Notes: generated by a model from the letters alone, not told the origin. Positions 1-64,000 are shown, numbered from the stretch's first letter. The stretch: 64,000 bases of DNA from Candidatus Obscuribacterales bacterium (GCA_965228855.1 CBDDIJ010000002.1:1376001-1440000), one strand, 5' to 3'. A program made the numbers and translations.

Positions 1-533
1 CGTATGTCCTGAGTAGTTTTCCCGGCGAAGTCATTAAACCCTGGGTTTCCGTTTATCTTCTAATTATGGGAGGAGTTATCCTCTGGAAGGCGTTTAGAAA
101 AGTTAGCGGTGAGCCCAAGGAAGCGAAATTGGGACCGCTCGGTTTCATCGGCGGGTTTGTCGATGCCGTTGGTGGTGGCGGTTGGGGACCGGTCGTGACA
201 TCGACTCTGGTCGCCAGCGGTAAAAGCCCTCGTTACGTTATTGGGTCTGTTAACGCGGCAGAATTTTTTGTTGCTCTTGGGACTTCCACCGCGTTCTTTG
301 TAGCGCTGGGAAGCGTCTATCTGACCGCCATTGTCGGGCTCGTCATGGGCGGTTTGGTGGCTGCGCCGATTGCAGCGAGCATGTGTAAGCACGTTAAGCC
401 GAAACCAATGATGGTGGCAGTTGGTTGTTTGATCGTCCTTATCAGTTGTCGAAACATTCATCATATTCCAGGTCAAATCGCGCAGGTGCACTCGGCGTTC
501 ATCGCCGCAACTCAGGGCACTCCGGTTCAATAA
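1..533 (+). CDS. Sulfite exporter TauE/SafE (TSUP) family permease, 5'-truncated
   Basis: Frame open from position 3; GFVDAVGGGGWGPVVTSTL and IGSVNAAEFFV are typical of TSUP proteins; hydrophobic helices. Confidence 0.85.
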   Translation, partial: YVLSSFPGEVIKPWVSVYLLIMGGVILWKAFRKVSGEPKEAKLGPLGFIGGFVDAVGGGGWGPVVTSTLVASGKSPRYVIGSVNAAEFFVALGTSTAFFVALGSVYLTAIVGLVMGGLVAAPIAASMCKHVKPKPMMVAVGCLIVLISCRNIHHIPGQIAQVHSAFIAATQGTPVQ

Positions 534-617
534 ACCTGAGACCGGCTGGTTGAAACCGGCGTAGCGGTTCGAAAAACAAACAAAGTTAAATGATAAAGCG
601 CTTAGAAGGGCTTCGCC

Positions 618-1289
618 ATGCGTTTGATTTTTACTGTCATTTTGATATTCACCGGTTTAATCACCACGGCATCGCCGGCGGTGGCGGTTCCCGGGCTGGA
701 GCAGATATGGTTGCACGCCCCCACTCAGTACAAGGTGACCGAGAAGACCAGCTTGATTGGCGATTTGAGCCCTCGATTCGGTACCGACGACGGGCAATTG
801 GATCAGATGATTTTGCGAACAGGTGTGCAGAGAAAACTGACGCGAAATGTTTCCGGCACGCTTGGATTCGATTCGGTCGACAACTACGATCCCTCGAGGA
901 ACCACGAGAATCGAATTTGGCAGCAGTTACAGGCGCAGCATCGTATCAAGTCTTACACTTTCACGTCACGGATCCGTATGGAGGAGCGCCACTGGAACGG
1001 TACGCCGGGTAGCTCGGTTCGGTGGCGCATGATGATGAAATCTGCCCAAAGAATCGGTGCCTCTCGATTTAGCGTAATTTATTCCGATGAGTTGTTTCTG
1101 ACACTAAATACGATGCCGGACGGACCGGCAGCAGGAGTTGATAGAAATCGCTTGTTCGCAGGGATGGGTTATGCTATCGACAGGAACAAAAACCTGGAAG
1201 CGGGTTATCGGGTCGAATACATTAATAAAACGGATACCGATGATGAAACCAGGCGTCAGATTGTTGTGCAGATGGCCAGTATGTTTTAA
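618..1289 (+). CDS. DUF2490 family outer-membrane beta-barrel protein
   Basis: Signal peptide; ENRIWQQ, RxRxEER, DELFL, DRNRLFAGMGY; C-terminal Phe. Confidence 0.75.
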   Translation: MRLIFTVILIFTGLITTASPAVAVPGLEQIWLHAPTQYKVTEKTSLIGDLSPRFGTDDGQLDQMILRTGVQRKLTRNVSGTLGFDSVDNYDPSRNHENRIWQQLQAQHRIKSYTFTSRIRMEERHWNGTPGSSVRWRMMMKSAQRIGASRFSVIYSDELFLTLNTMPDGPAAGVDRNRLFAGMGYAIDRNKNLEAGYRVEYINKTDTDDETRRQIVVQMASMF

Positions 1290-1326
1290 CGCCGGGCTGA
1301 TTTTCGTCGTTTAGACCTTTGTTTTC

Positions 1327-2157
1327 TTACTCGCAGATAAACCAGGGGTTCAACAAATCTTGCTTGTTGTAAACCAGCTCTTCATCCTTGCCATACTGGA
1401 TCACGCGCTTTCCGCTTTCGTTGATCACAATGTGTCCGGCGGCGGTGTCCCACTCGGAAGTTGGAGCGAGGCGAGGATACATGTCTGCGGTTCCGTCTGC
1501 GACGAGGCAGAATTTCAGAGCGCTTCCCGACTTTACAAAGTCTATCTGACTGCGAGTTTCTTGAAGCTTATTCATGTAGTCGACCATCGCAGGTGACTGG
1601 TGCGAACGGCTGCCGACTACTTTGATCGGTCCATCGACAGGAATTGGATTAGCCTTGATTTGCAGCGGCTCTCCACCATCTTTGATCTTGAAGGCGCCCT
1701 GCTCTCGGCTGGCAAAATAAGTCACTCGCAGTGCCGGAGCATGCACCACCCCTAGTATCGGTCGATTATTCTCTACCAGCGCAATATTGATCGTAAATTC
1801 GTCTGTGCGATTCACAAACTCTTTTGTGCCATCGACGGGATCGACACACCAGAGGTATTCCCAGGATTTTCTCTCTTCCCATTCAACCAGTGATTCTTCA
1901 GAGAGTATCGGTATGGATGGGGTTAAGTGAGCGAGTCCGGCTTTGATAATTCTATTTGCCGCCAGGTCAGCCTCTGTAAGCGGGCTGGCGTCTTCTTTAT
2001 GCTGAACTGCGAAATCGGTTTTGTAAATTTCCATCACGGCATCGCCGGCTTCGAGCGCGATAGCCACGACTTTCATTGGATCGAATGAAACACCGATTTT
2101 CTCGATCGCGAAGATTGGCGCGCCAGCAGGTTTTACCTGGTTACCGATTAGACTCAT
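1327..2157 (-). CDS. cysQ: 3'(2'),5'-bisphosphate nucleotidase CysQ
   Basis: SPLTEADLAAN, ILSEE, WCVDPVDGTKEF, GSALKFCLVADG, EWDTAAGH; AGGAG SD before ATG 2157. Confidence 0.92.
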   Translation of the reverse strand: MSLIGNQVKPAGAPIFAIEKIGVSFDPMKVVAIALEAGDAVMEIYKTDFAVQHKEDASPLTEADLAANRIIKAGLAHLTPSIPILSEESLVEWEERKSWEYLWCVDPVDGTKEFVNRTDEFTINIALVENNRPILGVVHAPALRVTYFASREQGAFKIKDGGEPLQIKANPIPVDGPIKVVGSRSHQSPAMVDYMNKLQETRSQIDFVKSGSALKFCLVADGTADMYPRLAPTSEWDTAAGHIVINESGKRVIQYGKDEELVYNKQDLLNPWFICE

Positions 2158-2343
2158 CTGTATCTCCTGGGCGCTGCTGCGCCATCTTTCATCTCCTAAA
2201 ATGATATGTTGCCGTCTCGGTGCCAACATTTGACCGATTTAAGGCGATTGTGTTTCTAAAAAGGTGAATCGCGGCGACGCCCACCGGTGCCTCTTATGAA
2301 CTTTCGCTAAAGGAAACAGAGCTTGTCTTTTGGTAAAGTTGAC

Positions 2344-2369
2344 AACCAGATCAGTACTCTGATCTGGTT
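2344..2369. promoter_or_regulatory. Perfect 11-bp inverted repeat, candidate operator in divergent cysQ/GT-C spacer
   Basis: AACCAGATCAG-TACT-CTGATCTGGTT, abutting TTGACA at 2339-2344. Confidence 0.45.
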
Positions 2370-2389
2370 TAGAGAAACGGTTGCGCATA

Positions 2390-4240
2390 ATGCAATTAGC
2401 GGATCCGGCGACTGGCACCGAATACGGTGCGGTGCCGGGAGTGAGTGAAGACGAGAGAGAAACCCCGGCGGAAAACGGCTGGACTCGCCTCTGCGCGCGC
2501 CGCCCCTGGGTGTCGGGAACGATTGTATTTGCACTCATCGTGGGGCTTGAGGTCGTGTTATTCGGCTCGTCGCTGAAGAAGACTGGCTTTTACCTCGATG
2601 ATTGGTTGATGCTAAAACAGTTGGCGTTCGGTCCGCAAAACTACGCCGACATGGTCTATACGTATCTGACCACCGATCCGCGAGTGATCATCCGTCCAAT
2701 CGAGGCTTTGCATTTTGGAACGGTCTTCTTCTTCAGCGGAACAGATCCAGTCGGCTGGCGCCTGTCCAACATGGTGATGGAGGTGTTGTCCGCATTCTTC
2801 GTCTACCTGGTCGTCGCCAGATTGTCAGCCAGCCGCCTGATGGGATTTTTCGCCGCTGTTTTCTTCATGGCTTACCCGGTGCACGACTCTACCCACTACT
2901 GGGCTGTTTGCAGCTGCGTATCACTGAGTTTGACGCTATATCTCGCCAGTCTCTGGTCCACGTTGAAGGCTGCGGTCGCGTCTTCCGGAATGTACAGAAA
3001 CGTGTGGCTCGCGTCGGCATACGTTTGCTTCGCCTTGAGCATTTACGGTTATGAACCGTTTCTTCCGCTCTGCGCCCTGAACGCTGCTGTATTTGTTTTG
3101 CTGACCCGTGGTTTCAAACCATTTGCACCTGCCGCACTGAATGTTTTTCTTCACAGCGTTCCATACGCGCTTATCATCGGCAGTTTGCTGCTGTACCAGA
3201 GAACCATCGTGCCGTTGGTTTTAAAAGCTGCTTTGCACAAAATTCATTTTGAACCCGGATTGATCGCGGGCACGATTTTGGAAGGTTTTCGGGTTACTTC
3301 GCCTATTGCGATGGGACCGTTTATTTCGCAGCAGGTGAACTCCTTCGCATCTAGTGGCGAGCTAAACGGTGGTGCGATAATTCGACTGTCAGCCCTGGCA
3401 ATCTTAATAGTGGGCGGCGTGTTCGTTTCCCTTAACGACGCAAACCGCTTGAGTCGAAGGTCTGCTCTGGTTCTCATGACTATCGGTTTGCTAACCGTCG
3501 CTGCCTCGTATTCGATTTTTGGCTTGAATCCCGAGTACACGCCAACCCTGATAACGCTGGTAAACAGGATAAATACCGGTGCCGCTTTTGGTTTTTCCAT
3601 CTTTGTCGCCGGTCTTCTTTCGCTGTTTCTCGCGCCGTCGCAATCGAGTTCACCTGGGCTTGCAAAAGTTTCAATCACCACGTTTGTTTTCACGGGATTT
3701 ATCGCACTGTTCACCATGGTGAACTGGAATCTCGGCAAACCATGGGAGATTTCATGGTCTGTGCAGGAGAGAACTTTTGACGCCTTCCACGCGAGAAAGG
3801 AAGAGTTTAAAAACGCTAAAAGCGTTGTTTTGATGAACTGCCCTCGGTATGTCGACGCCACGCCGGTCTTCGACGGTCCCTGGGATTTCGAACAGCAGCT
3901 GCACCTCGCCTTGCATAGAACTGATGTCACGGGCGGTGTCGTCTCCGAACGCCTTATTGTTGGTCCTGATTCGGTGCAAGATGTCACCATGAATTTTGCC
4001 TGTGCTGAATACCCGTTTAAAGACCTGGTTCTCGTAACTCCGGGACTCACCGCAGTGGCTCCTGTCTCGTCGCCAACTCAATTCATCGATGTGGTCGAGC
4101 GAGAGGGGCGGCAGTTTGGTCTGTCGGAAGAAACGATTGAAAGCTGGAGAGCTCAGGTTGAGAATGGTGTTCGCCGCAAGAAGAATGGCGTGCTGGAGCC
4201 GTTGAAAAAGAAACTTTCGTTTTCATCGGCGGAGAAGTAG
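2390..4240 (+). CDS. Polytopic membrane protein, GT-C-like glycosyltransferase
   Basis: GFYLDDW after TM1, IRPI, many TM segments, C-terminal soluble domain; start uncertain (2381/2390). Confidence 0.55.
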   Translation: MQLADPATGTEYGAVPGVSEDERETPAENGWTRLCARRPWVSGTIVFALIVGLEVVLFGSSLKKTGFYLDDWLMLKQLAFGPQNYADMVYTYLTTDPRVIIRPIEALHFGTVFFFSGTDPVGWRLSNMVMEVLSAFFVYLVVARLSASRLMGFFAAVFFMAYPVHDSTHYWAVCSCVSLSLTLYLASLWSTLKAAVASSGMYRNVWLASAYVCFALSIYGYEPFLPLCALNAAVFVLLTRGFKPFAPAALNVFLHSVPYALIIGSLLLYQRTIVPLVLKAALHKIHFEPGLIAGTILEGFRVTSPIAMGPFISQQVNSFASSGELNGGAIIRLSALAILIVGGVFVSLNDANRLSRRSALVLMTIGLLTVAASYSIFGLNPEYTPTLITLVNRINTGAAFGFSIFVAGLLSLFLAPSQSSSPGLAKVSITTFVFTGFIALFTMVNWNLGKPWEISWSVQERTFDAFHARKEEFKNAKSVVLMNCPRYVDATPVFDGPWDFEQQLHLALHRTDVTGGVVSERLIVGPDSVQDVTMNFACAEYPFKDLVLVTPGLTAVAPVSSPTQFIDVVEREGRQFGLSEETIESWRAQVENGVRRKKNGVLEPLKKKLSFSSAEK

Positions 4241-4243
4241 TTG

Positions 4244-5635
4244 ATGAAAGCAGCAGGCGATACCATTCAATTGCAGATGTCGAGTCCCGGAGAACCACTC
4301 GGTTCCGACTCAATTGCGACAATTGAAACCTCTACGAGCAATCGTTCCAGTTCATCCGGAAACTCTTCAGCTATCATCGAAATTCTGGTGCTCGTCGCGT
4401 TGACGTTGGCTGTTCGCGTTCCCTGGATTTTTATGACCCCCATCAGCCAGGCTCCTGATGAAGGCGCGCATTACTGGGTGATAGATTTCATTCGCGCGAA
4501 TCTGCGTTTGCCCGAATTGACGGATATGATGAAGGAGCCGAACTCCGCTTACTACGGCGCCTTGATGCCGTTCAGCTATTTCCCGCACGTACTCTGCGGA
4601 CTTCTCATGCCCTGGTTTCAACCCGCTCTGGCCTATCGTTTCGGTAGTCTCTTCATGGGCGTTGTCAGTGTGGTCGCTGCTCGTGGTATCGGGTATGAGC
4701 TATTTCCAAAATCGAAACTGGTGGCGCTGGCGGTGCCGCTGTTTTTAGTCTTCCATGCTCAGCTTGCTTTCGTTAACGGCTATTCGAACAATGATTCGAC
4801 CTCGATGGCCGTTTCCACGCTCGCATTGTATGCGGCGTTGATTGCAGTAAGGCGAGGCATTTCTTTTAAATCCTCGATTGCTTTCGGCATCATCGGAGGT
4901 CTGCTTGCACTGAGCAAACCTACCACCTATTGCATCGTGCCTGTGTTGTTTCTAGCTCTCGCAATGTCGCCGTTCTTCAATCGCGAATCGGTACGTTCAT
5001 ACGCCAGCAAGCTTGCCACCATGTTCTCTGTCGCGTTGGTTATCGCGCTACCATTTTTTGCTCGAAACTGGTTCTGCTTCAACGGTGACTTGCTCGGCAT
5101 GCGAACCATGCTCGATCTCTGGTGGTCGCACTATGGAAAACCTGCGCAGCTTTATCGTTGGCCTGTCGTGGATAACGCTGATTGGCGTTATTGTGCGTAC
5201 GTGAGTTACATTGGAAACCTGGGCAATATGGATCGCTTGCTGCCCTCGAGAATCTACAAGCTATTCTCGCTCGGTATCACGCTGTCGACTGTCGGCTGGG
5301 TGATTGCTTCTGTCTGGTCCTTCGTGCGCAAGTCTGCTGTGCAAGCTACGGAACGCAATCTATCGATTTGTTTGTGGTCGTTGGTCGGTTTGTCTTTTCT
5401 TTTAAACTTCCTCGCGCTGATCGCGGGCTCCGCATCCCTTAATGCCACCGGTCCGCCGCAAGGGCGATATCTGTTTCCCTCAGAAGCGGCTATAGCTGCG
5501 CTTCTAATAGGTGGTTTGAGTAAGGTGGGTCGGCTTGCGGTGGTGTTGTTTATCGCACTGAATATGGTGGCAACCATCGTTAGTTTAAACATGCTGTATC
5601 CGGTCTGGCATTTTGACGTGAACATTTTCCGCTAG
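4244..5635 (+). CDS. GT-C glycosyltransferase (ArnT/PMT/DUF2142-like)
   Basis: APDEGAHY, NND, LALSKP, QGRYLFP motifs; many TM helices. Confidence 0.65.
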   Translation: MKAAGDTIQLQMSSPGEPLGSDSIATIETSTSNRSSSSGNSSAIIEILVLVALTLAVRVPWIFMTPISQAPDEGAHYWVIDFIRANLRLPELTDMMKEPNSAYYGALMPFSYFPHVLCGLLMPWFQPALAYRFGSLFMGVVSVVAARGIGYELFPKSKLVALAVPLFLVFHAQLAFVNGYSNNDSTSMAVSTLALYAALIAVRRGISFKSSIAFGIIGGLLALSKPTTYCIVPVLFLALAMSPFFNRESVRSYASKLATMFSVALVIALPFFARNWFCFNGDLLGMRTMLDLWWSHYGKPAQLYRWPVVDNADWRYCAYVSYIGNLGNMDRLLPSRIYKLFSLGITLSTVGWVIASVWSFVRKSAVQATERNLSICLWSLVGLSFLLNFLALIAGSASLNATGPPQGRYLFPSEAAIAALLIGGLSKVGRLAVVLFIALNMVATIVSLNMLYPVWHFDVNIFR

Positions 5636-5752
5636 TCCTGGGCGCTCGTGAACGTTTACATCTCCGAAACAGCCTGATGTCGGTTTTCCGGCGCAGCGAT
5701 CAACAGTCGCTTTGCGCGTGTATACTTACGGACCACTGCGAAGGAGAAAGTC

Positions 5753-6736
5753 ATGAGCACGCCAAGCAAAGGCATAGAGCCGACCACGCTGAAATTCCTG
5801 GATACTGTTAACGCCAGCACCGACCCGCCTATTTACAAATTGCCACCCGCAAAAGCTCGGGAGGTGCTGGAAGGCGCGCAAAAAGGCGATGTCGAGAAAA
5901 TGGCTGCCGACATCGAGGATATAAAAGTTTCCGGCGGCCCCAATGGTGATATCGCAGTCAAAATCGTCCGGCCGAAGAATTCCAAAGATGCGCTTCCTGC
6001 TGTTATTTACGTGCATGGCGCCGGATGGGTTTTAGGCGGTTGGTCTACGCATGACCGCTTGGTTTTGGAACTGGCAAATCAAGCCCAGGTGGCGATGGTT
6101 TATGTCGACTACAGTCGCTCTCCCGAGGCGAAGTATCCGACCGCGATTGAAGAATCTTATCTGGTCACCAAGTATATTGCTGAGAACGCGAAGAAGTTGA
6201 ACATCGACTCGTCGAAGCTTGCTATTGCCGGCGATAGTGTTGGTGGCAACATGGCGACTGCTGTTTGTATGTTGGCTCAGGAGAGAGGTGGGCCGCGGAT
6301 CGATCTGCAAGTTCTGTTTTACCCGGTAACGGACGCGAATTTCGACAGTGAGTCTTATCGAAAGTTTGGAGAGAAGCACTTTTTGACGACGGAAGCGATG
6401 AAGTGGTTCTGGGATCAATATACGACTGATGAGACGGACCGCAAAGCGCCTACCGTTAGCCCCTTGCAAGCACCGCTGGACTTGTTGGGTAAACTGCCGG
6501 CTGCGGTCGTGATTACTGCGGAGAATGACGTTCTTCGCGATGAGGGCGAGGCGTATGCGCATAAGTTGATTGAAGCTGGTGTTCACGTAACAGCAATGCG
6601 CTGTCTTGGTACCATCCATGATTTCGTAATGTTGAATGCTTTATCCGGGACGCCCGCTGCTAGATTGGCGATTGAAACCGCTTCTGCCGAGCTGAAGAAA
6701 CATCTGCACCCGGCGCTTGCCGGAGTTCGCAAGTAG
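5753..6736 (+). CDS. Alpha/beta hydrolase, HSL-family esterase/lipase
   Basis: YVHGAGW, GDSVGG, DVLRDEGEAY, IHDF; AAGGAG SD. Confidence 0.92.
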   Translation: MSTPSKGIEPTTLKFLDTVNASTDPPIYKLPPAKAREVLEGAQKGDVEKMAADIEDIKVSGGPNGDIAVKIVRPKNSKDALPAVIYVHGAGWVLGGWSTHDRLVLELANQAQVAMVYVDYSRSPEAKYPTAIEESYLVTKYIAENAKKLNIDSSKLAIAGDSVGGNMATAVCMLAQERGGPRIDLQVLFYPVTDANFDSESYRKFGEKHFLTTEAMKWFWDQYTTDETDRKAPTVSPLQAPLDLLGKLPAAVVITAENDVLRDEGEAYAHKLIEAGVHVTAMRCLGTIHDFVMLNALSGTPAARLAIETASAELKKHLHPALAGVRK

Positions 6737-6740
6737 GTTT

Positions 6741-7808
6741 TTAAACAGCTGCTATACCGCTGAGGACCGGCTCGGGTGCAACGCTCTCTCCGCAGAGCAT
6801 CCGGGCTGGATTTTTCACCAGAAGCTGCTCGATGATCGAATCATCGATGCCTGCCTTTTTGAGGCGTGGAACGATCGCTCGCAAAATATGAGCGTAGCCA
6901 TATCCACCAAATTCAACCAAATGAATCTTGTTGCAAACGTCCTGCGAAATTAGAATGCGGTCCTGAAGCCCGGCTTCGATAAGATCTACTAGCAGATCGA
7001 CGCGCTCCCAATCCATCGGTTCGCGAGAGCCGCGCTCTCCAAAGGCGAATTCTGAACCGAATGTGTCGAGCTCGACATATGCGCCTCGTTGTGCGAGTTC
7101 CTTGACGTACTGCAGATCGTTGCTTTCGTCTACGTGACTCAGAACGACTCGATCGAGTGACGCGCCTTCTGTTTCCAGGTGAGTGAGAACGTTGTGACCG
7201 GCACGCGCGAAAATAGATAGGTGAACATTGATTGGAAGATTTGTCTGTTTTTGAACGCGAGCCGCAGCAGATAGCACTTTCAGCTCATTCTGATCGAGCG
7301 GTTCGCTTGTTCCCAGTTCTCCAATAATTCCAGCACGGACGTCTGTGTTATCGATTCCTTCCAGAATTTCCTTCAGCATAAAGTCTGCAATCTTTTCGAC
7401 GCATGCGTCCTCAATCCACTTGGGGTGCGCCTTGTTGACGTAGAAACCGGTGGAGGCAATGATATTAAGTCCGGTATCAGTCGCAATCTCGCGAAGCGCT
7501 TTTGGAAACGGTCCGATGTTTCTCGATGTCAAATCAATTACAGTTTTTCCGCCCAGCGCACTGAACTGTCCGAGCTCTCGAGCCGCCAGTTTCTTATCCG
7601 ACAGAACGAGGTTGTCTTTGGAGTGATAGGGATCGCTCATTAATTCGTCGCGCAGATCTTTCGAGACTAATTTGTCCGCGAGGTGTTTCCTTGCCGGATT
7701 GCGTGTTTGTGAAAACAAGCACTGCAAGTCGATCATGATGTGCTCGTGAACCAAAGTAATGCCAAGTTCACTTGCGTCGATCTGACCAGTTACTGTTTGA
7801 ATTTTCAT
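6741..7808 (-). CDS. Phosphotriesterase homology protein (Php-like amidohydrolase)
   Basis: GITLVHEHI, GIIGELG (Glu bridging ligand), NVH, LSHVD, ISQDVC, NPARML. Confidence 0.88.
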   Translation of the reverse strand: MKIQTVTGQIDASELGITLVHEHIMIDLQCLFSQTRNPARKHLADKLVSKDLRDELMSDPYHSKDNLVLSDKKLAARELGQFSALGGKTVIDLTSRNIGPFPKALREIATDTGLNIIASTGFYVNKAHPKWIEDACVEKIADFMLKEILEGIDNTDVRAGIIGELGTSEPLDQNELKVLSAAARVQKQTNLPINVHLSIFARAGHNVLTHLETEGASLDRVVLSHVDESNDLQYVKELAQRGAYVELDTFGSEFAFGERGSREPMDWERVDLLVDLIEAGLQDRILISQDVCNKIHLVEFGGYGYAHILRAIVPRLKKAGIDDSIIEQLLVKNPARMLCGESVAPEPVLSGIAAV

Positions 7809-7952
7809 TCGAAGTGTTTTGTCTGTAGGATGCCTTGGGTCGCAGCTCTGTTTGACGGCAGACCTCGCTCCCAGATTACATGGTCAACCTTGCGAACTGT
7901 TTTCGTTTTAGCTATCCTACGAAATTGTTTAAAATCCCAGCCTGGGCGGGAA

Positions 7953-9758
7953 TTGAGCTCTTCTGAACCAACCTCGATAAAGCAAAGAATTATTCTGACG
8001 TCAATCGTAGTCGGGATAGGGCTTTTGTCGTACCTGCCCTGTCTTGCTGAGCCCGCGATGGTCGCCTATTATTCAAAAAAGCTCCTGCCTGAAATGGCTT
8101 CATTTATTCCGGGTGCGCTTTTTCGATACAGCTGTTGGCTCGGGGCTGTAACTCTGGTTTTTGCAGTTTTTCACGACAAGCTCATATACGGTCTGCGTGA
8201 TCTCTCGTTTCGATCTAGAATCGTGACTTTGTCTGTCTTCGCGTTGCTGATGAACATTATGGTTCTGACACGCACCTGGCAGTTTCCATATTGTATCGAC
8301 GATGCCTACATCATCTTTCGATATGCAGACAACATGCTGCGTTTTGGAGTTCCCGATTACGACGTCGGCAGTCACGTCAACACAATTAGTTCACAACTTC
8401 ATTTCGCGATACTGGTGGCAACAGGGTTTCTGACCGGGCAACGTGATCTGCCTCTGGTGTCGCAGGGGATAAACCTTGGTCAAGAGCTTATCAGTTTGTG
8501 CTTGCTGTATGCGGTCATCAAACGTGGATTCAATTCGACGAAATTGGCTCTCTATGGCTGTGCGCTGCATGTCATGTCCGCCTACGCGATTCTCGAAGTT
8601 ATGCGAGGCAAAGAAGGACCTCTCGTCATCATGATGGTGTATCTCCTCATGTGGGCTCAGTTGTTTCAAAAGAAGCTCCTCGCCGTTTGGGTCTCGGCAT
8701 TGATGTGCCTGGTCCGGCCCGAGGGTGTTTTAGTGGCGATGACTTCGTTTCTCTTCGACGCCCGGGAACACGTGCGCTCTCCGGTCAAGATGCTAGTAAC
8801 GTGGGCGCCTCCATTCATGCTTGTTGTCATGGTCTTCATCGGTTGTTATCTGTATTACGGAACAGCGATGCTGCAGGGAATTCTTGCAAAGTCCGTTATT
8901 TATCATGCACCACCGATGGTGTGCATTGCGAGTTTGTCTTCGCAGCTAACTACGTCGCTGGCGGGATTGCCCTATTGGGCTTACGACTTGCTTGGTCCGT
9001 TGATTCTGATGTTCATTTATGGACTTACGGTCGTGCTTTTATGGCGATATGAATTTCTGCGCATTTATATCGTCTCGATCTTTCTGCTCACCGGATTTTT
9101 CGGTGCCGGAAATGCATTTATGAATGCCTTCCCCTGGTATATGTCCTGGTGGGCGCCGCTTGTGCCGCTGCTTTATGTCGGTCTTATCAGTTTTTTGAAA
9201 GAGCAGGGCAAAGGCGATTCCACAAAAATTGTCCAGAGTATTGTAATCGCTTTCAGTCTGGTAGTTGTTCCTCTTCGATCTTATCTCTGGGCACCGTTTT
9301 CAGAGGTTGTTTCTCCTCTGCCAATCTTTTATTGGGACAACATCGATGACCGGCTTCGCATATATGAGGTGGCGCGCAAATATTTGAATAAGGTAGCGAA
9401 GAAAACCGACACCTGTGCAGTGGTGGAGGTTGGCGTGATTGGCTACGGTTGCGATAGCAAAATCTTCGACTTGCTTGGTCTGGTTTCACCCGACGCGTTG
9501 AAACTATATCCGGTGCCAAAAGATAAAAGAGCGGAATGTGGTTTGTCCATACCACCTCAGTATGCCAGGCTTTACAAGCCGGAGCGCATTCTGTTTCTCG
9601 ACTGTTTTGGTCGGAATGGGATTTTGGAAGATGAGTATTTTAAACGAAATTACACGCTCGAATGGTTCTGGGAAAACAATGCGTTTGGCAGTCTGGGTGT
9701 GGTTCTTTATAAACGAATCCCTACCGATTCGCCGCCGAAGCAGGCTGAAAATCGATAG
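7953..9758 (+). CDS. Polytopic GT-C-like membrane glycosyltransferase
   Basis: IDDAYIIFRYADN, LVRPEG, GVIGY...DLLGLV; start uncertain (ORF open from 7740; TTG 7953 chosen to avoid overlap). Confidence 0.55.
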   Translation: MSSSEPTSIKQRIILTSIVVGIGLLSYLPCLAEPAMVAYYSKKLLPEMASFIPGALFRYSCWLGAVTLVFAVFHDKLIYGLRDLSFRSRIVTLSVFALLMNIMVLTRTWQFPYCIDDAYIIFRYADNMLRFGVPDYDVGSHVNTISSQLHFAILVATGFLTGQRDLPLVSQGINLGQELISLCLLYAVIKRGFNSTKLALYGCALHVMSAYAILEVMRGKEGPLVIMMVYLLMWAQLFQKKLLAVWVSALMCLVRPEGVLVAMTSFLFDAREHVRSPVKMLVTWAPPFMLVVMVFIGCYLYYGTAMLQGILAKSVIYHAPPMVCIASLSSQLTTSLAGLPYWAYDLLGPLILMFIYGLTVVLLWRYEFLRIYIVSIFLLTGFFGAGNAFMNAFPWYMSWWAPLVPLLYVGLISFLKEQGKGDSTKIVQSIVIAFSLVVVPLRSYLWAPFSEVVSPLPIFYWDNIDDRLRIYEVARKYLNKVAKKTDTCAVVEVGVIGYGCDSKIFDLLGLVSPDALKLYPVPKDKRAECGLSIPPQYARLYKPERILFLDCFGRNGILEDEYFKRNYTLEWFWENNAFGSLGVVLYKRIPTDSPPKQAENR

Positions 9759-9785
9759 GGATTGTTTGAATCAGTTGAAAGGCTT

Positions 9786-10277
9786 TTAGCGAAGATTCTT
9801 CAGCAGACCTACGCCCAAACCGACTGCAGCACCGGCGACAGCCGTCTGGGTCGTCTTCTTCGCAGTGCCGTGCCCTCTGTGCGTGGCCAGTCCCAAGCCT
9901 GCGCCGACCAGGGTGCCCTGGGCTACGTCTTTCATTACCGGATGGCGTTTCATCGTCTCGCTCGATTGAAGCAATCCGACACCAGTGCCTGTTCCGGCGC
10001 CAAGTGCAGCTCCTCGGAGCACGCCTTTGCCGGTAACTAAACCGCCGACCGCTCCTACTCCTGCGCCGACTCCAGCGCCGATGGTCGCGCTTTTAACTTT
10101 AGGGTGAGCGTTAAAATACTGTTTGGTTGCACTGGTCTTTGCCGTGCCTTTCGATGCCGAACCGCTCAAATACTTGGTTTGCGCATCTGCCGGGCTCAGA
10201 GTAAATAGACCTGCTACCAGAGCCGCAATGGCGGTCGCTGAAATTTTGCTTGTGAGAGTCATCGTTGCCACTTTCAT
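9786..10277 (-). CDS. Exported glycine-zipper-like hypothetical protein
   Basis: Signal peptide ending ADA; repeated GxxxG helices; GGAGG SD. Confidence 0.65.
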   Translation of the reverse strand: MKVATMTLTSKISATAIAALVAGLFTLSPADAQTKYLSGSASKGTAKTSATKQYFNAHPKVKSATIGAGVGAGVGAVGGLVTGKGVLRGAALGAGTGTGVGLLQSSETMKRHPVMKDVAQGTLVGAGLGLATHRGHGTAKKTTQTAVAGAAVGLGVGLLKNLR

Positions 10278-10504
10278 TCGTCCTCCTGACTAGCAGGTTC
10301 ACCCTGCCTTACCCGCTGAGGGATTTTGACGATACTATGATTTTTTCGTTCCGCAGTGGGAATCAACGCGGGCGATGAGACGCTCTTAATCTTGTCTGCT
10401 TGACTGCTGTAAACCTTGATGAATAGCTGTTTTTGAGTCAGTGTTCGATCTGGAATTCATCTGTCAGCCGGAACATATTTATAGGCAATACTATATGATT
10501 TACC

Positions 10505-10630
10505 GGTTGGATGTTGCTGATAATCAGCCGCATCCAGGGTTGTCTCTGTGAGACACCGCCTCGCGACGAGTTTGATTGCGAGTAGCCAGCGCGCCGGTCT
10601 CTCAGTGGCGACGCGGCGAAGCATCCATCC
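10505..10630 (+). promoter_or_regulatory. Structured 5' leader of gcvT (long irregular hairpin)
   Basis: Five nested complementary segments read by eye; starts about 6 nt after TATGAT (10494-10499). Confidence 0.45.
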
Positions 10631-10655
10631 TAAGCCTCTTTTCGGAGCCAATAAA

Positions 10656-11774
10656 ATGACCACGACAAGCCTGAAAGAAACCCCTCTGGTCGACGCCCAC
10701 CGCGCCCTCAACGGCAGGATGGTCGATTTCGCCGGTTGGAATATGCCGGTTCAATACAAATCAATTGTTACTGAGCACATGGCGACCCGCACCAATGTGG
10801 GTTTGTTTGATGTTTCGCATATGGGCGAGTTTCTGATCGAGGGCGATAGAGCAGGTGAATTTCTGCAATATCTAGTTCCGAACGATGTTTTGAAACTGAC
10901 GCCGAATAAGGCTTTATACACGCAAATGGCGCGGGAGGATGGTACCACCGTTGATGACCTGATCATCTATAGGCAGGATAAACCGAATCGCCCAACCTAT
11001 TACATGGCGGTCGTTAACGCTTCGAACATCGATAAAGACTGGAAATGGTTTAACCAGGTAGTTAAAAAGTTCGATGGCGTTACTCTGAAGAATATTTCTG
11101 ATGATATGGGTTTGCTTGCATTGCAGGGACCAAAAGCTATTGAGATGTTCGCTGAGATTGCTGGTGCGCAGGTCAAAGAGCTGGGATCGTTCAACTACGG
11201 TGAAGCCACTATCGATGGTATTACGATTGGGTTCGGACGAACAGGCTACACAGGAGAAGACGGTTTCGAGATTTTTGTAGAAGCGGCTAAGACCGAGTGG
11301 CTATGGAAGCTGCTGCTTGATAAAGGGGCTAAATACGGGATCGAACCGTGCGGTCTGGGTGCACGTGATACCCTCCGGCTCGAGGCCGGTTTGCCCCTTT
11401 ACGGTCATGAACTGACCGACGAAATCAGCCCTGTGGAAGCCGGTCTCGAGTGGAGTGTCAAGTTCAAAAAAGGTGACTTCCTCGGACGAGATGTAATGTT
11501 GAAGCAGAAAGAAGGTGAGATCACTAAAAAGGTCGTTTGCCTCAAAGCCGAAGGAAAAGCGCTTCCCCGTCAAGACTATGATGTATACGATGGTTCGAAG
11601 CACGTCGGGAAGGTGACGAGCGGCAGCCAGGGAATTTTTGTTGGATACCCAATCGCATTCGCGCTCGTTGACCCCTCATGCACGCAAATCGGTAAAGAAT
11701 TATCTATCGAGATTCGTGGGAAACAAGTGCCGGCGCATGTAGTGGAGCGTCCATTCTACAAGCGAGCAAAATAG
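10656..11774 (+). CDS. gcvT: Glycine cleavage system aminomethyltransferase T
   Basis: MVDFAGWNMPVQY, LFDVSHMGE, RTGYTGEDGFE, GLGARDTLRLEAG; GGAG SD before ATG 10656. Confidence 0.96.
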   Translation: MTTTSLKETPLVDAHRALNGRMVDFAGWNMPVQYKSIVTEHMATRTNVGLFDVSHMGEFLIEGDRAGEFLQYLVPNDVLKLTPNKALYTQMAREDGTTVDDLIIYRQDKPNRPTYYMAVVNASNIDKDWKWFNQVVKKFDGVTLKNISDDMGLLALQGPKAIEMFAEIAGAQVKELGSFNYGEATIDGITIGFGRTGYTGEDGFEIFVEAAKTEWLWKLLLDKGAKYGIEPCGLGARDTLRLEAGLPLYGHELTDEISPVEAGLEWSVKFKKGDFLGRDVMLKQKEGEITKKVVCLKAEGKALPRQDYDVYDGSKHVGKVTSGSQGIFVGYPIAFALVDPSCTQIGKELSIEIRGKQVPAHVVERPFYKRAK

Positions 11775-14315
11775 TTGAGCGGGAGATTCCACCCGAGCTT
11801 CAAGCACTGGTTTCTCGCGTCTATCGCTTTGATCGGTGTGACGTTTCTAGCTTGGAACAATGCGCTCAGTGGATACTTTATAGCCGATGACGCCTGGCAT
11901 GTGCCGCTTGTCGAGCGTGCGCTCTCGGGTGAACCCGGATTGCTGTTTCGGCAGTTTGTGTCGCCATATTCGTTCCACGAGAGTTTATATAGAATGTATC
12001 GTCCGCTGACGGACTTTAGCTTCGCTCTCGATTGTTTTCTATGGAAGGGAAACGCTTTCGGCTATCACCTGCAAAACCTGATCTGGCACGCGATATCGGC
12101 CTGTCTGGTGTTCGCATTGTCGCGCTCGTTGTTAGTTTATGTCGTACTTCGCGACGTCGATAAATACGATCCACTTGTTTTATGGAAGATACCGCTTATG
12201 GTGTCACTACTGTTTGTGGTCTATCCAGGCCATGCCGAACCCGTGTGCTGGGCGCTCCCTCGTATTGACCTGATTGGAGCTGCCTTCACTTTTCTCTCAC
12301 TCACATGCGTGCTTGAGTTTTTCGAGCGCCCGTACAAAAAAATCTGGTTCATTGCAGCTGTAGTGTCGATGTTTTTCGGCTTGATGATCAAGGAGATGAG
12401 TGCTTCAATTCCGTTCGTCACAGTCGCGTTGTATTTGATTACCAGGCACTCAAGAGGTTCTGAGAGCGGGAATCGTGTGAGACTGTTTTTCACAGACGCA
12501 CTGACAGGCATAAAACTCGTTTGGCCAATGTTTGTCTTGCTTGTTATCTACCTCGCTCACCGCGCCTTCTCTCTTGGTTCACTCATCGGCGGTTATCAGG
12601 GAACTATTGGTGCGAGTTTAAACAGCTCATTTCTGCCGCGCCTGTTTAGCATAGAAGCCTGCTGGCGACTGTTTCATCCTGTCAATGAAAACGTTCTCGG
12701 TTCGAGCAGCACGCAAGATTTTTTGATTCGAGTCATATATCTACTGTTCGCGCTGCTCCTGCTTTTAAGCACAAAGTCGGATTGTTTCCAAACCAGACTG
12801 CGTGGAGCCGGGAAGCTTTTGTTTCTGCTACTTGTAATGGTTTTGCCTTGTTTGCAAATATGGGGCGTGACTGGTGGCTTGATTGGTGCGCGCCACGCGT
12901 ATACGCTCTGTGTGCCGTTCATTCTGGCGGTAATAGTTCTCGTCTATCCAATCACGTCAGAACGCTCTACCAGGATCACTCGTTTACGTCGCGCCGCGAC
13001 TGCGGTTGTCTGGGCAGCGTTCATGCTTTTCCTTTCGATGTCTCAGCAATACGCGAAAGCCTGGAGTGAGGCGACCGGTCAGATAAGTAAATTGAGAAAC
13101 GAAATCGAAGAGCATGCGCTCTCACTGTCAGAAAATCATAAGCTGGTCGTTGCCGGCTTGCCGACGGGCATCAAGGGGTTCTGCGCGTTTTACACTATCG
13201 ACTTTTTACCTGGTCTCTTGATGCCACCACTCTCGAGGCACGATGTTCGCTCGAAGGTCATCTGCATTGATGGCACTCCGACAAACGACACTGTGATTAA
13301 CAGGTCTCTCCTTAAGCATGTCCTCCGGGACGAGTCCTGCGATTTCAACGTCTGGGTTAATAGCGAGCAGCATTTCGTCAGTTTGCACATTCCAATTTTG
13401 GAATATCCCCTGGCTGATCGAAGTCTAGAAATTCAAGAGAGCGGAACATTTGCTCGCCATCGTGAAGTGGCGGACGGTACGACGTTTTTTGGAAATAAAA
13501 CGGCCGGAGATGAATTACAAAGTTTTATTCTCCGGTCCGCAGAGAAAACTGATCCGATGGATTTCGAAGTGCTTGAGTTGAAAGTGACGTGTGAGGATGG
13601 TAAGCCGATTGAGCCAGCTGGCCCGCTTTCCGTTCTCTTCCCTGATGAGCAGAATGTGACTGAGCCTTTTTCTTTGAATAAAAGTACGCTGCTGCGACAG
13701 GGGCGATATGGTTGGGTTTCATGGAGCGGTGCTTTGAACAACCAGGGCGAGAGTGCCCTTCCTGTCTACTTCCCGGTATTTACGGATCAAAAGTCGCGGA
13801 CCTACAAGATCAATTTGACGCAGTATAAAAACTGGTTATTTTCAGGAGCCTCGGATCGATTTCGAATCGATCTGCCGGCTCGCTACGGAAAGTTCAAAAT
13901 AGAGTCCGCCCTGCTAAAACAGGCGAGTGACTACATTCCGGAGCTTTCCTTTGCCGGAAAAGGAAAGCTGGAAACCAACGGACTATATGCAACTTCGGCT
14001 GCGGAAATGTCGTTTTCATATGATGCAACGAAAATCCCCGATGGCAAAAAGGTCCTGGTGGAAGTGTCTCTTCCGTATTATGAATTTCACGTGCAGCCGC
14101 ACACATACAGGGAAAGCGCACGAAGTGAGTATGTGTCGTATACAACTGAATTAGACGAATTATCCGGTACGTTTGTGATGCCACCGCAAGTGGTGAGCAA
14201 GCCGGCGTACTATCAGGTCAGAATCTGCGCGATTGATGGCAATGGCGATCCAATTGGGTCGTTTTCGGATCCGGTCACTGTCTCGAATGTCGTGTTGCCG
14301 CTTGGCTGTTTTTAA
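11775..14315 (+). CDS. GT-C-like membrane protein (TMTC-like N-terminus) with large extracytoplasmic C-terminal region
   Basis: YFIADD, YRPL, GYHLQNLIWH, HAEPVCW, IKE motifs; TTG start immediately after gcvT stop. Confidence 0.55.
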   Translation: MSGRFHPSFKHWFLASIALIGVTFLAWNNALSGYFIADDAWHVPLVERALSGEPGLLFRQFVSPYSFHESLYRMYRPLTDFSFALDCFLWKGNAFGYHLQNLIWHAISACLVFALSRSLLVYVVLRDVDKYDPLVLWKIPLMVSLLFVVYPGHAEPVCWALPRIDLIGAAFTFLSLTCVLEFFERPYKKIWFIAAVVSMFFGLMIKEMSASIPFVTVALYLITRHSRGSESGNRVRLFFTDALTGIKLVWPMFVLLVIYLAHRAFSLGSLIGGYQGTIGASLNSSFLPRLFSIEACWRLFHPVNENVLGSSSTQDFLIRVIYLLFALLLLLSTKSDCFQTRLRGAGKLLFLLLVMVLPCLQIWGVTGGLIGARHAYTLCVPFILAVIVLVYPITSERSTRITRLRRAATAVVWAAFMLFLSMSQQYAKAWSEATGQISKLRNEIEEHALSLSENHKLVVAGLPTGIKGFCAFYTIDFLPGLLMPPLSRHDVRSKVICIDGTPTNDTVINRSLLKHVLRDESCDFNVWVNSEQHFVSLHIPILEYPLADRSLEIQESGTFARHREVADGTTFFGNKTAGDELQSFILRSAEKTDPMDFEVLELKVTCEDGKPIEPAGPLSVLFPDEQNVTEPFSLNKSTLLRQGRYGWVSWSGALNNQGESALPVYFPVFTDQKSRTYKINLTQYKNWLFSGASDRFRIDLPARYGKFKIESALLKQASDYIPELSFAGKGKLETNGLYATSAAEMSFSYDATKIPDGKKVLVEVSLPYYEFHVQPHTYRESARSEYVSYTTELDELSGTFVMPPQVVSKPAYYQVRICAIDGNGDPIGSFSDPVTVSNVVLPLGCF

Positions 14316-14501
14316 ATGGTCGCGATTGGCAACGTGACTTATATTATGGAGCCTGCGCAAATTAGTAAGCAGCTCTGGTTAAATGGTGCGTTTCGAGCCT
14401 AGCAGAGAGCGCAATATATGAACATTGCTGTCGATAGAAAAAATCCGCCGAAGGCAAGTGCATCGGACAGTACGGCGCTGCGTCTCATTGTTCGTAACAT
14501 A

Positions 14502-14755
14502 ACTTCCACCTTTCTAGTTGGGTACCTAAGTGATGTTGCTTTTGGCGATTCTGTTCCCAACTTCTTATTTTTGACGTAAGAGTGACTACGTGGGAGACAT
14601 CGGTCTTAGGTGGAAGTCAAGCAGAAGTTTTTCAATGAAAATATCTCTGCGAATTCGTTTTAAAGAGCTGTGATTAATGATCGCACTTGCTAAGATCAGA
14701 GTTTATCGGGGCGAGTTGTCGCTCCGTACCCACTGTTCGCCCCATTGAAAGGAGC
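14502..14755 (+). promoter_or_regulatory. Structured region and alternative hairpins upstream of gcvH
   Basis: ACTTCCACCT/AGGTGGAAGT with nested helices; GGGGCGA can pair with TCGCTCC or TCGCCCC next to SD GGAGC. Confidence 0.4.
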
Positions 14756-14763
14756 TAGGCATC

Positions 14764-15150
14764 ATGACCCTTGCGTATCCGTCTCAGCTGAAATACGTAA
14801 AGTCCCATGAATACGTGCGCGTCGAGGGCGACGTAGCGGTAATAGGGATCACCGCATTCGCCGCGGACCAGTTGGGCGACGTGACATTTGTAGAACTGCC
14901 TAAAGTGGGTGACAAGTTCAAACTCGAGCAGAAGTTTGGTGTAATCGAGTCTGTGAAGTCGGTTTCCGACCTGTTTATGCCACTATCCGGCGAAATCACC
15001 GCTATCAACGAGCGCCTCGAAGGCGAGCCGGAACTCGTTAACGTCGACTGTTACGGCGAAGGTTGGATGATCAAGGTAAAGATCTCGGATACCGCCGAAC
15101 TCGATGCTACCTTGACTGCAGACCAATACAAAGAGTTCGTCGTTGAGTAG
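14764..15150 (+). CDS. gcvH: Glycine cleavage system H protein
   Basis: GITAFAADQLGDVTFVELP, lipoyl motif IESVKSVSD, VNxDCYGEGW; AAAGGAG SD. Confidence 0.96.
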   Translation: MTLAYPSQLKYVKSHEYVRVEGDVAVIGITAFAADQLGDVTFVELPKVGDKFKLEQKFGVIESVKSVSDLFMPLSGEITAINERLEGEPELVNVDCYGEGWMIKVKISDTAELDATLTADQYKEFVVE

Positions 15151-15256
15151 AAGCTGATTCAAACTGCTTAACGAGAAAACGAACGAACAATTAATTTCGC
15201 CAGTCCCCCGACAAGTGCGGCTTACAATGCCGTTATTCAGAGTTGGGGGACTCGTT

Positions 15257-15550
15257 ATGAAAAAGGTTGCATTGGCTACGTCGGTATTCACCTTCGCGAT
15301 CTGGCTTGGCGTATCCTCTTTGCTTCTTGCGCCTGTTGTTGAAGCCGCTGCTCAAGGCGACGTTGTCGCAATGAGTTTGGAAGACGAAAAGAAAACCTTC
15401 CGTCCGGTAGAATTCAGCGCCGAAGTGAAAATGGATGAGACTTCTAAAGTCGCAAACAAGATTGAGTTGAACGTCGTTCAAAAACTTGATCGTGCTAAGT
15501 CCGACATGATTCAAGTCTGCGGAAGCCGCAATCCGGCTGCCGTTCGCTAG
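15257..15550 (+). CDS. Small exported hypothetical protein
   Basis: MKK plus hydrophobic signal peptide; GGGGGA SD. Confidence 0.55.
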   Translation: MKKVALATSVFTFAIWLGVSSLLLAPVVEAAAQGDVVAMSLEDEKKTFRPVEFSAEVKMDETSKVANKIELNVVQKLDRAKSDMIQVCGSRNPAAVR

Positions 15551-16302
15551 TTGTCATCTTCTTCGAACAAAGGCTTCTCTTCTTCGGAAGCCGCATTCAT
15601 TTCTTCGGGAGTGGCTACATGAGTCGCTCCCGAATCTAGTTTGAGTTTCGATGGCTTGGTGTTCTCTTCCAAAATTTCTTGCGCGAGGTGGAAAAAGCGC
15701 GAGCCGGGAGTGATTTTGCTCAGCTGTGATAGCGCAGCCTGGTCTTCGGAATTTGCCTCGAGTTTAGTCAGCGCATCAAGGTAAAGCGCCTGATTCAACA
15801 ACTCATTCGGATTTGCCCCGACGAATCCCGAGAAGAAATCCGGTACGGGATTCTTTTTCAAGATTGTGATTGCAGCTTTGTAGTTGTGCTGATTGATGCT
15901 TTGTTTTGCCATGTGCGTGATGTAGATGCGCATCAAGCCGGTAGTGAAACCGCCGACGGCAAGCAGCAATCCGATGGCGAGAAATAAATCAAAAAGCATC
16001 GGCTGTTTGAAGCGCCGCTGCGGAGGTACTTGATCCAGTACCGTGTCAAGCATCCTGTAATGGTGTTGAGGCGGTGGTGGCAGGGCACCATCTTCGGTGC
16101 CAAAGAATTCACTTGGTTTGCCGGCAATCGAAGTCGCTTGCTTCTTGCGTTCTTGAATGGACAGTAACTCTTCAGGCGTCAAGGCAATCGGATCGGCAGT
16201 ATCATCCAAACGCGCTACCCCCGGTTTTTCGGAGGTGTTATCGTCTGATTCGATTTTGTTCGCTTCGTCCGTGTTCTCGACCGGCTTGGACTCTGATTCC
16301 AC
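15547..16302 (-). CDS. Single-pass membrane hypothetical protein
   Basis: Acidic disordered N-terminus, one TM, helical TPR-like C-terminal part. Confidence 0.6.
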   Translation of the reverse strand: MESESKPVENTDEANKIESDDNTSEKPGVARLDDTADPIALTPEELLSIQERKKQATSIAGKPSEFFGTEDGALPPPPQHHYRMLDTVLDQVPPQRRFKQPMLFDLFLAIGLLLAVGGFTTGLMRIYITHMAKQSINQHNYKAAITILKKNPVPDFFSGFVGANPNELLNQALYLDALTKLEANSEDQAALSQLSKITPGSRFFHLAQEILEENTKPSKLKLDSGATHVATPEEMNAASEEEKPLFEEDDN

Positions 16303-16407
16303 CGCCTAACCCTCGATACGCGACTCAAGTAGAGGTGTTTTCACGGAGCTGAAGGGTCGCGCTCCGATAACTTCTACATTATCATGGCAATCGGCGGAAT
16401 AAAGACC

Positions 16408-18183
16408 TTAACGGCTGGTATCGTCGATAAAGTCTCGAAGTTTTTGACGTTTATGCACGTTTGGTTCGCTTTTCATGGCCTGGCTTACACTTTCGAGCAC
16501 GTCCTTCTTGTGACCTTTCTTTGCAAGTTCTGATAATGTGTCGAAAGCCTCGCGTTGAGTGGAGACTTCTCGTGCTTTCGTCAGACCAACGACCTTTTCC
16601 AGGTCGGAAACAATTTCGAATGTCGCAACGCCTCGCAGCGCTGTCTTTCGCACATCCGCCGCCGGATCGACGAGAGCGTCGCTCAGTCTAGACTGCAGCG
16701 CCGGAATCAGATCTTTCTTTACTGAATCATCTGCCTCGTCCAGCACGGCTATCAAAGACTCCAGTGCTTGGGCGCGCTTATCCGGCGCGTGGTCACTGGT
16801 CGCCTTGATAAGAAACTCCGCCGATTCTCTGGTTGGTAGCGTGCCGAGTGTTTTGAGAATGAGCCAGTAAGTTTTTGCGCTAGCGCGACTTGGCTCCTGG
16901 ACAGGGTTTAGCTGTTTTGGTAGATTGCTTCGTTCGTCTACGTTTACTTTCGCATTTGCAATTTCGATCAGTTTCATCGTCGCTTCATTTGTGTCCAAAC
17001 GGCTCAGGGCCTCGATCGCATTGTCGAGCAAGGGGTGTTCCGGTTTCAAGATCCGTTGGATCCTGGCACTCTCGGAATTCATTTGATGTTTGGCGGCAAA
17101 GTCTATCGCGCTGCGCAGATCGCTCAGTTTCACAGGATCGGAAATGTCAGTTTCTCTGGTGAGTACCTCGAGCGTGTCGCTGACAAGTTGACGGCAGGAA
17201 TCGGAATTCGAGTATGCGATAACCTTCTCGATGTCGCTTTGAGACGGCGGCGACATCAACAAATAGCTGTGATTATTTTCCAGCCAGTGTGCCAGACGCG
17301 TAGCTGTAGTGGCGACCGTGCAGGTTGGTTGATTCTCGACAAGTCTTGCCAGGTAAGGGAAACACTCGGGTGCACCAAGCTCTACAACAGTTTCCTTATT
17401 GAATGTACCTAGCGATGCGTCGAGGAGATCTGAAACGATCTGGCAGCCTACGGCTATCGACTGCTCATCATCACTTTCGAAAAAGATTTGTGGTCGGAGG
17501 ATTCTGGAAACAGCTACTGCGGTGTAGTCCGAATGAGAATGCTTGTTTATCAAAGCCTTCAACAGATTCGGCGATGGTTGTCCGTTTTCAAACTTAGCGA
17601 GCGCTGCGGCCAGGTCTACTTGAATCCAGGGGTCCTCATCGGAGAGGTACTGCACAAGCGCCTCTTCGGCAGAGGGCGCGCTCAGTTTCCCTAAAGCATT
17701 GGCGATATATGGAAACGCATTGCGGGCACCATTGGCGGTGTCATGCAAACTCTGGATCAGTTTATCAACCGTTTCTGTCGCGTTCAGATGCGCAAGCAAC
17801 ATGGCGGCGTTGGCGCGGACCTGCCAGTCCTCATGGAGAAGCGGCACGTCCTCGTAAGAGAGTGCTTCCTCGTTGACGTCGGGCGCGAGAACTTTGATTA
17901 GAACTGCGTGGTCGGTGTAGTCCGCGAAAATTGTTTTCAGTTTTTCTTCCCACCAGAGTGGCGCCAGTTTGAGTAGCGATGCCACTTGCTGGCTACTCTC
18001 CGACTCAATCGCCAGCTTCATATCTGCGCGCACATCTTTGAATTGACGCTGATTTTCGGGGGATGTCCCGACGAGCCCGTTGTAGAGCATGAAGTGCTCG
18101 AGCTCGAAATCGTCCGGTTTTACGGGCGTTTTTTCAGCAAAAATTGAGGTTATCTTTTTGATCCACTTTGCAAATACCGGCAT
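16408..18183 (-). CDS. HEAT-repeat protein
   Basis: DWQVRANAAMLL, DEDPWIQVDLAAAL, DPAADVRKTALRG repeats. Confidence 0.7.
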   Translation of the reverse strand: MPVFAKWIKKITSIFAEKTPVKPDDFELEHFMLYNGLVGTSPENQRQFKDVRADMKLAIESESSQQVASLLKLAPLWWEEKLKTIFADYTDHAVLIKVLAPDVNEEALSYEDVPLLHEDWQVRANAAMLLAHLNATETVDKLIQSLHDTANGARNAFPYIANALGKLSAPSAEEALVQYLSDEDPWIQVDLAAALAKFENGQPSPNLLKALINKHSHSDYTAVAVSRILRPQIFFESDDEQSIAVGCQIVSDLLDASLGTFNKETVVELGAPECFPYLARLVENQPTCTVATTATRLAHWLENNHSYLLMSPPSQSDIEKVIAYSNSDSCRQLVSDTLEVLTRETDISDPVKLSDLRSAIDFAAKHQMNSESARIQRILKPEHPLLDNAIEALSRLDTNEATMKLIEIANAKVNVDERSNLPKQLNPVQEPSRASAKTYWLILKTLGTLPTRESAEFLIKATSDHAPDKRAQALESLIAVLDEADDSVKKDLIPALQSRLSDALVDPAADVRKTALRGVATFEIVSDLEKVVGLTKAREVSTQREAFDTLSELAKKGHKKDVLESVSQAMKSEPNVHKRQKLRDFIDDTSR

Positions 18184-18363
18184 GTAAACAGACTTGACCT
18201 CGTGTAACGCCGAAAACCCGAACAGACTAGCAGTTAGCAAACCTGCTTGATCACAGCATTGTAGAATAGCAGAACATAATAGAAAGTTGCCGCCATATTG
18301 CTAAAATGTAGAGCTTAACCGGGTTTTAGAACGGATTGAATCACTCTTCATCTGGAGGACAAC

Positions 18364-19500
18364 GTGAACACTTTTTTGAGTGCAGAGCAGGACGCATTTT
18401 TGGCTCGTTGCAGAGCCCACGCCACCGAGCATATCGCCCCGTTAGCCGGTGATCTTGATGAAGGAAGGCAGTCCTTCCGTGACGTAGTGTCAGGTCTGGG
18501 TCAGGAAGGTCTTCTTGGATCTTTCGTGGCGAAAGAATACGGTGGTCAAGGCGCGCCTTTCGTGAATCTCGTTCTTCTCGCCGAGGCGTTGTCTGAGTTT
18601 GATCCTGGTCTGGCATTGAGTCTTGCCGCGCACGCGCAGGTGATTGAGCTGCTCTCGAAGTATGGAACCGATACCCAGAAGTCCCGCTACTTGCCACTTC
18701 TGGCGAGAGGCGAGTGCATCGGCGCTTTTGCGCTTAGCGAAGAAACCGCCGGCAGCGACTACGCGGCGATGAAAACCAGTGCCGCCGTCAGCGGCGGAAA
18801 GTGCATTTTGACCGGCGAGAAAAGCTGGGTTGTCAACGGAAGCGTTGCAAACCTCGCTCTGGTAGTCGCTAAAGACGATGCAGCGAAACTTTCGATCTGG
18901 CTCGTGGACCTCGACAACGCCGACAAATCAAAGGTTGAAATCGGTTCAAATCGTAAAAAACTCGGATTGCGCTCCGCGGCGACCAACGATATCAGTTTCA
19001 AAGGACTGGAATTGGCTCAGGACGCAGTTCTCGGCAGTCCCGAAGTTGCGGAAACCGCTATTCGTGAGGCCATGGACGTCAGCAAAGTTCTAGTTGCGGC
19101 AGCCGCGACAGGGCTTATGAACTCCGCAATCACCCATAGCGTCTACAGAGCCCGTACTCGTGAGCAGTTCGGCGGAAACATAGGCAAGCTTCAAGCGATC
19201 CAGTGGAAACTGGCAGACATGTCTGCAGACTCAAGCGCCGCCAAGCTTCTGACCTATCGCGCCGCCTGGAGCAAAGACGAAGCACCGGAAGAGTTCAGCA
19301 AAGACGCTGCCATGTGCAAGTTTTACGCCGCCAAGACCGCTCGGGTTCATAGCGCCGAGGCTGTTCAAGTCTTTGGATCGCTCGGCGTCAGCGATGATGA
19401 GCCGATCGAGAAGCTTTACCGCGATGCTAAAGTTACTGAAATCGCGGAAGGCACTTCCGAAATCCAGAAGAACATAATCGCGAAAGAAGTCGGAGTTTAG
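18364..19500 (+). CDS. Acyl-CoA dehydrogenase
   Basis: FALSEETAGSD, KLGLRS, REQFG..I..LQAIQWKLADM, YRDAKVTEIAEGTSEIQ; GGAGG SD. Confidence 0.93.
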   Translation: MNTFLSAEQDAFLARCRAHATEHIAPLAGDLDEGRQSFRDVVSGLGQEGLLGSFVAKEYGGQGAPFVNLVLLAEALSEFDPGLALSLAAHAQVIELLSKYGTDTQKSRYLPLLARGECIGAFALSEETAGSDYAAMKTSAAVSGGKCILTGEKSWVVNGSVANLALVVAKDDAAKLSIWLVDLDNADKSKVEIGSNRKKLGLRSAATNDISFKGLELAQDAVLGSPEVAETAIREAMDVSKVLVAAAATGLMNSAITHSVYRARTREQFGGNIGKLQAIQWKLADMSADSSAAKLLTYRAAWSKDEAPEEFSKDAAMCKFYAAKTARVHSAEAVQVFGSLGVSDDEPIEKLYRDAKVTEIAEGTSEIQKNIIAKEVGV

Positions 19501-19630
19501 CCGCTCTGAAACTTTCAGGTCGCGCGCGATGTCTTCGGTGGCAAAGCGCGCGATTTTGTCGTTCAATACAATGTATTGTGTTGAATCAGGCGTGGAATAT
19601 TCAACTTGACGTAGTTGCTGGAGATGCAAA

Positions 19631-20989
19631 GTGTCTTACAAAAAATCACTGCACAAAGGGCGAATGCTTTTGTTAGGTCTGGCTCTCGCCGGAGTTGCAA
19701 GCGGTTTCGCCATAGAACCGGCTGACGCCGTGAGCGCGGATTTCATTGAAGGAACACAGCTGTATCACCGGAAACAATACCGCGCGGCGCTTGGGAAGTT
19801 CGCAGCCACGCTGAAAGCCTATCCGGGCGACGGTAGTTGTTACTACTACATGGGCGCTTGTTATCAGAATCTTCGGGATATTCCGCACGCCAAGCAGATG
19901 TACGCGGAGGCGATTAAGTACGGAAAGAGCCAACCTCCCGGTGAAAACGCTCTCAAGGCTTTGCTCGCGATTGATGTCGAGTACGCCAAGTCCGTGGTGC
20001 CGCCATGGAATTGGAAGCTCCAGAAGATGTTGCCTGGTGGTGGTCGATTCGGCAACCCTGATGGCACCGGGCCGATGCAGACGGCGTCTTCGTCATCGTC
20101 TTCAGGCTCCAGTCGCGTGCAGACTTATGCTCGCAGTGCGTCATCATCAGCTTCTTCAACGCAGAGTGCAACCGACGCATCGCTTCCGGCTAACGGCAAA
20201 ATTCCGATCGTTGATAATCCGTTCGGCAACAACATGACCTATGTGACCGGTTATATCAACGGCAAAAAGGTCGATCATATGCTGTTTGATACTGGAGCCG
20301 AGATGGTGCTTTTCGGTCGAAACCATTTGCGCGATCTTGGAATCCCGGAGCCGACCGGACCGGCGACCTCCACTGTCAAAGGCGTGGGCGGTTCGCAAGA
20401 TGCCTGGCGCATGCAAGTTGATTTGCAAGTCGGCAATATTCAACGGCACAATTTTACGATTACAGTTCAACAACAGATGAATGCCGCGCCGCTGCTCGGG
20501 CAGAATTTCTACAAGGACTATCAGTGTCAGGTCGATAAGCCAGGTCGCCAGATTGTTCTGACGCGCAGTGACGTCTATAAGAGTTCGATTGCGAGCGCGA
20601 CTCCGTATGGCAATGTCAACAATGTTCCTTTCACGCGGCAGGGAAATCTGGTTGTAGTTCAAGTCGAAATTAATGGACGGCGCGTGCCGATGGTGTTGGA
20701 TACTGGCGCTGATAAAACTCAGTTTACGAAAGAGCAACTTTCTCAAGCAGCGGTGACGATTCCGCAGGATGTGACTGTTGGTTCGATGAACGGGGTCGGC
20801 GGCCAAACGACATCTGTGATGTTTCCTGTCAGTCGTGTAAAGATGGGACCGATTGATAAGTCCAATTTCCCGATTACAGTGGTGCAGCAGGCGCATATGC
20901 CGTATCCGCTTCTGGGGCAGGATTTCTTTGGTGATTACCGGTACTCTATTGATACGGTCAATAACGCTATCAAGTTTCAGGGGCGCTGA
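19631..20989 (+). CDS. Exported TPR protein with tandem retropepsin-like aspartic protease domains
   Basis: Signal peptide, TPR helices, Ser-rich linker, MLFDTGA...LLGQNF and MVLDTGA...LLGQDF. Confidence 0.8.
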   Translation: MSYKKSLHKGRMLLLGLALAGVASGFAIEPADAVSADFIEGTQLYHRKQYRAALGKFAATLKAYPGDGSCYYYMGACYQNLRDIPHAKQMYAEAIKYGKSQPPGENALKALLAIDVEYAKSVVPPWNWKLQKMLPGGGRFGNPDGTGPMQTASSSSSSGSSRVQTYARSASSSASSTQSATDASLPANGKIPIVDNPFGNNMTYVTGYINGKKVDHMLFDTGAEMVLFGRNHLRDLGIPEPTGPATSTVKGVGGSQDAWRMQVDLQVGNIQRHNFTITVQQQMNAAPLLGQNFYKDYQCQVDKPGRQIVLTRSDVYKSSIASATPYGNVNNVPFTRQGNLVVVQVEINGRRVPMVLDTGADKTQFTKEQLSQAAVTIPQDVTVGSMNGVGGQTTSVMFPVSRVKMGPIDKSNFPITVVQQAHMPYPLLGQDFFGDYRYSIDTVNNAIKFQGR

Positions 20990-21762
20990 TGCCACTTTCG
21001 GTTGTTATCGTCGCTCAGGATGAAGAACGTACTATCGGTCGTGTAATCGAAGCGGTTAAACCAATCGCCGATGAAGTCGTGCTTGTTGATTCCGGCTCCA
21101 GCGATAAAACAATCGAAATCGCAACCAGTCTTGGCGCTCGCGTTCTGCACCAGGACTGGCTCGGCTATGCGGGGCAGAAGAACTTCGCTATCGACCTTGC
21201 TAAGAATGACTGGATTCTAAGCCTGGACGCAGATGAGATTTTGACACCGGAGCTGGTGGCGGAGATTAGCGAGGTTTTGAACGATCCGAATGCCACCGAA
21301 TACGATGGCTATAAATTACCGCGGGTGCTCTACATAGGCGATACTCCTATCAAGCACGGTGGTTTCTATCCCGATGCGCAGCTCCGGCTGATCCAGCGTG
21401 GTAAAGGGCGATTCAACGATCGGATGGTTCACGAGGCGATCAAGGTCGACGGGCCTGTGAAGATGTTGAAAAACTGCATGCTGCATTATGCGTACAAAGA
21501 CGTCGCCGGTTTTTCTGCCGCGATGGAAAAATATGCGCAATTGTCTGCGAAAGAATTTGCGAAACGCAAAAAATTCGGGTGGAAAACTCATCCAGTCAAT
21601 GAAGTCTTGCATCCGGCCTGGACGTTTCTCTACCGTTACTTCGCTCGGGGAGGGCTTTTAGATGGCGCGCTTGGTTTAAAGCTCGCGAATATTTACAGCG
21701 ATTATGTGCGCAAGAAAATTCGCTATTTGCGTGAACTCGAAAAGAGCGATGTGCGCTCGTAA
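20989..21762 (+). CDS. GT2 glycosyltransferase (LgtF/KdtX-like LPS beta-1,4-glucosyltransferase)
   Basis: VDSGSSDKT, WLGYAGQKNFA, WILSLDADE, YPDAQLRL, VHE. Confidence 0.85.
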   Translation: MPLSVVIVAQDEERTIGRVIEAVKPIADEVVLVDSGSSDKTIEIATSLGARVLHQDWLGYAGQKNFAIDLAKNDWILSLDADEILTPELVAEISEVLNDPNATEYDGYKLPRVLYIGDTPIKHGGFYPDAQLRLIQRGKGRFNDRMVHEAIKVDGPVKMLKNCMLHYAYKDVAGFSAAMEKYAQLSAKEFAKRKKFGWKTHPVNEVLHPAWTFLYRYFARGGLLDGALGLKLANIYSDYVRKKIRYLRELEKSDVRS

Positions 21763-21765
21763 CGG

Positions 21766-22323
21766 TTAAGTGTTATTGCTGAAAACCGGTTCTGGGGGCG
21801 CGTCTTCGTGCTCGATTAAAACGAGGTGCCACCAACCGACGTCGTGCCAGTTGCCGAGTTTGTATCCGACCTTTTTGTAAACGCCAACCTTTTGAAATCC
21901 CATTTTCTCGTGTAGACGAACGCTGGCCTCGTTTGGCAATGTTACCCCTGCATAGGCGTTATAGAAGCCGCGCTCACGAAGAATTTCGAACAGATGTGTA
22001 TAGAGTTTCGTGCCGAGACCTTGATTGCGTTTTTTCTCTGAAATATAGATTGAAACGTCGACGCTCCATCTGTACGCCGCGCGCTCCTTATGCGGGCTTG
22101 CATATGCATATGCGTTAATTCCGTCGTCGTCGGCATCTACGAGCCACAAGTGAGTGGAGTTGCATTTTTCGATTCGCGAACGCATCTCTTCCACAGTAGG
22201 CGGAACGAGTTCAAAACTAACGATGCTGTCTTCGCAGAATGGCGCATAGATTTCCAAAATTCCCTGCGCATCACCCGCCGTCGCTTGCCGAATCAATCCA
22301 GCCTCACTACTATATGGTTTCAT
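21766..22323 (-). CDS. GNAT N-acetyltransferase (phosphinothricin/YncA/ArsN-like)
   Basis: SFELVPPT, RAAYRWSVDVSIY, QGLGTKLY, LPNEASVRLHEKMGF, GYKLGNWHDVGW. Confidence 0.88.
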   Translation of the reverse strand: MKPYSSEAGLIRQATAGDAQGILEIYAPFCEDSIVSFELVPPTVEEMRSRIEKCNSTHLWLVDADDDGINAYAYASPHKERAAYRWSVDVSIYISEKKRNQGLGTKLYTHLFEILRERGFYNAYAGVTLPNEASVRLHEKMGFQKVGVYKKVGYKLGNWHDVGWWHLVLIEHEDAPPEPVFSNNT

Positions 22324-22494
22324 ATCGATGTTTTTCTGAAAGCCCCGGAGGTGCTTGATTTGGAGATGCCGGCAAAAGATCGGCTTCCAAATTTTTCCGT
22401 TTGTCTACGATGCGATGCCGGATTTCCTGAAAAACGTCATCGTACCATAGACAACAGATCGTTCAAATGCGCGGCTGATTTGCAAATGGGAGGC

Positions 22495-23331
22495 TCAGGT
22501 TTGTATATTTGAAACAGCTGCGTGCTTGCAGTCTAGAATCCAACAGAAGAGCCGGTCATAAACCTCTTGCGCGCATTCGTCTAGATTGTGCGTGCCGATG
22601 AAAAACGCTATTTGCTTATCGCCTTTTGCCTCTTTCCATATTGCCTTTGACCAGGCTGTGGGTTCAATTGGATCCAGCAATCCGGTCATCACAAGCGTTC
22701 TAACATTCATGCTCGATATTCTTTCAGCCCCGTAAGGCTGGCTTGCCATGGGCACAACGCCGACCACGCTCGGCTCAAATGATGAGCCGCCAATCGCTGC
22801 TGCACCACCAAGCGAATGACCGACGACGACAACCTTTTTTATGCCAGTACTGTTTAAATATTGAATCGCCGCGCGAACATCATGGACCGTTTCCGGAAAC
22901 TCCGTTGGATGGCGAAAACATAGATGAACAGTGTGTATTGATTTGCTGGCGCCGGACGTTCCGAGCTTGTGGAACAAACCGCGAGCCGGCGACCAGAAGG
23001 CACCGGATACGCCACCAGCGACAACGACGCCTAACTGTGCATTTTTGACCGGATAATTTCTCAGTTTAATTGCGCCGCGGTTCGACATCAACGTAACGTA
23101 CCGCGAGCCTGCCTCTTCGACTATCTTGCTAATCTGCGGTTCGCTGGTGTCTTTCCAACTATCATCCATCACTTTCGGAATGGGCAGATGTAGGTTTATG
23201 CCATGCTGAAGAAGTGTTTGGTAGAACGGATTGGCGTCGTAAAAGAGCGCCATTCCGAAAAGTAGAAGGTACCAGGGACGCAGTCGGGTGAAAACAGTTC
23301 GAGACTGTTCTTTGGAAGGCTTGCTTTTCAA
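22495..23331 (-). CDS. Membrane-anchored alpha/beta hydrolase
   Basis: GHSLGG nucleophile elbow, G..D, GTHN; N-terminal hydrophobic segment; start uncertain. Confidence 0.7.
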   Translation of the reverse strand: MKSKPSKEQSRTVFTRLRPWYLLLFGMALFYDANPFYQTLLQHGINLHLPIPKVMDDSWKDTSEPQISKIVEEAGSRYVTLMSNRGAIKLRNYPVKNAQLGVVVAGGVSGAFWSPARGLFHKLGTSGASKSIHTVHLCFRHPTEFPETVHDVRAAIQYLNSTGIKKVVVVGHSLGGAAAIGGSSFEPSVVGVVPMASQPYGAERISSMNVRTLVMTGLLDPIEPTAWSKAIWKEAKGDKQIAFFIGTHNLDECAQEVYDRLFCWILDCKHAAVSNIQT

Positions 23332-23649
23332 CTGGAAACTCCGCGCGCAAAAACAGGTGCCACCACAGGCGGCATCGCTATGGGAAACAGTTCTGCTAAC
23401 TGAGATCCATCATAGTCGCGGGTACTTCAACTCGCCAAGGTCGCGGGCGGTTTTTGATAAACAATTGGAAACGATATATCTCGTCGAGGTAGTCGATGGT
23501 GTCTACGCCAGAATGCCGAATTTTCGAAAAAGCGTAGCCAGATAGCCAAAGTTGCCCGCAAAAATTGGTCCATTCCGCAAACGCCCGTGTGCCAATCATT
23601 CTGCTGGATGGAGAGGACTGTCATATATAGTAGGAGGGCTGTTGGAGAC

Positions 23650-23955
23650 TTACTCGGAGGATTCGCCGAGGAGTTCGGCTAGGAGGAGGCGGTATTTGCG
23701 CAGGTTTTCTTCGTAGGATTGGGTCGGGGCTGGGCGAACCGCTTCGGTTTCTTTCAGCCAGGGGGCGTGATCGTTCAGCGCCTCTTCGGTTACCCAGCGT
23801 CTGGCCAGCAAAATATCCTCGACATTCATCCCAGTTGCTTCATGGTCTGAAATGACGAGGTTTGCTTGCGCCTGTGAGATCACTTTGCTGTCGACGAGCT
23901 TACTCAACAACTCTTGATCACGGGCATCCAGGTTGTTTTGTTCGGGTGCGACCAC
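23650..23955 (-). CDS. Small protein resembling a degenerate GspE/MshE N-terminal domain
   Basis: LVDSKVISQAQ...EDILLARRWVTEEAL pattern; GTG start overlaps the khpA TAG. Confidence 0.45.
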   Translation of the reverse strand: MVAPEQNNLDARDQELLSKLVDSKVISQAQANLVISDHEATGMNVEDILLARRWVTEEALNDHAPWLKETEAVRPAPTQSYEENLRKYRLLLAELLGESSE

Positions 23956-24341
23956 TAAGAGACCACTATGTCGACTCGTTTTCCGTAGCGTCCGGCAGCC
24001 GCCTTGATCAGAAATCGCAGCGCCGAGATGGTTCTGCCGTCCTTGCCGATCAAGCGTCCAGTGACTGCAGGATCGCATTTGACGCTCACCCGGCTTCTGC
24101 GTGGACCGAAGCTCTTCCGTTCGAACATGAGCGAATCAGGCTCTTTGGCAAGAACCTTCAATATATACTCGGCCAGATCCTCAGGTGCCTGAGTCTGGAT
24201 TAGCTTTGTCGGGAAGCGCCTTTGGCCGCCGCTGCCCCCGCGGTACCCGCCGCCGGAGCCGCCGCGGTATCCGCCGCCGCTGCCGCCTTTCTTATAAGAC
24301 CCGCTACCGTATCGCTTGGTTGAGCGCCGTTTTTCATCCAT
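23955..24341 (-). CDS. khpA: KH-domain RNA-binding protein KhpA (UPF0109/YlqC) with Gly/Tyr/Arg-rich N-terminal extension
   Basis: [15 protein letters not shown]; conserved position after rpsP; start uncertain (see findings). Confidence 0.85.
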
Positions 24342-24505
24342 CGGTCAACTGCTTCTCTATCTAATTTGAGTTCTTTAGATCGCGGATTGTAGTATCCGAC
24401 TTCTTCAATCGGTTTGCCATCGCGGCGCGTGCGTCCGTCTACAGCAACGATTCTGTAGTGTGGGGCTTTCTTGGCGCCTATGCGCTTAAGCCGAATCTTT
24501 ACCAC
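24200..24505 (-). CDS. rpsP: 30S ribosomal protein S16
   Basis: [46 protein letters not shown]. Confidence 0.97.
24225..24287 (-). repeat. 24-nt tandem repeat (about 2.6 copies) encoding GGSGGGYR in the khpA frame
   Basis: ggc ggc agc ggc ggc gga tac cgc | ggc ggc tcc ggc ggc ggg tac cgc | ggg ggc agc ggc ggc. Confidence 0.9.
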
Positions 24506-24641
24506 TTGTTGTCCCTCTTGAGTTCTTGCAAGTCACTAAAATTGAATGTGAATCGCTATTTTACCAGGTCTATATGCATATACCGCCAGATCTAGTGTAA
24601 AGCGAGCTTTGCATTAGTTATCGATCGGCGGTTATTGGAGT

Positions 24642-26174
24642 TTACGGCTTGCGCTTTTTCTTGCGCAATTTGCGGCTACGACCGAATCCTGCCGGGTTTA
24701 CGCCGCCTGCGGTCGGTGCTTTGGGGGGTGTTCCAAAGGGGAGGCGCGGCATCCCTCCTGGCATTCCGCCAGGCATTCCACCTGGCATGCCTGGACCCTT
24801 GCCCATTGGTGGCATACCGGGAAATCCACCGGGCATTCCAGGGAAGCCACCGCCTGCGCCACCCATCATCATGGGTCGCATCATATCCATCATCTGTTTC
24901 ATTTTCTGAAAGTCATTTAATAACTGACCGATCTGCGCATCTTTGAGACCGCAACCTTTGGCGATGCGCCGTCTGCGTTTAAAATCGATGAGTTCCGGCT
25001 TCTTGCGCTCCTCTTTGGTCATGGAGTTAATAGCTGTCTCATACATCGACATCATCTGTTCGCCGTGCTCCGCGACGACTTTCTGTTGCGACGAATTGAG
25101 ACCGAACATACCGCCGACGCCCATCATTTTCATGATGTCGCCAATCGGTCCCATCTTCTTCATCATCTTTTGCATCTTGATAAACATTTCGAGCGTAAAC
25201 TCGCCCTTCAGCATGTCCATCGCGACCATCTCGGCTTCCTTCTCGTCGATATTGGCTTGCGCCTTTTCAACGAGTGACAGGACGTCGCCCATGTCGAGGA
25301 TGCGACCGGCCATACGGTCGGGATAGAAGGTTTCAAGATTGTCGAGTTTTTCACCTGTCGAGATAAACTTGATTGGTTTACCTACGATTTCTCTGACGGA
25401 GAGCGCGGCGCCGCCTCTGGCATCACCATCCACTTTTGAGAGAATCAAACCAGTCACGTCCAACTGTGTGTTGAATGTATCTGCGACGTTGACGGCTTCT
25501 TGACCAGTCATCGAATCGACGACGAGCAATTTTTCAATCGGCTCGCAGGCGCGGTCGAGAATCATCAGTTCAGCCATGAGGGCGGTGTCTACTTGCAGAC
25601 GACCGGCGGTGTCCAGAATTACCGGGTGTAGTCCTTCTTTCTTGGCGTGTTCAATTGCCTGTTCGGCGATTTCTTGAACGTCTGTCTGTCCGTGAATTGC
25701 GAAGACCGGGACGTCAATTTGCTTTCCGAGCGTTTCAAGCTGCATGATCGCGGCGGGACGTTGAACGTCGCACGCCACCATCAACGGTTTCATTCCTTCT
25801 TCTTTCAGCTTATAAGCCAGCTTCCCGGTTGCGGTCGTCTTTCCACTGCCCTGTAGACCAAGGAGCATGATTACAGCCGGTTTCCCATCTAAATTAATGG
25901 GGGTGTTCTCGCCACCAAGGATGGTGACAAGCTCGTCATGTACGATTTTGACGAATTGCTGCGTCGGGTTGACGCCCTCGATCACTTCAGCGCCAAGCGC
26001 CTGCTGTCTGACGCGGCTAATGAAGAGCTTGACCACTTTCAAGCTGACGTCCGCTTCAAGCAGCGATTTGCGAACATCGGCGATCGCCTCCTCGATGTTT
26101 TCCGCGGTGAGCTTGGCATCACCTGTAAGGTTGCGGAACGTAGAGTGCAGTTTGTCGGTCAATGTATCGAACAT
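24642..26174 (-). CDS. ffh: Signal recognition particle protein Ffh
   Basis: GLQGSGKTT, DTAGRL, DGDARGGAALS, FYPDRMAGRILDMGD, Met-rich M domain, GMPG-repeat tail. Confidence 0.97.
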   Translation of the reverse strand: MFDTLTDKLHSTFRNLTGDAKLTAENIEEAIADVRKSLLEADVSLKVVKLFISRVRQQALGAEVIEGVNPTQQFVKIVHDELVTILGGENTPINLDGKPAVIMLLGLQGSGKTTATGKLAYKLKEEGMKPLMVACDVQRPAAIMQLETLGKQIDVPVFAIHGQTDVQEIAEQAIEHAKKEGLHPVILDTAGRLQVDTALMAELMILDRACEPIEKLLVVDSMTGQEAVNVADTFNTQLDVTGLILSKVDGDARGGAALSVREIVGKPIKFISTGEKLDNLETFYPDRMAGRILDMGDVLSLVEKAQANIDEKEAEMVAMDMLKGEFTLEMFIKMQKMMKKMGPIGDIMKMMGVGGMFGLNSSQQKVVAEHGEQMMSMYETAINSMTKEERKKPELIDFKRRRRIAKGCGLKDAQIGQLLNDFQKMKQMMDMMRPMMMGGAGGGFPGMPGGFPGMPPMGKGPGMPGGMPGGMPGGMPRLPFGTPPKAPTAGGVNPAGFGRSRKLRKKKRKP

Positions 26175-26225
26175 GTTTTCGATTCCTCGTTCTCTCAGGA
26201 CACCTCGGTCGCAATTGCCGAGACT

Positions 26226-27533
26226 TTAGTGAGCCGGTATTAGCTCCTTTATAACCGCAATTTTGTCCTGGATCTCTTCTGGATAGATGAGCCAGGCTGA
26301 TTCGTAATTACCATTTACAAGCGCTTCGATTGCGGGCGCGATTTTAGAAAGTTCCGTAGTTATGCCGCCTTCGGTACGCACGATGATATTCGTTTGTGGA
26401 TGGGCGTCATCCGGTCTGTAGTAATCGTAAGGGCGGAAGCCGGTCGTTTCTATGCCCAGGTAGTAGTCTGGGTCGAGCCCGGCAGCTTTAACAAGTCGGC
26501 TAGCCTCGCTCTCGATATCCTTGCGCAAGCCGGTGTCGCTAGAAGGAATGCGGATCGCCTTGAACAGGCGCCGGTCAAGGAACCTTCTCGACAGATCGGA
26601 GAGAATCGGATCCGGATCTTCGACCCAGCGCTTGATGTGATAGTTGATTTGAATATCGTCGAGCTGTTGATACTCACTGACTTTTAGCTCTTCGCCCATA
26701 AACCACTTTGCTGTTGGTTCATCCACGAAACAAACCGGCCGCGATCTGTCCGCCAAAATTCCTTTGACGCGTTTGATTAAACTCGCCAGTAAAGCTCTCG
26801 ACGCCAGATTCTTACGATGGTAGTAAACCTGTGCGTACATCGAATAACGCGCGAATAAATAATCCTCAACCGCGATCTGTCCCTTTTCACCGACAACGAT
26901 GATGCGGTCGTTCTCCTGGTCAATCTCCAGTGAGCGCAAGATTCTGTGCAACGCAAACAAACCATATTTGGTGCCGGTCATGTAGCTGTCTCGAAGCAGA
27001 TAGTCGAATCTGTCGCAGTCCAATTGGCTCGACACTATGTGCGAGATATACTTCGGTTTGTACGTTTTCTTCAACACCTTGACGATTGTTTCGGCGAGAT
27101 TCGGCATCTCCTTGAAATTGTCCAGCACCTGCCGGACTTGCGTATCACCGGCGATTATTTTGCAGGACCAGTCTTCATGGTCATAGCCCAGGATTTTTTC
27201 CGTTACGTGCGAAAAAGGCCCGTGCCCGATGTCGTGAAGAAGAGCTGATGCAAGGATCAGCGGTCGTTTTTCCGCCATGCCCTCGGTAATTTCCTGCATC
27301 TGTTCTACCAGGTTGGACGCCACATGCATGACACCCACTGAGTGCGTGAATCGTGACCCTTCAGCACCCTGGAAGGTGAAATAGGAAACTCCAAGCTGAT
27401 GAATTCGACGCAGACGCTGGAATTCGGTCGTATCGATCAGGTCGATGATCAGTCTTTCCGCGGGATCCTTCCTGTCAAGAACAATGTCCTGGTGAATCGG
27501 GTCAAGATATGTGCGTTTTTCCGTTCTATGCAT
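26226..27533 (-). CDS. HD-domain phosphohydrolase (YwfO/SAMHD1-like dNTP triphosphohydrolase)
   Basis: DPIH, FQRLRRIHQLG, RFTHSVG, LLHDIGHGPFSH, QLDCDRFDYLLRDS, MYAQVYYH. Confidence 0.88.
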   Translation of the reverse strand: MHRTEKRTYLDPIHQDIVLDRKDPAERLIIDLIDTTEFQRLRRIHQLGVSYFTFQGAEGSRFTHSVGVMHVASNLVEQMQEITEGMAEKRPLILASALLHDIGHGPFSHVTEKILGYDHEDWSCKIIAGDTQVRQVLDNFKEMPNLAETIVKVLKKTYKPKYISHIVSSQLDCDRFDYLLRDSYMTGTKYGLFALHRILRSLEIDQENDRIIVVGEKGQIAVEDYLFARYSMYAQVYYHRKNLASRALLASLIKRVKGILADRSRPVCFVDEPTAKWFMGEELKVSEYQQLDDIQINYHIKRWVEDPDPILSDLSRRFLDRRLFKAIRIPSSDTGLRKDIESEASRLVKAAGLDPDYYLGIETTGFRPYDYYRPDDAHPQTNIIVRTEGGITTELSKIAPAIEALVNGNYESAWLIYPEEIQDKIAVIKELIPAH

Positions 27534-27686
27534 GTTCTTCCCAAGCGCAGGTCCGGCGCTCCGAGGTTTAACCCCGGCTACCGACCCCGTCGGCTTGCGC
27601 GAACCACTCTTCCGCAGTCAGAAAAGGTATCCTATTATACTTTTTATACTCTGAGCGGCGCAACCGGTGGTGAGTCCATTTCAGTC

Positions 27687-28640
27687 TTGTATCAGTTACC
27701 TCAAAACCCCTCCAGGCTGGGCGATCTCGTCGGTTTGGCCTTCCGTATGTATCGAAAGAACTGGCGTTACCTTTCGGGGCGCCTGCTGGTTCTGTCGCTC
27801 TTAGCAAGTGTCGCTGTCGCCATGATTCAGGTTTCCATACTGAATTTCGGACAGTCGCTCAAGAATAGCGAAGTGATTTCGCCTCTCGATTTCGGCATGC
27901 TTGGCGGCGGTTTGATCATTATTCTGATATGTCAGTACTTTCTCGCGCTTCGTGCGACTGCAATCTATCGGGAAATGTTCGGATTGTCCAAAGACTTTGA
28001 AGCTGGTCTGGCATATGCCAAACGTCGCAGATGGGCAGTTTTCTCCGTTTTCACAGTCGGAGCCTCGGCGCCAATCTTCGTAGCTTTCTATTGTGTGATG
28101 ATTGCACTGGTGATTTTCGGCGCCAGACTTGCATCGCCTTATGTTGGCACTGCTGCGGTGGATACCTTTATCGTTGTCGGCGGTTTCATCATGGTAGTGC
28201 TTATGGTCGTTGCGACGGCGATCACCTTGCTGTTTTCAATGGTTTTGTTCGCAGCGATTTCCAGTGAGGACGAACTGAAGTTTCTCAAAGTCATCGTGCG
28301 TGCAATTGATTTAACCATCCGCTACCCATTTCGCGGCGGCTCCTATATGTGTCTTCTTGGGCTGGCCGTCCTCGCCATTGTGTTCTCGATGAGCATTTTC
28401 TTGATGCCTTTCGAGGCCTGGGAAGCCTACAGGAGCATGAAAAACAGCGAAATGGTCTTGCCTCTTTACCTGCGCTTTCTCGAAACTATTTCGCAGACCG
28501 TCAACAACGTGGTATCGATGGCAGTGGTTTGCGCAGGAGCCGGCCTGTATTACAGAGATGTGCGATTTCGATCTGAAGGCGCCGATCTGGTTGAAAAGCT
28601 GGACAGCATACAGGCGAATAATTCGTTGTCAGGCATTTAG
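27687..28640 (+). CDS. Polytopic membrane protein, hypothetical
   Basis: About 6 TM segments; LYYRDVRFRSEGADL C-terminal motif; start uncertain. Confidence 0.6.
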   Translation: MYQLPQNPSRLGDLVGLAFRMYRKNWRYLSGRLLVLSLLASVAVAMIQVSILNFGQSLKNSEVISPLDFGMLGGGLIIILICQYFLALRATAIYREMFGLSKDFEAGLAYAKRRRWAVFSVFTVGASAPIFVAFYCVMIALVIFGARLASPYVGTAAVDTFIVVGGFIMVVLMVVATAITLLFSMVLFAAISSEDELKFLKVIVRAIDLTIRYPFRGGSYMCLLGLAVLAIVFSMSIFLMPFEAWEAYRSMKNSEMVLPLYLRFLETISQTVNNVVSMAVVCAGAGLYYRDVRFRSEGADLVEKLDSIQANNSLSGI

Positions 28641-28676
28641 AATGGTCGGACATCAGATTTTTGCGAGGATTTGTTC

Positions 28677-30149
28677 ATGCAACTCCACTACATCAATGGC
28701 AAGTTCACCAGGGGTAGTGCCACTGAAAGTATCGACGTAATCAATCCGGCTACGGAAGATTCGATTGATTCCGTCCCTCGTGGAACTGAGAAAGATGCTC
28801 TTGCCGCTATCGACGCGGCGAAAACCGCTTTCAAATCATGGCGGCGCGTGTCTGCAAATGCGCGCGCAGAGATGATGCATGAAGCCTCCCATAAGATGAA
28901 ACAGCATCGCGATGAGATTGTTCGTCTTTTGACTCTGGAACAGGGAAAGCCGGTCCCGGAAAACGAAGAGGAATTCGAGTGGTTGGTAAATACTTTCGAA
29001 TACTATGCGGAACTGGGGCGGCATGAACGCGGTCGTGTCTTGCCTTCCGGAGAGTACAGTCAGTTGAACATGGTGATTAAGGAACCTTTCGGCGTTGCCG
29101 CCTTGATCGTTCCCTGGAACTATCCGCTTTTGTTACTCGCATGGAAACTGGCTCCCGCCCTTGCTGCCGGCAACACTGTAATTATCAAGCCGAGTGAGCT
29201 GACGCCGCTCTCGACAATCTTGCTAATCGAAAAATGCCTCGACCATTTCCCTGAGGGTGTGATTAACCTGGTGAATGGATTTGGTAAGGAAGTCGCTGAA
29301 CCAATGGTTCTTCACCGTGACGTGCCGGTAATCGCTTTTACAGGAAGCCTCGCAACCGGACAACGGATCGCATCACTGGCTGCTCCGATGATGAAGAAAC
29401 TGCACCTTGAGCTGGGCGGAAAGGATGCTTTCGTCATCGCTGAAGATGCCGATCCGGAGCTGGCTGCAAGAGCGCTGTCCTATGCTGCGCTGACAAATGC
29501 CGGACAAGTTTGCACATCGACGGAGCGCATATATTTACCGAAAAAGCGTTTCTCCGAATTCACTGAAGCGATTGTCGCCTTTGTCAAAGATCTTAGATTG
29601 GGCCCCGGTCTAGAGCCGTCAACCGATATCGGACCGATGGCCGGCGCGATTTATCGCGACAAGGTTGAAGATCACGTCAAGGATGCAGTTGCTGCTGGCG
29701 CTAAAGTTCTAACCGGTGGCAGGAGACCGGAAAAGCTTGATAAAGGCTACTTCTACGAGCCAACTGTCATGACGAATGTAAATCACTCGATGCGAATTAT
29801 GCGAGAAGAAACGTTTGGACCGGCCATGCCGCTTATGGAATACGATAGTTTTGAACAAGCCGTAGACTACGTCAACGACTGTGACTTCGGGCTTGGTGCC
29901 TGCCTTCTGACTCAAGACCCGATGCGCGCGAAGATATTTCTCGAAGAAGTGAAAGCTGGCACGATATGGATAAACGATCCACTCACCGATAATTATGCCG
30001 GCCCGTTTGGCGGCATGAAGCTTAGCGGAGGCGCACGGGAGCTTGGTATCGAGGGACTCGAAGAATTTCGCGAGACAAAACACGTGCATTGGGAATTCAA
30101 TTCGGCACCAAAAACCTGGTGGTATCCGTACGGAAAGAACGGGCAGTAG
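28677..30149 (+). CDS. NAD(P)-dependent aldehyde dehydrogenase
   Basis: PWNYP, KPSELTP, FTGS, LELGGK, NAGQVC, EETFGP, PFGGMKLSG. Confidence 0.94.
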   Translation: MQLHYINGKFTRGSATESIDVINPATEDSIDSVPRGTEKDALAAIDAAKTAFKSWRRVSANARAEMMHEASHKMKQHRDEIVRLLTLEQGKPVPENEEEFEWLVNTFEYYAELGRHERGRVLPSGEYSQLNMVIKEPFGVAALIVPWNYPLLLLAWKLAPALAAGNTVIIKPSELTPLSTILLIEKCLDHFPEGVINLVNGFGKEVAEPMVLHRDVPVIAFTGSLATGQRIASLAAPMMKKLHLELGGKDAFVIAEDADPELAARALSYAALTNAGQVCTSTERIYLPKKRFSEFTEAIVAFVKDLRLGPGLEPSTDIGPMAGAIYRDKVEDHVKDAVAAGAKVLTGGRRPEKLDKGYFYEPTVMTNVNHSMRIMREETFGPAMPLMEYDSFEQAVDYVNDCDFGLGACLLTQDPMRAKIFLEEVKAGTIWINDPLTDNYAGPFGGMKLSGGARELGIEGLEEFRETKHVHWEFNSAPKTWWYPYGKNGQ

Positions 30150-30283
30150 CTTCGTTTTGATCGGGTCTGAAAACGGTGACGGTGTGCGCGTTTCCGGTCG
30201 CGCGAAGTCGCGATTTGTTTTAAACGATTTGCTCTGTTGGATGCCATCCCGCAGCCCGTCAATGTTTTAGCGATTGGTGTCTG

Positions 30284-30312
30284 TTGACAAGTTTGTGCGT
30301 ATCTACTAAGGT
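30284..30312 (+). promoter_or_regulatory. Sigma70-type promoter for the DUF378 gene
   Basis: TTGACA-17 nt-TAAGGT. Confidence 0.5.
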
Positions 30313-30390
30313 GGTAAGTAAGCATGCAAATCAGCTCCAGGTGCGGAACCTGGCAGTTCTTGCGGATTTGATGCTCAGGTGATCGAATAT

Positions 30391-30597
30391 ATGAAAAACA
30401 TCGAAGTCCTCTTTACGATTTTATTGATCGTTGGTGGTATCAACTGGGGTCTTGTAGGTGCATTCAACTATAACCTGGTGACCAGCCTGCTTGGAGATGG
30501 CACCATGTCGCGAGTTGTTTATGGATTAGTAGGAATAGGCGCGCTCTATCAAGTTATGCATTATCTGAGAGCACGAATGTCCGCTAAAACAACCTAG
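30391..30597 (+). CDS. DUF378 small membrane protein
   Basis: LLIVGGINWGLVGAFNYNLV...RVVYGLVG. Confidence 0.88.
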   Translation: MKNIEVLFTILLIVGGINWGLVGAFNYNLVTSLLGDGTMSRVVYGLVGIGALYQVMHYLRARMSAKTT

Positions 30598-30691
30598 GTA
30601 AAAACCCGCTTCAATTGCCATTCTTATCGGCAACTACTTTGTCGCGTTCAAACTGTGGAACGCCGGTCGATTTAAAACGGCTGCGATTGCA

Positions 30692-32950
30692 CTACTTGAT
30701 AGCGGGAATGTGAGAGCCCGGCTGGATGGTTTCGTTAAACGCGTTTTTGTCGCGTATCTGGAATACCGCGGCGCTGCGGGCTTCCATGTGGAATTCCTCT
30801 TCCATATTCCACAGGGTTTTCTTGATATTACCCGTAGTGTCAATCAGCATCTCCCAGACCAGATCGGTTTGGTGGGCGGCAAACGTATTCCAGTAATGTT
30901 CCACTTGATAGAGAGGCAGGCGGAACGGCACATCTTCCCAGTATGAATTGAGCAGAAAGATTAACGTGTTCGATTCAATCGGGTTGCCCTCATCGTCTAA
31001 TTCGTCGACGCAGGCGCCGTCAAAGAGCGCCGCGAACGTGTTGCACCCACCGAAGCTCCAGTCCGCTTCGGTCATTTCGGTGCCGTTTGGAGATATCCAC
31101 ATAATCGCTTTACGTGTCAGATCTCCTCTCTGTGAGCGGGTCACTGAGAACTTTCTCTTTTGCAGAATCGGATTGTTTTTTCTTATCGAAATCAACTTTT
31201 TCGTGAATTTCAAAAACTCTTCGTCTTCATCTGAGAAGTCCCAATTGCACCAGCTGATTTCGTTATCCTGGCAGTAGGCATTGTTGTTGCCGCCCTGGGT
31301 GCGACCAAATTCGTCGCCGCCGCAAAGCATCGGAATACCCCAGGAAAGCATCAAGGTCGTAAGCAAGTTCTTGCGCTGTTTCACGCGAAGCGCTTTGATA
31401 TCGGGATCGTCGGTTGGACCTTCGGCGCCGCAATTCCAGCTTTCGTTGTTGTTGTCGCCGTCGTTATTGTTGTCGCCGTTGGCTTCGTTGTGTTTATCGT
31501 TATAACTGACGAGGTCCTTAAGAGTGAAGCCATCGTGAGCGGTGATGAAATTGATACTTGCGCACGGGCTTCTGCCGCTGGATTGATAAAGGTCGCTGCT
31601 TCCTGCTATGCGTGTTGCAAACTCGCCTGCCTTGCCTTGATCGCCTCGCCAGAACGAGCGCACATTGTCGCGATACTTTCCATTCCACTCGCCCCAGAGT
31701 ACAGGAAAGTTTCCGACCTGATAGCCGCCCTGACCGATGTCCCATGGCTCGGCAATTAGTTTTACCTGCGAGATAATCGGATCCTGTTGAATGACGTCAA
31801 AGAAGGCGGAGAGCTTGTCTACGTCAAACAATTCTCGCGCCAGCGCGCTAGCCAGATCGAATCTGAAACCGTCAACATGCATTTCGACTACCCAGTACCG
31901 CAGGCTGTCCATCAGCAATTGCAGAACTCTCGGATGCATCATATTGAGGGTATTGCCGCAGCCGGTGTAGTCCATATAGTATCGGGCGTCTTTCGGTGTG
32001 GTTCGATAGTATGAGAAGTTGTCGACGCCTTTGAACGCCAGTGTCGGTCCGAGGTGATTGCCTTCTGCCGTGTGGTTGTAGACCACATCTAGAATTACCT
32101 CGATGCCCGCTCGATGGAGCGCGCGGACCATCGATTTGAATTCTTTGACCGCCTCGGTCACATCTTCCGAGCGCGAATAGCTCAGGTCCGGAGCGAAGTA
32201 GCTTAGAGTGTTATAGCCCCAGTAGTTTTTAAGTCCGCGCTCGATGAGGAAACCATCGTTGACGTGATAATGAACGGGTAGAAGCTCGATCGCTGTTACT
32301 CCCAGCCGCTTCAAATGCCGAATCATCGTATCGGTGCACAGGCCAAGATACGTGCCTCGCAGGGGTTCAGGAACGGCGTCGTTAAGCTGTGTTAGACCCT
32401 TCACGTGTGCTTCGTAGATAACCGTTTTATGCCATGGCGTTTTCGGTGCTTTGTCCCCGCCCCAGTTGAACGCTTCGTCGATGACCGCGCATAGTGGCGC
32501 ATATGGTGCGCTGTCTCGAGTATCGAAACTCAGATCTTGTTTGGGGCTGCCGATGGCATAGCCGAACAGGCTGTCGTCCCACTTCAGATCCCGTGCCACG
32601 CATTTTGCATAAGGATCGACCAGCAGTTTGTTGGGGTTGAACCGCATTCCCTTCTTCGGTTCATAAGGTCCATATACTCGGTAGCCGTAAAGCTGTCCGG
32701 GTTGCAGACCCTTGATGTATCCGTGAAAAATCTGGTGAGTGTATTCCGGAAGTTCGATCCTCATCGATTCTATTTGCGCATCGATTGAATCGAATAAGCA
32801 CAATTCGACTTTGGTGGCGTTCTCCGAAAAAATAGCGAAGTTGACGCCGTTTCCGTCCCAGGTTGCGCCGAGCGGATAAGGTGCACCCTGAAGAACTTTC
32901 AAGTTTCTCTCGGTCAGAGGATCTGTAGTTTGTGTTTCGATTTGGCTCAT
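30692..32950 (-). CDS. glgX: Glycogen debranching enzyme GlgX/TreX (GH13)
   Basis: PYPLGATWDG, NYWGYNT, DVVYNHTAEG, DGFRFDLA, AEPWD, NFITAHDGFTL. Confidence 0.95.
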   Translation of the reverse strand: MSQIETQTTDPLTERNLKVLQGAPYPLGATWDGNGVNFAIFSENATKVELCLFDSIDAQIESMRIELPEYTHQIFHGYIKGLQPGQLYGYRVYGPYEPKKGMRFNPNKLLVDPYAKCVARDLKWDDSLFGYAIGSPKQDLSFDTRDSAPYAPLCAVIDEAFNWGGDKAPKTPWHKTVIYEAHVKGLTQLNDAVPEPLRGTYLGLCTDTMIRHLKRLGVTAIELLPVHYHVNDGFLIERGLKNYWGYNTLSYFAPDLSYSRSEDVTEAVKEFKSMVRALHRAGIEVILDVVYNHTAEGNHLGPTLAFKGVDNFSYYRTTPKDARYYMDYTGCGNTLNMMHPRVLQLLMDSLRYWVVEMHVDGFRFDLASALARELFDVDKLSAFFDVIQQDPIISQVKLIAEPWDIGQGGYQVGNFPVLWGEWNGKYRDNVRSFWRGDQGKAGEFATRIAGSSDLYQSSGRSPCASINFITAHDGFTLKDLVSYNDKHNEANGDNNNDGDNNNESWNCGAEGPTDDPDIKALRVKQRKNLLTTLMLSWGIPMLCGGDEFGRTQGGNNNAYCQDNEISWCNWDFSDEDEEFLKFTKKLISIRKNNPILQKRKFSVTRSQRGDLTRKAIMWISPNGTEMTEADWSFGGCNTFAALFDGACVDELDDEGNPIESNTLIFLLNSYWEDVPFRLPLYQVEHYWNTFAAHQTDLVWEMLIDTTGNIKKTLWNMEEEFHMEARSAAVFQIRDKNAFNETIQPGSHIPAIK

Positions 32951-32980
32951 TTGATTTTCCGTATTGGGCTCTGTCGTTCA

Positions 32981-35900
32981 CTACTTCGCGGTAAGAAGGG
33001 CAACGGGGAAGCGTTCCAGAATCTGGGTTATGCGAGCTCGGCGCTCTCCGAACTCCATTGTCTGTCCAGTGAAAATATCAGTGTAAGTTCTTCGTTGAAA
33101 CTCTCTCGGTAGATTCAGCTTCGTTGATTGCCAGAGCGAAGTATCTTCCGGACCGGAGTAGAGTGCTCGCTGATCCGGCGATATCAGCTTTGACACTAAT
33201 ACTGGTGCCACTATTAGTAGTGACTTGCCCTGATATTCGCGCAGGTACGCGATAAAGTGGTCGCTACCTTCGCCGGAAACACCGACCGGGATGTATTTCC
33301 CGGCAGTGAACAGGCGCGGGTTGAGTTTGCGTTGTTGCAAAATTGCAGCCGTCACGAACAGTTTCAACCTGCCGTCCTTATAGTTTTTCAACATATCTTT
33401 AAGCAGTGCTTTGAACTCATCTTGCGATTTGTTCGTGTCTGGTTTGACGAACGGAAGTAGATTCGTTAGCAGTTTGTCGCGCTCGTCGAAGTCGACCGGT
33501 CTTCGATTATCCGGATCGACGAGGCTGAAGTCGAAGAGTTCGTTGCCCTGGTAGAAGTCGGGAACGCCAGGACATGTGAGTTTGAACAGTGTCTGGCTGA
33601 GTGACTTGATTAATCCCATGCGCGATACGTGTTGATGGAACTCCAGAAAATCGATGAAGAATGGGTCGCTGCCTCCTTCCGCGTTAGAAGGTTTTAGCAA
33701 TGCGTTGATGAAGCTCTTCATTCCATCTTCGTAATTTGCATCCTGATTGATCCAGCTCGTGTGGTCCTTCGCTTCACGAGCGGCTTTGAGCATATAGCCT
33801 TCGATACGCTGCGCAAAGTCTGCGAGATCTTCCTGTTTTTCAACCGTAAGAGGATACGTTCCGACAAGTGTTTGATAAAGCAGATACTCGTCATTGTTAG
33901 ACGGGATTCGTTTATCCAAGTTGTACGTATAGCGCCCGCTGTTGTAATCCATCCAGCGAAGAACGCGCTCCTGCCAGTTGTCCGGAATTTCAGAAAGCAC
34001 GCTCAGCCGTGCCCGCACGTCTTCTGAACGCTTCGTATCGTGTGTTGAAGTGGCTAGCATGCTATACGGATACGTTTTCTGGCGGGCTTCGTTGTGTGAG
34101 TGGAAATCCGCAATCGATAGACCGAAGTGATTTGGTTCGCCGCCCACTTCGTTTAAACCGACGAAGCGGTTGTACTTATAGAACAAAGTGTCTTCAAGGC
34201 TCTTGGCCATCACTGGTCCGGTAAACTGCTGAAACTTCATGGCGAAGTTAAGCACGTCTTGTTGGAATTTCTCCTGACCCGGGTAGTCTTCCATTTCATC
34301 CGCGAGTCGTAAAGTTAGAACGTTTTGAATGAAGTCGAATATGCCTGGGTGCACAGTGCGATTGTTGCGCTTTGCGAGTCGAACCGCTCGCACGACATAA
34401 TCGCGGGCAACATTGCTGACGGTGCCCTCTTTTACGTATGTTCGGTAAACCGGGAAGAATGCCACCACTTCCGAGAGCGCGTGACGCAACGAATTTAAAG
34501 TGAAGTCTCTGTACATCCAATTGGATTCGGCAATCTGGCTCAGGTGATGCGCCAGCATATTCAGTTCTGATGCAAGTGAGGTCTGCATGATCAGGTGTTT
34601 GCAACGGTAGGCCAGCTCTCTGTATGAGTCTGTTTCATTGCTGACCATGGCATAGAAGTCCGAGAAAATGCGGGCGTTCTTCTCATCTATGAGCACACCG
34701 TTGGCGGCGGTCATAAAGTCGTAGCCGGTTGTTCCATGGATAACCCAGTCCTCTTCCATTCGCTCGAAGGGAGCAAGAATTTTCTCTCCAAGAAGATAGA
34801 TCGGATAATCTTCCTGGCGCTGGAATCTCTTTTGTCCCGGCAAGAAGTTTTCACTCTCCGGATTCAGCCTGGTCAGTGCTTCTTCCTGAAGTTTCATAAA
34901 ATAACCGGCTGGATCATAGAGTCCGTCCGGATGATCGATTCGTAAACCTTGAACGATTCCGTCCTTAATTAGCTTGAAGACTAGCGCGTGCATATCAGTG
35001 AAGGCGCGCGGATCTTCCACGCGAACGCCGGCAAGTTCATTGATGTCGAAGAATCTTCGATAGTTGATTTCGTGCGCGGCGACGCGCCAGAATGCCAGTC
35101 GATATGATTGCTGTTCAAGCAGCTCGTGGAGCCGTCTGCATGAAGCGCGGTCATCTTCTGTGCAATCAAACTCTTTTAGATTTTGTTGAATAAACTCATG
35201 TATGTGTTCGTTTTGTCCGCAGAGTTCCGCCAGACGATCGATGGAAACTTTCATCTCGCGCAGCCTTCGAGACTTATCTTCCTGGGAAAGATTCATGCCA
35301 TCCGGCAAAGAACTGAGAGCGTCCACGATGCTCAGGTATCGCATGACGTGCATGTTGTTATTGCCGAGCCGGTCGTTGAGAACGTCCAGTCTGAGTCCCA
35401 TGATCAGAGCGTAGGAGCGCGGATTAACCGGGAATTCATTCTCGTAATAGTGAATTTTGAATTTCCCGGTCGACTTGTCGAACTTGATTTTCAGTTCACC
35501 GTTCGTGAGTATCTTCCCGTAAGGTTCTCCGAGAATCGGCAAAAGCACTTTGCCTACCAGCTCGTCCTTTACGGGGCTCCAGTCGATATCGAAATATTCA
35601 CCATACTCGGATGCCGGACCGTGCTCAAGCACATCCATCCACCAGGGATTGTGTTTGCCTATTCCCATGTGATTGGGCACCAGATCCATGATGATACCCA
35701 TGTCGCGCTTTCTAAGGTCAGCGCTCAAATTCTCCAGATCTTCGAGTGTTCCAAGTTCCGGGTTGACCGTGCTGTGACTGATTACATCGTAACCATGCAT
35801 GCTTCCGGGGCGGGATTGCGAAATTGGGGATAAGTAGTAGTGACTGATGCCGAGCTTGTCGAGGTAGTTAACAAGTTTGTGTGCATCTACGAATTTGAAG

Positions 35901-38227
35901 TTCTTATGCAATTGCAGCCTGTATGTTGCAAGCGGAATCGTAACTTGCTTGTTTGGCAAATCTTCCTGATTGTAGGAGACATCCACAAGATCGAAGAAAC
36001 ATCCTCGCTCGGTCTGCAACTGGTCGATCACAAGTTGGGTCGTCTCTGCTTCAATCATCTCCTCGAAAGACGGAGCTGTTTTTACCTTCCACTGCGGGTA
36101 ACTTGGATCTTCCAGAACTATCAGTGGTCGGTCAATTTTGCCGAGATCTTCGAGCCTGAACAAAAGTAACGAAGCTGTTGACTTAGCCATAAGCGATATC
36201 AGGGCAGACACCATATGCGGTGTCAAAACCGGCACTGACGATGGATCGGTCGTAACGCCCTCCGGCAGAAGATTTTTTTCGTCTAGAAGGCGCAGCACTT
36301 CAACGCGGTGGCTAACCCGCCGGTCAACGAGTTGATTGCGTTTGTCCTTTTCGTCGACGGGCAGAGTTTCCGCTCTGGCAGCTATGTCCGTCCCATGCCA
36401 GAACGCTGCTAGCGGTGACAGGTCCGCGGGGGCCAGTTCCAAAAGCCGCTTCTCGGTAGTTTCCGACTTCATGAGGCTGGACAGTTCATTTGGAGCGGTC
36501 GACAGTAAGTCGTGGCGCGCGATGATGTTCCATTTTTCCAGAAGCTGGTGTATCTGAGAACCTGATGCCGAACGAGAATCCAACTCTACAAGTAGCTCTG
36601 CATCAAGTACTACCATTGTTGAAGTTCGATGACTTTCCAGAGCGATAACCGATAGAATTTCTTCAACCGGCAGCTCAAGCTGCGCGACAGAAGAGATGTC
36701 ATCCGGGTCTACGCTAACGAGCGGCGCCAGCCAGTGATAAGCATTTGCGAGTTTGATCGCACCGGCATAACGCATATTGAACTGCAGCATCTCTGCAAGT
36801 GGACGATAGCCGGCGCGACGCATTTCTTCCATTCTGAATGGAGGGCTGGCCGTGACCAGACCGTCCGGCAGATAAGGGCGGGGCGGCTCCATCAAGAAAA
36901 GCGTTTCCGCCAGACATTTTTGGTTTTGCCAGCCTTCCGCTCCATGGGGTGATACCAGTGGTGATACTTCGGTGAGCAGTCCTACCGGAAGGCGAGAGTT
37001 CATGCAGGCGTGTCCGACCGCTTCAAGCTGAATTTCGGCCTGCCATTGCAGATACTCGAAGAATTCTATGCGTTCGTTGTTTGACGAAGCAAACTCTTTG
37101 ACTGCTTCCGATTCCGGATCTCTATATTTGTCAGGCCAGGCAAGCCAGGACTCGTAGTGATTTCCGTCTTTAGCCAGTTTTTCTGCCAACGCCTGGTGGG
37201 TGGCGAAGTAGCGAAGTGGTTTGCCTCGCTCGTGTTGGAATGCGCGAAACGCCTGGGCTCGTGGTGTTTGTTTACTTAAATGACGTAAGCGAAACTGTTG
37301 ATAGAGCCGATCGAGTATATGCAGTTTTTCTGCAAAAATCTGTTTCAAATCGGCGACTTCATCGTTTCTAAGTGACTCGATGCGCTCCTGAAACTCCGGA
37401 GATTGCACCATCCGTCGAGTGTCTTCTGACTCATGAAAATCGTCGGTGGCTTCGACATCTATGTAGATTATGTTCAAAAAACTGCGATCGGATGGCAGAC
37501 GTCGGGTGAATAAATTGCTGCCCGTCGGGTCCTGACCATGTAACGGACTCACTCCTACTACACCCGCGCCCTGAGCGGCGCAGAATGCGACGATCGCCTT
37601 CAAGTCTGTGAAATCACCGGTACCCCAGTTTCTTTTACTCGTGAAGCCGGTTAGATTCACCACCGGTCCCCAGAATCTCGCTCCACTATTGAAAGTAGCC
37701 GGCATGAAACATTTGTCCGGAGCAACTATGACCGGGAACTCGGACTTGAGCTTTACTGTTTTCGGATCCTTTTCACTAGTCAGCCCAACGACTAGTTTGT
37801 AATATCCGATGTGAGTGTTTTCCGGAAGATGAATTCTCAGTTTTGTCTCGGTCAGATCTGCACTGCCGGTGATACCACTACGGATGTCTCCCCATTCGGC
37901 GATGAGTGACCAATGCAGGAAAACACTCTCGCTCTTCGATTCGAATGGCATGTCAATTTCAAGTCGAGCAAGTTCCTTCTCGAGCGAGCGCTTGAGAACT
38001 GCTACGTGGGGGACGTACAGCGCAAGTGTTTTGTCTGCGGTTTCTAGCCTGGTGAAACCGGGGTGGTCGGCGGACTCGGTCTCGCCAAGTGGAGCTAACG
38101 CAGCAGAGATTTTGGCAAGAGCGTCTTCGGAAGCTCTATGCAAACGTCCGTCTGCATCTTTCCAGGTGGGTTTGACGCCGTTTTTCTGAGCCACAGGATG
38201 AACCGATGGTCCCGCATTGGTTTTCAT
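32981..38227 (-). CDS. treY: Fusion: degenerate 4-alpha-glucanotransferase (MalQ, GH77) plus malto-oligosyltrehalose synthase (TreY)
   Basis: N-part WGTGDFTDL, YLQWQAEIQL, NMRYAGA, ALESHR; C-part ATYRLQ, GSMHGYDV, DLVPNHM, GLRIDHPDGL, GEKIL, ATSTHDTKRSED. Confidence 0.9.
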   Translation of the reverse strand: MKTNAGPSVHPVAQKNGVKPTWKDADGRLHRASEDALAKISAALAPLGETESADHPGFTRLETADKTLALYVPHVAVLKRSLEKELARLEIDMPFESKSESVFLHWSLIAEWGDIRSGITGSADLTETKLRIHLPENTHIGYYKLVVGLTSEKDPKTVKLKSEFPVIVAPDKCFMPATFNSGARFWGPVVNLTGFTSKRNWGTGDFTDLKAIVAFCAAQGAGVVGVSPLHGQDPTGSNLFTRRLPSDRSFLNIIYIDVEATDDFHESEDTRRMVQSPEFQERIESLRNDEVADLKQIFAEKLHILDRLYQQFRLRHLSKQTPRAQAFRAFQHERGKPLRYFATHQALAEKLAKDGNHYESWLAWPDKYRDPESEAVKEFASSNNERIEFFEYLQWQAEIQLEAVGHACMNSRLPVGLLTEVSPLVSPHGAEGWQNQKCLAETLFLMEPPRPYLPDGLVTASPPFRMEEMRRAGYRPLAEMLQFNMRYAGAIKLANAYHWLAPLVSVDPDDISSVAQLELPVEEILSVIALESHRTSTMVVLDAELLVELDSRSASGSQIHQLLEKWNIIARHDLLSTAPNELSSLMKSETTEKRLLELAPADLSPLAAFWHGTDIAARAETLPVDEKDKRNQLVDRRVSHRVEVLRLLDEKNLLPEGVTTDPSSVPVLTPHMVSALISLMAKSTASLLLFRLEDLGKIDRPLIVLEDPSYPQWKVKTAPSFEEMIEAETTQLVIDQLQTERGCFFDLVDVSYNQEDLPNKQVTIPLATYRLQLHKNFKFVDAHKLVNYLDKLGISHYYLSPISQSRPGSMHGYDVISHSTVNPELGTLEDLENLSADLRKRDMGIIMDLVPNHMGIGKHNPWWMDVLEHGPASEYGEYFDIDWSPVKDELVGKVLLPILGEPYGKILTNGELKIKFDKSTGKFKIHYYENEFPVNPRSYALIMGLRLDVLNDRLGNNNMHVMRYLSIVDALSSLPDGMNLSQEDKSRRLREMKVSIDRLAELCGQNEHIHEFIQQNLKEFDCTEDDRASCRRLHELLEQQSYRLAFWRVAAHEINYRRFFDINELAGVRVEDPRAFTDMHALVFKLIKDGIVQGLRIDHPDGLYDPAGYFMKLQEEALTRLNPESENFLPGQKRFQRQEDYPIYLLGEKILAPFERMEEDWVIHGTTGYDFMTAANGVLIDEKNARIFSDFYAMVSNETDSYRELAYRCKHLIMQTSLASELNMLAHHLSQIAESNWMYRDFTLNSLRHALSEVVAFFPVYRTYVKEGTVSNVARDYVVRAVRLAKRNNRTVHPGIFDFIQNVLTLRLADEMEDYPGQEKFQQDVLNFAMKFQQFTGPVMAKSLEDTLFYKYNRFVGLNEVGGEPNHFGLSIADFHSHNEARQKTYPYSMLATSTHDTKRSEDVRARLSVLSEIPDNWQERVLRWMDYNSGRYTYNLDKRIPSNNDEYLLYQTLVGTYPLTVEKQEDLADFAQRIEGYMLKAAREAKDHTSWINQDANYEDGMKSFINALLKPSNAEGGSDPFFIDFLEFHQHVSRMGLIKSLSQTLFKLTCPGVPDFYQGNELFDFSLVDPDNRRPVDFDERDKLLTNLLPFVKPDTNKSQDEFKALLKDMLKNYKDGRLKLFVTAAILQQRKLNPRLFTAGKYIPVGVSGEGSDHFIAYLREYQGKSLLIVAPVLVSKLISPDQRALYSGPEDTSLWQSTKLNLPREFQRRTYTDIFTGQTMEFGERRARITQILERFPVALLTAK

Positions 38228-38396
38228 GGGAAGCCTTTCCTTGCGATCTGCCGATATATGGAAGTTTGCTAATTATACCCGCTTGTATATGCTGTTTCGG
38301 GCACGCGTATGCGTTTAGCACATGGCGCGTCAGGCGATGAAAGTCGGGTGAAACAGTTACTTACGCAGTGGTAAGCAGTGAACCTCCGGTGAATCG

Positions 38397-40307
38397 CTAA
38401 ACCGGCTGACTCGCTCTGCCGAGCAACCATATCACCGTCCATGGTGGCACAGTGCCAAGCGCGACATCCGACGATGCATTCAAAGGAATTTGAAATACAA
38501 TATTTGATTCGTCAAATTCCGACTCTGAAAATAATGGGCTCGTGGCGCCCGCATCACTCAGATTGGCGATAAGTTTGAGTTCCTCACCGGTTGAGAGTGG
38601 ATAATGAACCTCGAGCAATCCCTCTTCGGTGATCGCCCAGGAGCGTTTATCAATCTCTATTTTATCGATAATGGGAACAATGGCGCTTTTCCGCAGAGCG
38701 ATCAAGCGCTTATAGTATTCGAGCCATTCTTGATGCTCCACGTCGAGTAAATCATCCCAGTTCAACTTGCATTTGTAGAATGTTTCTTTGCTGCATGGGT
38801 CCGGAATCAGTTTTAACTTGGCCGGATCTTTGAAGTCGTTGAATTTTCCGAATTCGCGTAAACGTCCTTCGCGGACACTGTTGGCTAGGTCGTCTGAGAA
38901 GTCGGCGAACCATACGAATGGAGTTGACGCTGCCCATTCGTCACCCATGAAAAGCATGGGCGGTGCCGGATTGAGAAGCAGAATCGCTACCATTGCGCTG
39001 ACCGCTTCGGTGTCGGCCAGGTGCGTGAGACGCTCGCCGAGAGCCCGATTGCCAATCTGATCATGGTTTTGAATGAACGCTATGAAACCGCCTGGTGCAA
39101 CTTCCTTACTTGGAGTACCTCTAAATTTTCCGTCGCGAAACGCGGATTTTTCACCTTGATATGCGAATCCCTCGGCCAGGCAACGACCTAGATGTTCCAC
39201 TGCGCTTGCTGGAGAGGCGTCAGCATCGTAGTCTTCATAGTAGCCCGAGTTCTCACCTGTGGCCAGTACGTGCATGGCATGGTGAATATCATCGTTCCAC
39301 TGCGCGTTGAATCGATCTTCGAAATCGCCCATGCCTGCGTCGAGCAACTCGGCCTTATTGTCGCCGTTTTCCAGCATCAAATGAATTTCGCGTTCGCCCT
39401 TGTATCTTGTTCGGACGTTTTCAGCGATCTCATTCAAAATGTGCTTTTTCGAGTCATCGCATATGGTATCAACGGCATCAAACCGCAAACCGTCGAAGCG
39501 ATACTCTTCTAACCAGTAGAGCACATTGTTGATTACAAACTGACGAACGATTTCATTATGGTCGTCGTCGTAGTTTATGCCGTTGCCCCATGGCGTGTGA
39601 TGTTTGGCACTGAAAAAGGATTTGGCGTAAACATACAGGTAGTTTCCTTCCGGACCAAAGTGGTTATATACGACGTCGAGGTAGACCATCAGACCGCGCT
39701 TGTGAGCCTCATTGATCAGCATCTTTAGATCTTCCGGGCGTCCATAGACACTGTCGGGTGCGTAGGAGAGTACACCGTCGTACCCCCAACCGAATTGTCC
39801 GGGGAAGTCTGATAGAGGCAGAATTTCGATTGCCGTGATACCGAGTTCGACCAGGTGATCGAGTTTGGAACCTAGGCCTTCGTAGGTACCTTCTGGAGAA
39901 AATGTGCCCAGGTGAGTTTCGTAGATAATGGCTTCTCGCCAGGGGCGCCCCTTCCAATTGTCGTCCGTCCAGCGGAAAGCTCGAGGGTCGATAATCTCGC
40001 TTGGACCGTGGACGTCTTTGGGCTGATACCTCGATGCCGGATCGGGCACGCGTAAATCGTTATCTATAATGAAATGATAGAGAACTCCCGGTTTAGCTTC
40101 GCTCGATGTCAGCTTGTACCAGCCGTTGCCAGCCTTCTCCATTGGCGTAATCTGCTCTTTATCCTTCAAATAAAGACAAAGGTCTACAGACTTGGCGCTC
40201 GGAGCGAACAGTCTGAATTCGGCGCCGCCTTCGTCCAGGAGTCGCGGACCGAAGGGCATCTCATGTAAGTGGCTTGACTTCTCGAGACTGGTATTTTGCT
40301 TTGACAT
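38397..40307 (-). CDS. treZ: Malto-oligosyltrehalose trehalohydrolase
   Basis: VPDPASRYQP.DVHGPS, WGYDGV, DVVYNHFGPEGNYL, GLRFDAV, QNHDQIGNRA. Confidence 0.93.
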   Translation of the reverse strand: MSKQNTSLEKSSHLHEMPFGPRLLDEGGAEFRLFAPSAKSVDLCLYLKDKEQITPMEKAGNGWYKLTSSEAKPGVLYHFIIDNDLRVPDPASRYQPKDVHGPSEIIDPRAFRWTDDNWKGRPWREAIIYETHLGTFSPEGTYEGLGSKLDHLVELGITAIEILPLSDFPGQFGWGYDGVLSYAPDSVYGRPEDLKMLINEAHKRGLMVYLDVVYNHFGPEGNYLYVYAKSFFSAKHHTPWGNGINYDDDHNEIVRQFVINNVLYWLEEYRFDGLRFDAVDTICDDSKKHILNEIAENVRTRYKGEREIHLMLENGDNKAELLDAGMGDFEDRFNAQWNDDIHHAMHVLATGENSGYYEDYDADASPASAVEHLGRCLAEGFAYQGEKSAFRDGKFRGTPSKEVAPGGFIAFIQNHDQIGNRALGERLTHLADTEAVSAMVAILLLNPAPPMLFMGDEWAASTPFVWFADFSDDLANSVREGRLREFGKFNDFKDPAKLKLIPDPCSKETFYKCKLNWDDLLDVEHQEWLEYYKRLIALRKSAIVPIIDKIEIDKRSWAITEEGLLEVHYPLSTGEELKLIANLSDAGATSPLFSESEFDESNIVFQIPLNASSDVALGTVPPWTVIWLLGRASQPV

Positions 40308-40317
40308 TTTTGGGCTC

Positions 40318-40815
40318 TCAACTCTCAGTGGACTTAGGTTTGTTAGCACATGCGGCGCCGAAGATTGGCGTCAGCAGCGAAATTAGCGCGAAGATAATTG
40401 TAGCGCCGAACACTTTCCTCGAGGATTCGTGGAGTTCTTGAAACTGAACGTGGGCGGCGGAGTCCGTTTTGATAGAGGGCAGCAGTTTTTCCATTGGTGG
40501 AACGATCGCGAGCGAAAAGACCATTGCTGTCACTATACAAATGAAGCTCGCAACCAGACGCACGAAGAATGCTTTCGTTTTCGGTTCCTTCAATACCGCA
40601 AGCACCTCGGCGATCAGCAGTGCGACAGAGGCGCCCAGGAGTATTTTGCCGTAGCTGACAAATGCGGGTGCATTTGCCGCAGCGGCTTCAGCGACAGGGA
40701 TGCCCTGAGCGGTTTGCGCCTTTACTAGAGTAACGGCAACGAAGACAACCATTGCTGAACCGCCAAACAGAATGGATAGTGAGATGGCTCTGAGAATTTC
40801 GCTTAGTGTTCGCAT
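40318..40815 (-). CDS. DUF4149-like four-TM membrane protein
   Basis: Four TM segments; FQELHESS motif. Confidence 0.6.
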   Translation of the reverse strand: MRTLSEILRAISLSILFGGSAMVVFVAVTLVKAQTAQGIPVAEAAAANAPAFVSYGKILLGASVALLIAEVLAVLKEPKTKAFFVRLVASFICIVTAMVFSLAIVPPMEKLLPSIKTDSAAHVQFQELHESSRKVFGATIIFALISLLTPIFGAACANKPKSTES

Positions 40816-40948
40816 GATGTTTCCGAAAGAAGCCGCTGTTGGCTGAGTACAATGCAGACTGGATCATACTCCTATGCCGCACGTGCTTAATGAATCGGAC
40901 CGTAATGTCAATTCCGGCTTAACTTATTGACAAGTTGGGTAGGTTTTT

Positions 40949-41668
40949 TTGCAGCCCCCAGTTAAAACCGTCGTGGAGAGTTTTGAAGTGCCGAGATTCA
41001 GACCCAATCAGAAGTACGCGATTTCGTTGGTTTTAGCCGCAATTCTCCTGGCGGTTGCTTCACCGGTGCTCGCCCAGGGGCAGGACCAGAAAACGGCTGC
41101 CGGGGCGATGGCTCTTCTTTCCGCGCTTCTCTATGCAATACCACCATGGGTGACGGGGCTTTTGCTTGATTTTCTGATCGTGCGTACTTCGGTGGTGCTC
41201 TGGAAGGGTCTTGCGACAGCGGTACTATCCATGGTGCTCGGTTATCCCAGCATCTGGTTTTCCATGTCGTCATTCTTACTAGTTCCAGGCGGTCCCGAGT
41301 CCACACTGGCCTGGGTTCTTTGCACGGTCTTGCTGGCACTCACCCTGGGTGGCGTCAAAGTGATTTCGTACTGGGTGGTCAACGAGAAATTCCCGTCGAA
41401 GAAAACTGCTGGATTACTCTTCGCAAGCGCAATCGGGATGGTAGTCGCTGCCTTTATTTGCCTTACATTCATGGGAAAACCTACAGAGCCCGGCGCTGCG
41501 AAAAATCCTTCATCCGCGGTTGTCGCGCCTGAGGCATCTGACCCAGCCGCCGTTCCGGTAGCTCAGCCGTCCGCAGCTAAGGACGCTGAGGTAAAAGAGA
41601 ATGACGAGCCCGCCGATTCATCCGCGGAAACCGGCGACGATGCAAAGCCGGGCACCACTGGAGACTAG
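40949..41668 (+). CDS. Membrane protein with acidic disordered tail, hypothetical
   Basis: Signal-like segment and about 4 TM; start uncertain. Confidence 0.55.
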   Translation: MQPPVKTVVESFEVPRFRPNQKYAISLVLAAILLAVASPVLAQGQDQKTAAGAMALLSALLYAIPPWVTGLLLDFLIVRTSVVLWKGLATAVLSMVLGYPSIWFSMSSFLLVPGGPESTLAWVLCTVLLALTLGGVKVISYWVVNEKFPSKKTAGLLFASAIGMVVAAFICLTFMGKPTEPGAAKNPSSAVVAPEASDPAAVPVAQPSAAKDAEVKENDEPADSSAETGDDAKPGTTGD

Positions 41669-42456
41669 ATGCCGCGGCTGTGATGCGCTCGGCACCACAA
41701 CAAGCTATCGCCTATTTTGAAAACGACCGCATTCTCACGCATCTCTGTGTCATAGTATGCGCGGGCATGGTGCTGTGTTTTTGTACCGGGTGCGTCGACT
41801 GCATGCAATAATTTTTTGATGTCTCCGGAAACGAGCTTGAATACGCGTGTTTCATAGATTCTGGTTATTCTGTTTTCGTCGCGAAGAACGATGTACGGAA
41901 GGTCGAGTTCACCAGAAGAAACTAAATCGAGATTGCATTCCAGCTTCTGACCCTGGGTAAACACCCAGGACGCATAGTGATACCACGTTTTCTGCTCAGC
42001 ACGATAGAAGGCCCAGCCGATGCCGATTGCAACGCCGATGCACAGCGCCAGAAAGAAGGGAAAGCCGAACATGGACGCCACTCCAAATCCAACGATTGCC
42101 ACCGGTAGCATTGTGATGTACGTGACCATATTTGCTTTCCGTTCCACTTTCTGGAAGTCACTGTGAAGCGGATATGCTTTCCAATTTTTCTTTTCCGTCG
42201 TTTCTGTTGATCGTTTCAATCCCTTTGCCGGAGGCTCGGCTCTTGCTGTGTCGGACGGCTGTTGCCGCGTTGGAGTCGCTGCCTCGGACTTCGGCGTTTT
42301 GGGTTTTTCAATTTCTTGTGAGCGTGAGCGCACCTGTTCCATCGAAACGTTGCGTGAAGACATGCACTCAGCGCAAATGAAATCATCTGCTACTGGTTTT
42401 AAACAGTAGGCGCAGCTGTTTGATTGTGTTTCTAAACTGTCCGGCATAACGCGCAA
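41665..42456 (-). CDS. Hypothetical membrane protein with N-terminal Zn-ribbon-like motif
   Basis: CAYC-x9-CAEC; two TM segments. Confidence 0.6.
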   Translation of the reverse strand: MRVMPDSLETQSNSCAYCLKPVADDFICAECMSSRNVSMEQVRSRSQEIEKPKTPKSEAATPTRQQPSDTARAEPPAKGLKRSTETTEKKNWKAYPLHSDFQKVERKANMVTYITMLPVAIVGFGVASMFGFPFFLALCIGVAIGIGWAFYRAEQKTWYHYASWVFTQGQKLECNLDLVSSGELDLPYIVLRDENRITRIYETRVFKLVSGDIKKLLHAVDAPGTKTQHHARAYYDTEMRENAVVFKIGDSLLWCRAHHSRGI

Positions 42457-42588
42457 GCCATGAATCTCTAAGTCTATTTGTCCCGCTTCTTAGAAATCGA
42501 AACAGTTAGCGATAAAGTTTTGATTACTGTGCTTGCCTCCGTTTCATCTCGTATTCGGTCGGGCATGGTCCTGAACGGAGGTAATCGA

Positions 42589-44010
42589 ATGACCAGGTCA
42601 AAATTGAAATTCTTGTTGGGGTGCCTTTCGCTGTCGATGACAGCGCTTCTATCTACCATACCGGTGCATTCTAAAAATCCTGTTCAATCGCGGACTGGAG
42701 CTAAAACTGCAGGTGGCAAAAAAGTGTCCGAACAAAATTTGATTGCGGCGGGAAATTCATTTGTCGATTTACTGATAGAGGAAAAATTCGATTCGGCAAC
42801 GACAAGATTGGATCAGCAAGTTAAGGCGGCTCTTCCAGCTCCAAAACTTCAACTTGCCTGGCAAGCGTTGAGCGCTCAATACGGTCCGTTCAAGAAACGA
42901 TTGAACTCTTTTGCCGAGCCGCTGCAAGGGCATACCATTGTATTTATACCTTGTCAGTTTGGCGACACAATCGTAGACATCAAAGTAGTGTTTTCCGGAA
43001 GTTCGATGGTTAGCGGGTTTTTCATCGAGCCTCATCGCGAAGCTACTAAATCGGCACCGTATGTGAAGGCAGGTTCATTTACCGAGGAGAAGGTAGTAAT
43101 TGGACGCGGGCGCTGGCAACTCCCCGGTTTACTGACTGTTCCCAAAGGTGAAGGTCCTTTCCCCGCAGCTGTTCTCGTGCACGGCTCCGGCCCTCACGAC
43201 CAGGATGAGACAATCGGCCCGAACAAACCTTTTCGTGACCTCGCTGAAGGTCTTGCTTCACATGGTATTGCAGTTCTTCGCTATGAGAAGCGGACCAAAG
43301 CGCACGGGAAGCAGATGACCGCCGACGATTTGAAGAAGTTCACCATCATGGATGAAACTGTTGACGATGCGATTGAAGCCGGTAATTTCCTGCGTACCAG
43401 ACCGAAGGTTGATAAAAACAGAATCATCGTAATCGGGCACAGCTTAGGTGGTTTCGTCGTTCCTCGTATCGCAGCAGGAGATAAACAGCTGCGCGGGTTT
43501 GTGCTGCTGGCGGCAAATAACGGACCTACCGAAGATGCAATTGCGCGGCAGACAAAATACATTTCAGAGCTTGACGGTCCTCAAAATGTAAGACCCGAGC
43601 TTCTCAAACAGATTGAAGAAGTGAGGGCGCAAGGTGAAAAAATCAAGAAATTGACAGCGGCCGATTTAAACAGCGGGACGATAATACTTGGAGCTGCCCC
43701 GGCTTACTGGTTGGATTTGAGGGCTCACGATCCGCTTGTGGAGATTAAGAACGTCAATCGCCCGATGCTGTTTATGCAGGGAGGGCGTGACTATCAAGTC
43801 ACCGCAGATGGTGACTTCGCTCGCTGGAAGGATGCAATGAAGTCTTCGGGAAAAGAGTCCTTATGCCAGTTTAAGCTCTATCCTGATTTGAACCATCTGA
43901 TGATAGCAGGACAGGGCAAATGTGTTCCGGCGGAGTATACGACTAAGTCAGGTAATGTAGACGAAGCCGTGGTGCAGGACATTGCGACCTGGATTAAAGA
44001 TTTGAATTGA
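42589..44010 (+). CDS. Exported DUF3887 plus alpha/beta hydrolase (esterase)
   Basis: Signal peptide; VHGSGPHDQDETIGPNKPF, GHSLGG, GGRDYQV, LNHL; GGAGGT SD. Confidence 0.85.
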   Translation: MTRSKLKFLLGCLSLSMTALLSTIPVHSKNPVQSRTGAKTAGGKKVSEQNLIAAGNSFVDLLIEEKFDSATTRLDQQVKAALPAPKLQLAWQALSAQYGPFKKRLNSFAEPLQGHTIVFIPCQFGDTIVDIKVVFSGSSMVSGFFIEPHREATKSAPYVKAGSFTEEKVVIGRGRWQLPGLLTVPKGEGPFPAAVLVHGSGPHDQDETIGPNKPFRDLAEGLASHGIAVLRYEKRTKAHGKQMTADDLKKFTIMDETVDDAIEAGNFLRTRPKVDKNRIIVIGHSLGGFVVPRIAAGDKQLRGFVLLAANNGPTEDAIARQTKYISELDGPQNVRPELLKQIEEVRAQGEKIKKLTAADLNSGTIILGAAPAYWLDLRAHDPLVEIKNVNRPMLFMQGGRDYQVTADGDFARWKDAMKSSGKESLCQFKLYPDLNHLMIAGQGKCVPAEYTTKSGNVDEAVVQDIATWIKDLN

Positions 44011-44019
44011 CGCCCGAAG

Positions 44020-45942
44020 TTAGTTCGTCACTTGAATGCTTCCAACCGGCGCTTCGAATAGCGCTTCCGGCTCGCCTGTTCCTATCCCGTTGAGGAAACG
44101 CAATTTCCGTTTTGTATCGGAGTCAACGAGCGAGAGGAAAACGTCATATTTGCCAGGTGTAAGTTGCGCAGGCGTTTTCAATTCCTCAGCCCACTGGATC
44201 GGTTTTCCCGAACTCCATGCGTTAGTCGGTGTTTCCGGCGTGTGCAGTAGGCGTGCAATTGGTTTGCCGTTCGTGTCGCGCAGCTCGAGCTGAACCTTAT
44301 AACTGGATGCTATATCCTTGTCGAGCTGCCGCGATGGCTTTAACGCCGATGCCGCGCCCAGGTTCAAGAACGTGAACGAGGCTTTGAGCGGGTCTCCGGC
44401 TTTCAGATCTTTCGGAAGTGAAACTTCTTTCGACACGATTTGATAACCCATTCGCTGCCGAATGTCGTGCATAGCCGTCTTGGTCGTTTCGTCGGCATTG
44501 TTGATGACGTCTATTGGAACTTCGCAGAAGCTGATGCCGTCTTCACCCGCTGCTTTCACGAGTTTCGGCATGTCTTTGACTGCAAAGTCGTTGGTCATGC
44601 GATATCCGGTGAGCGTGTCCGGATGGAACTTGAGCAGAAGCCTGTAATCGTCGAAGCCGTGGTGACCGTCTTTGACGCCGTGTCTGGTCACATAGATGCG
44701 TTGTCCGTAACGATAGACGAGATAGTCCGCTATCTCATCGAGACTGTCTTGACCTTTTCTGTTGAGAGTGGGCGGGCTCACATCGAAGTTAAGCCTGGTC
44801 ACGGTGAATGCTTTAGGGAAAAGATCGGCAACGTATTTCCAGTGTTCGATCAACTGGCGTTGCGTCATGCCGAATTGCTTTTCAAGAATTCTGGTTACTT
44901 CGCGTTTTGCCTCTTTGCCAGCCCCTTTGTCGTCGTCGTCGCTATCGGTAGACTTGCTTGCGCTGTCGTTGCTGGCGGTTTTGCTTGCATCAGAGTTAGC
45001 TGATTTATCGCCCTCCGTTTTGCCGGCATCGGCTTTCTCGGTGGTTACTTCCGTAGCGCTGTCGGTCGATTCCGAAGCGGCAGCAGTTTTATCCGCATCA
45101 GTCTTATCGGTTTTCTCGCTTGTCTCGTCCGCCGGTTTTTCAGCGGAACCATCGGCAGGGGCAGTACTATCAGTGGTGCCTTCCTTGCCTTTCTCCGGTT
45201 TCGCTTTGATTTCTGCGCCAATGGTTTGTTTCACTGACGTTACGAAATCGGGTATGACGTTCGTTCCACCGAGAACGCCACCGCCTGTGATGCCTATGCT
45301 GTGGATATTCGGATTCTTATCGTAAGTTTCACCGAGTTCGTTGATCAGGTTGGACCATTTTGCCAGATAGTTTGGATCCCAGAAGATCGGCATTTGATGC
45401 TCATTGCCATCGGTGCCAACATAAACGATCGATCTTGAAGTCGGATCTTGAAAGACCCAATCGGGAGTATCTGACTTGGCGGTATCGTCCACGCCGCAAG
45501 TCGACACTCGAAGGATCAAAGTTTTGTTTGCCTCTTTGCAAAGTTCCAAAAGAGAATCAATCGGTTTGAAATTGGTCTCGCCTTCTACAGGCTCAAGAAG
45601 TCTCCAGGGAAGCAACACTGAAATGCCGTTGACGTCCGGTTTTTGCAAAACTGACTTGATCGCTTCCGTGTCGCTTATCTTGTTCAAATCGACAATGGCG
45701 AAGAACCCGAGTTCCTTGTTTTCAACAGGCTTCGCACCTTCGACTTCAAGAGTTTTAAATCCCTTTTTCTTGATTACGCGGTCCTGCGATTTGTTTAAAT
45801 ACAGATTTTTTTCCGGTACGGGATTGAGGTATTTGAGGACCTCGACAGCTTTATTTTTGGCTTGTACAGCTGGGGAAAGTCCAATCGAGGATGCCACGCA
45901 GACTGCCAGTGCTATCGGGATTACTCTCGTTCCTTTAATCAT
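44020..45942 (-). CDS. Exported glycoside hydrolase-like TIM barrel (GH42-like) with DUF4832-like C-terminal domain
   Basis: WRLLEPVEG, LILRV, TPDWV, PIFWDP.YL, RMGYQI, PGKYDVFL. Confidence 0.6.
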   Translation of the reverse strand: MIKGTRVIPIALAVCVASSIGLSPAVQAKNKAVEVLKYLNPVPEKNLYLNKSQDRVIKKKGFKTLEVEGAKPVENKELGFFAIVDLNKISDTEAIKSVLQKPDVNGISVLLPWRLLEPVEGETNFKPIDSLLELCKEANKTLILRVSTCGVDDTAKSDTPDWVFQDPTSRSIVYVGTDGNEHQMPIFWDPNYLAKWSNLINELGETYDKNPNIHSIGITGGGVLGGTNVIPDFVTSVKQTIGAEIKAKPEKGKEGTTDSTAPADGSAEKPADETSEKTDKTDADKTAAASESTDSATEVTTEKADAGKTEGDKSANSDASKTASNDSASKSTDSDDDDKGAGKEAKREVTRILEKQFGMTQRQLIEHWKYVADLFPKAFTVTRLNFDVSPPTLNRKGQDSLDEIADYLVYRYGQRIYVTRHGVKDGHHGFDDYRLLLKFHPDTLTGYRMTNDFAVKDMPKLVKAAGEDGISFCEVPIDVINNADETTKTAMHDIRQRMGYQIVSKEVSLPKDLKAGDPLKASFTFLNLGAASALKPSRQLDKDIASSYKVQLELRDTNGKPIARLLHTPETPTNAWSSGKPIQWAEELKTPAQLTPGKYDVFLSLVDSDTKRKLRFLNGIGTGEPEALFEAPVGSIQVTN

Positions 45943-46132
45943 TTCAGCTCGCTCCGTCTTCGAATTTCCGGTTGGGTCGCAGATTATTTTCTCGCCGATT
46001 TATCGGCAGGCGCTTAGCAACTCGGTTTTAAACCTATGATTTTACTAGTAAAAGAATTTTATTCGGCTAAAAATGTTAGGATTTCATTCCTGAACTAGCA
46101 AGTTCAAAGGTTTCAACACCTCGAAAAGCGAG

Positions 46133-46900
46133 TTGGAGACCGGTTCTTTGACGCTCACATTCCTAGGTCACAGTGCGATTCATTTCGAGGCTCACGGTCT
46201 CGATATATTCGTTGACCCGTACTTAAGAGATCCGGTTGACCTGAACCGGCTTCCAAGAGGTCACGTGGTTTTATTCAGTCACGGTCACTTCGATACCGGC
46301 GTGCTGTTGGCTCCGATGCTTTATGAACGCTGGAAGTGCCAGTTTGTAGGTCCGAAAAAGCTGATCAACTGGATGCGCCGCAAATTTAAAAAGCAAATTC
46401 GGGTCGAGGACATGATCGCGATCGATCACGGACAGTCTCTTTATTTTGGCGACGTGAAAGTCACCGCGGTTCCTGCGCATCATCCTCTTAATCGGCTGGG
46501 GAAAACGATAATGGCCTTGTTCGCCCGCAGCAGGGCGCCGGCAAAGCCTGTCAACGGCTACCATTTCGCCGGTTACTATCACGCCGGCGCGACGATTTAT
46601 TCACCTGCGGTAGCCGAGGCCGTAAAGGGTTTAAACATTCACACTGCTTGCCTGCCGATTGGCGGCAAGTATGCGACCGCATCGCCAGCGGAGGCATTGC
46701 GTCTAGCCGAAGAGATCGGCGCCGAGCGCCTGGTGCCGATGCACTGGCAACCGTTGATGGACCAGGTTTTCTTCCGGTATCAACCCTCAGACTTGATTCG
46801 CCTGGCAAAAACAGAAAACAGCAAAGTCTCAATCTGTCCCTTGGCGATAGGTGAAACTCTTCAACTTGGCGCAGAAGCTAAAGACCCTCTGTTGACCTGA
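46133..46900 (+). CDS. Metallo-beta-lactamase-fold protein (UPF0173-like), degenerate metal ligands
   Basis: TFLGHS, VDPY, SHGHFDT, VPAHH, YHAGAT, LPIGG, VPMHW. Confidence 0.8.
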   Translation: METGSLTLTFLGHSAIHFEAHGLDIFVDPYLRDPVDLNRLPRGHVVLFSHGHFDTGVLLAPMLYERWKCQFVGPKKLINWMRRKFKKQIRVEDMIAIDHGQSLYFGDVKVTAVPAHHPLNRLGKTIMALFARSRAPAKPVNGYHFAGYYHAGATIYSPAVAEAVKGLNIHTACLPIGGKYATASPAEALRLAEEIGAERLVPMHWQPLMDQVFFRYQPSDLIRLAKTENSKVSICPLAIGETLQLGAEAKDPLLT

Positions 46901-47024
46901 GCGCTTAACCTTTCAAAAACGGTCTCCGAATCGCATATTGAGGGATCGTAATCTGGGTAGAACTATTTTATGGCGAATTACCTGGCGACTTTCACGGTCG
47001 GCAGGTCAGATAAATAAGTTGGCG

Positions 47025-48446
47025 ATGTTGCAAAACAAGGGTCAGGAAGAGAGAAACGCACAGTCCATGCCTAGGCAGGACTCGCCTCCGACTGTCGAGC
47101 AACTGAGTTTGATGCAGGCTCAAGCCGCCAGCAGTGGGCAAGTCCAGCAACTGCCTTTCGGTAAGATTCCCGAAGATTACCTGCTGAAAGTAATGTGTGA
47201 CCGTAATTCCGCGGCCTTCAAGTGGCGATTGGAGCGTCCTTCCAAGGGCTTGATCGAATGGGAAGAAGGCAATCGGGAAGTTCAAAATATCCACACGCTG
47301 ATAGTTCGCCGAGTGATGCAGGCGCAGACGCACTCGGAGCAGTTTCGCACCTTGAGAACCAAGGTTCACAAACCGACCCTGGAAGGCGAACTGCAAGATA
47401 TGCCGATGCCGAACCTGATTCAATCTATACAAATGAATAAAGGGACGGGGCGACTGGAAATCGAGTCGTCAAGCGGGGAAGCCTTCGTCTACTTCGTTCA
47501 GGGCGAACCGGTTCATTCAGTCTTCAACGACAGCGAAGGCGATGAAGGCGTGCTTGAGTTGATGAGTGTCTCGCAAGGCAATTTTCGGTTTTTCAAAGAA
47601 CCCAAGTGCAATGAAAAGACGGTGACCAGACCATTGCAGGTTTTGTTGATGGAAGGTGCCGCACTGGTCGACCATTTTGCCTTCCTCACAAAACTTGGAG
47701 TCGGGCTTGAGACCTTTCTGATTCGAAACCATGCCACCATGTCCGAGACGCTTTTCGAGCAGATGGTGAAGGACGGTTGTGGTGCGCCGATGGACACGCA
47801 GAAGCGTTTCTACCAGGAGGTTGATAATCAGAGCACTATCCTCGAGATTTTGCGGCGCGTGCCGCTATCGAAATCGCGCTGGGTTCCGATTGTCTTCAAC
47901 CTGATTTCGTGTGGATTGTGTTCCTATCGGGATCGTGTGCCTGACCTGGGCGCTACGTCGCGCGATGCGACCATCGATTGGACTCAAGTCAAGCGCGTGG
48001 AAAGCGTCTTGAGAAGACCGGATACGGGTGTTTATACCTACCCGGCGTTTCTACTTTTTCTGGAGAAAGAATTTTTCCGCTACGAAAGGTTCAAGACTCC
48101 GTTTGCCGTAATGACGCTTGATATCAAAGTCCGCCGAAAAGATTCAATTGAGCCCTTGCCGATGGAGGCGTTGAAAGAAGTTCTTGAGCGCGTCAACAAG
48201 CTCATTCGAAGGACCGATATGCTGTTTCATTACGAGACTCTTGGCTTTGCGATTCTGATGCCGGAAACAGGTTTTGAATCTGCCAAGATCTTTGCGTTGA
48301 GACTTGCTGAGATTTTAATGTCGAAGCATCTTGCCAACGAGAAAGGTTCGTACCCGATCGTGGCTTCGGTCGGCTTTGCCGCACTTCCGGACAGCTGCGA
48401 ATCTCTGGGAGCTCTTATTTCTCTTGCGCAGGCGCCGTCACGATGA
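47025..48446 (+). CDS. DUF4388 plus degenerate GGDEF domain protein
   Basis: LEGELQDMPMPNLIQSI..TGRL..YFVQGEPVH; DTGVYT..EFFRYER..IRRTDMLFHYETLGFAILMPET; start uncertain. Confidence 0.7.
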   Translation: MLQNKGQEERNAQSMPRQDSPPTVEQLSLMQAQAASSGQVQQLPFGKIPEDYLLKVMCDRNSAAFKWRLERPSKGLIEWEEGNREVQNIHTLIVRRVMQAQTHSEQFRTLRTKVHKPTLEGELQDMPMPNLIQSIQMNKGTGRLEIESSSGEAFVYFVQGEPVHSVFNDSEGDEGVLELMSVSQGNFRFFKEPKCNEKTVTRPLQVLLMEGAALVDHFAFLTKLGVGLETFLIRNHATMSETLFEQMVKDGCGAPMDTQKRFYQEVDNQSTILEILRRVPLSKSRWVPIVFNLISCGLCSYRDRVPDLGATSRDATIDWTQVKRVESVLRRPDTGVYTYPAFLLFLEKEFFRYERFKTPFAVMTLDIKVRRKDSIEPLPMEALKEVLERVNKLIRRTDMLFHYETLGFAILMPETGFESAKIFALRLAEILMSKHLANEKGSYPIVASVGFAALPDSCESLGALISLAQAPSR

Positions 48447-48742
48447 AAGTAGAAAGCTTGCGACTAGCAAAGGGGCCAATAATGTTTTGCATTTTGGAAA
48501 TAACGTGAACAATGTGGTCAGCTTTTCGAGAAACTGGGCACAATATGATCGCTTTTAGAAACCGAAGATGAAACTTTTAATACCATTAGTACTACAATTG
48601 AAGGCAATTTCTGGCAGCTTGGCAGTTAACTTCTGCGAAACTGCGTAAGTTCTGTCCAGCAAGCCGATCCCCGCGGCGTTTGCGCTTAGTATAATTTCGG
48701 GGTCTCCACCTAAATCAAAGGAGCAGAGGGAGTTTCAAAGAT

Positions 48743-50710
48743 ATGGGTAAATCAGTAGGCATTGACTTGGGAACCACAAACTCCGTAGTCGCGGTAATGG
48801 AAGGCGGTGTACCCACCGTGGTTTCCAATGCCGAAGGTGGCCGAACGACGCCCTCGGTGGTGGCTTTCACTAAATCCGGGGAACGATTGGTCGGACAGTT
48901 GGCTCGACGCCAGGCTGTTTTGAATCCTGAGAACACCGTTTATTCAATCAAACGGTTTATGGGTCGTCGTTTTAACGAAGTAGATTCCGAGAAGAAACTC
49001 GTTTCCTACAAGGTCAAAGAAGGTTCGGACGGCGGATGCAAAGTCGCGATTCAAGGTAAGGATTATTCGCCAGAAGAAATTTCGGCAATGATTCTGCGCA
49101 AGCTCAAAGAAGATGCTGAGAAGTATCTCGGTGAGAAAGTCACCAGCGCAGTTATCACAGTTCCTGCATACTTTAACGACTCGCAAAGACAATCAACGAA
49201 GAACGCCGGCACCATCGCCGGTCTCGAAGTGCTCAGAATCATCAACGAGCCTACAGCAGCAGCGCTCGCATATGGTCTGGATAAGAAAGAAAACGAAGTC
49301 ATCCTTGTATTCGACTTGGGCGGCGGTACTTTCGACGTTTCGATTCTCGAAGTGGGCGAAGGCGTTTTCGAAGTTAAGTCGACATCCGGCGATACGCACC
49401 TTGGCGGAGACGATTTCGACGCCTGTGTAGTCGGCTGGGTTGCCGACGAATTCATGAACCTGGAAGGCATCGACCTCCGCAAAGACAGGCAAGCACTTCA
49501 GCGACTCACTGAAGCTTCTGAAAAAGCGAAGATCGAACTTTCAGCAGTAACTGAAACAAACATCTCTCTTCCATTCATTACGGCAGACGCTTCAGGTCCT
49601 AAACACCTGGAGATGAAACTGACGAGAGCTCGCTTCAACGAACTCACGCGTCACCTTGTCGAGCGTTGCCGCCATCCTATGGAGCAGGCATTGAAAGATG
49701 CGAAGCTCTCGTACGAGGGATTGGATGAAGTTGTACTCGTAGGTGGTTCGACTCGTATCCCCGCTGTTCAAGAGCTTGTTGCAAGTTTGACAGGCGGCAA
49801 GGAGCCCAACCAAACAGTTAACCCTGACGAAGTAGTCGCAGTCGGCGCCGCCATCCAGGCAGGCGTACTGGGCGGCGAAGTCAAAGGTGTCGTGCTCCTC
49901 GACGTCACGCCACTGTCCCTCGGTATCGAAACCATGGGCGGTGTTATGACCAAGCTGGTAGAGCGCAACACCACGATTCCGACAAGAAAGACAGAAGTGT
50001 TCTCCACCGCCGAAGATAACCAGACGGCTGTAGACATCTACGTCTTCCAGGGCGAGCGTCCGATGGCACGCGATAACAAGCTGCTCGGGAACTTCCGCCT
50101 CGACGGAATCGCGGCTGCTCCTAGAGGGCAACCAAAAATCGAAGTGACCTTCGACATCGACGCCAACGGTATCTTGAACGTCACAGCACGTGACCAGGCG
50201 ACCGGCAAAGAACAGAAGATCACGATTACCGCTTCGACCAACATGGGCAAGGAAGATATCGAGCGCGCGATTCGCGAAGCCGAAGCCCATGCCGCGGACG
50301 ACAGAAACCGCAAGGAATCGGCAGATGTACGAAACGAAGGCGACAGCATCTGCTACGCCGTCGAACGTCAAATCCGCGACCTTGGCGACAAAGTCAGCCC
50401 CGGAGAAAAATCCAGAGCAGAGATGTTGGTTTCGGACTTGCGTCAAAAACTCAAGGACGATGCAGACCTCGACACACTGAAGTCGATTATGAACGAACTC
50501 AGAGGTGCATTGGTTCTCTTGCAACAAGCTGCCCGCGCCAAAGACCTTCAAAATCAACAGGACGGAATCGATGCCTCCTATGAAGGATACGAGGACGGTG
50601 GCGGATACGATACCGGCGGCGGCTACGAAAGTGGCGGCGGCGGGTACGACGAAAGCGGCTACACCGCATCCGATCAGGATGTTGTAGATGCTGAGTTCCG
50701 CGAGGAATAG
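48743..50710 (+). CDS. dnaK: Molecular chaperone DnaK (Hsp70)
   Basis: [56 protein letters not shown]. Confidence 0.97.
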
Positions 50711-50742
50711 TTAGCGACTCGATAGAGTCGGCGAAACATTGA

Positions 50743-50775
50743 GCGAGCCCGGCGGAACAAGCCGGGCTCGTTTTC
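50743..50775 (+). terminator. Intrinsic terminator after dnaK
   Basis: CGAGCCCGGC/GCCGGGCTCG 10-bp stem followed by TTTT. Confidence 0.75.
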
Positions 50776-50906
50776 GTCTGGACTGCTTACGCCGCTTTTC
50801 GTTCCGGGGTTTTCCCGATGCCGTTCCAGAAAAGTGGTGATATCCTTTAGATAGGGTGGGTAATTATTGGAACGCGAAGATTCACCAGTGGAGACGTTTC
50901 CCAAGT

Positions 50907-51899
50907 ATGCGGCAGAATACGAATACTAACGACAAACGAAAACACATTCCTTTGATGGCAACCATGGCGGTTCTTGGTTTGCTTAACGCAAACCCTGCTG
51001 TGGGTGCCAATCCGTCATCCAAGCCGGCTGCGAAGCCTGCCACTCCGGCTCCAACAACGAATCCTTTTAACGATTTGAAGGGTTTGGAGCGCAGATTTTT
51101 CTTTCATGAATACGATCACGATCCACTCGAAAAGCGCCTGGAGCGCATCGAGCTGCTGGTGTTTGGCAGCGCGCAGGAAGGCGAAAATACCGCGCGTTTG
51201 CAGCGCTTGCAGACTGCGGTAACTTCCAGAGACCGGGAGGCTGCTCATAAGCTCGAAGAGAAGAATCGAGCGTTGAAGGCTCCGGTTCCAACTCCCAAGG
51301 CGACCGCTCCCACTTCGAGCGCGCAGTATCCGATTCTGCAAACTCTGGAATGGCGCGCCTTACAGAAGACTTACGGAAGTGAGTCGCTCGATCAACGATT
51401 GGACAGGCTGGAGACTTCCCTTCTGGGTCAGCCCAGTCCGGCGATGTCTTACGCCGATCGCATCGAAAGACTCAAGAAGATGATTGGTATTCAAACAGCT
51501 GTAACTCCGCTGCCAAAAACCAATATCCCACGCGGTCCGCTTCCGCGAGCAACGGCAAAACGTCAGCCTAATTACAGTCCCTACATCACACCGCTCCCGC
51601 GAAGTGGCGGCGAAGATTGGGGTACCGAGGGCGATGGCGATGATATGACCTTTGACGACGACATGCGCACTCAGATGTCGAATGATTTGCAAACCATGAT
51701 GGAGTTTATGCAGCGTATGCAGGGCGGCTCCATGCCTGGATTCAGATCTCCTGGCGTCATGCCGGGTTTGCCGTTTGGCGGTCGCGGAATTCTGATCCCG
51801 TCAGCACCTGGAAATGGTGGCTCTGCTGCACCGTATGCGGTGCCAGCTCAACCGAAAAGACCGAAGCTTCCGCCTTATGCCGATCCAAACTCGATTTAG
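50907..51899 (+). CDS. Exported hypothetical protein with two RL(E/D)R(I/L)E helical repeats
   Basis: Signal peptide; DPLEKRLERIE and ESLDQRLDRLE units; Pro-rich tail. Confidence 0.6.
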   Translation: MRQNTNTNDKRKHIPLMATMAVLGLLNANPAVGANPSSKPAAKPATPAPTTNPFNDLKGLERRFFFHEYDHDPLEKRLERIELLVFGSAQEGENTARLQRLQTAVTSRDREAAHKLEEKNRALKAPVPTPKATAPTSSAQYPILQTLEWRALQKTYGSESLDQRLDRLETSLLGQPSPAMSYADRIERLKKMIGIQTAVTPLPKTNIPRGPLPRATAKRQPNYSPYITPLPRSGGEDWGTEGDGDDMTFDDDMRTQMSNDLQTMMEFMQRMQGGSMPGFRSPGVMPGLPFGGRGILIPSAPGNGGSAAPYAVPAQPKRPKLPPYADPNSI

Positions 51900-51932
51900 G
51901 TCGGTGACCTGGAGTTGCGACTCAAGCGCTAA

Positions 51933-52763
51933 CTACTGTTGCTGCATTGTGATGGACTCAATCTTGTCCATCTTTTGAATGCGTTGAACTACGTCCAGTC
52001 CGCTGATGACGCCACCAAATACGGTGTACTTGAAGTCCAGGTTCGGCTGTGGCCCGAGGGTTATGTAAAACTGACAGCTAGCGGAGTTTGGGTTCTTCGG
52101 AAAGCGAGCCATCGCCACTACACCGGCCGCGTTGTGTTTCACAAGTGGCGATGATTCGAGCATGAGCATGCGAGGCTGGTTGGTTTTGGGATCGATGTAT
52201 AAGCCGGAGCCGTTTCCGTTGGGGCATCCGCCCTGGATGACGAAACCTGGTTCGACTCTGTGCCAGAGCAGCCCGTTGTAAAAGCCGGAGTTGACCATCT
52301 CTGTGAATGCTTCAACAGTTTTCGGTGCGAATTGTTTGAATAGTCGGATCGTGATGGTACCGCGATTGGTTTGGATCACGGCAATCGGATCGGGACCGCT
52401 GGCGCTGCTCTGAGGCGGTGGTTGCTGACCCGGAGGATAAACGGGCATTCCCTTGTGTCCGGCGGGGACTCCCGGCGGTTGTTGTTGCTGTTGACCCGCA
52501 AAGAATCCGAATTTCGCATTGGAACCGGCCGGCGGCGGTTGCGCGCCCTTTGCCGCCCCGCCTCCGATGCCGGGAGTCTGGCTATCCGGTACTGAACTGG
52601 CACTGGCACTGGTGCTGGTGCCTGTTTGATTGGTAAGAGTGACATCCGGAGGGACGAGTTCCGGCGGAAGGCTATCTGCAAGCGCCGGTGTTACCTGCGT
52701 CGTAGTTATTAGCGCAATTAAAAATGCGGTTTTAGAAAACAGCTTCGCGCACTTCGATATCAT
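51933..52763 (-). CDS. Exported cyclophilin-type peptidyl-prolyl isomerase
   Basis: APKTV, GFYNGL.WHRV.PGFVIQGG, VAMAR, SASCQFYI, YTVFG. Confidence 0.92.
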   Translation of the reverse strand: MISKCAKLFSKTAFLIALITTTQVTPALADSLPPELVPPDVTLTNQTGTSTSASASSVPDSQTPGIGGGAAKGAQPPPAGSNAKFGFFAGQQQQQPPGVPAGHKGMPVYPPGQQPPPQSSASGPDPIAVIQTNRGTITIRLFKQFAPKTVEAFTEMVNSGFYNGLLWHRVEPGFVIQGGCPNGNGSGLYIDPKTNQPRMLMLESSPLVKHNAAGVVAMARFPKNPNSASCQFYITLGPQPNLDFKYTVFGGVISGLDVVQRIQKMDKIESITMQQQ

Positions 52764-52822
52764 GGTGTCCTCGCTCTTCGCCTAATATGCATTCTAATAA
52801 ATGATTGAAATTCGCGCACTTC

Positions 52823-53542
52823 TCAATCTGTCAGGACTGTCAGATGCTCGTGCAATGTCAGAAATGACGCTGGAATTTCGGGATTGATACCATTCGAAAA
52901 CGCTCTACCGACAATTTCTTTTTTATCCTGACCGAAGGCGAGCATAATAATCTGCTTGCTTGCCAGAATAGTGGAGATGCCCATGGTAACTGCTTTACTT
53001 GGGGTCGCTTCCATACCGCCGAAGGTTGGTGAAAGTGCTTTGCGTGAAACTTCGTCTAACCAGATGCATTGGGTGAAGCTCAGGCGTGGAGTGCCGGGCT
53101 CGTTGAAGGCGATGTGTCCATTCAACCCGATTCCCAGAATGGCGAGGTCTAGACCGCCGTGCTGGGCTATGATCGCGTCGTAATTATCGCTCATCGACGG
53201 ATTGTGTTGATTGGTTTTTGGAAAACCAATGCGGTCGTACAAATTGGTTTCCAGATAGCGTTGAAAAGAATGTTCGGCGGTCGTGTTCAAATACTCGTCG
53301 AGAGCAAAACAATTCACTCGCGACCAGTCCAGACCTTCTTGCTCGGTCAGTTTGACGAGGTAGTCGTACATCAAAACCGGCGTCCGCCCCGTGGGCAGAC
53401 CAAGATTAGTGTTTGGTTTTGAACGAATTTGCGCCGCGATTTTGTTCGCAGCATCCATGCTCAGCTCGTTTTTCTTGTCAGTCAAAATGAGTTTCCTGGA
53501 CCCTCTCGCTATTAGACATACCGCAAACACGGGCGCTTCCAT
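52823..53542 (-). CDS. nagB: Glucosamine-6-phosphate deaminase
   Basis: LGLPTGRTP, LDEY, LGIGLNGHIAFNEPG, AVTMGISTIL, PASFL..H; start uncertain. Confidence 0.9.
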   Translation of the reverse strand: MEAPVFAVCLIARGSRKLILTDKKNELSMDAANKIAAQIRSKPNTNLGLPTGRTPVLMYDYLVKLTEQEGLDWSRVNCFALDEYLNTTAEHSFQRYLETNLYDRIGFPKTNQHNPSMSDNYDAIIAQHGGLDLAILGIGLNGHIAFNEPGTPRLSFTQCIWLDEVSRKALSPTFGGMEATPSKAVTMGISTILASKQIIMLAFGQDKKEIVGRAFSNGINPEIPASFLTLHEHLTVLTD

Positions 53543-53655
53543 CGTCGCTGTTATATTATGAACATACGGAAGACGATAGATTTTGGAAGAAATTGTACAT
53601 ATAGGATGAAGCATGTTTCCTGGTGCGGGTTCCCTTCGGTTAAGGTGAGCAAAGT

Positions 53656-54564
53656 TTGACCGGCAAGCTCTTTTCGAAACGACTGATAAAAGCGGCTGTG
53701 GTCTCGCTCGCTCTGTTGAGCCAGCTCTTTCCGTTCGCGGCCGAAGGACAGACAAACCGCTTGCCCAAAGCCGGCTTCCAACGATTTTCCGGAAATTTGC
53801 CGCCGTCGAATTCCGGCGCCGGAATAGGTTCAATTACAGGGACCGGGCTGTCGACACCTGGCGTTCATTTGACGTCCGGCATGGATCGCACACCTCGCAA
53901 TGCTCGCGAGCCATACAATCCTGGCGAGCCCACGTTAAACATGGCACTGGTGCGTTGGCAGCGTGAGAAGATGCCGTTGCGAATTTGGATAAGTCCCGGC
54001 TTGCAGCTTCCTCAAATACCGTTTGAGCAGTTGCCCTCCACCAGAGTCGAAACTGTTTTTCAAATGCTGCAACAAGAGAACCCGTTCTCCGACTTATCCC
54101 AAGCGGATGGCTGGAGTGAATCGGTAAATCAAAGCGTTGCTATGGGTATTGAACAGTGGCGGCAATTCGAGAACGAAGGTCTACTGCGTTTCGGTTTCAC
54201 TTCCGACCCGAGAACGGCTCATGTCCTTGTTTTCTTCACCGATCAGTTCCAGGGAGCAGCCGGACCAGGTGGTACCAATGTTGGTGCCTTGACCTGTGCG
54301 CAATTATTTACGCCGCAGCAAACTCAGATGGAGATGTATCGTCAAAAGCCTGTCATAATGGAGTTCTCCACGCGCGTGAATCACTTGCCTGAAAAAATGC
54401 AAGGATCTGCTGCGCATGAATTCGGGCACGCGCTCGGTATCAAAGCGCACAGTCCATATCGTGACGACATCATGTATGAAAACAACGTCGTGTACAACCT
54501 CTCAGAGGGCGACAAAGCCACCATCCGATTGCTCTACCGCGCTGAGCCAAAGTACGTGATGTAA
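53656..54564 (+). CDS. Exported matrixin-family (M10-like) zinc metalloprotease
   Basis: HEFGHALGIKAHS, Met-turn DIMY, LSEGD. Confidence 0.82.
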   Translation: MTGKLFSKRLIKAAVVSLALLSQLFPFAAEGQTNRLPKAGFQRFSGNLPPSNSGAGIGSITGTGLSTPGVHLTSGMDRTPRNAREPYNPGEPTLNMALVRWQREKMPLRIWISPGLQLPQIPFEQLPSTRVETVFQMLQQENPFSDLSQADGWSESVNQSVAMGIEQWRQFENEGLLRFGFTSDPRTAHVLVFFTDQFQGAAGPGGTNVGALTCAQLFTPQQTQMEMYRQKPVIMEFSTRVNHLPEKMQGSAAHEFGHALGIKAHSPYRDDIMYENNVVYNLSEGDKATIRLLYRAEPKYVM

Positions 54565-54572
54565 GGCAACCT

Positions 54573-56108
54573 TCAATCTGGCGAGGTCATAAGCAATTCT
54601 AACTGAACGATGGTGCCTTCGCCTGGCGCGGACTCTATTTTGAAGCGTGTTGGATAGAATGCTTTGATGATTTCGACGCGCTCTTCGATGCCGGGAAGAC
54701 CAAAGCCGCCATCGGTTTTTTCACCAGCGTTTGCAAGGTCGAAACCTTTTCCGTCGTCCTGAATTTTGAACGAGAGTGAACGCCCGTCCTTCGCTGAAAC
54801 CTGCACCAATATTGAGTCTGCGTCTGCGTATTTCTTGATGTTGTTCAAACACTCTTGAACGATTCGGAAGATGTGCAGTTGAACTTGTGAGGGTAGTTCA
54901 GGAATGGTGCCTTCGACTTCGAATGAACAATCCGCTTCAGTTTGTTCCGCGACTTTGTCGACGAGGTCCTGGAGGACGGTCTCCAGTCCCCAGTCTTTGA
55001 GGTCTCGGGGTACCAGACCGCTGCAGATGTCGCGAATGGACGTGGTCAGAGAATCGAGGACGTCTGCAATCTGTTCCGCATCTAAATCTTTGTCTGATGA
55101 AACCTTCCGTCGCAACATGAGGATGTCGGCGAGGACGCCATCATGGAGGTCTCGCGCGATTGTCGCTTGAGTTTCCTCTTGCTGGTTGAGAAGTTTGTGT
55201 ACCGCGTTCTGTTGTGCCATTAGCAAGTCGCGAACAAGGTCTTCTGCCGGTTCGGTTTCCAGAGAAACCGAATCTCGAAAGCCGCGACTGGCGCTGAAGC
55301 GAGCGATATTATCGACGTGCTCGAATTTGTGTCCACTTTCAGCGGCGACTGCATCCATGCAAGACAAGATGATCATATCTCTGAACAACATGCGCTGGAA
55401 TGAGCGAACGTCCGGCGCCGTTACCGGTAAGCCGTAAACAGTCCAGGCGTTGCCGCTTTCCAACGCTGCTAAACGCAAGGACAGTTTGCGTCTTTCGCGA
55501 GAGTAGGCATCATTGTCATTTAATGCTGAGGTTGATGGAGCGAGATTGAAATGGATTTTTCCAGGCTTACCGATGACTAGCAATTGTCTTGAAGCGGTTG
55601 CTAATCGAAAGTTGTATCTGATCAATCCTTGCTGTTTAGCGTCTTTGGTGAAACCTTTCCGGTAAAAATCTGAAACTGTGACTCGAACTCGTTGCGCTCC
55701 CTGCTGGGAGGCGATGGTATTAAAGGCGGTGCTCATCTCTGCGAAATATGAATACAATTCCTCTAGCATTGAGTCTGTGCTGTTCGACGCCTGCATCACA
55801 TTTATATATTCGCCGCGCTTACCGAACGCCACGCCAAGCTCGATATCGAAGTGGGTCGTGATTTCTGCGAGTCTGCGCATCCACGCCGACTGTCCACGCT
55901 TCTCTTCGAGAGTTAACTTTTCTGTTTTCTCTGCATCGTTGTCTCTTTGAAGCTCAGCCCGCTGCTGGATGTCGATGTCGAGCTGCTGAACGAGCTGTTC
56001 TTCATGTTGAAACTTGTGTTGGGTCTCATTCTCGCCGGCAAGCTTAATTAACAGGCTTCCAACTGACGAAAGTATGTTCGATAAGGGGTTGTTCGCCTTA
56101 TCATTCAT
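54573..56108 (-). CDS. Cytoplasmic HisKA_3-type sensor histidine kinase
   Basis: IARDLHDG, FRIVQECLNN, DDGKGF, GFGLPGIEER, SAPGEGT; no TM; TAATG coupling to the regulator. Confidence 0.88.
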   Translation of the reverse strand: MNDKANNPLSNILSSVGSLLIKLAGENETQHKFQHEEQLVQQLDIDIQQRAELQRDNDAEKTEKLTLEEKRGQSAWMRRLAEITTHFDIELGVAFGKRGEYINVMQASNSTDSMLEELYSYFAEMSTAFNTIASQQGAQRVRVTVSDFYRKGFTKDAKQQGLIRYNFRLATASRQLLVIGKPGKIHFNLAPSTSALNDNDAYSRERRKLSLRLAALESGNAWTVYGLPVTAPDVRSFQRMLFRDMIILSCMDAVAAESGHKFEHVDNIARFSASRGFRDSVSLETEPAEDLVRDLLMAQQNAVHKLLNQQEETQATIARDLHDGVLADILMLRRKVSSDKDLDAEQIADVLDSLTTSIRDICSGLVPRDLKDWGLETVLQDLVDKVAEQTEADCSFEVEGTIPELPSQVQLHIFRIVQECLNNIKKYADADSILVQVSAKDGRSLSFKIQDDGKGFDLANAGEKTDGGFGLPGIEERVEIIKAFYPTRFKIESAPGEGTIVQLELLMTSPD

Positions 56109-56728
56109 TATTCGGTATCCAGCTTGCCATAACCGTTTTCGACCGCCCAGGCAATCAGTTGCTCGCGATTGTCGAGTCCGAGTTTCAACAACAATAACTC
56201 GCATTGTTTACGCACCGTCGCTGGTGATGCGCCTCTCTCTTCTGCGATCTCGTGATACTTCATGCCTCGCGACAGTAAGGTAAGTACGTCTTGTTCAGCC
56301 TTGGTGAGCTTCTCTTTACCCATGGCAATACTCTGAGATTTCACAATCTTTCCGCCATTGGAAACGGTTTTGATTGCTTCGATCACGTTCGAGATACTTT
56401 CGCTCTTTAGAAGATAACCGGCGACACCAAGGTCTAGAATGGCTTGAACAAAAGCTCTTCTGTTTTCTGCCGAAAATACTATGACTTTACCGGGAAGTTC
56501 ACAGAATTTCTTTACCGTGCTGCGCGGACCTTCAGAACCAGGAAGATGTAAGTCCAGAAGAACGATATCGGGCGTTTTCTCCTTCGCGAGCTCCAGTCCC
56601 GTTATTGCGTCAGTCGCCTGTGCCACCACTTCAATATCGCTTTCCGCGTTAAGCGCGCTCGCCAGACCCGCGAGCGTGGCCTCATGGTCCTCGACAATTG
56701 CGACCCTGATGTTGGATTGCGAATCCAT
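56108..56728 (-). CDS. NarL/LuxR-family response regulator
   Basis: IVEDH, LLDLHLP, GYLLK, LTKAEQDVL..LSRG..EIA HTH. Confidence 0.92.
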   Translation of the reverse strand: MDSQSNIRVAIVEDHEATLAGLASALNAESDIEVVAQATDAITGLELAKEKTPDIVLLDLHLPGSEGPRSTVKKFCELPGKVIVFSAENRRAFVQAILDLGVAGYLLKSESISNVIEAIKTVSNGGKIVKSQSIAMGKEKLTKAEQDVLTLLSRGMKYHEIAEERGASPATVRKQCELLLLKLGLDNREQLIAWAVENGYGKLDTE

Positions 56729-56841
56729 AGCTTTTCCTTAACTGTGACGATGCCTACATTTATCCACTTAATTTCTTACTCTAATCAGACGGTTCTCAAT
56801 AAGCTATCATGACGTCCGAAAGAGAGTAAGGAGACTGAGAA

Positions 56842-57153
56842 ATGGAGCTGAAAACTTCCACGTCAAAAGCGGCGATGATGATGTTAACCACAGCCGCGCT
56901 GGCGGGCATGCTGACCGGATGTTCGGGAGGCGAAAAGGCCGCTGAAACATCGACTGAGAACTCCGCCACGGAAACTCCGGTTCCTGGTGCAACCCCGACG
57001 GAAGCGGGGACCCCGGCACAGGGCGCGGTGGCCGACAAGCACGACTGCAAAGGTTTGAACTCGTGCAAAGGCAAAGGCGGTTGTCACTCAAGCGATAACG
57101 GTTGCGTTGGCAAAAATAGCTGCAAAGGTAAAGGCGGCTGCAAGCACGGTTAA
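56842..57153 (+). CDS. MNIO-associated RiPP precursor (bufferin BufA2-like) with lipoprotein signal
   Basis: Lipobox LTG-C27; Thr/Pro/Ala/Glu linker; two CxGxNSCKGKGGC repeats; AAGGAG SD; first gene before DUF692. Confidence 0.85.
   Translation: MELKTSTSKAAMMMLTTAALAGMLTGCSGGEKAAETSTENSATETPVPGATPTEAGTPAQGAVADKHDCKGLNSCKGKGGCHSSDNGCVGKNSCKGKGGCKHG
57046..57141 (+). repeat. Two copies (57-nt period) of CxGxNSCKGKGGC
   Basis: CKGLNSCKGKGGC-HSSDNG-CVGKNSCKGKGGC. Confidence 0.9.
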
Positions 57154-57157
57154 GGAA

Positions 57158-58003
57158 ATGCCGGCTAATAGATTTAACGGCTTCAGCAGTTTAGGCATTG
57201 GTATTGGTCTGCGGATTGCTCATTATGAGCACATTTTGAAAGAAAAACCGCAGATCGATTTCTTCGAAATCATATCCGAAAACTTCATGCTCGGTGGAGG
57301 AAGACCTCTCGAAATACTCGATGAGGTTTTAGAACGTTATCCGATCATTCAGCACGGTGTGTCGCTTTATTTTGGATCCTTAGACCCTCTGGATACAAAT
57401 CAGATCGACGCGCTGAAGAAGCTGACTGAAAGAACGAAAACCCCGTTTGTCTCGGATCACCTGTGCTGGGGCAGTTTCGACGGCTCCTATTCACACGATC
57501 TTCTGCCTCTGCCCTATACCAAGGAAGCGGTTGTGAACACCGCCAATCGAATCAGGTTTGTGCAAGACAGCCTTGAACTACCGGTTGCGGTTGAGAACGT
57601 CAGCAGTTACCTTGAGTACACGGACTCTGAAATGACCGAGTGGGAGTTCCTTTCCGAAGTCTGTGAACTCGCGGATTGTGGCATCCTGCTCGACGTGAAC
57701 AATGTTTTCGTGTCAGCCCGAAATCATTCGTTCGATCCAATCAAATACATCGAGAACATTCCGCTGGATCGAATCGCTCAGATTCACATCGCTGGACATA
57801 GCGAGCAAGACGGCTATTTATTGGATACCCACGACAATTTTGTGCGACAGGAAGTTTGGCAAATCTATCGGTCCGTGATCGGGAAAATCGGTCCGACTAA
57901 CACTCTGCTTGAGTGGGACGCTCAGATCCCTGACTTCGAGATCGTCCATCAAGAGGCGCTTAAAGCTGCTCAGTATGCGGACTCCGGTGGAATAAGCGCA
58001 TGA
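57158..58003 (+). CDS. Multinuclear non-heme iron-dependent oxidase (MNIO, DUF692/UPF0276; BufB/HvfB-like)
   Basis: GIGLR..H, FEIISENF, HGVSL, SDHLCW, DLLPLP, ENVSSY, LLDVNNV, QIHIAGH, DTH, LLEWD. Confidence 0.94.
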   Translation: MPANRFNGFSSLGIGIGLRIAHYEHILKEKPQIDFFEIISENFMLGGGRPLEILDEVLERYPIIQHGVSLYFGSLDPLDTNQIDALKKLTERTKTPFVSDHLCWGSFDGSYSHDLLPLPYTKEAVVNTANRIRFVQDSLELPVAVENVSSYLEYTDSEMTEWEFLSEVCELADCGILLDVNNVFVSARNHSFDPIKYIENIPLDRIAQIHIAGHSEQDGYLLDTHDNFVRQEVWQIYRSVIGKIGPTNTLLEWDAQIPDFEIVHQEALKAAQYADSGGISA

Positions 58004-58911
58004 GTGGTAAGCATTCGCTTCGGCAAATCCAGGAGTTTATGTGGCAAGCCGTCTCTCGCCCCTTAAACGCTGACTACTCGAGTAAGAGGCGCTGGACAGA
58101 CGGGAGGAGCTTCGGGGTGACGGCGAGCGAATTTATTAAACCGAATGAGAAACTAACCAGTGCTCAACGCGTACAAATATACAATCAGCAGTATTGGTAT
58201 CGTTTGCTCGATTGTTTGGAAGATGACTTTCCTGGTCTGAGAGCTGTTCTCGGAGCTAGCGGTTTTCTAAGATTAGCAAGAGAGTACTTGAATGAGTATC
58301 CTTCACGTTCCTTCTCGCTTCGCGATCTGGGATGCGATTTGCCCGAGTTCGTTGACGCACGCCAGGATTTGATTGCTCCCAACGTCACACTCTGTGGGGA
58401 GTTGGCTCGATTCGAGTGGGCCCAGGTCGTTGCCTTTGATGGACCTTCATTGGAACCAATCGATGATGAGTATATTCGAACCGCCAATCCCGAACTACTG
58501 AAAGTTTCTCTCCAACCATATTTGACTTTGCTGGAGTTGACTCACGCACTCGACCATTATTCAGTTGCTTTGAACCGCCACATGCGTGATCGCAGCGAAG
58601 CGGGTAGCAGTAAATGTGAGGCGGAAAACGTGGTGCCAGATTCCGAGTCGGCACCATGGCCGGTGCTGGAGCATGTTTATCTAGTTGTTCATCGTCACGA
58701 AAATAACGTTTACTTTAAACGAATTGATGCACCTGGTTTCCTCATACTCACTGCGTTTGCTCGCGGTCAAAGTCTGAGCGAAGCGCTAAATGACGCTGTG
58801 TCGTTTATGCAAGACAATGCAATTCCGCTCGAAGGTCTGCAGAGTGATATCCAGAAATCATTTGCGCTGTGGAATCGCTTAGGTTGGCTCTGCAAAACAG
58901 AAATGGTTTAA
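58000..58911 (+). CDS. MNIO partner protein (DUF2063; BufC/HvfC-like)
   Basis: RVQIYNQQYWYRL...DFP.L, YL..YPS.S..L..LG, ELARFEWA; ATGA overlap with the MNIO gene. Confidence 0.88.
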   Translation: MSGKHSLRQIQEFMWQAVSRPLNADYSSKRRWTDGRSFGVTASEFIKPNEKLTSAQRVQIYNQQYWYRLLDCLEDDFPGLRAVLGASGFLRLAREYLNEYPSRSFSLRDLGCDLPEFVDARQDLIAPNVTLCGELARFEWAQVVAFDGPSLEPIDDEYIRTANPELLKVSLQPYLTLLELTHALDHYSVALNRHMRDRSEAGSSKCEAENVVPDSESAPWPVLEHVYLVVHRHENNVYFKRIDAPGFLILTAFARGQSLSEALNDAVSFMQDNAIPLEGLQSDIQKSFALWNRLGWLCKTEMV

Positions 58912-58962
58912 GACGACAGTCGTGACTGTTCTAAGCGCGGATGCTGAAACCTTCCGTCGTGC

Positions 58963-61900
58963 TTAGTGGGGACGTTCGCTAGATAGTGCCGAGATTGGAA
59001 CCGTGAGATGCACATCTCGGGCACCGTTGGCGGTGCTGACCAGTTTCGGAATGAATACATCAGCTGAGGGATCGAGCTTGTGGCCGCTCACGCTTATGTA
59101 ACCGCGCGCGGCCATTCCGGCATCAAGGCTTTTTACGGGAAATTTCACGTCCGCCAGCTGATCCGGCATGCCAATCATTCTGACTACTGCTTTGGTTGAA
59201 GACGGAATTTCCAGGGCTTGACCCGTTCCATTCCTCAGAATTACGTTAATGCGCACCCCGTTGGGTTTTACATTTACTCCAGCCAATTCGAGATTGACGA
59301 TTGGCGAGGCCTCTGACGAGAACTGCGGGAGCGATGACACATTCGGAATCGAGCTCAAAGCCGATGATGCCATATTCGGTGCAGCCGTAGTCGAGTTAAA
59401 TGCGCTTGGTCCGCCGTTGGGTACGAAGCCTGCTGGGGGAGAACTAATTTCGTTCCCCTCAGGCGCACTCTGGGATCCCGCGTCTGAAGAAGCCGAACTC
59501 TTAGATTCCTTCGAGTGTTTTACCTTTTCGGCTTTTGGAGCTTTGGCGACTTCAGTCTTCGATGACTTCATCTTTTTGGCCGTTTGAAGTGAAGAGTTGA
59601 ACATTGACTCGCGAAGCATCTGAAGCTCTTTCCGCGTATCTTCGAGCTGAGATGACAAATCCTTATTTTGAGCTTCGAGTGAACTCAACTTGTCCAGATT
59701 GTCCGGATTAGCAGTTTCACTTGCCATTTGATTCGGCAATGCCGACTCGCTCGTTGTTGACGCGGAGGCTGCTGCACCTGCGGCAGCTGAGCCTAGCGCG
59801 CTGAGTCCAGTCGCTCCAAGAGCGGATGTGGCTGACGAAGTACCTGCTGACGCTTCAGCAGCAGTGCTCGAAAGGTCAGCTCCTGCGACTGACGACGTAG
59901 CCTCGCTTACGGCGGGGACGCTCAAAGCTGGCGGTGTGTTGGTGGTTGATACACTGGATGGCTTCGATGCTATAGCTGTTGCGTTGGACGCTTTTGTAGT
60001 TGCCGGTTTCGCTGCTGCCGGTTTCGCGACCGTCTTATTTACGCCTTTAGCCGTGGCTAGCTTGGTCGCTTTAGGATCAGCTTTTGCCATGTCGACTTTC
60101 TTGACCAGCTGTGGAGTCGCTTTCGTCGTCACAACGTCTTTTGCTGTTCCGGTAGGGCTGGTTCCGAACTTTGCCTGTTGTTTCGCTACGTGCTCCTTGA
60201 GCATCTTGGAGTATTTGTCGATGTCTTCTTGCTTCAAATTCGCCAGCTGTTTATTAATCAAGCCTGGCGCCTGGCTCATGAGTTGCGGTGCCTGTTGCAC
60301 AGCCTGGCTCGCCATGCTCTGCATGGTCGCCGGGTCCATTCCTAGAGAACGCGCAATGCCTGAAAGCGCCTGAGGTGACAGCTGTTGTGCTTGAGCCGCC
60401 AGAGCATTCATATCGATACCGCCGGCTTGAGGTGTTGCCGAAAATCCAGCCGGATTCGAGTATGCTGCTTGCGGTGCGGAAAGTGGTTGCGATGCAGCAG
60501 CAGGGCCGAAACGAGACGGCGCTATCGGCGGAATCACTTCCGGAGTATCTGCAACTTTTAAGACCGACTCGCTGCTTCTGGTTGGTGCGCTGAGAAGGGA
60601 GTTATTCACTGCCTTTTGCGAATTAAATTGATCGAGCGAAGGTGGAATGCTTCCGGATGACAGCGGGGGAGCCGACCGCAATGCTTCCGATAGGCCGCCT
60701 GGCGCCGAGCTCAGCGAGCTGCTTGTTGTGGGTGCACCACCCGTGGTGCCGCCGGATAGCAGTCTTGATATGTCGGATGCCGAAGTAGCACCTTTAGAGG
60801 ATAGCGCCGACGCTGCACCAGCTGCAGGGCTTGTCGCGCCCGAGCTTGAAGCTCCCGCACTGGAGAGGAGTTTTTGAACATCCGCTGACCCAATCATCTT
60901 ATCAGGCAGACCGGGCAAGGTGGCGTCCGGCGGAAGTTCTCCGAGTGCTGCAACTTTGCTTTCTGACTTGGTTTTGCCATGCAATGCATCGAGAACGGAA
61001 TCTTCCTGTTTCTGCAATTCCTTCTTTTGCAGGAGCATGTGGTTGCGAAGTTGTCCCAGGAATCCACTCATGTTTTGAACTGGATCGGCTGTCGGAATCT
61101 GAGTCGTTCCAGGCGCTGCCGGTAATGTCGCCAGTGCTGGTCCTTCAACACCTCGCAAGCGTGGAGTGCCAAGTGCGGAGTAGAGCGCGCCGGCAGATGC
61201 TCCTTGTGCCAGCGCTCCGGCAGCGGCATCCAATGCTCCCGCCTGTGTTTGCAAACCGTCGCCAGTCGCCGCCCCGAGCGGTCCGCGCAACGATTGTGCT
61301 GCTTCGCCGGCAGACAGATGCTCCGTCAATGCCTTGACTTTCTGTGCTGCAATCAGATTTTTTGGATCCTGACGCAGGACTTCCATATAAAGGTGTTTGG
61401 CCTCCGGAGCATTGCCGAGACGCTCGGCTAGCTCAGCCTGGTACAGCCTGAATTTTACGTCGCCAGGGCTCAGTGAAACACTCTCGGCTGCTTTATTGAA
61501 TGCCTCTGGAACCGCGCCGCTCGCATCCAGGGTTTTAGCCGCCTCGTACGTTTTTTGTGCTTCCTGTCGAGCTAGTGCGAGTTTGAAACTCTGGCGAGCG
61601 GCAGGAAGGTTTGGATGATTCGGTTCGATGCTCACGACTGTTCGGTAGGCGTTTTGCGCTGACTTCAGATCGCCGGAAAGTTGATACGCTCTTGCCAAAC
61701 CGAGGTGCGAATTGGCATCTTTCGGTCGCAGTGAAACCTGGCGCTGCCAGAGTTCTACAAGCGTCTGACCTGCCAGTTTATCGCTCTGGTTTAACACCAA
61801 TGCTCTACTTAGATCCGTATTCGCGCCGACCACATCCTTGAGTTTGTATCGAACGATCCCAAGCTGACGCAGAGCTACTGCGGATTCTGGATCTTTATCG

Positions 61901-62958
61901 AGAGCCAATTGATAGTTTGTTTTGGCGTCCTTTAGTTTGTTCTCGCGCAGCGATATGTTTCCTAAACCGATATAGGCGCCAGTGGAATGGTCTGCTTTCA
62001 ATGCTGCATCGTACTCTACACGGGCCTCTTTGAGTTTCCCTTGTGAAAACAAAACATCGCCGAGTTTGACGCGCGACATGGAATGGTTGGGTTCGATACC
62101 GTGATGTCGCAGAACTTGTTCGAGTACATGTTTTGCCTCTGTGTTGCTGCTATTGTGCGCAAGGGCAATGCGAGCCTGTTTCGCGCCTTCGACATAATCA
62201 TCGTGGCGGACGTAATACTTTGCTCTGTCGAGACTGACTTGAGAAAGCTTGGAGTCGATCGCCGCATTCTTAGGATAGACTTTGTCGTACTTTTCTAGAA
62301 GTTCTTGCGCTTGCTGCAGCTTACCTTCTTTGACGAGCTGGTCGGCATGGGCGACAACGTTGGCCACTGTCGAATGTTCAGCGCCGAGCTTGTACGCCTT
62401 TGTATTGCCGGAATGTTTGTCCGTGCCTGTGGGGCGCGTTGGATCGCCGTTTGTGGTTTGATATCCACTAGATGAAACTGTTGTGGCTGCTGCGCTCGCT
62501 GTGGAACCCGTGCGTGAAACTATGGGTGGTGCCGACGGCGGTGGAGGTATATCTCCGGCCATGCTAGAGGGCAAAAGGCTTGGTGACACCGGAGGCGGTG
62601 GCGGAACCAGTCCCGAGCTGTTTGAAATCGAGGAGTGGGGCACGGCTGTGGATGTCGTGCTGGGATAGCTCGCCGAATACGAGGACGATGCTTCGCCATA
62701 ATTTGACTCATACCCGGCCGGTATGCCGGCTTCTCTTCCGCCGGAAGTGCCATAGTCGTATCGTCGCGGAATCGTTGTCGCTGGGACAACTACCTTCTTT
62801 GCGTGCCGGAAGTCCGCGGCATCGCATTTTTGAGTGCTGGCGTTGATGACCGGTGAGACCAGAGCCACTGTTAACGCCAGTGCTATTTTTGTTTTTGCGC
62901 CATTGCCGAGGCAGTCTCTTTGAGATGCGTCGATTGAATTTGTTTTTTCTTTTGCCAT
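58963..62958 (-). CDS. Large exported TPR protein with low-complexity regions, coiled coil and C-terminal beta domain
   Basis: Signal-like segment; about 8-9 TPR units (e.g. AYIGLGNI, SHLGLARAYQ); Ala/Ser/Pro/Thr-rich stretches. Confidence 0.75.
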   Translation of the reverse strand: MAKEKTNSIDASQRDCLGNGAKTKIALALTVALVSPVINASTQKCDAADFRHAKKVVVPATTIPRRYDYGTSGGREAGIPAGYESNYGEASSSYSASYPSTTSTAVPHSSISNSSGLVPPPPPVSPSLLPSSMAGDIPPPPSAPPIVSRTGSTASAAATTVSSSGYQTTNGDPTRPTGTDKHSGNTKAYKLGAEHSTVANVVAHADQLVKEGKLQQAQELLEKYDKVYPKNAAIDSKLSQVSLDRAKYYVRHDDYVEGAKQARIALAHNSSNTEAKHVLEQVLRHHGIEPNHSMSRVKLGDVLFSQGKLKEARVEYDAALKADHSTGAYIGLGNISLRENKLKDAKTNYQLALDKDPESAVALRQLGIVRYKLKDVVGANTDLSRALVLNQSDKLAGQTLVELWQRQVSLRPKDANSHLGLARAYQLSGDLKSAQNAYRTVVSIEPNHPNLPAARQSFKLALARQEAQKTYEAAKTLDASGAVPEAFNKAAESVSLSPGDVKFRLYQAELAERLGNAPEAKHLYMEVLRQDPKNLIAAQKVKALTEHLSAGEAAQSLRGPLGAATGDGLQTQAGALDAAAGALAQGASAGALYSALGTPRLRGVEGPALATLPAAPGTTQIPTADPVQNMSGFLGQLRNHMLLQKKELQKQEDSVLDALHGKTKSESKVAALGELPPDATLPGLPDKMIGSADVQKLLSSAGASSSGATSPAAGAASALSSKGATSASDISRLLSGGTTGGAPTTSSSLSSAPGGLSEALRSAPPLSSGSIPPSLDQFNSQKAVNNSLLSAPTRSSESVLKVADTPEVIPPIAPSRFGPAAASQPLSAPQAAYSNPAGFSATPQAGGIDMNALAAQAQQLSPQALSGIARSLGMDPATMQSMASQAVQQAPQLMSQAPGLINKQLANLKQEDIDKYSKMLKEHVAKQQAKFGTSPTGTAKDVVTTKATPQLVKKVDMAKADPKATKLATAKGVNKTVAKPAAAKPATTKASNATAIASKPSSVSTTNTPPALSVPAVSEATSSVAGADLSSTAAEASAGTSSATSALGATGLSALGSAAAGAAASASTTSESALPNQMASETANPDNLDKLSSLEAQNKDLSSQLEDTRKELQMLRESMFNSSLQTAKKMKSSKTEVAKAPKAEKVKHSKESKSSASSDAGSQSAPEGNEISSPPAGFVPNGGPSAFNSTTAAPNMASSALSSIPNVSSLPQFSSEASPIVNLELAGVNVKPNGVRINVILRNGTGQALEIPSSTKAVVRMIGMPDQLADVKFPVKSLDAGMAARGYISVSGHKLDPSADVFIPKLVSTANGARDVHLTVPISALSSERPH

Positions 62959-63109
62959 CGCCACGACGAAGTCCGAGCCTTTGGGCCGTAAGTCCCGTTC
63001 TGTCTGAGCGCCTCTAGCGCCGAGTCTATTGTATTAAACTTCCATCTCCTTACAAGGGGGAAAGTACGGTTAAGACGCCGAATGACCGATAGGCTGGCTT
63101 TTCGAAATC

Positions 63110-63315
63110 TTGATAATTCCGACATTTTTATCAAAAGCGGCAGCCGATCACAAGTTTTTAGGAACCGACGGATTCAAAATTCGTCTAAAGCCTCCGTGGG
63201 GGGAGAGTCGGAATGTTACGGCGAGTATCTCGCCCGGTTCGCAAAATGTCGGTTCAATTCGCTCTATGCAAGCGCACATCGGTTTGATCGGCGCTTCAAA
63301 GGGGAAGCGTTTTTG
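63110..63315 (+). promoter_or_regulatory. Structured leader with terminator/antiterminator-like elements upstream of adhE
   Basis: GCCGATCA/TGATCGGC, GAACCGACG/TGTCGGTTC, CGCTTC/GAAGCG followed by TTTTT. Confidence 0.45.
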
Positions 63316-63394
63316 TAAAAGGTTTAGGAAATGCAGGCCCTTTGAGGGCAATTTGACATACTATTGGATCTGATTTGGAAGAGGTTTGTGACTT

Positions 63395-64000
63395 ATGTCA
63401 AGCACGGTCAAGGATAAGGACACAGCTCTGGACGAACGCGTCGAGCATCTCGTCCGGCAAGCGCGGCTTGCAGCGGCTGTTTTCACTCAGTATAGCCAGA
63501 AGCAAGTCGACGCAATCGTTAAGGCGATGACGATTGCTGCGATTGAAAACGCGGCTGTGCTTGCGCAAGCGGCGCACCTCGAGACGCGGATGGGTTGCAC
63601 TGAAGACAAGATTCTGAAGAATTACGTCGCTTCCGAATTTCTCTACGCCCAGATCAAAGACAAGAAGACCGTCGGTGTTATCCGCGAGTTTCCGGAAGAT
63701 AACATGGTCGAGATATCCGAGCCCATGGGCGTGATTCTCGCCCTCGCTCCGGTGACGAACCCGACTTCAACCGTGATTTTTAAAAGTATTGCGTGCGCTA
63801 AGACTCGCAATTGCGCCATCTTCAGTCCTCACTTGATGGCTGCCAACGCCTCCAATCAAACCGCCAAAATTTTGTACGATGCGGCATTAGCAGCAGGAGC
63901 ACCTAAGGGCTTCTTGGGATGGACGGAAAAGTCTCCGCGCTTGAGAAAAGAGACCGAACGCATGATGGTTCACCCTGAAGTGGACTTGATCTGGGCAACC
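63395..64000 (+). CDS. adhE: CoA-acylating aldehyde dehydrogenase, probably the N-terminus of bifunctional AdhE; 3'-truncated and absent from the ORF track
   Basis: Manual translation from ATG 63395: YSQKQVDAIV, ETRMG..EDK..KN, KTVGVI, EPMGVI..APVTNPTST.IFK, KTRN..IFSPH, AAGAP, VDLIWAT; GAGG SD. Confidence 0.82.
   Translation, partial: MSSTVKDKDTALDERVEHLVRQARLAAAVFTQYSQKQVDAIVKAMTIAAIENAAVLAQAAHLETRMGCTEDKILKNYVASEFLYAQIKDKKTVGVIREFPEDNMVEISEPMGVILALAPVTNPTSTVIFKSIACAKTRNCAIFSPHLMAANASNQTAKILYDAALAAGAPKGFLGWTEKSPRLRKETERMMVHPEVDLIWAT

Follow-up and report, generated by a model that had tools for sequence, protein, structure and literature searches.

How far does a compact three-gene locus in a Candidatus Obscuribacterales bacterium, where a short Cys-rich precursor is followed by an MNIO (DUF692) enzyme and a DUF2063 partner, depart from the bufferin systems already described? 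We addressed this question in a window of 64,000 nucleotides, the whole stretch of DNA analysed (GCA_965228855.1, CBDDIJ010000002.1:1376001-1440000), in which bufA, bufB and bufC form three adjacent ORFs on the forward strand at positions 56842-58911, the coordinates given by the first-pass annotation (Table 1). Our reading is that the operon is very probably a Buf2-type bufferin (captophorin) system, whose product is likely to be a mini-protein held in the cell envelope by a lipid anchor and sequestering copper there.

The compact precursor-MNIO-DUF2063 arrangement described at first pass, with a 4-nt gap and an ATGA overlap, was recovered with all ORFs and junctions in place: the bufA stop codon TAA (57151-57153) is separated by GGAA from the bufB ATG at 57158, and bufB and bufC share ATGA at 58000-58003. 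The accompanying statement on adjacent genes stood in so far as no DoxX, transporter or ECF gene adjoins the operon, but it had passed over a divergent response regulator (RR) and histidine kinase (HK) pair and, three genes upstream of bufA, a gene for a matrixin-like peptidase (PF00413). Downstream, the operon faces a convergent gene for a 1,333-aa TPR protein. A profile-model scan of the flanking genes revealed no copper-resistance gene, the CxGxNSCKGKGGC-type core motif had no other occurrence in the genome and a tblastn search of the 36-aa core against plasmids returned no match.

Table 1 Features of the bufABC locus, in window coordinates.
Feature	Position	Strand	Description
NarQ/UhpB-like histidine kinase (HK)	54573..56108	-	Context only; without transmembrane segment
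NarL/LuxR-type response regulator (RR), divergent	56108..56728	-	Context only; 113 bp from bufA
Candidate -10 hexamer TATCAT	56805..56810	+	Putative; TA..AT kept in 7/7 aligned intergenic regions
bufA precursor	56842..57153	+	103 aa; lipoprotein signal (predicted), tether, six-Cys Buf2-type core
Predicted Sec/SPII signal peptide	56842..56922	+	From sequence, hydropathy and conservation; own rule with shuffle controls
Lipobox L24-T25-G26-C27	56911-56922; Cys codon 56920-56922	+	From sequence
Low-complexity tether, 41 aa (residues 28-68)	56923..57045	+	Ala/Thr/Glu/Pro/Gly-rich
Core C69-C100	57046..57141	+	Two CxGxNSCKGKGGC repeats; spacing x5-x5-x6-x5-x5
bufB, MNIO (DUF692) bufferin maturase	57158..58003	+	281 aa; NF050167, PF05114, 3BWW
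bufC, DUF2063 partner (PME1 type)	58000..58911	+	303 aa; PF09836 above cut-off

The n-region of BufA carries K4 and K9, and its h-region (residues 10-26) is uncharged. The lipobox was judged by a strict rule devised for this analysis, with controls for chance: BufA passed, as did 14 in 100,000 sequences shuffled over residues 2-68, 1,463 in 100,000 shuffled over residues 10-30 (a chance of at most about 1.5%) and 32 of the genome's 4,076 long ORFs. MLTG-C27 is invariant in all eight same-genus precursors while the residues after C27 vary; across the same set the tether ranges from 41 to 89 aa and is the least conserved part of the protein, the core being the most conserved. The genome encodes one lgt, one lspA and five lnt genes above cut-off; LolA (PF03548) was not found in it, a model detected in only 5 of 14 controls. 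In the orthologous clusters of five related genomes (G008, G011, G014, G015 and G020) the h-region is shared but leads into an end that is no lipobox and has no Cys, so the lipobox is a switch within one signal-peptide family. As judged from sequence, the lipoprotein form of BufA is real and well supported, and the architecture first proposed for it, an LTG-C lipobox, a tether of about 40 aa (41 as measured) and two CxGxNSCKGKGGC repeats with six Cys, is present in full.

Within the core, the Cys residues follow the pattern C69-x5-C75-x5-C81-x6-C88-x5-C94-x5-C100 and all six are invariant in 8/8 same-genus precursors. The flanking His residues listed at first pass are present in BufA but only partly conserved in the genus (H67 in 5/8, H82 in 3/8 and H102 in 7/8), which rules them out as conserved ligands. 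The only significant model match of BufA is NF050166 (BufA2; E 2e-07), at 31.1 bits and thus under the cut-off of 60; the short-loop relatives tested scored 28-42 bits, all under the same cut-off, and three proteobacterial BufA2 controls passed with 92-100 bits. All six BufA Cys, along with the GxNxCKG and CKGxG motifs, align with those three passing proteins. The spacing of Cys I-V is that of canonical BufA2 and the last loop is 7 residues shorter (x5 vs x12), so that Cys VI becomes a copy of Cys III; with these residues missing before Cys VI, the Cys I-VI disulfide and the fold may differ. This short-loop form was found in 120/120 of the best of 6,097 homologues and in 80/80 precursors of named loci (best 80 of 567), sets that were chosen by likeness to the query and that therefore point to a large subgroup without giving its size. 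Since the subgroup is large yet under the BufA2 cut-off, its precursors have probably been left as hypothetical proteins. An AlphaFold model of BufA built on the eight-sequence alignment had a pLDDT of 46.5 and a pTM of 0.14.

Three other identities were considered and rejected. A Buf1 (DUF2282) precursor would have four core Cys instead of the six seen here, and no Pfam match was obtained at E 0.1. For an oxazolin (Buf_EGKCG), the EGKCG motif is absent, and NF003818 and NF050145 scored 253.8 (below 360) and 41.9 (below 142), respectively. ChrH/methanobactin chemistry was set aside with all such models under their cut-offs.

The pairing of BufB with BufC is textbook. BufB scored 336.7 bits against the bufferin maturase model NF050167, passing its cut-off of 310, matched PF05114 in Pfam at E 1.4e-102 and remained under the cut-offs of the HvfB, ApyH, ChrH and MbnB models; its PDB matches were 3BWW (E 5.9e-51), TglH and MbnB. 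The motif residues H66, H101, E146, D179, N182, H210, D223, H225, E252 and D254, which we take to be iron (metal) ligands, are invariant in 14/14 aligned homologues. D254 stands at the motif position of D249, the catalytic base of FonB (PMC13097082), a placement made by motif, FonB lying outside the alignment. The adjoining residue is Ala255, not Asp as reported at the FonB-Phe250 position of Cys-Lys-group MNIOs, and the FonB-F250A variant still yielded thiooxazole (PMC13097082). Among 60 motif-bearing MNIOs of named loci, the position of Ala255 is occupied by Asp in 50 and by Ala in 10.

For BufC, PF09836 was detected in 16/16 aligned homologues and PF22106, weakly, in 5/16, and hhalign against the partner of an Asticcacaulis bufA2 cluster gave 98.5% over 214 columns. 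A sequence search of the PDB with the BufC alignment found nothing real, but a fold search did match: the best hits of the BufC model (pLDDT 89.4) were NGO1945 (3DEE), the reference PME1 structure (PMC13097082), matched over its full length at E 3.9e-06, and TglHI chain A. The features tested of the published Buf_6/12Cys group are all found in the operon, namely an N-terminal Sec-type signal (SPI or SPII, here by our own rule and its controls), six (or twelve) conserved Cys, an adjoining bufferin-group MNIO and an adjoining DUF2063 protein (PME type 1) whose C-terminal domain is RRE-like, but BufA stays short of the 60 bits set by the NCBIfam equivalog NF050166.

Among named genome records (best 80 of 567), the two best were a Candidatus Obscuribacter sp. 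and an Obscuribacterales bacterium, and the other 78 were mostly Acidobacteriota and Verrucomicrobiota; BufB followed the precursor in 74 of these 80 loci and BufC in 71. MNIOs of any kind occurred in 43 of 61 related genomes and BufC orthologues in 15, all within the family of the window's organism, with bufB and bufC intact and tightly coupled in 8/8 genus genomes. On a quick tree of 64 MNIO rows, made up of every other named locus, four additional ones and part of the family loci, BufB fell within a clade of 52 rows, support 100, together with enzymes of short-loop clusters, its partners there being MNIOs of six- and twelve-Cys clusters from Acidobacteriota, Verrucomicrobiota and Planctomycetota. 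The eight genus BufB sequences formed a clade with support 98, and two other MNIOs of the same genome fell apart from the BufB clade. A relaxed lipobox rule was passed by 39 and failed by 81 of the best 120 of 6,097 homologues, 17 of which passed the strict rule; those passing include single-domain, seven-Cys proteins with tethers of 41-44 aa (P0023, P0107). At the named loci (best 80 of 567), 10 passed the relaxed rule and 70 failed, five of the passing loci forming a separate Verrucomicrobiota group on the quick tree (support 88). The lipoprotein Buf2 form is not special to this lineage.

Nor is that form new to the literature, as the first-pass annotation had supposed it might be. Bufferins were introduced in bioRxiv 10.1101/2024.03.18.585515 and PMC11626156, after an earlier account of six-Cys DUF692 clusters (PMC8692599), and Antoine et al. 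2025 (PMC12452194) report that lipoprotein signal peptides are predicted for about 16% of Buf2 bufferins, a class of which the window operon is one example. Chen et al. 2026 (PMC13056109) define DAG-RiPPs, demonstrate the triacylated, MNIO-modified DybA and the oxazolin NedA, the latter proposed to sequester copper at the membrane, and include among predicted DAG-RiPPs a subset of bufferins with predicted SPII signals. With lipidated DybA and NedA described, the earlier premise that the known products are all soluble exported proteins is out of date. BufA has the SPII signal with a lipobox Cys in an MNIO substrate that marks this group, by our own rule and by conservation, and the host Lgt/LspA/Lnt pathway is represented by the genome's genes. 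Regulation was likewise put forward as possibly novel; the absence of sigma genes is already in print, sigma/anti-sigma (NrsF) genes being placed in Buf1 and not in Buf2 clusters (PMC12452194).

Much the same applies to DoxX, three genes for which lie elsewhere in the genome and none at the operon. In a scan of close short-loop clusters, a candidate ORF was present at 62 of the 69 complete loci and the next gene encoded DoxX in 45 of these 62, and for this reason the window's family has probably lost it. Its absence does not stand as a novelty, because the Caulobacter buf2 operon is also without a DoxX gene (bioRxiv 10.1101/2024.03.18.585515; PMC11626156) and none was seen at three proteobacterial BufA2 loci.

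Set against the Caulobacter vibrioides operon bufA2-bufB2-bufC2 (CCNA_03001-02999; PMC11626156), the window operon has the same gene order, with a six-Cys exported precursor, a BufB-type MNIO and a DUF2063 protein. It differs in having a lipobox and a long tether where Caulobacter has a cleaved Sec signal; in a last Cys loop 7 residues shorter, as measured on three proteobacterial BufA2 that do not include the Caulobacter protein; in Ala rather than Asp after the catalytic Asp; in the lack of SigF/NrsF nearby; in the divergent RR/HK; and in its Obscuribacterales host. The lipo-NedABC (oxazolin type, Neisseria dentiae) and lipo-DybAH systems (PMC13056109) are alike in a cytoplasmic MNIO step followed by Lgt, LspA and Lnt, and differ in the EGKCG repeats of NedA and the CPACGMG macrocycle of DybA. 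The Cys-Lys group of captophorins (Gadgil et al. 2026, PMC13097082) shares an MNIO, a PME1 with the 3DEE fold and a Cys-Lys precursor, and differs from the window operon, whose precursor is a predicted lipoprotein and whose MNIO has Ala, not Asp, at the position of FonB-Phe250. Our literature searches turned up no experimental work on a lipidated Buf2 and no occurrence of 'Obscuribacter' among the MNIO papers listed, although the supplementary tables of PMC13056109, PMC12452194 and PMC13097082 may already include the lineage. The locus is a real, intact Buf2-type operon that, by analogy with these systems, would work as Caulobacter Buf2 combined with NedA-type lipidation, and it is largely ordinary.

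The RR/HK pair lies opposite the precursor in the window and in the related genomes G002-G007, G009 and G012 (in G012 as a partial RR match), and in G001 the pair and the precursor are near the ends of separate contigs. The non-lipoprotein clusters of G008, G011, G015 and G020 do not have the pair next to them; at the G014 cluster, upstream DNA is limited to 0.8 kb. At named Buf2 loci (best 80 of 567), RR/HK genes adjoin 2 of 80, both from Obscuribacterales, and the pairing with bufABC is lineage-specific. RR/HK genes also occur in G021 and G029, where the BufC query found no BufC, and synteny is roughly as strong for the neighbouring peptidase and TPR genes as for the pair itself, the peptidase gene being syntenic in G021 too. 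As these genomes are kin, the link between RR/HK and the operon may go back to one ancestral insertion.

Periplasmic sensing of copper by a kinase is the CusS architecture. With a maximum 19-residue hydropathy of 1.08, the HK has no transmembrane segment and is cytoplasmic, on which ground we rejected a CusS-like role. The bufA-RR intergenic DNA contains two conserved blocks, one near each gene, a layout that suggests a pair of promoters rather than one operator common to both genes. TATCAT at 56805..56810 was not called by a consensus promoter scan, and a promoter/terminator scan gave fewer sites than in shuffled sequence. Two-component control of bufABC by this RR/HK pair is a tentative and rather doubtful proposal.

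The divergent site also harbours a series of variants. The lipoprotein persists there while its core shrinks, from six Cys in the genus to two in both G009 and G012 and to none in G029. Intact bufBC accompany the two-Cys core in G009 and G012, fused to one another in G009; the coreless lipoprotein of G029 has no bufBC beside it; and G002 has a coreless tandem BufA paralogue upstream of bufA. Among the relatives, precursors with two to four Cys sit with orthologous BufBC. The coreless proteins keep a BufA-type signal sequence, so that they are most simply read as decayed copies of BufA; as the lipoprotein is kept with two core Cys or none, the anchor and tether may also serve without chelation.

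From characterised homologues, we envisage that BufB and BufC would act as a cytoplasmic di- or tri-iron complex converting core Cys into 5-thiooxazoles, with a loss of 4 Da at each. All characterised MNIO-PME1 systems are argued to make 5-thiooxazoles and generally to bind Cu (PMC13097082). In Caulobacter Buf2, the total change is -18 Da, with -4.03 Da on each of the four central Cys and Cys I and VI likely in a disulfide, and the product absorbs at about 305 nm and protects against copper (bioRxiv 10.1101/2024.03.18.585515; PMC11626156); the Buf2 heterocycle is described as lacking a direct structural assignment, and bufferin roles beyond copper have been suggested (PMC12452194). By this analogy, C75, C81, C88 and C94 would be modified and C69 and C100 joined in a disulfide. 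Sec is then predicted to export the modified precursor, Lgt to place diacylglycerol on C27 and LspA to cut after G26, with an Lnt paralogue probably N-acylating C27. The resulting 77-residue lipoprotein (C27-G103, with a calculated monoisotopic mass of 7416.31 Da when unmodified and before lipid) would present a chelating head on a flexible tether and, once outside the cytoplasm, could bind Cu(I)/Cu(II) present in excess. The membrane-tethered, MNIO-modified lipo-RiPP chelator put forward at first pass thus appears well supported, by virtue of family scores, conservation and the host lgt, lspA and lnt genes. Counting against it are the NF050166 miss, the short last loop, Ala255 and the cores with two or no Cys in relatives, as well as the indirect assignment of the Buf2 heterocycle, the failure to find LolA and the lack of copper-resistance genes among the flanking genes covered.

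These same points feed the alternatives. The lipidation and the MNIO chemistry could be as proposed and the modification pattern or the metal different, with five or six Cys modified and no Cys I-VI disulfide, or with another soft metal or oxidative stress as the target. The x5 last loop, which turns Cys VI into a copy of Cys III, Ala255 at the specificity position, the two- to four-Cys precursors encoded with orthologous BufBC and the published suggestion of roles beyond copper (PMC12452194) would all fit; yet Cys I-V are spaced exactly as in canonical BufA2, Asp is kept where BufB has Ala in 50 of 60 related MNIOs whose precursors share the short loop, and the characterised MNIO-PME1 systems all make thiooxazoles and generally bind Cu (PMC13097082), so that we hold a different pattern to be quite unlikely. 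We give less credit still, regarding it as very unlikely, to a main role for the anchor and acidic tether, as an envelope lipoprotein perhaps controlled by RR/HK, to which the bufferin head would be dispensable. The two-Cys proteins of G009 and G012, the coreless protein of G029 without bufBC and the coreless G002 paralogue, all at the RR/HK site, speak for such a role, but they come from kindred rather than independent genomes and their BufA-type signal fits decay of BufA copies; moreover, in the genus it is the core that is most conserved and the tether least, and each of the eight genus genomes has bufB and bufC intact and closely joined.

Cleavage by signal peptidase I, or release from the anchor by a protease, would instead yield an ordinary soluble periplasmic Buf2. 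Most relatives conform to that type, 81 of the best 120 homologues and 70 of the 80 named loci failing the relaxed lipobox rule, and synteny extends to the matrixin-like peptidase gene that lies three genes away. Since the LTG-C motif is canonical, its Cys is invariant while the following residues vary, chance accounts for at most about 1.5% and the peptidase is also syntenic in G021, where the BufC query found no BufC, we consider a soluble product highly improbable. A more far-reaching proposal, in which the operon is the type example of an undescribed short-loop, lipid-anchored branch of Buf2 in Obscuribacterales, with another modification pattern on its perfectly repeated core, switched on by RR/HK rather than ECF and with an anchor and tether role of its own (at which the six-, two- and zero-Cys series hints), strikes us as unlikely. 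The preferred reading remains a Buf2-type operon with a lipid-anchored, copper-sequestering product.

Nothing in this locus makes for a new kind of system, its importance is modest and the RR/HK link is putative. The compact three-gene operon is nevertheless an easy candidate for study, lipidated Buf2 apparently having been predicted only, with none found to have been tested. Its relatives provide a natural series, in which the same h-region occurs with and without the lipobox Cys, tethers range from 41 to 89 aa and cores hold six, two or no Cys, and this series is suited to asking what copper buffering gains from an anchor and what number of Cys is the least that it needs.

The NarL-type response regulator and histidine kinase genes divergent from bufA, the six-Cys lipoprotein precursor gene, are syntenic with a matrixin-like peptidase gene, whose product carries an apparent signal peptide, across the genus and in the related genomes G009, G012 and G021. 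On the other flank, a tetratricopeptide repeat (TPR) gene converges on bufC, which encodes the DUF2063 partner, and is syntenic in most genus loci as well as in G009 and G012. A block at window positions 56755-56790 (CTACATTTATCC ... TAATCA), near the response-regulator start, is conserved in all seven aligned intergenic regions and is probably the promoter of that gene.

At the syntenic site opposite the two regulatory genes, the precursor itself varies between genomes. G009 and G012 carry two-Cys lipoprotein precursors, and in G009 the MNIO maturase BufB and BufC appear from the sequence to be joined as a single ORF of ~600 aa. Lipoproteins of G002 and G029, which combine a BufA-type signal with an acidic repeat tether, have no core Cys. 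Compared with one lgt and one lspA, the window's own genome has, spread over several contigs, five genes that score above the TIGR00546 cut-off for apolipoprotein N-acyltransferase (lnt).

Features of the buf neighbourhood, of reduced-core and coreless precursors and of other MNIO loci
Feature	Location	Strand	Remarks
Matrixin-like peptidase	window 53656-54564	+	PF00413 match
TPR protein, 1,333 aa	window 58963-62964	-	long low-complexity regions
Coreless lipoprotein (G002)	L032:5317-5628		tandem copy directly upstream of bufA
Coreless lipoprotein (G029)	L152:8602-9009		stand-alone gene opposite regulatory pair, without bufBC
Two-Cys precursor locus (G009)	L067:3083-4882		syntenic site
Two-Cys precursor locus (G012)	L038:5053-5445		syntenic site
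Second MNIO locus (L008)	G000:C5:55603-56388		43% identical to BufB
MNIO	G000:C5:1042109-1042885		preceded by membrane protein with Gly/Cys-rich tail
Distant MNIO	G000:C2:1704268-1704906		preceded by protein with CGMG end

Further MNIO genes lie elsewhere in the same genome (G000). The membrane protein preceding the C5:1042109 gene is presumably of the TIGR04222 type. The distant MNIO locus on C2 resembles the published mel (ChrH-like) cluster of Melainabacteria (PMC13056109). Two related genomes, G030 (L068) and G026 (L069), encode MNIO-containing ORFs of ~600 aa, each preceded by a different kind of Cys-repeat protein; the repeats measure ~14 and 9-10 residues and hold one Cys each.

The MNIO of L008 is preceded by a signal-peptide precursor with EGSCKG-like tandem repeats (2-9, counting the family loci) and a Lys/Glu-rich linker. 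Loci of this type recur in many family genomes (L039-L050, L054-L057, L065 and L070), and most gave no match to the window's BufC as query. This pairing of an EGSCKG-like repeat precursor with a second MNIO is widespread across the family, and these precursors may constitute a Cys-Lys repeat precursor family.
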